Counted from the first letter of the stretch, positions 1-64,000 are shown. The stretch: DNA of 64,000 nt from Geosiphon pyriformis uo1 (GCA_016748015.1 JAAOMT010000183.1:78272-142271), one strand, 5' to 3'. The notes: a model not told the origin generated them from the letters alone. Numbers and translations are program-made.

Positions 1-99
1 TTGATCATATTATCAATTAGAAATTATAGAAAATGATCAGATCAATCAAATCCAAAAGAAAGAGCTCAGGGAGGATTGATTAAACAGTAAAATAAATAC

Positions 100-1451
100 C
101 TGTCTCTTGTTACTTTACTTAGTGGACTTTCATCTGCTTTTTTCTTCTCTTGATTTGTAGTAGTATTTGTAGTTGGTGCACCAGAATTACTGGTACTTGA
201 AATACCTAACGAAGCTGTGGCAGAGCCGGCAGGGACAGTAGCAGGCTGCGATGACGTAGGTGGGGGTGCGCGACTACCACTACTGCTGCTCATAAAGCCA
301 GATATCCTCCCGCTTTGCTGCAATTGTATTTCTGTTTGTTCAAGCTTTTCGGCAAGATCCTTAATTTGTCGCGCTGCATATTCACGATTCTATATGACAT
401 AAAGAGTTAAATTAAAAATAAATTTGCAACTTGAAATAAGGAAGAGGTATTCACCGTGATGAGAGGCGATTGCGATAATGTGTTAACCCAATATTTATTC
501 CAAAGTAGTTCCAATAAATGGGTATCAAGAGTCGATTTAAAATGCGAAATTTCAAGTTGGTAATACCTATTTATTGATAAAAATTAATATCACAATTTTA
601 AAACAAGGTCATAAAAAAATAGAATGTGGTCAAAAATAATCTCACTGTTTGCAATGAACACCGAAGTCTTCAATTTTACTCAAGGGGATAGTTTGATATT
701 CTGAAGGGCCCTCATCGGGAGCTTTATATCCCTAATAAGGGAAATTTTCTGGCATGATCAAAATCATGTTAAGGGTATTATTATGGAATTGATAAATGAT
801 ACTTACCGCGGGGAAAGTTCTAAATGCACCAATCTCTACCTTTCCAGCTGAAATTGTTCGATTGGGATCAATCTGTTACATTAAATTGGATAAACTGGTC
901 ACTTTTTGACAGAAAATTAAATTTATAGAATCAATTAGAATGTAGTATACCACAATTGCTACAAAAGGATCCTGGTATTGCTGATTTGTCATTTGGGTGG
1001 TAACATCAATTCCAGAAAGCCAACAGCCATAGCCTGGATGGCTGTGATACCAACCGACGGCGTTCTCTAATCTCCCGACTTGCCTAATCAAAGTCAGATA
1101 TTGAACCATGTATTCATAACCTTGCTCCTGGGCGTTCACGCGTGTTTCAGTACCCTCAACCGGCAATGCGTATGCGTCCATGATTATCAGGGTTCTACCG
1201 TTAATTTTCCCTTGCATGAGACCCATGACCTCAATGCTACCTCCGGATCGAGCGTGCATGACCATCTTGATTAAAGCAACAGCTGATATTCTCACTTTAT
1301 CAAAGTAATGAGGATCTTTGGACCAAGGTTTTGTAGAGAGTATTGAAGTCTGCTCTGCATTGTTAAAGTGATAAATCTGATCTTGGGCAGGATCAACTTC
1401 AACAATGTTGTTTGCAAGCTCAAAAGTCTTGCGAGCGTTCTCGGTATCCAT
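100..1451 (-). CDS. CSN5: COP9 signalosome subunit 5 (JAMM metalloprotease); last exon lies beyond the window start
   Basis: Motifs [26 protein letters not shown] and [25 protein letters not shown] exons at about 1451-951, 872-807, 731-646, 566-455, 389-100 give [19 protein letters not shown] and [15 protein letters not shown]. Confidence 0.95.
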
Positions 1452-1929
1452 CAGAATTATTGAAATATTGAGAATGAATCAACATTCCTATTTATTGTCA
1501 CGACTCACATGATCGAAATGATTTTTAACACAAAAGTGGGTTTTCAATAAAATAATAAATCAAAAATTGTTTAAACATTAACAATAAAATAAATAAATAA
1601 GTATATGCTAATTAGTAATCTGAATTGTAAATTATTAATACAAAATATTATTGCTAATTATAATAATTTTTATTAATTTATTAAATCAATTATAGTGGTT
1701 TCTTTATAAGTACATGTTCTTAAAAAAAATATTTACTTAAAAAATAGCCAATAAAAAATAGATATTCTTTTATTAAGTTAATTAATTATATATATTATAA
1801 AATTTTTATTTGAATTTATATTATATAATTGCTTATAATATCTTTTAATTCCATTATTTTTCATATTTTTCAAATTAAGACAAGTAATAAGTTTATGAAT
1901 TTTCATTTTTATTATGAATTAAAACAGAT

Positions 1930-2770
1930 TTTACAAGCTTAATTCTATTAATAACCAATTTTTTTTATGTTTTTTGATTATTTTAAGACTTTTTATCTTA
2001 AATATATAATTATATACAATTTTTACATAAAAACAATTTAAGAAAACAATACAATTTTGTTTTATTTTTTTATAAAAACCACTTTATATAAAAATTTTAG
2101 TTTATTTATTTAAATATTATGCAATTTTAGCTGTAATTTATATATTTTTAGGCTTTTATATATATTAATTTAAGCTTTAATGTTATTTTTAAAAAAAAAA
2201 TTATTTTAAATATATATAATTATAAACAATTTTTACATAAAATATTTAAAAAAACTAATACAAACTTATTTTAAAATTGTATAATAATTAAAATATTGAT
2301 TGTATTATATTAAAAAAACAAATTAAAATTTTATATAAAATAATTTTTGTAAAAATATAAAACAAATTTGTATTGTTTTCTTGAATAACTTTTATATAAA
2401 ATTGTTTATAATTATATATTTAAAAAAGAATTTTTTTAAAAATACTAAAACTTAAATTAATAAGATTTAAAAAAATATAATATTTAAAATATTAGTTATA
2501 TTATGCCAAAAAAATAAAATAAATTTTTACATAATATAATTTTATATTGTTTCTTAAATAATTTTCATGTAAAATTATTTATAATTAGATATTTAAGAAA
2601 AAAGTTTTAAAAATAATATTAAAACTTAAATTAGCAAAATATAAATAATAATTAAAATTACATAATATTTAAAATATTAATTATATTATATATATAAAAA
2701 CTGAGTTTTTATTTATATGTTTTAAATTTTGTTAATTTAAACTTTAATATTATTTTTACATAAAATTTTT
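1930..2770. repeat. Degenerate AT-rich foldback: direct units mirrored by inverted copies about an axis near 2310
   Basis: 2001-2060 is approximately the reverse complement of 2362-2420. 2210-2270 repeats 2001-2060 directly. 2160-2195 is approximately the reverse complement of 2601-2640, and 2112-2136 of 2645-2670. Confidence 0.6.
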
Positions 2771-4124
2771 TAAAAATTTGCTTTTTTTATTTTAAATTAA
2801 ATAAAAAATAATTGAAACTTCTTTTTTTTTTATGTCCCAAATTCCTGAAAGAGAGTCTTTTTTGTTGAGAGAAGTTTTTTTTACTGTCTTTACTTTTTAT
2901 CACTATTCAGTTAGACACTTCATAATCTTTTCTGTTTAAATACAAGGCTGCTGTTGGTGGTGGCATTTCTGTTATGAAGAAAGTTAAGAAGAAGTTGCTG
3001 TCTGGTTCTGCTATGGTTGACTTTTCTTCTAGAAAGAAACGCAAGAGTGATTTATTAGTAGAACTCATCAAGATGGTTGATATTGCTGCTAGTGGTGCCT
3101 CTGGTGGTACAGCTGAGAGTGTGAGTGGGGATACTACTGAGTCCAAAAGTGTTGATATGGAAGAGAAGTATTTAGTAGAAAAAACCAGCTTCCAGCAAAA
3201 AAGTGAGGGAGAGTCTGGTGGTAATAATACTGAAATGATGCCCAAAAGTCCCAAAAAAATTGTTACCAAGTGTACTCTTGGAAAATTTCTTAGCACTATT
3301 AACTTTGACATGGAAAATGATGATGATAATGATATTTTGGATGGATCACTCTTTCTCTCTCTCCCTTTCTCTTTCAAACATATGGTGCAGGTCTCAGTTA
3401 GGAAATCTTTTGCTCTGAATATTGATCTTGGAGTAGTGGCTGGCAAGTTGTCTCAGAAAAAATTAGCCTATATTAGAAAAATTTTCTCTGGTGTAAATAG
3501 TTTTGGGGGGTCTCTGCCCTCTCAAAATTTGGTGAAATCATTTGGATTTTTTTTACTTCTGATAAGGCAATGATGGCTACAGCAAAATTGGCAAATGATC
3601 ATGGTGTTGTGGTAAACACTGATTTCAAGTGTCCTATCAACAACTGTATAAATCAGACAATTGTGCTAAAGAAAATTCTAGTAGGAACATCTGTTAAGAC
3701 TGTGTGAACTGTGATATCTGAATTTGAAAAGATTAAGGCAATCAAAATGCAATTGGTGAGTTTGTGGCAGAAAACGATCATCGAGTTAAATAATCAGAAT
3801 TAAGCTGATTTTTTGGCTTCTAAGTAGTCTATTCTTATCAGGAAAGATGCAGTGCATGTGGCCAGGACTGATGTTGACAAACAAATGTGGAATGCCAGGA
3901 ATATTTACAGAGCATTGCTTTATACTCTCCTTGTGAGAATAACTGCTCATGACCTGTGGGAATTCATTGGTTTTATGGGTGAAAAAACCTGTGTCATCAA
4001 TCACAATCCAATCAATTATACTTGTGCTTGTTATGCCATAGTGTGTTTCAAATCTGAGTTAAATTTGGCTAATGTAATTGCTACAACACCTGTTATAAAA
4101 AGAGTTGGTCTCTATTGGTCTCGC

Positions 4125-4961
4125 TGTTACAGATGATTTTTTCTACTATGGAGTTGAATAACAAATCCATAACTTGGTGCTCAAAAGCTATCTCTGTTGA
4201 TAATGTTCTGAAGTGTTGTATCTGAAGGTTTTGATGGAGTTCTTTGTATAATAAACAGAGATTCAATAAGGGTTTTATCCATAGCTTTCCAGACTCACAA
4301 GTCTGTCAATTTTTTTCTCGGCTTGGTGGCTGGTAATTCTTTGGTAAGTAATCTGTATTTTTTGTACATGTCCTACCCACTTGCAGAAGTCTTTTACCAG
4401 GCAATCCTTGACGTTAGTAATCAGCGCTTTTAATCAATTGGTTAATGCACAATAACAAAATCAAAGAAAATAAAAAAAATAAAGAAATATAAAGAAAAAA
4501 GCCAAGGTGATTTGCAAATTTAGTATTCCGTCAATATCTGTGATCAAGAGCTATTGTTCCAGTGTAGTTAAGTATTAATTACTATCAACATAGAGTGTTA
4601 ATAGTGAGGAGTGGATTGAGATATGAAATAATTATTTATTTGATGATTGTGTTTCTGAGCTAAGGATTCTGTCGTATCGATTCTGTCTTTTCTGTTTCTA
4701 ATGCTACTGCTATATATACATAATTGAGATTTCTTAATTCCTTGATTCTTCATGACAGAAATCCTAGAATTCCTGGAATCCTGTGATTCCTTTGAGAGGA
4801 ATCCTGGAATTCTGGAATCCTGTAATTCCTTATTGGGGAATCCTGAAATTCCTGGAATCTTGCAATTCCTGAAAGGAATCTTAGAATTCCATATTTACTA
4901 CGCCTACTTTTGATTGGCTAATAATCATGCTAATATATTTCCTATATTTCTATGAGTAATA
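4125..4961 (-). repeat. 3' LTR of Gypsy copy 1
   Basis: Colinear with 13767-14603; tgtta...taata ends; internal GGAATTCC/GGAATCC tandem array at ~4735-4890. Confidence 0.95.
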
Positions 4962-4976
4962 TTATTCCCTCTTTTT
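4962..4976 (-). other. Polypurine tract of Gypsy copy 1
   Basis: Minus strand reads AAAAAGAGGGAATAA immediately before the 3' LTR. Confidence 0.85.
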
Positions 4977-5987
4977 AATATTGAGCTCCGTCAAAATTCA
5001 ACTCATTTAATTCCCCCTCTTGAAGTATTTTCTGGATTTTGTTTTCGAGAATTACTTGTGTTATTTGGGTCTGTAATTCTTCAAATTGAGCATTGGTGAT
5101 TTTTCCCAATTGATTACTGGTAACCATATCCATTGCTTTGTTGAGCAATATTTCTGGTCCATCTTAAAATGCTGTGTGTATTCGGTATATGGCTCGGGCC
5201 TGTGTAGATAAGTTGTTCCTTCTCACAAAATGTTCTAATTGTTGTAGTATTCTTTTGTCAAATAATTGCTTTGTTTTATCTGTATATAGATTCTGGATAT
5301 TTACATGTTGTCCCAAGTAAAAATAACAATAGTTTCGTGAAAATTGTTGTATCTACCAATTCCAAGTTTCTTTAGTCAATTCTTAATATAGTGACTCTTT
5401 TGTCGGCTCTTTTATTGCTAATTTTACTTTCGCAATAATTTTGTCCACAGTATTTTTAGTTTTCTTCTGTGTTCTGAGTTGAAATGTCTTTTTAGTATCT
5501 TGATATTGAATGGTTTGTTGATTGATTGTAATTTCCATTTCCTGATGTTGGATTAATTGAAAGAGTTGTTGTGCTAGTGAGTGAATGTTGTCTGTAATTT
5601 CCNNNNNNNNNNNNNNNNNNNNTGTTGTAGTATTCTTTTGTCAAATAATTGCTTTGTTTTATCTGTATATAGATTCTGGATATTTACATGTTGTCCCAAG
5701 TAAAAATAACAATAGTTTCGTGAAAATTGTTGTATCTACCAATTCCAAGTTTCTTTAGTCAATTCTTAATATAGTGACTCTTTTGTCGGCTCTTTTATTG
5801 CTAATTTTACTTTCGCAATAATTTTGTCCACAGTATTTTTAGTTTTCTTCTGTGTTCTGAGTTGAAATGTCTTTTTAGTATCTTGATATTGAATGGTTTG
5901 TTGATTGATTGTAATTTCCATTTCCTGATGTTGGATTAATTGAAAGAGTTGTTGTGCTAGTGAGTGAATGTTGTCTGTAATTTCCAT
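4975..5987 (-). pseudogene. Gypsy copy 1 accessory ORF3 (about 210 codons once the gap duplication is removed), function unknown
   Basis: MEITDNIHSLAQQLFQ...ILENKIQKILQEGELNELNFDGAQY*; aligns with the copy 2 ORF at 25089-25724. Confidence 0.7.
5240..5985. other. Assembly gap (20 N, 5603-5622) flanked by a 363-bp duplication
   Basis: 5240-5602 matches 5623-5985 with no difference seen; typical unmerged contig overlap. Confidence 0.9.
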
Positions 5988-6041
5988 TTTTCTGATATTT
6001 CCTGTTACGTTTACCATGTTTTTATATATTTTTTTGATAGA

Positions 6042-7424
6042 TTAATTTAACATGTTGTTGTTGATAATAACAATTGGTTCCAAATCTCGTGGAATCTCAT
6101 TTGGTTGAACTAGTATTTTCTGTACTCCTAATTGTGAAATATTACTGGTAGATAGTAGTGTAATGTTGTGATATGGTTTCAGTTAATCTTCATGTGCTGC
6201 TTTGGTTAAAATTTTGTTATCCAATCTTAATTTGTAAGCTCCATTTCCTAGAATTTCTTCTATGTGAAATAGTCCATCCCATTTGGGGTCAAATTTTCCA
6301 CTCCATTGTTTTTCCACTTTGGTACGATGTAGTAATACTTTGTTTCCAATCTTGAATTCAACTGGTTTGTCTGGTAGTTGACTATTGTGTCTTTCTTTCT
6401 GTTTTTCTTGTGATTTTTGAATATTATCAGCTGCTCTTTTTCGTTTGTTTTCCAATGTTTCTATTAAGTCATATGTTCTTCTCAGCAATGTTTCTTGAAA
6501 ATTTTTTTTTGTTATTGGTTCAGCTGGATATGTATTAATTTCTTTCTCTACTGGTAACATTGCTGTTCTCCCATACACTAATTCAAATGGTGTTGCTTGT
6601 GTAGTATCTTGTTTCATTGTTCGATAAGCAAATAGTACTGATGATATGAACAAATCCCAATCGTTCTGGTTTTTTTGGCTGAGCTTTGCTATTGCTTCAC
6701 ACAATGTTCTGTTGAATCTTTCTACTAATCCATTGGTTTGTGGGTGGTATGGTGATGATAATGGTCTTTTGATTCCGAATCTTTGGCTCAATTCTGTTAA
6801 TGTTCTGTTCACAAAATGAGTTCTTTGGTCTGATAATAATTCTTTTGGACATCTATGTTGACAAATCAAATCCTGATAAATAAATTTGGTGATGGATTCT
6901 GCATCCGTTCTTTGAATTGCTTTCACCTCTGGCCATTTAGTGAGATAATCCATAGCTACTGCTATGTATCTGTTTCCTTTGCTGGTGATTGTTAATGGTC
7001 TGACTAAATCAATTCCAATATGGTTGAATAGTTGTCCCACTTTGATTGGTCTTAATGGTTCATTGGGTCTTGTTCCTTCTTTTCGCTGACAAGCATCACA
7101 ATTTTGAACATATTGAATGATGTCTGAGTACATTGATGGCCAATAGTATCTCTTTTTGGTTCTTTTCATGGTTGCTTTTTTGTGAAAATGTCCTGCTGTT
7201 AGATTTGAGTACATGTTGAATAATATTGTCTCTTTTTCTGGCTCTGTAATTACTCTGGTTGGTTGATCTGGATCCCTTCTATTTTTCCAATAAAGTATAT
7301 TTTGGTGAGTGATAAAATATTTTGATTGTTGTTTAATATTCTTTCGTTTCATTTGAGATAAATTCTCCTTGAACTGTTGAGTGTTTATATAATGTTGCAA
7401 TTGTTGATATTTTTGTATGTTCAT
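6042..7424 (-). pseudogene. Gypsy copy 1 integrase (zinc-binding, DDE core, SH3-like C-terminus), own ATG
   Basis: AGHF..YYWP..CDAC; IGIDL; LLSDQ; YHPQTNGLVERFNRTL; KWDG.F.I; one premature stop at 6183. Confidence 0.9.
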
Positions 7425-7486
7425 TTTTTGTTGTATTTTTTGTTGGTATTGTTCTGGTTTTGTTATATTTTTGGGTTGAAATGTTC

Positions 7487-10400
7487 CTAGATTTGTCTCA
7501 TTCGCAATAAACTGTCCGCATTTCTGTTGTCTTTTCCCTTTTTATAATGTATAGTATAATTATATAATATGAGTGCTATTTTCCATCTTGACTGTCTTCC
7601 ATTTCCAAATTCTTGTTTTTGAAGTGATGTTAATCCTTTGTGATTTGTGTACACTTTAAACTTCTGACTCAAGTATTTTTTCCATTTCATGACTGCCCAG
7701 TATATTGCTAAGTGTTCTTGTTCTGGTGTTCCATAGTTCTTTTTGGTGGGTGTTAAACCTCTGCTGGCATATGCTACTGGATGTTCTCTGCCGTCTGGTC
7801 TTCTCTAAGATAGTACTGCTCTTAATGTTTGGCCAGATGCATTGGTGGTAATGATGAATAATTTGCTGTGATCTGGATAGATCAGTACTGGAGCTTGGAT
7901 GAGCTTTCTTTTCAAAGTATCAAAAGCTTCTTGTTGACTTTCTGTCCATTCATATTTTGTATTTTTGTTTTGCAGTTGGTTGAGTGGCTGTGTTATCTTG
8001 GAGAAGTTTTTGATAAAATGTCGATAGTAGCTGGCAAATTCCAAGAATGATTTCAGTTCTGTCATATTGGTCAGCACTGAAAAGTTCTTTACTATCTCTA
8101 TTTTCTTTGGATCTGTTTTGATGCCATTTTTGCTGACTATGTGTTCCAAGAATTTTAGTTTTGTCTTGCCAAAGAAGCACTTTGTTGCATTTAACTTTAG
8201 TCCTGTTCTTCTTAGTCTTTCGAACACTTGTTAAAGATGATGAAGATGATCATCAAATGTTTTTGAGAATACATTGGTGTCATCCAAGTATACAACTACT
8301 GATTTCCACAATAAGCCAGTATAAATGATTTCCATTAGCCATTGAAAAGTTGCTGGGGTATTGGTTAAGCCGAATGGCATTACTTCAAATTCGAAATTCC
8401 CATCTTCTTTTTGTCGGCCGGATTCATGGCTACTTGCCAGTAACCACTATCCAAATCTAATGTTGAAAACCATTTGTTCCCACTGAAAGCATCAAATAAT
8501 TCCTGTATTCGTGGAGTTGAATAACTGTCTTCACAAGTTACACCATTGAGTTTCCTGTAGTCTACACAAAATCAGATTTTTCTATTCTTCTTATGGACGA
8601 GTACTACTGATAACAACCATGGGCTTATTGATGGCTGAATTAGCCCATTGTCAAGCATTCAGTTTATTTCTTGACAAATAATCTTGTGGCTGGCTGGTGG
8701 CACTCTGTATGCTTTTTGTTTAATTGGCATTGCATCTCCAGTTTTGATCTGATGCTGGATGATATCAGTTCGGCCAAACTTATTTTCGCTGGCAAAGATG
8801 TCATTGAACTGGTTGAGCAACATCTTGAGTTGCCTATGTTGGAGTGGATCTAAGTTTCTTAGGTTTATTTGTTCCAATTGTTCTGGTTGGAGCAAATAAC
8901 ATTCACTTCGTTCGTATATTGTTTGTGATGTGATATCAACATATCCACAAAGTTGTGGAAAGTCTGGAATGGGGTTTGGTGGTTGATCCTCTATTTCAGT
9001 GTTTAAGTATTCAATGATAGTTCTGGCTGGTATTACTATGACATTTCCTGTGTTGTTGTAGATAAGAATTTTGATGTGGCTGTAATCTTTGGCTGGTATG
9101 TGGAGATTGATGAGTCCAACTTTTCCTGATTCACAAAGACTGGCTTCTGCTTCAAAAATTTGTGCTTGGTTTTTTTCTTTTCTTTCTATTGTTAGCATAT
9201 ACTGGTTATATGGTGGAATAGAAATAGCTTGACCAGTTGAGATAATTTCTCCTTGGCCAACAATTTCTTCCTTCGCCATATTAACTAGTATATCTATTCT
9301 ACCCATTGATCCAAATCCTTGTATCCCTCTTGCTGTTATTCCTAATTCCTTTCTATTTCCCACTGATACTAATTGCACTATTTTCACTAGAGGCAGGAAT
9401 ATTTTCTGTGCTATCTTTTTGTTTGGCTTTATGATATAGGCCTTTTTAGAGTCGTTTTGTAGCATAGTAATGATATTTCCTACATATCCCGTGTCAATTA
9501 TTTCTCCTCTGATATTTATCCCTCTTTTCGCTAAACTACTTCTGGATGCTAGTTGAATTATTGTTGTTGCTGGAATTTCTAAAGCTACTTTTAGATTAAT
9601 ACATGTGTATGAATATGGTTCCAATTTGATGGCATTTTTTTCTGGATATCTCAGATCAAATTCTGCATTAGTATCATGCACGCGTTCTGGCATGATACCT
9701 TCCCTATTATCACTATACCATTTCAACTCTTGTTCCTTGAAGAGATCTGGTAATGCAATGTATTGTTCATAGTTTAAATCGGAGTTTGAATCTGAGTTTA
9801 AATTGTCTTTGTTGTTATTGTCATTTTGAATGGAGCTGGAACCAGTGTTTTCATCATCATTGTCGGAGTCTGGATCGCGATTGATTGGTGATTCTGATTC
9901 TGATGCACAGCTGCTGATTGGTTCTTCTTCTTTAGGGATTGTGTAGATCATGCGTGGTGGTGGATTGTAAATGAGGTCATAATTGTCACAATATTCAAAG
10001 TCACTGGGAATTAAACAATGACAACACAGTTTTGTATTTAACTGTGTTAGCCATTGTTCTTGTTCTTCTCTAGTGGGTGCCAAGTTTTGGTAATGTTCAT
10101 GGAACTCTTCTGGTTCCAGAAAATTTATGACTGGCTCTGCATCTTAGTCAAGCTCAATGGGTTCTGATGGGTTGTTTTTAATTGTCCTGATTTCTTCTGG
10201 CGATGTGCCTTCAATTTTGGCAATTTCTATTTGCCATAATTCATCATTATCGTGTGAACAACTGTCTAATCACTGTACAGCTCTTCTCCAGGTGGCTTCT
10301 ATGGGTGTTCCTTTCTCAACCCAGTCACTAATGAGGATCATGTATTGGCAAGACATGTCACACATTTCTCCTCTTCCCAGAATGTTGTTCCACATTCCTT

Positions 10401-13400
10401 CATCAAGAAGAGTTTTTCCACAGGCTATACATGGTGTATTATCCTATTTTCTTACTCGTTTTGGTCTTCCAAAATGTTTAACATGGCATGTGTGGCAATA
10501 GAACTTGGTTGCCATCTGATATTCTTCATCATCACCACAGCATGTGCCCATTGATGACAATTTCTTGCTGCAATCAATGCATATCAGTTTGGGTCGGCAA
10601 TAGGTTAATAATTGTTGTTGACCGTAGGTGTATGGGATATAAGTGTTGTTGGCTTGGGTGCTTTCTTCCTCCCTCTCTTTCCCTTTTCCCTTTTTTTCTT
10701 TCCACTCCCAACTCAATGGTTCTTCCTGTTTGTTGTTGGTCCAGGTCAAATCATCTGTTTTCCAGATCAGTTCCTCTTTTTGCTTTCCCTTAGGGTTGTC
10801 GTTCCATGCGAGTATTGGTGGTAGTTTGTTGTGGTCGGCATCGGCCCAGAAGACTTGATAAGCTTCCCAGGTAGGTTTCTCTTTCTCCTCTAGCTCTATC
10901 AATGGTTCTTCTCTTAAAGGAACCTTGAAGTGACCACATGTCGCTGGCATATGTGTGTGTTGATCATTGACACTTAGTTGGAGCTCTTGTATTGTCCAGT
11001 CCAAAACGGCGTTGGTTTTGAACAGCCAGTCATTACCAACTAAAGCTTGATATTAGGTGGCTTTCATCACCAAGACTTTGATGAGAGTGATGATGCCATT
11101 GACTTCAAATGAGAAGTCATCTATCTCGCCAATTGGGATTTTAGTCACTCCATCAGCAGTGATTATATGAGCATTAGCAGCCCGATCAACTCAGCGACCT
11201 AATTGGTCCATGAGTTGTCGCATGATAATGCTGCCTACTGAACTGCTATTAAGGATGAGTTTGATCGGATGTCCATCTACTTTTGCATCCATGTATATTG
11301 CTGTGATGGGTTTCTCCTTAAGGGCAGCTCCACTGAATAATGGTAATTGAGATGGTCTCTTCAGTTTAAAAGGGAAGATGGCTGCTAATAATTTGTCATT
11401 GGTAACCATTGCTGGTGGGATGTTGTTGGTAAGTGTTGTTTGTTGGTCCGATTTCAAGTTGCTGGATGTGGCGTCTTCTGGGGTAATCAGGAGACTTAAA
11501 TAGTGTTGGAAATTTGGGTGTTGGGTGGTACTGGTACCCAAATTCCGAGAATGGAGTCCTAAGCTTTGGTGAGAGGAGCTGGGGATCGGTTGATGAACAA
11601 CCATCATCAGTTTTCAATTTTGAGCAATTCTGGGTTTTGGGTTTTCTGATGTCATTGTAGCTGAGTTTTGGAGTGATGTTTAGATTGATGGCTGAGACTG
11701 ATAAATTATTTAGAACTGTGGCTAATAAATTACTGGAGGCTGCTGTTAATAAATTGTCAGTGGTTGTGGTTGATAAACTGAAGGTTGATATACTGGCAGT
11801 TGATAGATTGGTTACTGCATTATTAGCAAGTAGGTATTTTGATATTGGTCTTGATCTTGATTTGGATAAAAATTCAGCATTTGAAACTGGCGATTGGGGT
11901 TTCTGTATTGATTTCCCGATCATTGGCTGCTATAAGTATGGCAATTAACTCGAATATGGCCTTGTTTACCACAGTTGTGGCAGACACATATTTCTGGCTG
12001 CCACGGCAGGCTAGATGCTGTCGAGAGTGATAGATGTGATTGATTTTGGAAACAATTCACATTTTCTGAATTATTGCATCATTGTGGTGGTTGATATATG
12101 GCGTGATTGTCAGTTAAGTATCCCTCTAGTTTCTGATTAATTGACTCACTGAATTGTTTCAGTTTGGAATCTAATTCAAATGATCTATTCATTACTAGGT
12201 TTACTGCTTGGGCATGGTTGGCTTCTAACTCAGCTGCTTCAAAATCTCTGGCATGAGTAATGGCAGTAGGGAGGTCAACTAGATGCATTGGACGTACTCG
12301 CTGAAGGAGGTTACTGCACAACCCTTTAATAAATTGGTTCAAAATTTGTGGTGCTGTAAAATAGTCAGCTTAAATTGCTTGGATCTGGCGCAGGTTTCTA
12401 TGAAAGCGTCCCAAGTAAGTGGTGACTGCTTCAGTATCTCCTTGTTTGATGGTGGTGAAGAGGTTGGCTAACTTGTTGATGCTGTTATTGTTGCTGAAAT
12501 ATCTTACAAATTCCATCTTAAAGTCATTGAAGGTTTGGGGTTTGATAGCTAGACTTTGATACCATGCATCTATGGTGTCCTTTAGAAAGTATGGGATGGC
12601 TTAAAGTGCTTGGCTGTCATTTCATCCGTTCGCAGTGATGGCTTTCTCTACATTGTTCAGTCATACTTGCACATTGTTTTCTTTGCCGGTAAAGTTGTTA
12701 AGTTTTGTGATTGGTGCATAGGCCATTGGATCTAAATTGGGTTGTTGTGGTGGCTGTTGGAGCAGTTGTTGTTGTACTGGTTGTTGGGGTGATAGTTGAA
12801 ATGGCTGTTGTATGGGTTTGGCTACTAGATTAATCAGCGGTTGATTGATAATAATTATCAGAGGCAAGTTTTGCTGATTAATTAATTCGGGGTTTGGATT
12901 GTTCTGCCTTTGATGATTCGGAGTTTCGATTTCCGAATTTTCTAGATTTAGATTTTGCTGAGCTTAAAGATTCAGGGTTTCAACTTCTGGGTTTTCAGTG
13001 ATCGGGTTTTGGTAAGTAAATTCTTGATCTTCCAATTCTTTTTCCTCTTCTTCTTCAGATAGTTTCCATGATGTAGCAGTTCCAAAGTCTGGTTGAGGTG
13101 GTGGTGATTGAATTCCTGATGGAGTTGGTGATCATGATTTAAATCTTTCAAAATACACTCCATATGGTCCTAGCAAGTCTTTTTTCCATTGTTTGCTTTG
13201 GAACTGAAATCTTCCAAATGTTAATGTCACGTTTGAAGTGGATGAGTCTGCTGATGAGATGTTGATGGCGCTTCCAGACATGTAGTGATATGATAGAGCA
13301 GTTGGTAATTCTACTCTGTGTTTTTTCCAACTAGGTAACTGTATTCCTTTTGGTGTTGCTGCTGACGTTTGTATTCTTCTTTTACCTTTATCTGCATAGG

Positions 13401-13700
13401 TAATGGGAAATTGTTGTTGAGTGTACCTTTCAATAGTTTGGTTGATTTCTTTGATTATTGGTGCAAAACTATAGTTCTTTGGTAAGTTGGTGTGTTGGAA
13501 TAATTCTGTGTAAAAGTTTTCTCTTGCTGCTTCAATGTTAACTGTTCCTCCTAAGCATTCAGTGATTTTGTTGTTGACATAAAAGTTGAAGGCTGATTCG
13601 GCTGGGTAATGATTACTGTTCAATCCTAATTGTTAACTGTATTGTTGAAACAAGGATTTCACGAATCCTAAATGGTTTGCTCCTATATTTTCTGATTCTG
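7487..13700 (-). pseudogene. Gypsy copy 1 Gag-PR-Cys-rich-dUTPase-RT-RNase H polyprotein
   Basis: CCHC CHNCGKQGHIRVNC (~11940-11985); PR LILNSSS (decayed DSGS, ~11240); dUTPase ASRSSLA/IIDTGYVG/KIAQ/RGIQGFGS (9300-9690); RT VVYLDDT (~8285); RH TNASG and DNRNADSL. One frame apart from point stops and a 19-nt deletion near 8408. Start position uncertain. Confidence 0.9.
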
Positions 13701-13747
13701 CCACTTTTGGTTTGGTGTTGTTGGTGCTGGTTCTCTGTAGGATTATA

Positions 13748-13764
13748 CCTTACAGGGAGCACCA
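13748..13764 (-). other. Primer-binding site of Gypsy copy 1
   Basis: TGGTGCTCCCTGTAAGG starts 2 nt after the 5' LTR; TGG pairs with tRNA CCA. Confidence 0.85.
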
Positions 13765-13766
13765 AA

Positions 13767-14603
13767 TGTTACAGGTGATTTTTTCTGCTGTGGAATTGAA
13801 TAACAAATCTGTAACTTGGTGCTCAAAAGCTATCTCTGTTGATAATATTCTGAAGTGTTGTATCTAAAAGTTTTGATGGAGTCCTTTGTATAATAGACAG
13901 AGATTCAATAAGGGTTTTATCTGTAACTTCTCAGACTCGCAAGTCTGTCAATTTTTTTCTCGGCTTGGTGGCTGGCAATCCTCTGGTAAGTAATCTGTAT
14001 CTTTTGTACATGTCCTACCCACTCGCAGGGGTCTTTTACCAGGCAATCCTTGACATCAGTAATCAGCACTTTTAATCAATTGGTTAGTGCACAATAACAA
14101 AATCAAAGAAAATAAAAAAAATAAAGAAATATAAAGAAAAAAGCCAAAGCGATTTGCAAATTTAGTATTCTGTCAATAGCCGTGATCAAGAGCTATTGTT
14201 CCAGTATGGTTAAGTATTAATTACTATCAACATGGAGTGTTGATAGTGAGGAGTGGATTGAGATATGAAATAATTATTTATTTGATGATTGTGTTTCCGA
14301 ACTAAGGATTCTGTCATATCAATTCTGTCTTTTCTGTTTCTAATACTACTGCTATATATACATAATTGAGATTCCTCAATTCCTCGATTCTTCACGACAG
14401 GAATTCTGGAATTCCTGGAATCCTGCGATTTCTTTGAGAGGAATCCTGGAATTCTGGAATCCTGCAATTCCTCATTGGGAAATCCTAAAATTCCTGGAAT
14501 CCTGCAATTCCTGAGAAGAATCCTAGAATTCCACATTTATTACGCCTATTTCTGATTGGCTAATAATCATGCTAATATATTTTCTATATTTCTATGAGTA
14601 ACA
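13767..14603 (-). repeat. 5' LTR of Gypsy copy 1
   Basis: TG...CA termini (tgttac...gtaaca), 837 bp, adjacent to PBS. Confidence 0.95.
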
Positions 14604-16561
14604 TCACCTTTTGTTGGCTTTGTGTTTAATATGTAAGAATTCTGGTCATACATCTCTCACTTGTAAATCGGTTAAGGTTGGGTCAATTTCCAGAGGCAAG
14701 AAAGCCCCTCTTTCAGCCCAAGACCAGTTCAGATTGGCAAAGATTTATGAGAAAAAGTTAGTGTCTATCTCTTGTTCTCTGGCTTTTGATAGAAAGACTT
14801 GGGCGTCAGTAATTGGTGCTCTTCCTACAGGTTTTCTTCGTGGTATTCACTCTTTTCTTGGTTTCAATGATAATGATAAACCTTTCCCTTCTGGTGTGAA
14901 TAATTTAGAAATATGATTGGTCAATATTGAAAGCAGTTTTACCAGTCTTGCGGGACAAATTAGTGAGTTGGCTAAGAGGTTGTACTCTTTCATGCTGGCA
15001 GTTTTCCAGCCTAGCTCTGGATGTTAGCTGCCGGTAACCCCTTCTTCACAGAATCTGGAGGGTAATATAGTAATAAGAGTGGGCTCAAGTGAGACCACTG
15101 GTGGTAAGGCTGCTATGGTTTTGAATTCATCTGTGTCCCCCCATGTGATCAAGTTAGAAAATATGCTGAAGGGCTTTTTTGTTTCTGTTCTGAGCCTGTC
15201 TGTTCAATTTGATAGTCTGGTTCTGGCTGATGATGCACTTCTCTGACCCTCTTTTTAATAAACATTTTAATTTGAAAAGTTGCAACTTGCAACATTAAAG
15301 GAATAAACAATTCTGTGAAACAGGATGATATCATATGTTGGCATAAAGACATAAACAACTTAATTTCAATTTTTATGGAATCAAAACTAAAGGGGAAGAT
15401 TCACCTATGGATTGCTAATAAGTTTGATGGTGTTTGGGTCTTCACTTCTGGTTTGGAATCTGGTCATTTGGGTGTTGGTGTTGTTGTCATTATGGATTTT
15501 TATTTGGTAAGACACGTGAGCAGAGTTTCTGAGGTGTCTGGTTAGCTTCTCTTCATTAAACTGCTTTTCAAGGATAAGATTTTGGTGTCAATTTTGGGAC
15601 TTTATACTGGTGCTTCTTCAGTAGTTCAATTCTCTCAGGCTGGTAAGATCAACTCTTTTATTGCAAAGACAATAAATGAATCATCTTTGGTCATTCTCAG
15701 TGGTGATTTCAATGAAGATAGCTCTCATAAGTGTGTGAGTTTCAGAAAGTATGCTGATTTAGGGCTTGTTAATTCTTTAACTGTAGCCTGGCCACCAAAA
15801 AACCTACTTGGTCGAACTCTAGGGGAGTCATAAAGACAATTGACTTTATATTTGTTTCCCCAAACCTGATTAATACAATAGTGCACCAAGAAGTTTTGGA
15901 AGTCAGTAAGTATTTTAACACAGATTACAAGGCAGTTTCTATGTCTGTGGGTCTTAGTGGCCTTTTAGACACATGGTTGAACTCTCTTTGCAAACAGATA
16001 AATAAAGATTGGTAGAAGTTTAATTTCAAAAATGCTGGTGAAGATAAGTGGAATGATTTCAAGGATGTTACAATAGCCAACATGGCGATGTTCTCAAATG
16101 AGTTTGCTGTAGCTTCAAGGTTCTCAGACTTGGACACAATGTGGGATGTTATTCGAAAAGTTATGGTGTTTTTGGCTAATGAAATATTCAAAAAAAAATG
16201 GTTCAAGGACAATGATCACATCTTTACCAAGGGGTCTTCAAGGTTTCACAGATTGGAACTTCTAGTTTCAAAGATTGTTAGAGTTTCTTGTGAAGATGGT
16301 GTTAATAATTTTGTTTTTTTTATGAAATGTTGGTGTTCTTTGAACAGTGCTAGGGCCTCAAATGTTTAGGATTTGGTGGACTCTGATGCTTCTTTTGATT
16401 GTGTTTGTTCTGCCCTCTCTAGAGCTAAAAAATTTTATTGTGCTTTGAAGCTGGCGGAATCTCTGAAAGCTAAAGAGGTGGACATTAAATCTGCTATTAA
16501 CAAAAGGATGGAAAGCTTTGAGACAGATAAAGACCATACTATCAAGAGTATATTAGAGCAT

Positions 16562-17349
16562 TATTACTCATAAAAAGAAAAACAGATATAGGGAAAATAG
16601 TAGACCAATAAGCAAATAGTATGTAGCATGTGAGCACATTGTTCAGCAATATAGAACAATGATAGAAATCATGGCACATTGCTCAAAAAATCATAGCACA
16701 TTGCTCAGGAATGTGAGTGATCTTGTAAAATATCAATTATGTATATAATAGTGGTAGTGTTAGAAGTAGAAAGAGCAGAATTCTTTAGTTAGAAATCTTC
16801 CATCCACAAATATTAAATAAATAAATCATTCACCATCCAAATTCACTCTCCACTATCAACACTTCATGTTGATAGTAATTGATACTTAACCACACTGAAA
16901 CAATAGCTCTTGATTATGGCTATTAATAAGATACTAACTTGCACATTGCCTTGGCTCATTTCTTTATTTTTCTTTTATTTTCTTTCTTTTTTTTATTTTT
17001 TTGTTGTATATTAACTAATTAAGGATTGAAGCACTGAGTAATTGACATTACAGATAGTCTGGTAAAAGACCCAGAAATAAGGATAAAATTATATATATAT
17101 TAATAGATAACTTACCAGAAAGACATAACTGCCAAAATAAACTGGCCACCAAGCTGAAGACAGAAATTGGAAACACCACTCACCAACCAACCACATTGTT
17201 ATTGAATTTCTGTCCATTATACAAAAGATTCCACTCTAAAAACCTTCAGATACAACCCCCATATCAGTATTACCAGCATTGTCAAGATATTAAACACCAA
17301 GTTACAAATTTGTTATTTGATTTGAAATCCCAAATAATTATCTGTAACA
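16562..17349 (+). repeat. 5' LTR of Gypsy copy 2 (788 bp)
   Basis: Colinear with 25739-26596 apart from about 70 bp of missing GCACATTGCTCAGCAATATG-type repeats. Confidence 0.93.
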
Positions 17350-17399
17350 TTTGGTGCTTCCTGTGAAGTATAATTCTACAGAAAACAGCACCAACCACA

Positions 17400-20300
17400 A
17401 TTATCTAAAAGTGACAATCTTAGAAATTATAAGAACAAACCATTTAGGATTCGCCAAATTCTTATTTCAACAGTACAGTTAACAATTAGGCTTAACCAAC
17501 AACCATTATCCAGCAGAATCTGCTTTCAACTTTTACGTCAACAAAAAGATCACAGACTGCCTAGAAGAAACAGTTGACATTGAATCAGCAAGAGAAAACT
17601 TTTATACAGAATTATTTCAACATACCAGTTTACCAAGAAACTACAGTTTTACACCAATCATTAGGGAAATCAATCAAATCATTAAAAGGTACACCCAACA
17701 ACAATTTCCCATTACTTATGCAGACAAAGACAAAGGAAGATTGCAAACCCCAGCTGTAATACCAAAACAAATACAACCACTCAATTGAAAAAAAACCCAA
17801 GTTGAATCACTCACCAATCCATCATACCATTATATACCAGAAAGTGCCATCAACATCTTATTAACAGATGCATCCACATCACATGTGACATCAACATTTG
17901 GCCGACTCCTATTCCAAAGTAAATAAAAGAAAGCAGAGTTATTAGAAACTTATGATGATTATTTTGAAAGATTTAAATTGCAATTACCAATGCCATCAAA
18001 ATTCCAATCACCACCATCTCAACCAGATTTCAGAAACACAAGTCTTTGGGAAATAACAAAATCAGAAGAAGAGAAAGAAGAAAAATCTGAAGATCAAGAA
18101 TTTAATTACCAAAACTTGATCATGGAAAACTTGAAATTTGGAACTCTGAATCTTCAAACCCAAAAAAATTCAAATTTAGAAAATTCAGAAATCGAAACTC
18201 CGAATATTCAACCACTGCCAAATCAGAACAATCAAAACTCTGATCTAATTAATCAACCAGACCTACCTTTTGTTATCGTCATTAACCCACCACCAGTTAA
18301 ACCAATTGGCCAGCCACTACAACAACCACACCAGTAGATTCAACAGCCACTAGTACCATTTCAACAACCACCACAACTCAACTTAGATCCAATGACATAT
18401 GTACCAATAGCCAAACTTGAAAAATTCACTGGTAAAGAGGATAACGCCCAAGTATAACTAAATGATGTGAAGAAAGCCATTGCAGCTAATGAATGGAATG
18501 ATGCCAAAACCATGCAAGCCATCCCATATTTTCTCCAAGATACTGCTGATTCATGGTACCAAAGCCTGGTCAACAAACTCCAAGATTTCAATGCATTCAA
18601 AATTGAGTTTTTAAGATACTTTAGCAACTATAACAGTATTAACAGACTAGTAAACACATTTACTACCATCAAACAAGGAGAAAATAAAGCAGTCACTACT
18701 TACTTAGGACACTTCCACAGAAATCTGCACCAGATTCAAGCCATCAACGCCAATTATTTCACAGTGGCCTAAATCTTAAATCAGTTTATTCATGGATTAT
18801 GCAGTAGTATCCTACAATGCATATGTCTATTACATCTCATCAATTTGCAAGTAGCCATTACAAATGCCTAAGATTTTAAAGCCACTAAACTCGAAGCTAA
18901 CTATGCCCAAGCCGTTAATTTAGTAATGAATGGATTATCTGAATTGGATTCCAAATTGAAACAATTTAGTGATTCCATTAATCAGAAATTATAGAGATAC
19001 TTAGCTAACAATTGTGCAATTTATTAACCACCACAACAACACAATAATTCTAGAAACGCAAATCATTTCCAGAATCAGTCATGTCCATTATTGTTGACCA
19101 ATCAACAGTGGCAACAAAAAATGCATGTTTGCTATTATTGTGGTAAACAAGGACACCTACAAATTGATTGCTGCCATCGCTTAAATAACCAATGATCAGG
19201 AAATCAATATTGAAACCCCAATCACTAGTTTCAAATCCCGAATAATCTACTAAACTCAGAACCATATTATCAGAATTACACACCTATAATGCAGTAGCCA
19301 CTTTATCAACCACCAGTATATCAAGTGCCAATTTATTAACCAACAACACTGACAATTTATCAGCCGCCGTTACAACCCATTTATTAGCTGCAGCTTTAGG
19401 TAATCTATTAGCCCCAACAAATTTAACACTGCCACAGAACTTACCTCAAAATGGAACCCAAAGGCCGAGATTGACTCAACAAAGCTGGAAATCATCAATG
19501 GTAGTTTACCAACTGATCCCCAGTTCTTCCACACAACCAGCAGGATCTTGACAACAGAATTTGGGCACTGGGTATGCCCAAAACCTGAATTCTCAGAACT
19601 ATTTAAGTCTTCTGGTTACCCAAGAAGATGCCCAACCCAATAATCTGGAGACCAATCAACAACCAACACTTACCAGCAACATTTCGTCAGCTACCATCAT
19701 TGAGAACAAATCACTGGATGCCATCTTCTTGTTTAAACTTGAAGAACCATCAACCACACCATTATTTAATGGAGCCTTCTGAAAGAAAAACCTATTACTG
19801 TCATGTATACTAATGCCAAAATTGATGCCACTCCATCAAACTGATTCTAGACAGTGGATCAGCTGGCAGCATCATTACAAAACAACTTATGGACCAATTA
19901 GGTTACTGAGTTGATCGCACTACCAATGCCAGAATCATAACTGCTAATGGAGTAACAAAACTCTCATTAGTAAGATTGATGACTTCTCTATCAAAGTCAA
20001 CAGTATCATGGTTCCAATCAAAGTACTGGTCATAGAAGCCACCCAATATCAAGCACTCATTGGTAATGATTGGCTATCTAAAACCAATGTATTGCTTGAT
20101 TAGAATATGCAGGAGCTTCAAATTAGCCAGAACAGCCGACACACATGCATACCAGCCATGTGTGGTTATTTCAAGACTATCAACTTAACAATATTACTTA
20201 TCGAATTTAAGAAAGAGGAAAAGAAACCTACTTGAAAAGCCTACCAAGTTTCTTGGGCCAACACCGAACACAACAAGCTGCCACCAGTACCTTCATAGAA

Positions 20301-23300
20301 TGACAACAGCAAAAAAAAGCAGAGTAAAAAACTTACCTGGAAAGCTGACCAAGTCTGGGAAACCAACAATGACCAAGAAAAACAAATAAATTGGAAATAG
20401 AAAGAAGACAAAAAGGGAAAAGGAAAGAGGAAGGAAGAAGAATCAACAACTAACAGCAATCCCACATATAATTTCTACACTACACCCCACCAATCTACTT
20501 ATCATCACCCAAAACTGGTATGCATTAATTGTGGTAAGAAATTGTCATTAATGGGCACTTGTTGTGACAACAATGAGAAGCACACTTTGGCAACAAAATT
20601 CTATTGCTGCCCATACATTATTGAACACTTTGAAAGGCCAAAATGGGTTGGGAAATGGGACAATAAATCATGCTTGGCTTGTGGAGAAACTTTTCTGGAC
20701 AAAAGAATGTGGAATGACATTCTTGGGCAAGGAACGTGCAATGAATCATGTCAATACATGATTCTTATAAACAACTAGGTAAAAAAAAAATGCCCATAGA
20801 TGCTGTCTGGAGACAAGCCATCAAATGTCTGGATGAATGTTCACATAACAATGACAAAATCTGGCAAATGACACTCACCAAAATCGAAAGAGCAACACCA
20901 GAAGAGATAAAAACAATTAAAAATAACCCACCTGAACCTATAGAACTTGACTGAGACCCAGAACCAGTCATAAATCTCCTAGATCCAGAACGATTCCATG
21001 AATATTATCAAGAGCTAGCACCTACGAGAGAAGAGCAGAAGCAACACTTGGAAGAAATAAATACAAGACTATGTAACCATTGTTTTATTCTCTGTGACTT
21101 CCAATACTGTAATGAATGTAACCTCATTTACAATCTACCACCACACATGATCTACACAATCCCAGAAGAAGACAAACCAATCAGTAGCTGCACATTGGAA
21201 TTGGAATCAGTTTTTAATTCCGATTTAAACTCTGACAATGATGACAACAAAAATAACAGTTCCAGCTCCACTCAACATAGTAACAAAAATAACAATGATT
21301 TGAATTTCGATTCAAATCCTGAAACATTTATCGCACTTCCTGACCTCACCAAAAAGCAGAGACTGAAATGGTTTAGCGATAACAATGAAAATATCATGCC
21401 AGAATGTGCTCATGATACTGATGCAAAGTTTGATTTGAGATATTCAGAAAAAAATGCCATAAAATTGGAACCCCATTCACGCATCTACATTGATCTCAAA
21501 ATAGCACTGGAAATCCCAGCAACAACTATGGTTTAACTAGCATCTAGGAGTAGCTTGGCAAAAAAGAAAATCAACATCAGAAGAGGGATAATTAACACAG
21601 GATATGTAGAAAATATCATTACTATGCTACAAAATGACTCTGAAAAAGCCTATATCATAGAGCCAAATGAAAAGATAACACAAGCAATATTCCTACCTCT
21701 GGTGAAAATAGCTCAATTAGTGTCAGTGGAAAACAGAAAGAAATTAAGAATTACAGCTAAAGGAATACAGGGATTCAGATTAACAGGTAGAATAAATATA
21801 TCAGTTAATATGGCAGAGAAAAAAATTGTTGACAAAAGAGAAATTATTTCAACCTGTCAAACAATTTTCATTCTACTATATGACCAGTATATGTAGCCAT
21901 AAAAAGAGAAATAAAGAATCAAGCTCAATTGTTTGAAGCAGAAGCCACCATTTGTAAATCAGGAGAGATTGAACTCACCAATCTCTACATCTCAACCAAC
22001 AGTCCCAAAAACATTAAAATTCCCATCTACAACACAACTGGAAACATTATTGAAATACCAAAAGAAACCATTATTGGATATTTAACCACCAAAGTTGAGG
22101 ATTAATCACCAAACCACATTTCAGATTTTCCACAGCTTTGTAGATATGTAGACATTACATCACAAACCATCTATGGACAAAGTGAATGTTATCTACTCCA
22201 ACCAAAACAATTGGAACAAATAAACATGAGAAATTTAGATCCATTTCAACAGATGCAACTCAAAATGTTACTCAACAATTTCAATGACATCTTTGCTAGT
22301 GAAAATAAATTTGGCTGAACCAACATTATTCAACATCAGATCAAAACTGGAGATGTAATGCCAATTAAACAAAGAGCATACAGAGTATTACCAGCTAGTC
22401 ATGAGATCATTTGTTAAGAAATCAACTGAATGCTTGACAACAGGCTAATTCAGCCATCAATGAATTCATGGTTGTCACCAGTAGTACTAGTCTATAAAAA
22501 AAATAAAAAAATCCATTTTTGTGTAAATTACCAGAAACTAAATAGAGTAACTAAAGGTGATGCTACCTAACTCCAAAGATCCAAAAATTATTCGATGCTT
22601 TTGGTGGAAATAAATGGTTCTTAACATTAGATTTAAATAGTAGATACTGATAAGTAGCCATGAATCCAGCTGACAAAGAAAAAACAGCATTTACCACAAG
22701 AGAAGGAAATTTTGAGTTTGAAGTTATGCCATTTGGCTTAATGAATGCTCCAGCCACATTTCAACAACTTATGGAAATTGTTTATACCAGACTACTATGA
22801 AAATTAGTAGTCATATATTTAAATGACACCAATATGTTCTCAAAAACATTTGATGATCATCTGCATTATCTTTAACAAGTATTCAAAAGATTAAGAAAAG
22901 CTGAATTGAAACTAAATGCAACTAAATGTTTCTTTGGAAAAACTGAATTCAAGTTTTTGGGACATATAGTAAGCAAAAATGGAATCAAAACAGATCCAGA
23001 CAAGATTGAAGTAGTTAAAAACTTTTCAGTACCAGCCAACTTGCCAAAACTAAGGGCATTTTTGGGATTCACAGGCTACTATTGCCACTTCATCAAGGAT
23101 TTTTCTAAACTAGCTTAGCCACTTCACCATTTACAAACCAAAAATATGAAGTATAAATAAACTAAAGCTCAACAAAAAGCATTTGACACATTGAAAAAAA
23201 AGCTTATCCAAGCTCCAGTATTGATGTATTCAGATTACAACAAACCATTCATTATTACTACTGATGCATCAGATCAAGCATTGGGAGCAGTACTATCACA

Positions 23301-23619
23301 GAAAGAACCAGATGGAAGAGAATATCCAGTAGCTTATGCCAATAGAAGCTTAAGTCCAGCTGAAAAGAACTATGGAACTCCACCACTAGAACACTTAGCA
23401 ATCTATTGGGCTGTTATTAAATAAAGAGAATACTTGAGCCAAAAGTTTGAAATATATACAGATTACAAGAGATTGACTTCAATTCAGAAGCAAAAATTTG
23501 GAGATAATCACTATGCCAGATAGAAAATAGAACTTTCACTATTCAATTACACAGTACATTATAAAAAGAGAAAAGACAATAGAAATGCCAACAGTTTATT
23601 ACAAATGAGACAAATCTAA
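17400..23619 (+). pseudogene. Gypsy copy 2 Gag-PR-Cys-rich-dUTPase-RT-RNase H polyprotein
   Basis: CYYCGKQGHLQIDC (~19130), LILDSGSAGS (~19841), dUTPase ~21400-21800, RT EVMPFGL, RH TTDASDQALGAVLSQ; many stops. Confidence 0.9.
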
Positions 23620-23650
23620 AAACATTTCACCAAAAATATAACAAAAAAAA

Positions 23651-25027
23651 ATGAACACACAAAAATACCAACAACTCCAGCATTATATAAATACTCAATT
23701 GTTTAAGGAGAAATTATCTCAAAAAAAACAAAATAATATAAAACAGCAATCAAAATATTTCATTAATCATCAAAATATACTTTACTGGAAAAACAGAAGA
23801 AATTCAGACCAACCAACCAGAGTAGTTATGGAACCAGAAAAAGAAACAATATTGTTCAACATGCACTCAGATCTAACAGCAGGATATTTTCATAAAGAAG
23901 CAATCATAGAAAGAACCAAAAAAAGATACTATTGGCCATCAATGTATCCAGATATTATCCAATATGTTCAAAATTGTGATGCTTGTTAGAGAAGAGGTAG
24001 AACAAGACCAAATAAACCATTAAGACCAATCAAAGTGGGACAACTATTTGATTGAATTGGAATTAACTTAGTCAGACTACTAACAATCATTAGCAGAGAC
24101 AACAGATATATTGCAGTAGCCATGGATTATCTCACTAAATGGCCAGAAGCAAAAGCCATTCAAAGAATAGATGCAGAATCTGTTGCCAAATTTGTTCATC
24201 AAGATTTGATCTGTCGACACAGATGTTCAAAAGAACTATTATCAAACCAAGGAACTCACTTTGTGAACAGAACATTGACAGAATTAAGTCAAAGATTTGG
24301 AATTAAAAGACCTTTATCATCACCATACTATTCACAAACAAATGGACTAGTAGAAAGATTTAACAGAACATTGTGTGAAGCAATTGCCAAAATCAGTCAA
24401 GAAAACCAAGACGAATAGGTTTTGGTTATACCATCAGTATTATTTGCTTATTGGACAATGAAACAAGATACTACACAAGTAACATCATTTGAATTAGTAT
24501 ATGGTAGAACAGCAACATTACCAATTAAGATAGAGGTCAACACATATCCAACTGAACCAATAACAAAAGCTAATTTTCAAGAAACATTGTTAAGAAGAAC
24601 ATATGACCTAATGGAAACACTAAAAAACAGATGACAAAAAGCAACTGATAATATTCCAAAGTCTCAAGAAAAGCAAAAAGAACAACATAATAACCAATTA
24701 CCAAATAAACCAGTTGAATTCAAGATTGAAGACAAAGTACTTTTACATCGTACCAAAGTGGAAAAACAATGGAGTGAAAAATTTGACCCCAAATGGAACA
24801 AACCATTTCACATAGAAGAAATTCTTGGAAATGGAGCTTATAAATTAAGATGGAACAACAAAATCTTAACCAAAGCAGTACATAGTAATTGACTGAAACC
24901 ATATTACCAAATAGCATCATCATCCACTAATAACATTTCACAATTGGGAGTACAACAAATACTAGTTCAACCAGATGAGATTCCACAAGATCTAGAACCA
25001 ATTATAATTATTGGACCAAACACGTAA
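23651..25027 (+). pseudogene. Gypsy copy 2 integrase, own ATG
   Basis: MNTQKYQQLQ...YYWP..CDAC; DYLTKWPEA; QTNGLVERFNRTL. Confidence 0.9.
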
Positions 25028-25088
25028 AATCAAACAATAAAAGAGTATATAAAGACACAGTATATGTGACAAAGGCAACCAAGAAAAA

Positions 25089-25724
25089 ATGGAAATACCA
25101 GATCATATTTACACCATAGCTCAACAATTATTCCAGGCCTTAAGTCAACCACTTTTAGACATGGAAATTATTATTAACAACCAAACAATTTGCTATCAAA
25201 ACACTAAAAAAAAGACAAAGAATACACCATATTAGTGGTTACCAAAGAATAATAAAAACTGGTCAGATAACATAATAGAAAAAGTAAAGAACACTTTTGG
25301 GAAAATACTTATTATGGCACCAACAGAAAAACTTATAAAAGAGAATTGGAAGCAATAGACAGAACAACTTCCAAAATCATACTGTTACTACCAGTTAGAT
25401 TAAAAGTTGAATATTCAAGAGTTGTATATTAACAAATCCAAGAGGATATTTAACCAAAACATAATACAGCAAATTGAAAAATTTATTGAGAAAAAGACGA
25501 ACTTAACACTACATGTGAGAACAATTTACTGACTGCACAACATATTTCAGAACTATCCAGAAATACTGGTACATTCTAACATGAAAACCATAACCATTAA
25601 CCAATAGGGAAGAATGAACAATGTACAAGTAGAAGACATGAAAAATAAAATCGAACAAACAATACTAGAAAAAAAAGTATTAGAGCTAATTCAGAATAAA
25701 GATTTTGACAGAGGTTAATATTAA
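25089..25724 (+). pseudogene. Gypsy copy 2 accessory ORF3 (about 212 codons)
   Basis: MEIPDHIYTIAQQLFQ...ILEKKVLELIQNKDFD; stop overlaps the PPT as in copy 1. Confidence 0.7.
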
Positions 25725-25738
25725 AAAGGAAAAGATAA

Positions 25739-26596
25739 TGTTACTCATAAAAAGAAAAACAGATATAGAAAAAATAGTAGACCAATAAGCAAATAGTATG
25801 TAGCACATGAGCATATTGTTTAGCAATATAGAGCAATGATAGAAATTATGGCACATTGCTTAGCAATATGGAGCAATATGGAGCGATGTTAGAAAATGAG
25901 AGCACATCACTCAGCAATATGAACATTGCTCAAAAAATCATAGCACATCACTTGGGAATATAAGCAATCTCATAGAATATCAATTATGTATATAATAGCA
26001 GTAGTGTTAGAAGTAGAAAGAGCAGAATTTTTTAGTTAGAAATCTTCCATCCACAAATATTAAATAAATAAATCATTCACCATCTAAATTCACTTTCCAC
26101 TATCAACATTTCATGTTGATAGTAATTGATACTTAACTATGTTGGAACAATAGCTCTTGATCATGGCTATTGACGAGATACTAACTTGCACATTGTCTTG
26201 GCTTATTTCTTTATTTTTCTTTTATTTTCTTTCTTTCTTTGATTTTTTTGTTGTATACTAACTGATTAAGAATTGAAGTGCTGAGTAATTGACATCATGG
26301 ATAGTCTGGTAAAAGACCCAGAAATAAGGGTAAAATTATATATATATTAATGGATAGCTTACCAGAAGGACATGACTGCCAAAATAAACCGGCCACCAAG
26401 CTAAAGACAAAAATTGGGAACACTACTCACCAACCAATCATATTATCATTGAATCTCTGTCTATTATACAAAAGACTCCACTCTAAAAATCTTCAAATAC
26501 AACCTCCATATCAATATTACCAGTATTGTCAAGATATTGAACACCAAGTTACGGATTTGTTATTTGATTTGAGACCCCAAATAATCATCTGTAACA
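25739..26596 (+). repeat. 3' LTR of Gypsy copy 2 (858 bp)
   Basis: tgttactc...tgtaaca termini. Confidence 0.93.
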
Positions 26597-29500
26597 GCAC
26601 CCTTTTCATAAAATGGTGTTTGACTATTTGGTTGTTGATAACGAGCTGGTTTTGGAGCCTAGTTTGGTTAAGTTTAAGGTTGATACAATTATGGAAAGTT
26701 GAACCCGGAAGTGTCAGACAGTCCCTAATGTTTCTGATGATTGGTGTTATTAATATTAGTCTTTGGGACACATTTTTGATGGAGCTTTTTCTGGTGTGAT
26801 GTGTTCAATTGATTTTGAGGAATTTTTTGGAGTGGTTTTTAATCTGCCTGATGGCAAAGCTGCTGGTCTTTTGGGTATCTCGAATAAGCTTTGGAAGCAT
26901 TGTAATAAATCTATTCTAGATATGCTTTTGGTGCTTCTGAACTGTTGTTTGTCTGATGAATCTGTTTCCAATCCTTGGAAAGAAGTCTGGGTCTTGATGA
27001 TTCTCAAACTATATGAGTGAGAGAGTGTTTTAACAAATACTTGTCTTATTGCTTTGATTAAAATGGCTTGCAAGATCCTCTCCAAGATCCTCTCTGATAG
27101 AATTTCCTCAGCTTGCAGCACTTTTGATGTTCTTTGTGGAGACAATTTTTGGTTTTGAAGGGTACAACAATTCAGTTTCTTATTTTTACAATTGGGTTGG
27201 TTATTGAGGATGCTTTGAAGAAAAACCAGGAGCTTTGGCTGGTTTTGCAAAACATGTGGAAAATGTATAATTCAGTTGGCTGTGATCATCTTAAGAAAAG
27301 CTTAGTCAGAACTAAAATGTGTAACAGATTCATTCAATTTTTTGGTAATATTCATAGGAGTCATACCAACCGAGTCATAACAGATTTTGGTTTAACAGAT
27401 GGTTATTGTGTGTATGATAGTTTGGACCAGAATGAAGTTTTTTCCCCCCTTTTGTGACATGTGTTTTATGATCCTCTGTTGTGTAAAGTCAAGCACCAGA
27501 AAAGTGTGTATGAATACAGGATCAACTCCCATTTTATTTCCAAGAGTGGTCATGTTGAATCTCAGGCTGGATTTTTCTTCTTTTTTGCTGCTAGTGCTTT
27601 TGTTGATGATACAATTTGGGTTGATAGCAGTCAGAATGCTACTCAACACATTCTTAATGTTGCTAGTGAATTTTTTCAGATCAATAACATTTCTATTAAT
27701 AACAAAAAGATGGTGGCCATTCTCATCAATAGCAGAATCAGTGATCCTTCTCTTTTTATAAGTGGCTCTCCCATTACTATTGCCAAAAAAGGGGAATCTT
27801 ATCAGTATTTGGGTATTTTTCTTTTGACTGAGGATCTTTCAAAGCCTAATTTGGCTAAGGCACATTTAGATGTTCAATTTTTCACCAATTTGGTCCTAAA
27901 AAAAGCTGTGTTAGATAAGCAGTTCTTATATTTAATGTTAGCAATCCTTTACTCTATTGTCAGCTACAAGACACAGTTTAGCTTTGTTTCTATTGGTGTA
28001 TACAACAAATGGAATGCTCTAATTTGTAAAGGCTTGGAGCTTAAGTCTGGTCTGCCACTCAACTTTCCTAGTGATACTATTCACCACTCTTTCTTTTATG
28101 GTTTGAAATCTTTTTTGCAAATTCAGTCTGAAAGTAAGATTGCTTCATTAGTTAGCTTTGTGAACTCTGGTGGAATTTTGGGTCAATTATTTTTTCACTG
28201 GTCTTATAATCTATAAATTCAGTGTTGGCATCTTGTTTATCTATTGGTCTCTCCTGTTTGTACTTGTGTTTGTGTTTCTAATAATTTTCTGACAGACATG
28301 GTTCATATTCTTCTTGATTGTAATTTGTCTCTGGGTGGCTTCTTGGCCAGTTTTTTTTGGTTTCATAATGAAATGCCCATGTCTGCTGTTCTGGGTAAAT
28401 CAAAGTTTATCAAATTTTTTCTTTCTCTTCAGTGATATAGTATTGCATATGTGGAGCAACTTTGTGATTATCATGGTGTTGTCTTTAATTGGTACACTTT
28501 TAAGTAGTGAAAAAGGTTGGACTCCTGTGGCTCTGTTCCAGATTAGTTCAAGTTGTCTGCTGTATTTCTCAATAATGTAACTTTCTCTTCAACTCGTTCC
28601 ACAGCTCTGTGTGGTGCTGGTTCTTTGAATATTCTTAATTCCAATGACTTTGTGTCTATTTACAATTGTCTTTCACAAGTTGATGCTAGTGTTTTATCTG
28701 TGTACACTGACAGATCCTTGAAAAATCTTGGCACAATCAACTATAGCATCAGTGCTGCTGTCTTCTTCGAGAACATTGGTTTGAGATTGGATGTTGGTAT
28801 TATGGGTTTGATGTTTTCTACTCTAATGGAATTGCAGGTTATTGTGCTGGCTCTGGAGTGTGTTCCTTTGTTTAGTTCTGTTTGTTTATTTTTGGACAGT
28901 CAATCTGCTTTGGATGCTTACAAGTCGGAATTGGGTCTGGCATGTCCTAACTTTTGTAATCAGTATTGGATTGAATGTCAACATATCTTTAATGTTATTC
29001 ATAGTAAGAATTTAAGAGTCAGTTGGCACAAGATGAAAGGTCACTCTGGTGTTTTAGGGAATAAGTGTGCCGACATGATTGCTAGTACCACTTCTCTTTT
29101 GGGTTGGTGTTTTCCTTCTCATGTGGATGAACATTTTATTGTGGCTGATGGTAATATGGTTTCTAGCAATTTTAGACACTTTGTTTGTGATATTTTTCAT
29201 TCTGTTTGTTATGCATATTGGAAGGTTGGTTCTGGTTGTAAGTTTTTAGAGAACAGTCTGCTTTCTGAGATTAACTGGATATGCTCTTTATTGGTGTGGC
29301 ATCTTGATTTGCACATGACTACTGGTTTTACCAGCAGGCTTTCAGCCAATGCTTATACTTACTTCATGAAGGCTTTGTATTATTGTCTGCCTGTTGTTAT
29401 TCAGAAGCACTTTTATAGTAGACTTTATCCCAGTGTATTGTGTTTATATTGCAGTGAAGTAGAGGTGTCAGATCATGTATTCTCTTGTAAGATTGACGAG

Positions 29501-30113
29501 TCTACCCACCATCAGTTATTGGACTTTCATGTGAATTCTTGGAGAACACTTTCTGGTTCCACTCATGCTTCCTTGTGTGTGTTACAGCTGTTGTCATCTT
29601 GCTTTTCTGGTTCTTCTATGTCTATAGTGCTCTTCAAGAGTTTTGTTTTTGATGGTTGGTTCTGGAAGACCATCTCCATCTTCTGTAATTCCAAATTGGC
29701 TGGTTTGGAAATTGTTAAGTTTATGTGTTCTCTTAATTTAGCTTTTAGAAATAATGTATGGTTGGTTTGTGCTAAGCACTATGTCTATATAGAAAAGCAT
29801 AGTTTGATTCTTTTTGATAATTTGGCTGTCATCTTAGTTTCTGGTTTGTCTTCAGGGTTTTCTGTTGGTGTGGTGAAACTGTTTGGTATGGCTAATGCTT
29901 TTGGTATATGTTTTGGTTTTCGCAAATCTTGTTTATTTTTCTCAGATTTTAGTGGTTTAGTCTCAGTTTACATAGCTGCATAGTGTTGTTTTAACTGGCC
30001 CAAGTGGCTGGTTACATGTAGAAAATGCATGATTCATACCTAGTTTAGATCATTTCTTTGATGTATAATACTAGACTGTGTTTGGACCTCACTCATTAAA
30101 TAAAGAAAAAAAT

Positions 30114-33100
30114 AATGTGATTAATAAGAAAATATCTGCCAAAAGATTAATCAGTTGTTTTTGAGATTTTAAGACTAGTAATACTATTAAATTCAATAAT
30201 ATTAACATAAAAAAAGAGTTTTTAATAAAAAAACCAGTATAAATTATGGCAAAAAGAATGCTTTAAATAGAAAAAACCTGAACTAAATACTAAAAAAAAC
30301 CTAAATTAGTAATCAAGAAAGCATTAAATATATCTTTAAAAAAGATTAAGTTTCTAAGTAAGAATAAAAATAATGTTTTTTGAATGCTCTTATAGTTTTT
30401 TTTTTTTTAAAGAATTTAGTCAATGTATCTGTTAAGAAATTTTTTATTTTAAATATTAATTTAAATACTGTGATAAGAATTTTTTTTCAAAATAAGTTAA
30501 AAATAATTAAGAAATTGTTTTTTAGTATTAATAATTTTAAAAAAACTTCTACTTTTTTAAAATTTGTTGTAATTATTCATGTATTGTTTATTTTCAAATC
30601 AAGCTTGAAACAAATAATAGAAAAAACAAAAACTATAGACATTTTAGTAAATATCAATCTTAGAAAATTAGCTATATATTCAAATTGAGTTGTAATAGTC
30701 AAAGAAATTCCAGTAAAAATATTAATAAAGACTGTGTATATTGTATTATCTAAATTTGAGATGATTAAATTGATTAAAATACAATTAATAAGACTATGAC
30801 AAAAAACAATTATTGAATTTGGACAATCAAATTATGCTGGTTTAGTCATAATAAAATAATATATTTTAATTAGAAAAAATAATGTACAGTTTACTAAGAT
30901 TAATAAAAATAAAAAAACATAAAATACTAAAAACAATAATAGAATACTATTATATACTTTTTTTGTAAAAACAAATATACATAATTTCTGAAATTTTTTA
31001 GAGTTTATTAATAAAAAAACTTCTATTATATATTAGAATTCAGTAATATATGCTAAAACCAGATATGTTGTAGTGTGTTTTAAATTAAAATTTGTATTAG
31101 ATACTACTATAAAAACAACACCAATGTTAAGAAATACTAATTTGTATTGGTTTTATTTGGGTTCAGCCAAATGTGTTAAGTATAAAAATTTAAGTTATAT
31201 ATTATTAAGTTGTGCTATTAGTAAGAAAGTTTTTCTTAGTAATTTGTCTTATAAAGTTTTTTCAGAAACAGATAAAGCAGACTGATAACTATTTATGCCA
31301 AAAAATAAGTTTTTATTATTTGTTAGTGTTCTTTAATAGTGTGTTTTAAGCAAAGATTGTTAATAGTTTTTTATTTTTCTCTTTTTATAAGCAAAATAAT
31401 TTGTTAAAAGTTGGCTTTTTTTCAGAGATAAAGTTTTTTCTACTGATTATATTGAATATTAATAATAGATTTGTAGTTTTTAAATGCAGTTTTACTGATT
31501 TTATAGAACAAATTAGTAAGTTAATAGAAAGATTAAATGTACTTAAGTCAATGTTTCCCAATTATGCCCTAGATATTAGTCATTAGTAACTTTTTTATTA
31601 CAAGATCAAAAGATAAATATAGCAATGAATAAAAATTTAAATATAATTACTAGTAACAAAACTATAACAAAAAAAATTTTTTTTTATCTTAAAATATTAT
31701 TAAATTGAAAATAAGCATAAACAATTTGTTTAATATAGTTATAAGTCTGTTAATCAAAGTAGAAAATATTGGTTTAAGTTTAGATATTTTTTTCTATTAA
31801 TGATTAATTTAATTAAAAAAGTTGCTATATGTAATATTTAAAGTATTAATGTTCTTATTAAGCAGAAAAATATTGTTTATTAATATATAAATTCAAATAA
31901 CATGATTTTTATTATTATAAAAACAAAATTAAGGTTTAGTATTAAGTTATAGATTATAAATAAGTTTAATGAGGTCTGAATTTTTACATTTTGTTTGAAT
32001 AAATGTTTTTTTGATGTTAAAATGACTATTATTATGAACAGTTTTTTGACTTAACATGTTTTAAGAGTAAAGAAAATTTTTGGTTGAATTATTTCTGTCT
32101 GATTTTTGTTTAAAAATACTCTTTTAGTCACAATTTTTGGTCTGTATACTGGTGTTTCTGTTAAAACCAAATTTGGTTAGGTGTTAAAAGTTAATTTTTT
32201 TATTGCCAAATTAGTTAATTTTAGCTTTTTTGTAGTTTTAAATGTAAATTTTAATAAAAATAGATTAAAAAAACATGCAAACTTTAGGTTCTGCTTGAAT
32301 TTGGATTTAGTTAATTTCTTTAATAGCCATTTATTAGTTAAAACTTTTATATAAAACAAATTTAAAACTATTAAAAAAATCATTGATTATATTTTTGTGA
32401 ATAAAAATTTGTTATCTGTAATTGTTAATTATAAAGTCTATTTTATATTTGAATTTTTTGATACTAATTATAAATATTTTGGTTTTGGTTAGTCTAAAAA
32501 ATTTTTTAAATGTTTGTTTAAACAGCATGCACAAATAAGCTAACAAAAATTATTAGAAGTTTAAAATAAAAAAAGCAAATAAGTCCAAATAAACACATTT
32601 TAAGAAGTGGTTTTTTACTAAGCTTTTATTAAAGTTAAGTAAATTTATGAATACTAAGAGTTTTAGTAATTTAAATATCATGTAAGAGATACTAAAAGAG
32701 GTAATAATAGATTTAATTAATGAAATGTTTTTTAAACATTAGTTTAGTAAAGTTGATTGCTTAAAAAACAAGCAATTTTCAAAGTTTTTCAAGTTAAAAC
32801 TGTTGGTTTTTAAGATTGTTAAAAGATTAAGTTTAGATAATAAGTTTGAGTTTGATTGTTTTATCAAAACTTGGTTGTTTATTAACAGTACTAAGGCTTT
32901 AAAAGTTTGTATTATGATTTAAAATAGCACTAAAACAATAAGTATTATTAAATATTTATTAATGATCAAAAAAATTTATAGAAAATTCAAATACTATAAG
33001 TTAAAGACTATTAAGAATATATTTATTAAAAAGACAATCAAAAAGCATATAAAAAATTTTGCTTTAACAAAAGACACATAATAAAAAGTATTTTAGAAAA

Positions 33101-35480
33101 ACTTTTTTACAAAGTAGTTCTTAATTATTTAATAGTAAGAAAAAAGTTGATTTTAGAGCCAAGTAAAATAAAGCTTGAAATTAACAAAATTATAGAGAAT
33201 TGAACAAAAAAGTAAATTGTGTCTTTGGTATTACTTGATCTGTAGTTTCATTAATATACATTCTTAAAATATATAAATAATATTGTTTTTTAAATATAAT
33301 AAAAGTAATTAGCATAGATAAATTGGTTCTGATAATTAAAAATCTGCTTAATAACAAAGCTACTAATTTGTTTAGTATATTTAATAGACTTTAAAAACAT
33401 TGTAATAATATAATAATAAAGTGTTTTTTAATTCTATTAAACTTTTGTCTAATTTTTAAAAATGTTCTAATTGTTTAAAAAAAAACATGAATTTCAATAA
33501 TTTTTAAGTTTTATAAATGGAATAGCATTTTAACAAATACTTAATCTATTGTATTAATTAAAACTGTTAAAAAAATTCTGTTCAAAATTTTTTCAAATTA
33601 AATTTCTTTGGTTTGTAACAAATTTGGTGTTCTTTAAAGTGATATTTTTTTGGTTTAAAAGATATTTCAACTTAATTTCCTGTGTTTGCTGTTGGTTTAG
33701 TAATTAAAAATGTTTTAAAAAAACAAAAAGCTCTAATTAATATTACAAAATATGCACAAAGCATATAATTTGGTTAGATAATATTATTTAAAGACTAATT
33801 TACTGTACATTAAAATATATGACTAATTTATTAAATTTTTTGATAATATATATAGAGAAAGAATAAACAGAGTAATAACTAATTTTGGGTTTTTAGAAAG
33901 TTATAGAATACATAATAGACTAAATTAGAGTAAAGTTTTTTTGCTTCTTTTTTGAATAATTTTTTATAATTTTTTTTGGTATAAGATTAAGAAACATAAT
34001 ATTAAGTTTGTAACTAAAACTAACAAAGTAGAAAATATTAAGAGAAAATATTATTTTTTACAGCAAGTGTCTTTGTTAATAACATGATTTGGATTAAGAA
34101 TAGTTAGACTACTATGCAATATATTTTGAATATAACTAGCAAATTTTTTAGAATTAATAATATTTTAATTAATAATAAAAAAATAGTGGTTATTTTTATT
34201 AATTAAAATATAAGAATGACTTCTTTAAAGATTAGTAACTTACCAATTTAAATTGTTAAAAAGGGTAAACCATATAAATATTTAAGAATTTTTTTATCAA
34301 CTAAAGAACTGTTAAAGCTAAATATAATTAAGACTTATTTTGATATCTGATTTTTTATTAATATGGTGCTAAAAAAAGCAATTATAGATAAACAATTTTT
34401 GTATTTGATGTTAACAATTTTGTAGCTTATAGTTAATTATTATTTGCAGTTTATTTTTATTTTAGTAAATATATATTATAAATAAAATGTTATAATTAAG
34501 AAGAATCTTAAGTCAAAAGCCAATTTGCTATAGGATTTTTTTAATAATGTTTTGCATGATTTTTTTTTGTATGGGTTGAAGACTTTTAAGTAAGTACAAA
34601 TTAAGAAAAAATTGGCTGTGGTAATTGTTTTTTCTAATGCTACAAGTATTTTTAAATGGCTCTTTAATTACAGATTGCAAATTTTAGAGTAGGTTTTATT
34701 AAAATTTTTGCAGTATTCTGTCAGATTGCAGATTAATTCTGTAAACAATTTTTTGGCTAAGATAGTTGGACTGTTTTTGGAGAATAATTTGTCTTTGTTA
34801 AATAATTTGCTAAGTGTGTTTTATTATCTTAATAAATAAAAAAGATGCTATTATGGACTAAAAAATATTTTATAAATAAAAAAAGTTAGATCTAAAGAGA
34901 CTAATGCCTTTTTAATTTAGATTAATATCAAATTTTTTGCATAATAATGGTTTTATTGATACCAATTTTGGCCAATTTAGTGGTTATGTGGTTTGAATAT
35001 TTTGGAATCTAAAAAATTTCCTAAAGTTTAAATAAATGTTATTAAAGTATATATAAATAAGTTTTTGAATGGTTTAAATTCTATAGAAGTAATTAGTAAG
35101 ACTGTTGTATACTTTTCAGCAATGAATATAGGAATGTATATGAGTTTTTATTTTTTACAATAGTCAAATTACAGACAGTTGTTTTAGTTTTGGAATATAT
35201 ACCAGCTTTCTGTGCAGTAATTTTATACTTAAATAAACAAATAATTATTAATATATGTGTTTTTGAATTAAATTTTAATATATTAAACTTTTATAATTAT
35301 TGCTGAGTAGAAAAAAGACATATTTTCAATTTGATTAAAGATAAAAATTAAGAGTTATTTAAGAATTTCAGATAATAACAGAACTAATTTATTAACATAA
35401 AAAACTGTTTATTTTTTCTATTCCTTGCTAAATAATATATGTAAATATTTTATTATGGTTAAGAAAATGATAATATCTAA
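30114..35480 (+). mobile_element. LINE B: heavily AT-eroded relic related to LINE A (partial ORF1, APE, RT, part of RNase H)
   Basis: Residual homology: LKNLVNVSVKK (ORF1), KVAICNI at ~31820 (APE), RT-like segments at 33350-34100, RNase H-like segment at ~35040-35400. Confidence 0.8.
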
Positions 35481-38290
35481 GATCTATCTGCTTTTATTTG
35501 CATCAGACAAAACTTTATAATATGTGCCACTAAAAAAATTTTATTTATTTATAGTATAGCTTAATAACATATAATCCAAATTTTTATACTTTACATATTT
35601 GGCAGAGCCCAAATAAAACCAGCATAGATTAATACTTCTTAATATTGATGTAATTTCTATAACAGTATTTAATAACTTAACAAAAATCAAAACAAACAAT
35701 TACATATCTGGCTTAAGTGTTGTTACCAATAATTTTTGTCAATATTTGAAACCATTTCTTAACTCAACTAGTAACACATATTACTATAATTATGCTATTG
35801 ACTATAGTATATTATGGGTATATAGACTATTTTAATAAGTGGAAAAGTGAAAGAAAGTACATAATAAAGTTATTAAAAGTGAAAAAAAATATTGTTATTA
35901 TTATTTGTTTTTGGGTAAGAACCAGTTTTAGGTATTTTAAAAAGGAAAAAAAAGTCACATCTCTTTATATGTATTAAAAGTGCAATCAACAACAAAAGTA
36001 AAACCAACTACTTTAATAAATACATAATCAGAATTTTTTTAATTAGTCATCAAAAGGGTGTGGTATTCAAATGTTCAGCTTTGAAAGTGAAGGTATAAGA
36101 ATTATAAAAGGGTTGTAAAAGTAAAACATAACTGAAATAAATTTTGATTAAACTTTTTATTGTTGAAACCACTCTCTAATAATATAATATTTTATTATTT
36201 ATTTTAATATTTTAACAACTTGTTTAATAAAACAAGACTTAATGTGAAATGGTGATAACACATAATTTGAAAGATCAAAAGTAATAGAAAAACTTAAAAT
36301 AATAATAACAAGTAAGTAAAAAATTATAACAACATAATTTCAAATAGTAATAAAAAATATGTAAAGGCATACTTGAGATTGTGATAAAAAGTATTTGGAG
36401 TATAGAAAGAGGAAAAAAAAATGAGGTATAAAAGAAAAAACTAACTGCTTACTATAAAACTATAGTAAAGAATTGGTTTAGTATTTAACTAATACTTTTC
36501 TGAATTGACAGAGAGATTATACATATAGCTAAATTACATCAAATCTACATACTATATTAGGACTATTTAAAATATATTAATTATTTATATATATTGAATT
36601 AATTAATTCATAATGAGCTTACTTGGCTTGTTATTTATCCAAGAGCTAGTAATTTAGATAATCAGATTTAAATGGCTGAATTTAGAACATTAATCATAAA
36701 TCAATGATACCAATTGTAATTATGATCAACATAATTAGAAATAAATTAATTGATTATATTTCTTAGTAACTAGTTTTAATCATTAATCACAGATCCAGAA
36801 TATTGAATTGTTTTAATAAAGACATATGAAAATCTTGGAGGATAACAAAGTCTGTTGTTATCTGATTACATACATCAATTATTTATTTCCATTGGTGTTT
36901 TTTAGTTTGCCAAGATTTCTTTGTATCCAACTTAGTTAAACTGTTGAATTGTGCCATATTTTTTTGTTGTAATTAAATTGATTGCTGATCATTTATTTTC
37001 AAATTGTCAGCTAATTTTGTTGATTAAGTGCAATGATATAGGTCTTTTTTGCATGATTTTAATGTTAATTTCCATTGTATGTGTTGTAATTTTTGTATTA
37101 AAAAGTGTGAAAATCTTCCAATAATAGTATATATAATTGAATAATAATCAATAACACATGTTTTTTTACTTATTGATTTAATAAAATTTCAGATATCATA
37201 TATATTTATTTTCACTAATAATATATAAAATAACATTTTATTATTATCTTTTATATTTCATAATTTCTTGTTTTTATTAGTTCTAATAATTTATATAACA
37301 TCTTTTTTAATTAGAAAAAACTATTTTATTATAATCAAATTAGCATAATCAAATTATCCAAATTCTATTATAGTCTTTTATTATATTCTTATCAGCTGTA
37401 TTTTGATTGACTTAATTAATCCAAATTCAGATAGTACAGTATATACAGTCTTAATAGATATATCAATTGGTATTTTTTTTATTACTACAGTTTAATTTGA
37501 TTACTTAGTAGATTTTTTAATATTAGTGTTTACCAAAATATTTGCAGCTTTTGTTTTTTCTGTCATTTGTGCCAAACTTGATTTAAATATAAATTATATA
37601 TAAATAATTTCAACAAATTTTAAAAGAGTAAATGCTCTTTTAAAATTATTGATTTTTAAAAACAATTTACTGATTATCATGAGTTTATTTTAAGAAAACT
37701 TCTTAACAATATTATTCAAACCAATATTTAAAGCAAATAATTTTCTAACAGAAACATTAACCAAATTTTTTAGAAGAAAAAAAAGAGCTAGTAAAATATT
37801 TAATAAAACATTATCATTATTATTATTTAAGAAGTTAATTTTCTTTAATAATATACTCAAAGCTTTTTTGGTTTTATTCATGGAATTTTTAGTGTTTAAT
37901 TAGAATTTTTTTCTTTAAAAGCATTTTTTTTACCATAGTCAACACTAGTTTCTTTTACTAAATACTTTTTTTATATATTAATACTATTGAATTTAGTAGT
38001 ATTATTAGTTTTAGAGTCCCAAAAATGACCATCTAAATCTCTATTATAAATCATTTTGTTACTAATACTGTTTTTTAAAACATTTTTTTTTTTCTAGAAA
38101 GAATATATTTGTTATCACTGCCAAAACCAGGATTCTTGATAAATTTCTTTATAACAATAATACTAAAACCAACAATGGCCTCGTAATTAAGCAGAAAAGA
38201 TTTGGATTTATTGTATTGAATGGTTAAAAACTTTTTTTCAACAAATGTACTCTTTGGTGAATTATGAACATAGGAGAAAAAAGAGGTTTG
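35481..38290 (-). mobile_element. LINE D: 5' UTR and ORF1 portion of an eroded LINE, split by a 1.4-kb insertion
   Basis: Reverse complement matches the LINE A/B 5' end and ORF1 (LKNLVNVSVRKLFALNI at 37690-37881; KKTCVID..IY|..ARYVIVCF rejoined across 35721-37126). Confidence 0.75.
35721..37126. mobile_element. LTR-type insertion (solo LTR or internally deleted element of another family)
   Basis: Ends tgtta...taata as in the Gypsy LTRs; 4-bp TSD gtgt/gtat; removing it restores LINE D ORF1. Confidence 0.6.
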
Positions 38291-38810
38291 AATGTATTTT
38301 TACTATATGTAAATTTTTAAAACTTTGATCATAATTATTAAATATATAAAAAATTGTACTAAATAGCAGTTGAACTTTACTTAATAAATATTAATAAAAA
38401 TTTTAATAAAAACTGCTATCACAATTTTTTTTAATAAATAAACTTTAAACTTTAAAAATTTACTTGTTAAATATTAAATTAAATCAATTATTCAAAACAA
38501 AAATATATAATATAATACTTTAACATTTTATTTTATTTTAATGATTTAATATTAAATATAAATACATCAACAATAAATATTTAAAGTTATTAACTTACTT
38601 TTCAATGTATTGTATGTTTATTATTGCGTCATAAATTAAAAAAGCTTTAAAGAAATTCAAAATCTTATAATATATTCAATATTCAAATGATTTTTGAAAT
38701 TAATTATATAAATCAATGGCATACACGGAGATGCAAACTATAAATAATACAGTAACACACCAATTCTTTAAAAATTTATTCTTTTTCGTTAGAGTTACTG
38801 GGCGCTCGGA

Positions 38811-39686
38811 ATGGAAAATCAACAACCTGGGAATGTTGAAGAATCAAACTTAACTACCGATCGACTTACCCAACTTCAAGAACAAATCGACAACGTAATT
38901 TAAGGTACAAATATCTTTTCTAATTATTTGGTCACCACGCTCACTTCAGACTTTTATTAGCTTACTGCAACCTTTTGGGAATGTTTGAGCTTACTCAATG
39001 AGTGTAAGTGTTTGAATTTTATGGACTTTTTATACAGCCTTTTTAATGCATATTGATTTTATTTAAATTCGGCGGCTTAAAAGCGACGCAAAAAGATGCT
39101 GCCCAGTTAGCCGGTAAATTAAATTTGAGTTGGCACAAAAGTTATAGTAGCTTACCAACATGAATAACTCACCATTTGATATTTCCCCCTTACTAAATCA
39201 CGATTTTTCAATAATAAAGCCCAAAGATCCCACTTAGTAGAAAAGGTAAAAGTAGCTATAGGAAGAGTTGAAATTCTTATAGAAAACTTGCCAGGTATTA
39301 ATGATTCCGAGGAAAAGCAAGTACGTAGCGTTTTATTTTAAGTAAATCAGAGGGAGGAAACAATATCCTTAATACTCAACATCCCAATCATCAATTGATG
39401 TATTCCAAATTGGAGGGGTTTGTAGTAAGATATTTTTTGACACTTTCCTATTCATTAAAGCTTCAAGAGCTGGAGTCGCTGGAACAAGAATTGCAAGAAG
39501 CAAATAAGGAATATTTAGAGGCTATAGCAGAAGCAGGTGAGCCACTATGAGATTTACCCTCTGATAATGATTATTAATAAAAAATTCTTTTTTTCGATTG
39601 TACAAGAAAATCTTATGAAACAAATAAGAGATGTTATACACACTATATTTGAAGACCAAGTGTCTTTGGATGACCCTGCTGATTAA
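38811..39686 (+). CDS. MED21: Mediator subunit 21 (Srb7)-like, multi-exon
   Basis: DRLTQLQEQID N-terminus; ILIENLPGINDSEEKQ|LQELESLEQELQEAN coiled coil; GT-AG introns. Middle exons uncertain. Confidence 0.75.
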
Positions 39687-39728
39687 TTTGTCCAGATAAA
39701 TAATTTTTTTCTGGGTAGAATCCCCATT

Positions 39729-41578
39729 TCAAATAATGACATCCTCATTCTCCTGATTCTCATGGGCAGTTGGATAAAGTTCGGTATTCTCGGCACCTTC
39801 TACCATCCATAAAAGCCGTGTTCCCACCGCCATAATGCCAAACAATACCCAATTTGCCAAACGCATCGTAAATTTTTGATTAACATTTTCCATCGCATCC
39901 ATCATTGTGACAAGCAGGATTCCCCATATTTGAGCTCCGGTATTCAAAATACCCGTTGTTTTAATCTCATCTTGCTGGAAAGATGTGATTCTTGTAACAA
40001 ATTGGAAAACCACAGGAGATATAGCTAAATTAAAATTTTCCACACATTAATTTTTAACAATAAAACCAATTTACAACGCAAATTTGGTAGAAATCGGTAA
40101 ACATACCATAAGAAAACACGCCAAATAAAATACTATCAATAATATCAAATGTTCGTTGTTTAGAAAAGCAAAAAAAAGGTGAGCATTATGAAGGGCTTGC
40201 AAAGTGGATATTATTACTGTACCTTGCCACAAACACTGTGGTTAAAGATTCATGTGCCAAACCTATATTGAATAAGGCCCACGAAATCAGAGCTCCCAAG
40301 TATATGACACGACAAGCTTTTTTGAAAGCAAAAGTGTAATCAAGATAAATTCCAATAAGAAAAGAGCCAAATACTCCTGCTACGACTATTGAAAAGCCCA
40401 AAAAACCAACTTTTGACTTGGAAAAGTTGAAGTCGTTAAAATATGTTAGTGTGGATTTGATTCGTTGATAGTGACAACAAGCAAAAAAATCCTTCTAAAT
40501 ACCTCGTTATAAACTGGAACGATAATCTGAGATAAGAGTGTGCTAAGGGCATATTGAGCGCCAATTACAATACCATAAGCTGTAGCAAGTAAAAGAAAAG
40601 GCCAATTTTTAAAGTAATCCTTTAAAGTAGTCAACGATGTGATCCTGACTCGCTCATTTATCTTCAAACTGCAATAAAGAGATTGAAATCAAATGATGAA
40701 AAATTTATAAAATCAAAACATCACCCTCTACCTATGATCATCACCAGGTGGGATTTTGAACGTGAATATTAAAAATACATAGATAATTATACACACGCCA
40801 AATTGCAACAACATATATCTCGGAATATCCGCACTCGCAGTTGCTTCTTTAATCATGTATGGTGATAATAGAAAACTTGATAAAAGAAAATCTAAAATAT
40901 TAATTATACACTAAACATACCATTCTGGTATAAACATTCTTACCCAAAAGCAATACCAGCATTATTAGCTGTAACTCCGATGGCTGTAGCTAAATTTTGT
41001 TCGCCAACGTGGAACAAAGTATTTGCTAATTTTGGAGGTATTCCAAGGATAAAAACGTTTGCACCCGAAGCAATCGCTTGTCCAAGAAATAACCACCAAA
41101 AACCAGAAGGTCCAAAAGAGCCAAAAAAACGGAATAATGTACCAAAAGCATTTAGAAAAGCACCAAAAAGGACTCCAAGGCGTATACCATAAATGTCAAA
41201 TACTTTTAGAGAAGGAAGCAAGATAAAGGGATAAACGAACATATAAATAGTGGAAAGTGAATTAATGTAAGAAGGTGTAGTGTGTTCATAATGGGACATA
41301 AATATAAAAAGACACGGGGAAAATGTGATCCATAAACAAGCCGAAGAAAATGAAAGACAAGAAAAACCAAATAGGATCGTCCAACGGTGTGGGGAAACCT
41401 TGGGTTTATGCTTATTTACAGAATCGGAAGACAACTGGGTGGTAGTGGTATTTACATTATTACTTGTTGGATTTACATCCTCAGAGTTAAAGACCAACGG
41501 AAACGTTTCAAGACTAGCACTAAAATTAAGTTCTTTTGCAACACTAGAAGTGTTCAAGAATTCTTGAGAAGTTCTCAT
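39729..41578 (-). CDS. MFS transporter, FLVCR/SLC49-like, multi-exon
   Basis: RWTILFGFS, INSLSTIYMFVY, GAFLNAFG, GQAIAS..F.LG.PPKLA...F...E...ATAIGV.ANNAGIA; hydrophobic downstream exons. Confidence 0.85.
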
Positions 41579-41701
41579 AGGTTGAATTGTTATAATTAAT
41601 AACTGACTACTTGTGAAAATCCACTGTTTATATGAGCATAGAACAATGGTGATCATGTGCGTTGAATTCAAAATTTCGTTTCTTTCAGATTCTCGGTTAT
41701 A

Positions 41702-42970
41702 ATGACAGAGGCAACTGGAACAGTCCTTTCTAACCGTTCATTTAGCATAAAAAACATAAATGCTTCCTCGTTAGTCGAAACCCCAAGCCCAGTTTCTCCT
41801 GAAACCTCACCTCAAAATCTTATGTCAAATAAGATTTTGCGGCGAAATCGCCCTGGAACAAAATTGGAGGTAAATGACAGTTGTCTGTTGCTTGGGATCC
41901 TTTTATTGGTAATGGAAGCTGTTATCGATAAAGTCTTCATGTAGTTACCATTAAAACATAGGACGCCTATCATTACTCTTATGTTTCGTTTGAGCATATA
42001 GACTCAGCTTTCGCATTACAGGAGTATCTACAATCACTAATACGCCTTGACAAAGAGAATATTGGGCTCCTAGTAACACTGCCGAATGGGCAAGATGAAG
42101 AGACATGGCAATATGAGCACTTGAGGTATTCTAATATCATTAGATTTTCATGAATGAATTATTCAATAACAACAACCATAATTTAAGGCAGCTCTGTCTT
42201 GAACTCAACTACCTTATTGTGCACCTCTTGCCCGATTGTACCCGTCAAACGTGTCCCGAGATGAAAGCCGACGAATGGAAGTACATATGTGCAATGCATC
42301 AAGCGCCTGTAGGGGTATTTATCGAGTTTTTGAGAGCTTTCATAAAGGAGCGATATCATCCATTTAAGATTTTGAATTTTTTTTATCCTTAATGAAATTG
42401 CAGTGTTGTGCAATTGATTACATTGTACACACCTTGGATGGGGCCACAACTTTGCTCAATAGTCATAAATACTTTCCAAGCAGGTATACTGATTGCTTGA
42501 TAATCTGAGAGAAGGAAACTATTGTTTAATTATGTAAATACAAAAATGACTCGGTACTTGGACGATTTTCTCATGGAATTTTTTTGCTTAAAACTTGTTA
42601 TTAGACTATCGATCCCGCCTACTTCTCTCAAGCACTATCAGCAAATTGCTAGACGGCTTTATCGGATATTTGCTCATGCCTTTTTTCATCATCGGGAAAT
42701 CTTTGAATCATTTGAGGTAAATTTAATGGTATAACAGTGTTTATTACCTATCTAAAACATCTTGATCTCAAAAGATTAATTATTATCTAGGGTGAAACTT
42801 TTCTTTACGCTCGATTCTTGAAACTATCAATTCGTTATGGTTTGGTACCAAAAAATCTCATCATAATCCCTGGCTATGAACATATCACAAAAGACGATAA
42901 TCAATCTAACAATATTACTATAACTAATTCAAATGATGCTTCTTTAATCGAAGCTGCAACTCCAACGTGA
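41702..42970 (+). CDS. MOB4: MOB4/phocein (fungal Mob3, STRIPAK subunit), multi-exon
   Basis: [67 protein letters not shown]. Confidence 0.92.
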
Positions 42971-44667
42971 ACTGTACTTCCAACCTTTTCTCTCTTGATG
43001 GTTCCTTATCAAATACACTATTTAATTCTTTATTCATGTAATATGCCTTTGTGATAGAACATCATTTCTAGAAATCATGTATTGGATTTACAAATCTAAT
43101 AAGTCCTACTCCTTTTTTTATAACACATCAATATTAGGCATTGTTAAGTAAAACTGTTATGTCCGGCATGATTCAGGAAAGAATCAAGCAATGCCTGAAA
43201 ATAGATTTTTCAAGTATAATTTTCTTTGTGTATTGCAATCTCCCGATTTTGGCAATTTTACATTTTGAATTCTGATACTTTTTATGTTATTACCGATTAC
43301 AAGTCTTAGATATATAAGCTTTATTTTAAATAACAATGTAAATTTTAAAAACGCACAATTTTTGTTATGTGTAAAACTATTTTGTTTTTAAATATTAAAT
43401 TTGTGCCTTATTAAAAAATCATTTATTTTTTGATATATATATTACAAATTAATATATTTTATAATAAATTTAAATTAAATAATTTAATTTAAATTTTTTT
43501 TCTTGTATTTTCATAACCACAATTAAAGCAAAAAGTAAAAAAAAGCCACACTTATTTCTTCTATAGTTTCCAACAATAACTATTTAAAAAACTTTTAACA
43601 ATAAATCAACTTTAAACCACTTTTCTTAAATATTATAAAGACAAAATGGTTTTTGGTCATTAAAAAAACCTTTTTTTTTTCTAAGTTAAAGTTTTTTTTT
43701 AAACTTATTAAACCAGTTTTATTATTATTATTATTTCAAAAATTTAATTATAAACTAGTGGCAAAATTTAATAATTACTATTTAAATAACCAAAAAAAAT
43801 AACTACTTTTTTTCTTAGAAACACTATTATTAATTCTTTTTAAATACTAAAAAATAGAGTTTTTTTAAAGTATTTTTTTAATTTAAAGCCAATTTTTTGA
43901 TAATTTTATTAGTTTTATTATAGTTATATTAATTTTGATTATATTCTAATTGCAAACAATAATCTTTTTTTATTTTAAATAATAATAGTAATAATATGTT
44001 TATTTAGTTTATAATTAAATTTTTTTATAATTTAATATAATACAATAATTAAATATTATAAATTAAATATAAATTTAAATAAAAAAACCTTTTTTTTTAT
44101 TTTTATAATTATAATCAGAGCAAAAAGTAAAAAAACTATAACTTTTTTATTTTTATTATTATTTAAAGCAATTAGTAGTTTTTTTATCAGTAAAATATTA
44201 GCAGTTATTAAAATTGTTTAATAATATTCTATAAAAATATTCTTTTTAAATAAAATAATAGTTAACTAATCTTTTGTTATTTTAAAAACAATTTTTTATT
44301 TTTGGTTAAAAGTTTTTTTATAGTTTTGTTAAAATATTTAATATAGTTTCTATTTTTTTAAAATTTTTAAAGTGTTTTATAAAAAATTAATAATTAAATT
44401 TTCTTGTTTAAATAACTAAAAAGTCAAAATAGCCAAAAAACAACTTTTTTATATCTTTATTAAGTCGAATAACAATTTTTTAAAGTAGTAAGTAGTTTTT
44501 TTCTGGTATTTTTGGTAGTTTTAGTGGTTTAAAATTTGTTTTTTCTTATATAAAAAATAAAATTTTGATTTTTTTTGCTTTTTTTAGCTTTTTGTTAATT
44601 TTATATTATTAATATTAATCATATTATCTAGTTTTATTATAATTGTAAATAAAAAAATATATATATA

Positions 44668-46950
44668 TTTTTTTATATGCTTTAATGAGTGCAGCCCAAA
44701 AACAATCTAGTACTATATATTAAAGAAATAATCTAAACTAGACGTTAATCATGCACTTTTTACACATGACTAGTCACTTGAACCAATCAAGGACACATTA
44801 TGCTGAAACAATAGGAGGTGGGAATAATCTCAACCCACAAATTTTTTCAATAACACCATTCAGATTCCTAGAATCAAAAATAAACTCACTAAGAAATAAT
44901 CTAGTAGATTCAACACTACTCCTAATTTTAACACCTGACATCCGTTACAAAGCTATAACACACTCAACAGTATCCTTACTCAAGAGAGAAGATTTGATGG
45001 TCTACATATTATCATAATCCATGCCACCAAAGTCAACTTCAGATCTAAGACAAGCAAAGTCCTTAGACATACTAACCATAAGATTGGCAAAATTGTTAGA
45101 AGCATATTTCATAGAAAAAAGATCTTTCTCAACTTGAACAGCTTTAATAGCATTATCATCAAGGAGACGAGATACCAAGACAACCAAAAAGCCAACAGAT
45201 TCAACAATAAACTTTACCAAAGCAGCCAAATCCGAAATTTGCTTTTCCAAAGAGTTCAATCTGGACCCAACCACAGGATTAACAACAGCCACAGGAGAGG
45301 CAAAAGCCACCAAAAGAGGAAATTCAGACATAACAGGAGGAGCAGATGTCTTAGCATAAGACAAAGAACCAACAAAATTTGGTTTGAATATCTTGGAAGC
45401 CTTAGAAAAAGAAGGTGAAACAACTTTACAGTCTACAGCCAAGTGATCTGTTTCTTGACACTGAAAACAATGCTGACAACCAGAGGTTTCCCATCAAATA
45501 TGGCATTTTCTTAAGGTATCAGTTTTGACAACTGCAGAGTCCAAATCAACTTGAGAACCAAATATAACCAGAGCAAACCAGGAACAACGACCAGAATCAG
45601 ACGAACAAGGAATAAAACAAGTCCAGCCACCAACCTGTAAGATTATATTACTAATCTCAAAGGCAGTACAGCCAAGAGAAAGATTGACCAGCTTGGCTTT
45701 AAACCTATTACAAAACACAATAGTTTCTTGTTGATTCACCAAAGGGAGGATTCTAACATTATCCTTGCCCACTAAAACTAATCAATGATTTAAAGCAAAC
45801 ACAACAGAATCCAACTTTTTAAAATAAACCACCACATACTGCCAAATGCCAGCAGGCTTCAGCACAACACAAGTGACACTTCCAAACACACTAAGAGCTG
45901 TCTTAATGTCAGCAGCAGATACACCCAAGGGCACATCACGCAGCACAACAGCAGCAGAAAAAGAACCAGACTCAGAAACCACTAAAGACTTGGCAATTTT
46001 GAGAGTGGCCAAATGTACAGAGCTTGTAAGCTCAACCAAAAATGCAGCTTCCAAAGATACTTGAGAAGCAAACTCCACACAAAACAGCTTCACATTGTCT
46101 TTTAATACTGACTTTATACCCAAGAAACCATGTACTGACTGAAAAACAGCCTTGACATAAGCCAATTTGATTTTAAAGGTAGCATTAAGCACCAGAGTAG
46201 AGATCACCCACTCAGCAAACCTTTGACGACTAGTAATAATTTCTCAAGTACTACCAAAAGTAACACCAAAAACTAGAGAAGGAGATGATTCAGTTTCTAT
46301 TTGATCAATCCAGTTCTCAAAAACAGGTAATCTAACTGGAGAAAATTGTTTTGCTTCTAAAACTGGTAATAATCTGCTGAAAGACACCACATTTGGCAAC
46401 ACAGTCAGTGATTGATCTTGGCCCATCTTGGATGATGTGTTGGATGATACTATAGAGATCTCATCTAAGATCTTATTGGAAACCACAAAGGGGTTCAGTG
46501 TAACAATAGCAGAGGCAAGTGACTGCCTCCACTTTTCTGAACTTTTGGTCTTTTTGACCATTTTTTTTGAAAAGGCGATGCTAGAAGCACCAGGTGTTGA
46601 ATTTATAGAGGGAAAAACCAGCTTATTTACTGGTCTATTATTAAAAACTTTTGGGCTCTTAGTCGGAGTGGAGACAACATTGGAACTAATCTAAGTGTGT
46701 CTCTTTGAGGGAACTTTGACTGGTGAAAAACCAGCCAAAGATGAGAAAGTTGCTTTAGTAGCTACCAAAGGCAGCTTTTCATGATTACTGGGTAAAAGGA
46801 AGACTTCTAAAACATTCTGTCTAGTTGCTTTTACAACAGAGAGATCTTTTCTGGTTGAAATTTTATTAGATATCTCAGGAAAGATATCAGGTGCAGCTTT
46901 TTTACTCTTTGCTCTGATCATGATCATAAAATTAAGGAAACAAAGAGTTT
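44668..46950 (-). mobile_element. Element C: ORF1-only non-LTR element with LINE A-type 3' tail
   Basis: Single 710-codon frame 46927-44798 broken by point stops; RRM-like segments and CCHC CFQCQETDHLAVDC; 3' UTR homologous to 29995-30100; A-rich tail; no APE or RT. Confidence 0.8.
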
Positions 46951-47117
46951 TTTTTTTTAGCTTTTTTTTTTTGTTTAAAATAATAATAATAAAAACATAT
47001 TGATTAATTTTAATTTAAATTAACTTTTGGTTATATTTTTTAATACATTAATTTTTAACTAATTTTTACTGGTTTTAAAAACAAAACAAACCATATTTTT
47101 ATACATGTTTTTATTCT

Positions 47118-47200
47118 AAAATTATAGCTTAGCCATTCAATAGTCTTAACTTGAATTCCATTGAAAACTTATGGACTATTGTAAAAAAGAATGTAAAAAA
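47118..47200 (+). mobile_element. Tc1/mariner transposase relic fragment
   Basis: Translates as IIA*PFNSLNLNSIENLWTIVKKNV, a decayed WPSNSPDLNPIENLW motif. Confidence 0.65.
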
Positions 47201-47454
47201 TAATTTTTTAATATATAATGAAAAATATATATATTTTTAATGTTTTGATTTTTACTTTTTAAGAGCAATTATTTTCTTGATTTAGAGTTCAGGATCACGT
47301 TTATGGGTTACGATCTTGCATCATTGTTAACCAATAAGACCGTAGCCACAGTACACTAAAATCTGAGGTATAAAAATGTTCATTCGTTCAAACTTTACTA
47401 AAACGACCTTTAAAAGAATCCTTTGGAGGTGTTTTGTCTTTTTAGTCGCCTATT

Positions 47455-48318
47455 ATGACAACCCTCTTTTTTACGTCAAGTTCTTGCGCGGAAAACGCGT
47501 GTAACGGCCTTGTTAATCCTTTGCACAGCCTGTCCAACCAAATATTCGCTGGAGCCGGATTTCCATCTTCAATCAACATTCTCAAAGAGCAAAAATATTT
47601 GGAAAATGTTAGTAAGATTCCTTTCCGTGAACAAAAAGAAATAGCATGTGAACAAAAGGAAGCTTGTGGCAGTCAAAGTAATTGGGAGCACTTTTCTCAT
47701 GTATGGCACGAGGAAAACATTTATCAGGAGGATTTTCTAACTGATACCGAAGTCGAAGAATATAGGCAGGAATGGAGTGATGAGTATTTCACCAAAATTT
47801 ATGTGGAGAAGCACGGCCTAGAACAATCGCCGCAAGCTACAGTGTTTTCTAATGGAAGCAAAAAAGTGAGACGCAACTCTTACTTAGGGGAATTTCAAGA
47901 AATTGACATTATGAATGAGAGTTTCCAATCGTTTCATCAATCGTCCTTTATTAAAGAATATTCCGCTTCAAAAGCTCAATATCATATGAAGAAACCCATT
48001 GCTTCTCCTATTTTCCAGACACCTCATTGTGATCTGTTCCAAGCGTGTTTTTACTTGTTGGATGATCTTCTCATTACTCTTGAATCACGCTCCACTGAGA
48101 CTACGCGTAGGCCGTGTCCTGAAGCCGAATGGGATTGGGGCAGGTTATTCTCGGAATCGCGTTGGTACAATCGGGAGAAAGAACGGGACCAAAGCAATCA
48201 GCAAAAGTTGGCGCAAAAAAGGTTGAAGATGCTGATGGGACATTTAACAAGACGAGAGAAGCGAACAGTGGAAAAGGAATGGGAATGGGAATTTTTTGGA
48301 TTGTCAAAACAATACTGA
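47455..48318 (+). CDS. 287-aa single-exon protein, possibly a Pex5/Pex20-like peroxin without TPRs
   Basis: Open 287-codon frame with CpG retained; N-terminal Cys followed by NPL..L; WxxxF/Y motifs WSDEY, WGRLF, WEWEF. Function is inferred. Confidence 0.55.
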   Translation: MTTLFFTSSSCAENACNGLVNPLHSLSNQIFAGAGFPSSINILKEQKYLENVSKIPFREQKEIACEQKEACGSQSNWEHFSHVWHEENIYQEDFLTDTEVEEYRQEWSDEYFTKIYVEKHGLEQSPQATVFSNGSKKVRRNSYLGEFQEIDIMNESFQSFHQSSFIKEYSASKAQYHMKKPIASPIFQTPHCDLFQACFYLLDDLLITLESRSTETTRRPCPEAEWDWGRLFSESRWYNREKERDQSNQQKLAQKRLKMLMGHLTRREKRTVEKEWEWEFFGLSKQY

Positions 48319-48582
48319 ATTTTTAGGTCATTTTGTAATATTTAATTTTGTAGAATAATTTTATTAGAAAAATCTTCCAACGCGAGCATACAAATAACGT
48401 AATCTGTTTTTAATCTGTAAATAAAATTTTAATCTTCAATTGAGTATAATAGATTTGCGGATTTGTTGTGTTTGCTCAGTTAATAACGTCAGACTTTAAT
48501 TTACTTGTACCTATAACCACGTGAAACATTTAAAAAGGATAAGTACTACATTGAGAAAAAGACAAAATGCTTGACTACCATT

Positions 48583-49399
48583 ATGCCGGTAAGGCAAAAA
48601 GCAATTATCTTGGTTGTTTTATTGATACTTGTTGAAATTGAAGCTCTTTTATTGCACAGGCTTATCATTCTCGTTTCAATGAAAATACGGAATACCGTAT
48701 CCTGGGCAACATGGCTATGTTGCCCATCAAAACAAAATTGAGAGGTCCCGCAACCCCTGGTAAGCTGTTTTTTTTCAACGGACTTGAATAGAAAGGAATG
48801 ACTAGCTAAAAAATATTTTATGCGCTTGTTCATATTTTCTTTTTATTTTTTATTTCCTTTTGAATCTGAAAAGCTCCACCTGGCGAAGACGATATCATTG
48901 ACGAAGCACTTGATTTATTTCGAGCAAACTGTCTTTTTCGTAATTTTGAAATCAAAGGAAATGCGGATCGTGTGCTTATATACATGATCCTTTTTATTTC
49001 GGACTGTCTTTCCAAGTTAAAAGATAATCAATCAACGCCTAAAGAGGGACAAAAACTGTTGGGCACGCGTGCATTGGATCATTTCGCTCTACCAGGGGAT
49101 CCAACCTTTCCTCTGAATGCTTTATATGCACCTCCGGCGAATAAGGGAGACGCTGGTTTGTTTTAAATCTTTCTCTTGTAACTAATGCTTTGGTAAGAGG
49201 TGGGATAGTAAAAAAACTTGCATCTTACTAATCAGTGTGATTATCTGATCGTGCCACTTAAGATTTGCTTCGCCAGTATTTGGCACAACTTCGTCAGGAA
49301 TTGGCTATTCGGTTGGTGGAAAGAGTTTATATAGATGGAAAATTAAGCAAGTGGTGGATGTTGTTTCATAAAAGAAAATTTATGAACAAATCCTTGTAA
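48583..49399 (+). CDS. ARPC3: Arp2/3 complex subunit 3 (p21-Arc/Arc18), multi-exon
   Basis: MP|[54 protein letters not shown]. Confidence 0.96.
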
Positions 49400-49673
49400 A
49401 AACGTATTTTATGTTTTCCCATCAATCCTCTCATCTCTTAATTGAAATTACCTATTTGCCTTCAAAGTTATAGCTTTTGTTAACGATAGAATTGAGGTTC
49501 AAATTTTATTTGCTGATAAAGGCGTCTACACAGGTTGGGTAAAGAGAGATAACATTTGAAAAGCACTAGTAATTCCAAGGCTACAGGTTTGAAATTTCAT
49601 CCTCTAAAATGAACGAGAAAATCTTCATTCGAATAAAATTATGTAAGATTATTAGTATTTTCTTTGTGCCGCA

Positions 49674-51584
49674 CTATTCTTGTCCCCACCGTTGTATTTC
49701 AATAGGGCAATTGGCGAAACTCAATACAGCCCGAGTGATCTGTAATGGGTCAAGCATAACCCTCATCATTCTATATTCCTTTTGGCATTTTGTCGATGCT
49801 TGATCGGAAGTCACGAGTTCAATGGCTATCAAATGTTCGAAAGATTTCAAAGCTACACCCCATTTATACATTCTCATATTGCCTTTTCCTCTCACTGCCT
49901 GGTCATTCATAAAATTCTTGTATTGGTCATAAACCATACAAAAATTGAATGTGGGACTTTCGGGAGTCACGATGTGTTTTATCGCGATTAATAGGCAAAG
50001 TTCAAGATGAGAAAGGCCTGTTATGAAAGGAGCTTTTCATCGTTAGCTTGATTATTTGGGAACAATCACTTTTAAACTTCACCTTTGACTAGTTCAATTT
50101 TCGCCTCAGCTTGTTGCAACATCCCTGATTCATAAAAATCTGATGGGACAAGATATTTCTTGTCTAGGGATAATTCAGCAACTGGTTTAAACTACACAAA
50201 GAATGAAAAATAAAAATTCAGCTCAAATTATTTTTGTTAATAATTTGATGGAAAACTTACACATAAATTGTAAAATCCTCGAAGTCCTCTCAATGAATCG
50301 AAAATCCGTCTCAAGGTTTTTAAAAAATTATCGTTATCGAATAATTCCTAATTGTGACAATTAACGATAATTGCATTCAAGTATTATATATAGAATCGAA
50401 ATTTTTTGGAATGGTCATCACTTACTTCTATTTTCTGGTTGAAGTCATCACTGTAATTCTGATCTATTTCTCCAACTTTATCATTCAGACGAATAACACT
50501 TTTGGCCATTTCTATGTATAAATTAAAGTTTTCCGGGGGATATAGATGAACTTGGCGATGAGAAAAACGCGATTTGACCCGTTTTTCCAGCAAAGTAAGC
50601 GCATTCTAAAATATCAATCTATAAGTTTGAAAATTTGAAAATTTTGAATCTCATAAACATCTCATACCAGGCGGCAAGTCATCCCAATAACAGCGATGGG
50701 AGCCTGATTACTTTGAGATACGTCAAAAAGATTGTAGAGGAGAGCTTGTTTATTATGTTGAGCAAATAAATCAAATTCATCCAAAAGAAATATGATCGGT
50801 TTGCTGGTATCTTTGTTGCCCGATTTTAAGAGCCCCAAAATATAATTGAGCGAATCTGCAAATGAACGCTAAAAATTATAACAATTTCTTAAGGGCTATA
50901 TAAAAAAGGTTGCTTGTAACCAGAAAAATCAAAAAATATCTTTATCTCGATATTTACAAAAACTTGACCTTCAAGTTGCGGTTGAAGAGAAAGTTGACGC
51001 ACTATTTCTCGAAGCGCGAGGCGATCATTAGTTTGCGGAAAGCCGTTTAGTTCGATGCAGAAAAAGTCGTCGCCATAGGCCGCTTTTAGTTCTTGTAGAG
51101 CTTTCCTTACGATCTTTTATAAAATAAATCAGTATAATCAATATGTATAAATCGGAGAAATTTAATTATGATTTGATTTGGAAGCGCACAAAACAAGTAC
51201 TGTGGTTTTGCCTGTCCCACTTGGCCCAATAATCAAGCAAGTATTGCTTTCACCAAGTGTAACGGTCCGCCCAAGTAGCTCAAGTATTGTGCTGCTTATT
51301 TAAGTAGAGGGTCAAGCTTTGATTCTTTGAAGCTTTTAAAATTAAAAAGGTATGATAAATTACTTATACTCGTCTTCCAATCCGAACAATTTTTCTGGCA
51401 GAGCTCTTTCTGAAAGCCTATCCATTAATATTTGCCGAGTTCGCTTTATATTTTCTTCATCTAGACCAGTAATTCCTCTTGGACGTTTATGCGAAGCCGT
51501 TCCTTTTTCTTTGGTAGAATTCTCAAAAGGCGATAGGCTATCTATTATACTTCCTGTTTGAAGTTGTCGCGTTGAGCGCTTCAT
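49674..51584 (-). CDS. ORC4: Origin recognition complex subunit 4, multi-exon
   Basis: [17 protein letters not shown] (Walker A), [36 protein letters not shown]. Confidence 0.95.
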
Positions 51585-52196
51585 TAGAGCAATTTGACCA
51601 AAGATTTGAATGATGGGAAACACTGCCTGGTAACTTGTAGCATCTATTACGCGTGGGGTCAGATGAACGTCTACTGTCATGTGAAATAATCGAAATAATC
51701 GGCCATCTCGTCATGATCGCGATTAGGCGACACGATACTGTTATCAATTCTTTTTTGCATGAAGATTGGGATGTCCCGTTTTATTTATACCTCCTAGTCC
51801 CAAGAATTGATGATTTGGGAGTTTAAGCTATCGATAATGATTGTCAGTTAAGGAGATAAATTAAGCAAACAATTCAAGAGTTGAGGATCAAATAATTTTA
51901 GAAATAAAGCTCCGGGGTTCCGCTTCAATTTGATCAATGAACCAAGTTATTATAACTGGCGGGAGGGGATCTCAGAAATAATTCCGTCTCAAGCCTGATT
52001 TTTGATTGGTAATCTCCTACTCAGTTCAAGGGTATTAAATAGTCTGTGTCACGAAGTCATACCAAAGTGTATATACAGGTACTTGATATCAAAATAAAAA
52101 AACCCAGAGCTTTCTTAAGTTTCAAATTGCTTTTCCGCTTCCGCTTTCCCTCAAAGATTGACGCGTTTTTCAGTAACGGGAAAGGGGTACCTAAAT

Positions 52197-56055
<3,859 letters not shown>

Positions 56056-56903
56056 GAAACTTGATGGTGAATTGTGATTTCCGTTGGTATCCTGCGTGTT
56101 AATTTGTGGACTTTAATTTTCAGTAATCCCGCCCCCTTACATAGGTTACAAATCTCGCCCTATAAAACCCGTCCTTTTAAGCACTCATTTCCACACTTTG
56201 ACATTTATCCTAATTATATTATAAGTTTGACCCACAGCAAGAGAATATGAAGTATATTCCTCACTACGCTTTTATCCTGAGCTTCTCACGTCTCAACATT
56301 TCGATCTTTTTACTGTGAGAGCGGCTTCATTAGTTTTTTTTTGAATTGCTTTGATAAATGATAATTTTTTTATTGAATTTATGCATATCAACCATTTTAT
56401 TATCAATGCAAGCATAGCATTGGCTAAATTTGAGATACATTTTTACTGTTTCGCGTATTCCTTTGACATGTATTAGCTTATATTATAAACTTCTGTAACT
56501 TTTCCTAAAAATTATGTAAAATTGAGCAATATAGGTTAGGAACTGGGTAAATTTAACGAAAAATTTGTGCTTGAGATAGAATTTCATAATTGCACTTTTC
56601 ATTATGCTCTCAATTTTCCCTTGGCTTGAAATTATATATACATATATGTATTAATATATTTAAATACGTCTCAGTTGGATTACACCTTAACCATTGATTA
56701 GATTAGTTGAGACAATAATATAACCCCTTCTAAAATGAAAAAATTTAAGGTTGAAAATGCAATTATGTAGGATAATCGATAAACTGAATTATCCAATAGA
56801 ATTTAATTCTGGTTATCGTCGATCCGCCGTATCATAGTATAAATCAAGTTTTCCAGGCTGAGTTCTGATATTGTTTATCATTCGATTCCTAATTTTATTG
56901 TTC

Positions 56904-58370
56904 ATGTTAAAAATGGCACTTCAGCTACCAAAACCTGGAATTCTGCTCTCATACATTTTTCAAAAGCTTTTGTATTCATCGCCTCGACCTAAAGGAATTC
57001 CATTGAGGAAATCTTCATACTCATCATCAATAGGTCCTAAATCAAAGGAATTCACCGTTCTCGGAATAGAAACCTCATGTGATGATACAGGAGTTGGTAT
57101 CGTAAGATCAAATGGTCATATTTTGAGTGACGTCATTCAATTACAGCAAGAGCTACATGAACCAATGGGTGGTATTGTTCCAACATTAGCAATGCAAGCT
57201 CATCAGAGTCATTTACCCCTTACTATCATAAAAGCGTTAAATGAAGCGAAATTGAATGTGATGAATGATATTGATGTAATCGCTGCCACCAGAGGACCAG
57301 GTCTATCACCCTGTTTAAATGTAGGCCTAATTGCGGGAAAAGTGTTGGCAGCAGCTCTAAGGTATCGAATTCATATTGTCTTAGTAAAAGAAAATAGCTG
57401 GCTTGAAACTCATTCATATCAATTATACATGAACAAGGAAACCATTGATTGGAGTTCACCATATGGCATGTAACTAATTGGTGATCATTTATAACAAAAT
57501 AGAAGGCTATGTAATTATATTTGAATTATTTATTTAAAGGAAGCTCATGCTTTAACAGTACGGCTCACCAATAAAGAGTTAAAGTTTCCCTTTATGGCGC
57601 TGCTCATATCTGGTGGCCACACTTTAATTCTCATAGTGCATGGAGTTAATCATTATACGCAACTTGGTACAACGCTTGATGATTCTATTGGAGAAGCATA
57701 CGATAAGATTGCTCGTTTTTTAAAGTTAAATTGGACCAAAGGTCGGGGTGGAGGGCTTGGTGAGGCTTTGGAAAAGGCTGCTTTCGACGGAGACCCGAGA
57801 AAGTATTCCCTTCCAACGCCAATGACGAAGACCAAGCAAACAAAAGAATGTCCCAATTTAAGCTTTAGTGGACTAAAAACTTCAACAATTTTATTAGTAG
57901 AAAAAGAAAAATTGGACATTGAAGATCTTCAAGTGAAAAGAGACATTGCAGCTGCATTTCAATTCACAGCGATACAACATTTGATAAATAAATTGGTGCT
58001 GGCTTTTGAATGGTGCAAAAAACGAAATATTTCATTGACAGCTTTGGTTGTGAGCGGAGGGGTAGCACGTAATAAAGCCATTCGTATGAGGTAACTTACC
58101 CTACCTTTTTCACAGTAAAGTTCTTTTGAAACTGTCATGCTCAATTCCACGCACGAATTCACATACAGTCTAGAAAAGACTGCACTTGATCGATACAGCT
58201 TGCAATTGATTTGTCCAGCACCTCACTTATGTTCCGATAATGGGGTCATGATCGCATGGGCAGGTGTTGAACGTTATCGAGTTGGGCTAGTAGATGATTA
58301 TACAATTAATCACATCCCTAAATGGCCTATTGAAAATCTAGGTTCAGGTCCGATGCAAAGTCCCCGATGA
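56904..58370 (+). CDS. QRI7: Mitochondrial tRNA N6-threonylcarbamoyltransferase (Qri7/OSGEPL1)
   Basis: Basic presequence, VLGIETSCDDTG, TRGPGL, HHMEAH, LLISGGHT, DDSIGEAYDK, SFSGLKT, CSDNGVMIAWAG; three introns. Confidence 0.93.
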
Positions 58371-58503
58371 TGTTATTGATAATACTCTATTATATGATTG
58401 CTTGAATTTTTACATTGAGGCATTTCAATAGATCCCAGATTGTAGATGTTCCCACGTCGTATTATATGATTTACACCGAAGCTCGTCTTGGTAGAATTCC
58501 ATG

Positions 58504-59604
58504 CTAAATTAATGCTATCCTGGGTTTCGTGAAGGAATATTATTTGGGATTAAAGATTTAAAAGACATAAAATTTGATTTGATTCCAATTATACTTACTT
58601 CTCCTACTACGTGATTTTGTGCCCGTTCTTGACACATGAACACGCTTTATTTTTGGCCTATTTGCTATCCTTTCAACCTCGGCTAGAGACAAAAAAATCA
58701 GTATTATCAAATAGATATTAATTTTTTCCTATTGCATATGAGATATAATTGGCAGTATGAGGTTTCTAACCTTCTCTAACTCTTTCCATTGCAGCTTGTC
58801 TTTCGCGTTCTTCGCGTTCCTCGCGCTCACGTTCCTCATGTTCACGTTCTTGTCGTTCACGCTCCCTCTCCTCTTCTTCTACGATCCGCTTTCGTTCCTT
58901 CAGGTGATAAATTCGTGAAACCAATGAAATTAAACAACAAAATTTTCGAATTTAAATATAGAGTTATCCACAGACCGTTGTCATGCCTTCCCAAGATGGA
59001 TCGGACAAGACGTGTTGCGTATGCACACTTTGAGACAAAATATTTATCCATAAATCCAGCAATTTATCTGTCTGCTCAACTGTACTTGTGAATCGCTTTT
59101 AGTACCAGATGAAAGTAGAAGCACGAAATCCAAAAAGAAATCACTTTTAAGATGTCAGGTAATGCTTTGAAAATGCCTCTACGCTTTAACCGGAGATATT
59201 TAATTGTATATCATTAATCTTACTCTCAATTTGTTCCGCGTTTGATCTAAATTCTCGTTCACTTTGCTGAAGATACGGTTGATCTCGATCAAATCATTAT
59301 ATTCTTGTTGTAGCGCGTCATTTTGCTCAACAACTTCTGTTTCCTGTGTGAGATCATCTGGTAATACATCCTCAAAAGAGGTGCCCTTTCCAGCATCTTC
59401 ACCCGCTAATAAATTACCACCCAAGGACACTGTGGAAACCCCAAAAGCCGGATGATTAGAAGTGTGGTTAAATTGTTGTTGTTTTTGCTGCGCAGTGCCA
59501 CTATTTGTGTCGATAAAATTCTGCTCTTCTAGCCATATTGAATCAACGTTGTCGCCGTTCAAAAGGGAGTTATCAGGAAATTCTTGTTCGTCGAGAGATG
59601 TCAT
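58504..59604 (-). CDS. DUO1: DASH/Dam1 complex subunit Duo1-like; 3' end uncertain
   Basis: LQQEYNDLIEINRIF..V..NL, then LLDLWINILSQSVHTQHVLSDPSWEG, followed by an E/R-rich coil. Confidence 0.8.
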
Positions 59605-60479
59605 AAGGACAGTTTAGGTTTATTGGCAAAACTTCAATTGGATGAAAGCAAATAATTCGAATTAAATACAAGAAAATTTTGTAAATTGTGATTCTAATAA
59701 AAACTTTAACCTTTGAATCTTATATTTGATTTATTTGTTTAAAAAAAACCAATCCAATGAGGTAATTGTAACACATTCCTCATTCGAAGTTCAATAATAT
59801 GTATATATATATATAACATTTATTGAATTATCATGATAGTATTAATCAATTAAGTAAGTTTATTTTTTAATAGTGATTGTAACTTCATTTAAATAAGTAT
59901 ACTAAAAAATATTGAGTATTCAAAATCATTAGTTTTTAAAATATTTTAATTATAAATTCTGTAATATTAATTAATAATAAAAGGATTTTATTAAAACATT
60001 ATATTAATAAATGGTTTTTTATTTTAAAATATTGAAATTGCAATTATATTTTAATTAAATATTATATTGGTTGCAATTTATTAAAATATTGTTTTTGGTT
60101 TGTTTATAAAAAAAGGTTTTTCTTAAACTATAATCATTTTTAAGTTAAATAATTTATTTTTTATAATTTTTAAAAAATAATTAACTTTAAAATTATTAAT
60201 TTATAATAATAGATTTAAAAAAATTGAACCAAAAATATTTGTTTTAATAAATTATATTTATTTTAATGTTAAAATTTTAATCTGTTAATTAAAATATATT
60301 TTAAGTTTTGATATTATTAATTTTGTAATATTATATAGTTTAATTGATTTTATAATCTAATAATAACACATATTAAGCCAATTATAAAAATTAAAATAAT
60401 TTTATAATATTCGAATCAAATTTTATTTAATAATAATATATTTTAAATTTAATTATATAAAATATTTAATAAAAAAATT

Positions 60480-60940
60480 TTTTTTTTGTTAATTTTCTGG
60501 CCATAATGAAAGCTAAAGATTTGCTGAGAATATAGCTTTTTCTTTTTCTTTTACACTTTATTTTTATTAGCTATTTTCTTCCAAATACCTATTTTTGTCA
60601 TGATAAAACTGACAAGCACATCTGCTGGTAGTTTGAGTTTTGATTTGACTGGTTTGGGAACCTATTTAAGCACCAAAAAAAAACATGTAAACAATGTTTA
60701 CTCTTATAGTGTGTTTTACAAAAAACCAAAAAAGTCTGTAGTTGGTAATATGATTAACTTGTTAACTGACTCTTTAAGCTTAAATAATATTGGTAGCATC
60801 AGTGTTGAACCTGTAATGTTCTGGAGTAGTAAAGTTGGCAATGTTGTAAATAGTATTAATGATCTGTTAAATGTCAAAAATATGAAAAACACAATTGCTA
60901 AGGAAACAAGCTATGTAGATTTAGATACATCAGTAAATAA
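60480..60940 (+). mobile_element. 5' stub of another LINE (5' UTR and start of ORF1)
   Basis: T-rich start resembling the LINE A/D 5' ends; AKETSYVD parallels VEKTSFQQ of LINE A ORF1. Confidence 0.55.
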
Positions 60941-61823
60941 TATTATTTATAAAATATAGAAATTATATATTAATACATAAAATAACCAATCAAAATAGAC
61001 ATAATAAAAGTGGAATTCCAGAATTCTTCTCAAAAAAATTGCAAGATTTCAGAATTATAGGATTCCTGTATAAAGAATTACAAAATTTCAGAATTACAAA
61101 ATTTTTTTTGAGAAATTACAGAATTTTAGAAATTTCAAGATTCTTAATTAAAGAATTAAGAAATTCAAAGAATCTTGTATAATGAAATTTATGTATATAT
61201 AACAGTAGTATTAGAAGCAGAAAAAGATAAAATCTTTAGTTTAGAACTTTCAGTTTCAATTTTATATCCATTCTTTTATATGATAATATTTTATAACTTA
61301 AAATAGAAACATTAAATATCAATAAAATACTTATTATTATCACAATCTATCTTTTCACTATCAACAATTTATGTTAATAACTGCTGATACTTAATTATAC
61401 TGGACCAATAGCTTTTGATCATGGCTATTGATGAGATACTAACTCTTTTCTTGTCTTGGCTTATTTCTTTATTTTTTTTCTTCTCTTTTGTTTTGTTTAT
61501 TAATTGATTAAAGATTAATGCATAGAGTTACTAATGTTAAAAAGACTGGTAAAAGACTCATAAAACAAGGATAAAACATTTATAATTGAGAATAGCTTAT
61601 CAGAAGGATTATTGGCCACCATACTAAGAAAAAAATTTGACAGAATTGTGATTCTGGAAAGCTATGGATAAAACAATACTAAAATCTCTGTCTATTATAC
61701 AAAGAACTCAAACCAAAATTTTCAGATTATGAAAACCTTCAGAAACCAACATTATTATATTAATTAAGCATCAAGTTACAGGTTTGTTATTTATTTCACT
61801 CACCCAAATATTTATTTGTAATA
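60941..61823 (+). repeat. Lone eroded LTR of the Gypsy copy 1 type
   Basis: Colinear with the reverse complement of 13767-14603 (GGAATTCC array, gctattga..atactaa, ggtaaaagac, ctctgtctattatacaaag, ...tgtaata); no matching TSD. Confidence 0.85.
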
Positions 61824-61922
61824 ACAGATGTCCAAAAAAATTATTATCAGATTAAAGCACTTATTTTGTAAACAGAACATTAACAGAATTAAGTCAAAAA
61901 GACTATTATCATTATTATATCA
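61824..61922 (+). mobile_element. Gypsy integrase core fragment
   Basis: Matches 24220-24330 (RCPK.LLSD..T.FVNRTLTELSQ/KR.LS). Confidence 0.75.
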
Positions 61923-63386
61923 CTTTTGTAAACCACTCAATTTCTTAAAAAAAATTCCCAACACGGAATTAAGATCTAAGTATTGAAAGCCTTTGCCGTT
62001 TTCATAGCACTGAACTTTGTTTAATCCCGCTGTACTTGATTTTTTCACAACTTTAACAATATGATCCACACAATCTACTGTTGTTTTTCGATAAAGCTTT
62101 TTAATCGATCCAAAACTACCATCACACTTAAATTTGGTATGTCCAGGTACCATGAAATTTAATTCGATACTTTCGTAATAACCGCAAATTACTAAATATA
62201 GGTAAAATCAAATGGTGGCATTATTTTTATTCTGACCACCCGCATTATCACAAGTAATCTTTAGATGTTTTTCGCCTTTATTCAGTCTCTTAATTCCATT
62301 GAATACCATGCTCAGGGTGCCATTAGGGCCTTCCCTATTATTTTGTTCGCGTACTGCTTCATCTTGGATACCAAATAAGTGTACTTTACGCGGACTGAGA
62401 TAGTAAATTTTATTTACTTGTTGATCGGAATGGGGTACGTGAACATTTTGCGCTCAATCGTAACTGTAATGCGCAGTAGCGTCAATGCTGCAATAATCAG
62501 CTTTAGCTCTTGTTCTAAAATGCTCATCCACCAATTTCCTCTGTTGTTCTGCTAGTTTCGTATTTTTGTTGTAATAGTTTCTCTCTAATTTAGCCTTAAC
62601 TAGATGTTCTTTGAATTTTTTCAATAAATCTTTCGCCTCTTCTTCTTTGCGAGCATTGTATTGTAAGCCATTCCGAAAATGTTGACAAGTATCGCATAAA
62701 TCCGTTCGTGGACTCATGATTTGAATATAAGGCGTTAATTGGTGTCATAACTTGCGGAACGCATCATATTTTAACAATTTCAACGTGCTATTATTTTCGA
62801 GACCTGCAATAAAATCGCGATAGACCGATTTATAACTCGTTTCGGCTGGCAAAAGTGTAAGCGATTGAGTAATTCGGTTGACGTTCCTACCCGGACTTGG
62901 TAATCCATGAATTTCAGCATAGTTTTCAAGAAAATTCTTCACGGCGATGGCAACGGTTATATCAATGGTTATTTTGGTTTTCCATCGCGGCATTCGTTTT
63001 ATATTACCGTGAACACGTGGTATTATACCATTCGTCGCCAAGTGATTTCTGACGTTTTCGTAGTGAGTGCGACCAATTCCTAACATATTGAGATACGTTT
63101 TCTGGCAAAGAGGCGTATTGCGATCTCAATAATAAAACGTTCGCTTATTAGTACGTGTTTTCTTTTTAAGGCGTCGACTGGCAGTTATTTCTCCACCATT
63201 CATTACTTTCAACTGGGCCATTAAAAATATATCTTGTTCGGATCTAGAAAGAGCTTGAAACACTTCACGTAATTCGGCAAACCTTTCTCTCGGAATCATT
63301 TTTGAACAACCACAATTACAGCCTATCTCCAAGAAAGGCATTGCTTTTTCGTATTCGGTAAAACTATTATATTCATTATTTTTCAT
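61920..63386 (-). mobile_element. Sola1-like DDD DNA transposase, 3'-truncated, four in-frame TGA
   Basis: TDLCDTC, SYD*AQNVHVP, LFGIQDE, CDNAGGQNKNN, PGHTKFKCDGSFG.IK. The four track ORFs (starts 63386, 63086, 62717, 62153) share one frame. No TIR identified. Confidence 0.8.
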
Positions 63387-63766
63387 ATACAGGTACTCCT
63401 TTATATAATTTTATCACTTCTTTATTCCTTTTCATCAATCATGCTTAGTTTTTAAATGAATGAATGGACATGTTTTGTTATCCAGGAGAAAATCTCGCTG
63501 CATACTACTTACTCATCACTATCATGAACATCATTTCCTATGCCAGCAGACGTTGTCGTGGCCATGATTCAGTTTCAAAAAATAGAAAGCTGAACTGATT
63601 CGGGACAAATCAGACCATTCACATTTCTTAGGACAGCAATGATATATGTAAACTTGTGACATAACAATAAACTTACTCAGGAGAAGGCACGAATTCTTCG
63701 TATAATTAAGAATTTATTTAAAATTTGCTGGAGAAATGCATAAGTTGCAACATATCCGAATGCACA

Positions 63767-63989
63767 CTATTCATATTCTTCAGGCCATTCCTCATCTTGT
63801 TCCGCTTGCTCATCAGATTTCCATCTTTTATTAAACAAATAATCCTTCGCGTCTTCATCATTGTCATTATTGATCTCCTTTGCCCTGTTGAAATATTCGC
63901 GTTAATTATGAAGTCTTATTACTGTGAAGAGGAAGGAATATGACAGTTACCTTTTGGTAGCATGAGAGCCATAGACAACTGGAAACATC
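63767..63989 (-). CDS. Last two exons of an unidentified host gene entering from the right edge
   Basis: Exons 63989-63951 and 63884-63767 with GT-AG intron give MFPVVYGSHATKRAKEINND...EEWPEEYE*. Confidence 0.45.
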
Positions 63990-64000
63990 CTACATATAAA

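What the first reader, a model, noticed from the sequence alone, without database searches (positions are those of the whole stretch)
61920..63400. Nuclear Sola-like transposase that appears to be written in genetic code 4 (TGA = Trp)
Seen: 63386-61920 is one 489-codon frame. Its only internal stops are four TGAs (FYY*DR, RKL*HQ, SYD*AQ, ATI*FY); the only TGG is in PRWKT. There is no TAA or TAG, at least seven CGA codons are intact, the motif glycines are intact and CpG is abundant, whereas neighbouring TEs are CpG-depleted and carry many TAA/TAG stops. An AAGGAG lies 9 nt before the ATG. Known: Mycoplasma-type Mollicutes and many fungal mitochondria read TGA as Trp, and Glomeromycotina host Mollicutes-related endobacteria that exchange genes with the host. 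Inference: the four TGAs stand at Trp positions, and a eukaryote-type transposon lived in a code-4 genome before landing here untranslatable, i.e. a host-endosymbiont transposon shuttle. Caveats: TGG-to-stop decay does occur in element C, and the EQNNREG segment looks deleted, so this copy has some decay.
Basis: partly seen in the sequence, partly recalled or inferred. Interest (0 to 1): 0.85.

Follow-up and report, generated by a model that had tools for sequence, protein, structure and literature searches.

The report
Bacterial-code transposon fragment in fungal nucleus
A broken copy of a jumping gene in a fungal chromosome spells tryptophan as TGA, as the fungus's Mycoplasma-like endobacteria do. 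Its relatives show that the gene has long been kept working in that bacterial code, which points to transposon traffic between bacterium and host nucleus.

Summary
Window 63386-61920 (-) is a 489-codon frame. Its only stops are TGA at codons 87, 214, 311, 393 and 489; it has one TGG, no TAA/TAG, and CpG o/e 1.41.

It is a dead 5' fragment of a DUF7869/Sola-like DDD transposase. It is cut at codon 489 and carries a 27-nt deletion in a conserved motif. It lacks ORF2, and no terminal repeat lies in the window. The genome holds at least 45 copies.

The code-4 reading holds:
- TGA at codons 87 and 393 is shared by all copies.
- TGG replaces TGA at each of the four sites in some close relative.
- Copies differ almost only synonymously (dN/dS 0.07-0.15).
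- TAA/TAG are ten-fold depleted (5 seen, 53 expected).

Relatives with TGA at all four sites lie in a Candidatus Moeniiplasma glomeromycotorum contig between restriction-modification genes. An 86.5% identical copy with the same TGA pattern sits in Diversispora eburnea.

Complete nuclear copies have ~300-bp terminal inverted repeats and 4-bp target duplications.

Most likely the active lineage lives in the endobacteria and nuclear copies are repeated arrivals. No member of the nuclear clade has yet been seen in a bacterial genome.

This scan already reported the same phenomenon on other copies in this genome. I found no paper describing it.

The parts
61923..63386 (-). Transposase gene fragment, codons 1-488 of about 575 (DUF7869/Sola-like DDD transposase), readable only with TGA = Trp
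   Evidence: frame; PF25273, E 2.2e-7, 31.1 bits against a cut-off of 26, on 61923-62207; at least 45 genomic copies at 72-93% identity
63126..63128 (-). TGA codon 87. TGA in every copy of the family, in the Moeniiplasma copy and in soil code-4 contigs; TGG in relative L080
62745..62747 (-). TGA codon 214. This is a strongly conserved Trp column. Most sister copies have TGG here, so the TGA is recent in this lineage
   Evidence: (place 62745 reads C on the + strand, i.e. TGG, in the other copies of all four runs)
62454..62456 (-). TGA codon 311, next to the first catalytic Asp (SYD-W-AQ). Copies carry either TGA or TGG
62208..62210 (-). TGA codon 393 (NNATI-W-FYL). TGA in all Geosiphon copies; TGG in L047, L079 and L080
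62982..62984 (-). The only TGG (codon 135)
62457..62459 (-). Asp310, the candidate first catalytic Asp (HYSYD motif), intact
62247..62249 (-). Asp380 in CDNAGGQNKN, the candidate second catalytic Asp, intact
62121..62123 (-). Asp422 in GHTKFKCDG, the candidate third catalytic Asp. This column is invariant in alignment A1. Intact here
62328..62348 (-). Site of a 27-nt in-frame deletion (EQNNREG) that removes the conserved INYVLDE..GK segment
63387..63425 (-). Conserved leader of the module (gtgataaaattatata-AGGA..GTAT), including AAGGAG at 63401-63396. Similarity to all other copies begins here
61920..61922 (-). TGA at the truncation junction. Family homology stops at 61922. The last 86 codons, ORF2 and the right terminal repeat are missing
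60935..61823 (.). Unrelated, very abundant genomic repeat that follows the truncation point
   Evidence: 7255 first-look candidates; copies 66-83% identical
63483..64000 (-). Single-copy upstream DNA holding the end of an intron-containing, transcribed gene (stop at 63769-63767, intron 63950-63885). Its transcript runs into the first 100 nt of the transposase frame

Best explanation
The feature is a dead, 3'-truncated copy (about 1.5 kb) of a multi-copy cut-and-paste transposon family of the DUF7869/Sola-like DDD type.

Shown:
- The family's transposase, and its second gene, are written in translation table 4 (TGA = Trp).
- The fragment sits in a nuclear chromosome of Geosiphon pyriformis.
- The TGA codons are sense codons that have been maintained, created and reverted (TGG<->TGA) while the protein stayed under strong purifying selection.
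- Relatives lie in genomes of Mollicutes-related endobacteria.
- Near relatives lie in nuclear assemblies of distantly related Glomeromycotina.
- Complete nuclear copies have terminal inverted repeats and 4-bp target-site duplications.

Inferred:
- The replicating lineage lives where TGA is read as Trp, that is, in the endobacteria.
- Copies reach the nucleus repeatedly and recently, integrate by transposition, and are then untranslatable there: a standard-code ribosome stops at codon 87.
- They then decay.

This particular copy cannot work in any code. It lacks a conserved 9-residue segment, its last 86 codons and ORF2, and no terminal repeat lies within the window. It now lies in the 3' untranslated region of an upstream host-type gene.
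For: Anatomy.

Family. The genome holds at least 45 copies. TGA is fixed at codons 87 and 393, and TGA/TGG are mixed at 214 and 311.

Selection.
- Pairwise dN/dS is 0.04-0.17 among copies 81-93% identical, at dS 0.18-0.72.
- Window against the Diversispora copy: dN 0.036, dS 0.606.
- In 18 little-decayed copies, 1863 substitutions created only 5 TAA/TAG against 52.9 +/- 6.9 expected. TGG>TGA occurred 6 times, TGA>TGG 4 times, and TGG>TAG and TGA>TAA 0 times.

Trp columns.

Endobacterial relatives.
- P0181 and P0225 are named Candidatus Moeniiplasma glomeromycotorum, and P0246 GvMRE.
- Locus L076 lies on a 124.8-kb contig. It is flanked by type I and type III restriction-modification genes that hold 51 TGA and 18 TGG in frame.
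- Soil contig L047 is code-4 throughout.

Tree. The code-4 clade (SH-aLRT 99) splits into a nuclear group and an endobacterial group, beside a standard-code Glomeromycotina clade.

Nuclear setting.
- The contig is 924 kb, with an intron-bearing Kae1/Qri7-like gene at 56871-58094.
- A separate short-read contig of run X1 bridges the 5' junction, 63286-64000.

Recent arrival. CpG o/e is 1.41, against 0-0.5 in neighbouring repeats.

Transposition hallmarks in full copies. TIRs are about 300 bp. TSDs are AATT in C725 and ATAT in C718, and 3 of 4 bases match in C673.
Against: - No member of the nuclear clade (B1) has been seen in a verified endobacterial genome. The bacterial copies (B2) are only 51-55% identical to the window protein.
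- The assembly shows no bacterial 16S among the scored candidates.
- Two scans of GTDB species genomes found no Mollicutes hit.
- TIR plus TSD insertions in fungal DNA need a transposase acting in the nucleus, which a bacterium-made enzyme would have to reach.
- Full copies carry host-like kinase genes in the standard code inside the TIRs. That implies time spent in, or exchange with, the nucleus.
- If runs X2 and X3 are RNA, family members are transcribed in the fungus.
- Most copies carry frameshifts.
Confidence: 0.7

Rival explanations
1. The family is resident and active in the fungal nucleus. Its TGA codons are decoded there, by stop-codon readthrough with near-cognate tRNA-Trp or by an unrecognised UGA-suppressor tRNA. 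The endobacterial copies would be a side branch.
For: Complete copies have TIRs and 4-bp TSDs in fungal DNA and carry standard-code host-like kinase genes. The nuclear and bacterial clades are separate in the tree. A transcript reaches the ORF in this locus. No bacterial 16S was found in the assembly.
Against: - New TGA codons arose from TGG (214, 311) and were kept under continued purifying selection. That change is neutral only where TGA is a normal Trp codon.
- Reading through two to five TGAs would multiply the losses.
- The bases after the TGAs (G, C, G, T) share no readthrough context.
- There is no tRNA gene in ten loci or in the window, and no tRNA-Sec above threshold in the genome.
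- ORF2 uses 8 TGA and 0 TGG, the codon bias of an AT-rich code-4 genome.
- A Diversispora copy nests within the Geosiphon diversity, which needs a horizontal vector in any case.
Confidence: 0.12
2. The code-4 compartment is not the Mollicutes-related endobacteria. It is the mitochondrion, a mitochondrial plasmid, or another TGA=Trp replicon, and the nuclear copies are NUMT-like arrivals.
For: Fungal mitochondria also read TGA as Trp (established knowledge). The B1 clade has not been placed in any bacterial genome.
Against: The nearest non-nuclear relatives lie among bacterial restriction-modification genes in a Moeniiplasma contig, and on a fully code-4, gene-dense soil contig. Another relative shares a contig with a UvrB fragment. 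All genomic copies found lie on large nuclear-type contigs. No DDE transposon of this type is known from fungal mitochondria (my knowledge).
Confidence: 0.05
3. This is an ordinary nuclear transposon. Its founder happened to carry TGG>TGA nonsense mutations and was amplified non-autonomously, with further G-to-A decay.
For: G-to-A and C-to-T changes dominate in older copies, where TGG has become TAA. Most copies have frameshifts.
Against: dN/dS is about 0.1. There is a ten-fold deficit of TAA/TAG. TGA reverts to TGG. The same TGA sites occur in bacterial and soil relatives only about 50% identical. For the window alone, the chance is about 8e-5.
Confidence: 0.03
4. This is an assembly chimera or endobacterial contamination, and the element is not in the fungal chromosome.
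For: Fungal assemblies can contain endobacterial contigs (PMC11423566).
Against: The window lies in a 924-kb contig with intron-bearing host genes. It is flanked by a fungal high-copy repeat and by single-copy expressed DNA. A short-read contig bridges the 5' junction. Dozens of copies sit in different large contigs. The 3' junction was not individually bridged in the pieces shown.
Confidence: 0.02

Closest known systems
Sola superfamily of eukaryotic and bacterial DNA transposons (Bao, Jurka and Kapitonov 2009). Reported in Rhizophagus irregularis and thought to be horizontally acquired in fungi (PMC5751038; classification in PMC4455052)
   Same: A three-Asp motif set (D310, D380, D422). TIR ends. 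4-bp target duplications in full copies. Patchy, Glomeromycotina-centred distribution in fungi. From memory of the 2009 abstract, Sola was also noted in bacteria.
   Different: The genes here are written in code 4 although the copies sit in nuclear DNA. Membership in Sola1, 2 or 3 could not be tested without Repbase profiles. Earlier notes of this scan disagree on Sola1 versus Sola2.
Pfam PF25273 (DUF7869)
   Same: The window's last piece scores above the curated cut-off. The relatives carry the domain.
   Different: The Pfam entry is a domain of unknown function. It says nothing about genetic code or mobility.
Endosymbiont- or organelle-to-nucleus DNA transfer (NUMTs, Wolbachia insertions), and gene exchange between Mollicutes-related endobacteria and AM fungi (Naito 2015 and Torres-Cortes 2015, as cited in PMC5982333)
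   Same: DNA written for another compartment's translation system lies dead in the nucleus. The same host-symbiont pair is already known to exchange genes.
   Different: Here the transferred unit is itself a TIR transposon that inserts with target duplications, is multi-copy, and carries host-type genes. Published exchange is mainly fungus-to-bacterium gene capture. I found no paper on a code-4 transposon in the nucleus.
Mitoviruses with in-frame UGA(Trp) codons (title of PMC9965874; paper not read here). Nuclear-integrated copies are from my own knowledge.
   Same: The genetic code acts as a marker of the compartment in which a selfish element is translated.
   Different: Those are RNA viruses of mitochondria. 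This is a DNA transposon linked to endobacteria.
Bacterial insertion sequences with programmed frameshifting (IS1, IS3)
   Same: The two bacterial or soil copies examined split the transposase into two overlapping frames at an A10 run. The start codon lies close behind a short AT-rich leader.
   Different: The nuclear-clade copies have a single frame with A6 at that place. Frameshifting is untested and could be a homopolymer sequencing error.

Membership tests
Pfam DUF7869 (PF25273) | Whole-protein score above the curated gathering cut-off | tested here: met
   window 61923-62207 (-) scores 31.1 bits against a cut-off of 26, E 2.2e-7, on profile positions 80-164 of 192. The domain is precomputed on P0005, P0181 and others.
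Sola superfamily | DDD catalytic triad in an RNase H-like transposase | tested here: inconclusive
   Three conserved Asp are intact: D310 in (Y/F)D(W/F/Y)AQ, D380 in DNxxGQNKN, and D422 in GHTKFxxD, which is invariant in A1. Their catalytic role and the fold were not tested.
Sola superfamily | Terminal inverted repeats and 4-bp target-site duplication | tested here: met
   Met for full copies in the same genome: TIRs of about 300 bp; TSD AATT (C725), ATAT (C718), and 3 of 4 bases in C673. The window copy itself has no terminus.
Sola superfamily | Significant sequence similarity to reference Sola1, Sola2 or Sola3 transposases | not testable with these tools
   Repbase and the Majorek profiles are not available. 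No paper mentions DUF7869.
Gene written in translation table 4 (TGA = Trp) | In-frame TGA at columns that are Trp (TGG) in relatives, with no TAA or TAG | tested here: met
   Each of the four sites is TGG in at least one close relative. Codon 214 is W in 11 of 12 standard-code homologues.
Gene written in translation table 4 (TGA = Trp) | Purifying selection across the TGA codons (the frame is functional when read through) | tested here: met
   dN/dS is 0.04-0.17 among copies 81-93% identical and 0.06 against Diversispora. Five TAA/TAG were observed against 53 expected.
Element of Mollicutes-related endobacteria | Copies located in a bona fide endobacterial chromosome | tested here: inconclusive
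   Met for the sister clade: L076 in a Candidatus Moeniiplasma glomeromycotorum contig among R-M genes with 51 TGA and 18 TGG. Not met for the clade that holds the window copy. GTDB scans were blank for Mollicutes.
Functional (autonomous) transposon copy | Complete transposase, both termini, no disabling lesions | tested here: not met
   The copy is truncated at codon 489. It has a 27-nt deletion in a conserved motif, and no TIR lies in the window.

The most novel reading that the evidence does not exclude
The family is a working inter-kingdom shuttle. Its transposase is made only inside the Mycoplasma-like endobacteria, where TGA = Trp. Its TIR-bounded DNA is nevertheless inserted with 4-bp target duplications into fungal chromosomes. 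It picks up host genes such as kinases and carries them back to the bacteria. It spreads between distant mycorrhizal fungi together with the bacteria. The genetic code would then serve as a built-in switch that keeps the element silent in the nucleus.
Probability: 0.35. Interest if true: 0.92.

Novelty: new variant of a known kind. Interest (0 to 1): 0.8.

Why it matters

This is a eukaryote-type cut-and-paste transposon kept functional in the bacterial code. It occurs in bacterial genomes and, with insertion footprints, in the chromosomes of fungi from different orders. It also carries host-type genes. It is therefore a concrete, testable candidate vehicle.

The family also offers a natural marker. 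TGA against TGG tells in which compartment a mobile element has been evolving. Because the copies are so alike across fungal orders, they could also be used to trace how the endobacteria move between hosts.

The window copy itself is only a dead fragment. Its value is as one more dated, junction-verified insertion of the family.

Tried and rejected
- GTDB species-genome scans. The single-protein scan found nothing. The profile scan found only 31-36% relatives in MAGs labelled Stappiaceae, Desulfobacterales HSG2, Ekhidna and 'bacterium Vin_4', and no Mollicutes. These were not pursued.
- Context of the GvMRE protein P0246 could not be fetched. The DNA of the 15-kb contig with P0285 was not available.
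- The long 'open frames' of 1000+ aa beside partial copies are artefacts of withheld N stretches.
- A bacterial 16S search of the assembly gave only 1.8-kb hits at 390-540 bits. I read these as 18S-type genes, not as an endobacterium.
- tRNA scans of the window and ten loci gave none. The tRNA-Sec model gave one sub-threshold hit. A whole-genome search for a tRNA-Trp with a UCA anticodon was not possible.
- No terminal-repeat motif lies in the window. Sequence beyond the window's end is withheld, so a left end further upstream cannot be excluded.
- Literature searches for a code-4 nuclear transposon, DUF7869, or Sola in endobacteria found nothing specific. PMC4485128 is not held.
- RIP or APOBEC-like editing as the source of TGA was rejected. 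There is no shared sequence context, and no TGG>TAG change in the 18 little-decayed copies (one TAG among all 30).

Full report
THE OBSERVATION

On the minus strand, window 63386-61920 is a single 489-codon frame. Its only stops are TGA, at codons 87, 214, 311 and 393, plus the closing one at 489. There is one TGG (codon 135) and no TAA or TAG. Seven CGA, 15 CAA and 5 CAG codons are intact. CpG o/e is 1.41, against 0.00-0.54 in the window's repeat-rich bins. AAGGAG lies 9 nt before the ATG. If nonsense codons arose by equal-rate transitions, four out of four being TGG>TGA has a chance of about 8e-5.

WHAT THE COPY IS

The last piece of the frame matches Pfam DUF7869 above its curated cut-off.

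The genome is 128 Mb in 792 contigs. NCBI names and a matching contig length of 1,616,357 identify it as Geosiphon pyriformis. It holds at least 45 DNA copies at 72-93% identity.

Comparison with longer copies shows the following.
- The full gene has about 575 codons and ends in TAA.
- It is followed by a second gene of about 310 codons, with 8 TGA and no TGG in the C673 copy.
- Both belong to a conserved 3.3-kb module at the right end of elements 5.7-6.9 kb long.
- These elements have terminal inverted repeats of about 300 bp and 4-bp target duplications: AATT, ATAT, and one 3-of-4 match.
- Upstream of the module the elements differ and carry kinase-like genes in the standard code.

The window copy starts at the module's conserved leader, near 63425. 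It stops matching the family exactly at 61922, so its closing TGA is a junction accident. It lacks 27 nt in the conserved INYVLDE segment, and the window holds no terminal repeat. About 100 bp downstream begins an unrelated, very abundant repeat. The 600 bp upstream are single-copy. The copy is dead in any genetic code.

IS TGA A SENSE CODON?

Across 30 aligned copies:
- Codon 87 is TGA in 25 and TAA in 4, never TGG.
- Codon 393 is TGA in 19 of 20.
- Codon 311 is TGA in 19 and TGG in 6.
- Codons 214 and 135 are mostly TGG, with some TGA.

In close relatives from other sources, each of the four sites is spelt TGG somewhere: 87 in L080; 214, 311 and 393 in L047 and L079; 393 also in L080.

In standard-code homologues, codon 214 is W in 11 of 12. 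Codon 311 is W, F or Y. Codon 393 is W in 4 of 13. Codon 87 is aromatic or hydrophobic.

Pairwise dN/dS in code 4 is 0.04-0.17 among copies 81-93% identical, at dS 0.18-0.72. In 18 little-decayed copies, 1863 substitutions produced 5 TAA/TAG where random placement of the same base changes gives 52.9 +/- 6.9. TGG>TGA occurred 6 times, TGA>TGG 4 times, and TGG>TAG and TGA>TAA never.

New TGAs, at 311 and then at 214, arose inside the family. At 311 they were followed by continued purifying selection. The frame has therefore been evolving as a working gene in a system where TGA and TGG are synonyms. The 'dead founder plus G-to-A decay' reading fails these tests.

WHERE IS THAT SYSTEM?

A HMMER scan of 1.8 billion proteins with an intact 181-residue piece gave 1493 relatives. 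Many were fragments starting just after the TGA sites.

A word-indexed search named three of them as endobacterial. Two are from Candidatus Moeniiplasma glomeromycotorum and one from GvMRE of Glomus versiforme. One lies on a 124.8-kb contig between type III and type I restriction-modification genes. The six neighbouring genes checked hold 51 TGA and 18 TGG in frame. That copy has TGA at all four sites and is 51-55% identical to the window protein.

A 7.3-kb soil contig is code-4 throughout and carries another copy.

In a tree, the code-4 sequences form one clade (SH-aLRT 99). It divides into a nuclear group (Geosiphon, Diversispora, Ambispora, large JGI contigs) and an endobacterial and soil group. 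This clade sits beside a standard-code Glomeromycotina clade (Gigaspora, Rhizophagus), with other eukaryotes outside. The order of events this suggests is eukaryote to endobacterium to nuclei, but the tree is small and quick.

A Diversispora eburnea contig holds a copy 86.5% identical in DNA, with the same four TGAs and the same TGG (dN 0.036, dS 0.606). It is as close to the window copy as other Geosiphon copies are, although, from my own knowledge, the two fungi belong to different orders. Soil and rhizosphere metagenomes hold many relatives at 90% identity or more, of the gene only and not of its flanks.

IS IT REALLY NUCLEAR?

The window is part of a 924-kb contig and carries an intron-bearing Kae1/Qri7-like gene.

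A short-read contig of run X1 covers 63286-64000 without a break, which bridges the 5' junction.

Two 2.5-kb contigs from runs of two different studies lack 63885-63950, a canonical GT..AG intron on the minus strand. They run on to 63286. They also lack 63390-63482, a skip that is not a canonical minus-strand intron. These look like spliced transcripts of the upstream gene that end inside the fragment. The runs' type is not on record, so this is provisional.

The 3' junction was not individually bridged in the pieces shown.

MECHANISM AND RIVALS

I consider it most likely (0.7) that the replicating lineage lives in the endobacteria, and that nuclear copies are repeated, recent arrivals which are untranslatable in the nucleus and then decay.

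Against this:
- The nuclear clade has not been seen in a bacterial genome.
- The assembly shows no bacterial 16S.
- Scans of GTDB species genomes found no Mollicutes.
- Insertion with target duplications needs transposase in the nucleus.
- The elements carry host-type genes.

The main rival (0.12) is nuclear residence with decoding of TGA. I found no tRNA in the elements and no tRNA-Sec above threshold, but I could not make a genome-wide census. Mitochondrial origin, founder decay and an assembly chimera are minor rivals.

WHAT IS KNOWN

Sola elements are described as DDD transposons with 4-bp TSDs, and have been reported from Rhizophagus as likely horizontal arrivals (PMC5751038; PMC4455052; the 2009 abstract from memory). 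Endobacterial genomes are known to hold fungus-derived genes (cited in PMC5982333). Fungal assemblies can contain endobacterial contigs (PMC11423566).

I found no paper on a code-4 transposon in a fungal nucleus. Earlier follow-ups of this scan reported the same phenomenon on other copies in this genome. I re-derived the main claims independently, and added the selection tests, the TGG-at-every-site test, the Diversispora copy and the read-based junction check.

Noticed in passing
L035:7449-8378 (G000:C673), also L078:7640-8626 and L080:3996-4862: A second gene of about 290-330 codons directly follows the transposase in full copies. It is also readable only in code 4 (8 TGA and 0 TGG in C673). 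It has no assigned function and is absent from the window copy.
   Followed up: partly
L076:9986-10070 and L047:1424-1469: In the Moeniiplasma copy and the soil code-4 copy, the transposase is split into two overlapping frames at an A10 run. The nuclear clade has A6 there and a single frame. This could be programmed frameshifting or slippage as in bacterial IS elements, or a homopolymer error.
   Followed up: partly
window 63286-64000 (-): Contigs of runs X2 and X3 lack 63885-63950 (a canonical minus-strand intron). They also lack 63390-63482 (93 nt, 4-nt microhomology), which is not a canonical minus-strand intron. The upstream gene (stop at 63769-63767) seems to be transcribed into the transposase fragment.
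   Followed up: partly
L078:5800-7464 (Diversispora eburnea, CAJVPK010000700.1): A copy 86.5% identical in DNA to the window copy has TGA at the same four sites, plus one CGA>TGA. It is annotated there as a spliced 409-aa gene model that dodges the stops.
   Followed up: yes
L080:2206-3951 (NCBI GCA_009771465.1, organism not shown): A complete 582-codon transposase frame without frameshift has only two TGAs (214, 311) and TGG at 87, 135 and 393. A 440-aa standard-code protein kinase gene precedes it. Its protein cluster has 285 members.
   Followed up: partly
window 60935-61823: An unrelated repeat of about 890 bp has thousands of genomic copies (7255 first-look candidates) and very high depth in run X1.
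   Followed up: no
window 30001-38000: A stretch with 19-20% G+C and almost no CpG (0 CpG in 32001-36000).
   Followed up: no
L051-L075 (GTDB MAGs labelled Stappiaceae, Desulfobacterales HSG2, Ekhidna, Vin_4): DUF7869 relatives at 31-36% identity occur in many copies in MAGs labelled as bacteria. One 'Stappiaceae' MAG has about 100 'chromosomes'. This could be eukaryotic contamination or true bacterial Sola-like elements.
   Followed up: no
G000:C623:201580-201660: A sub-threshold tRNA-Sec-like match (42.7 bits against a cut-off of 47). It is worth checking for a UCA anticodon.
   Followed up: no
window 56871-58094 (+): A host gene fragment resembling the Kae1/Qri7 tRNA threonylcarbamoyl-adenosine enzyme, split by an intron. 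It shows the window is ordinary fungal nuclear DNA.
   Followed up: no
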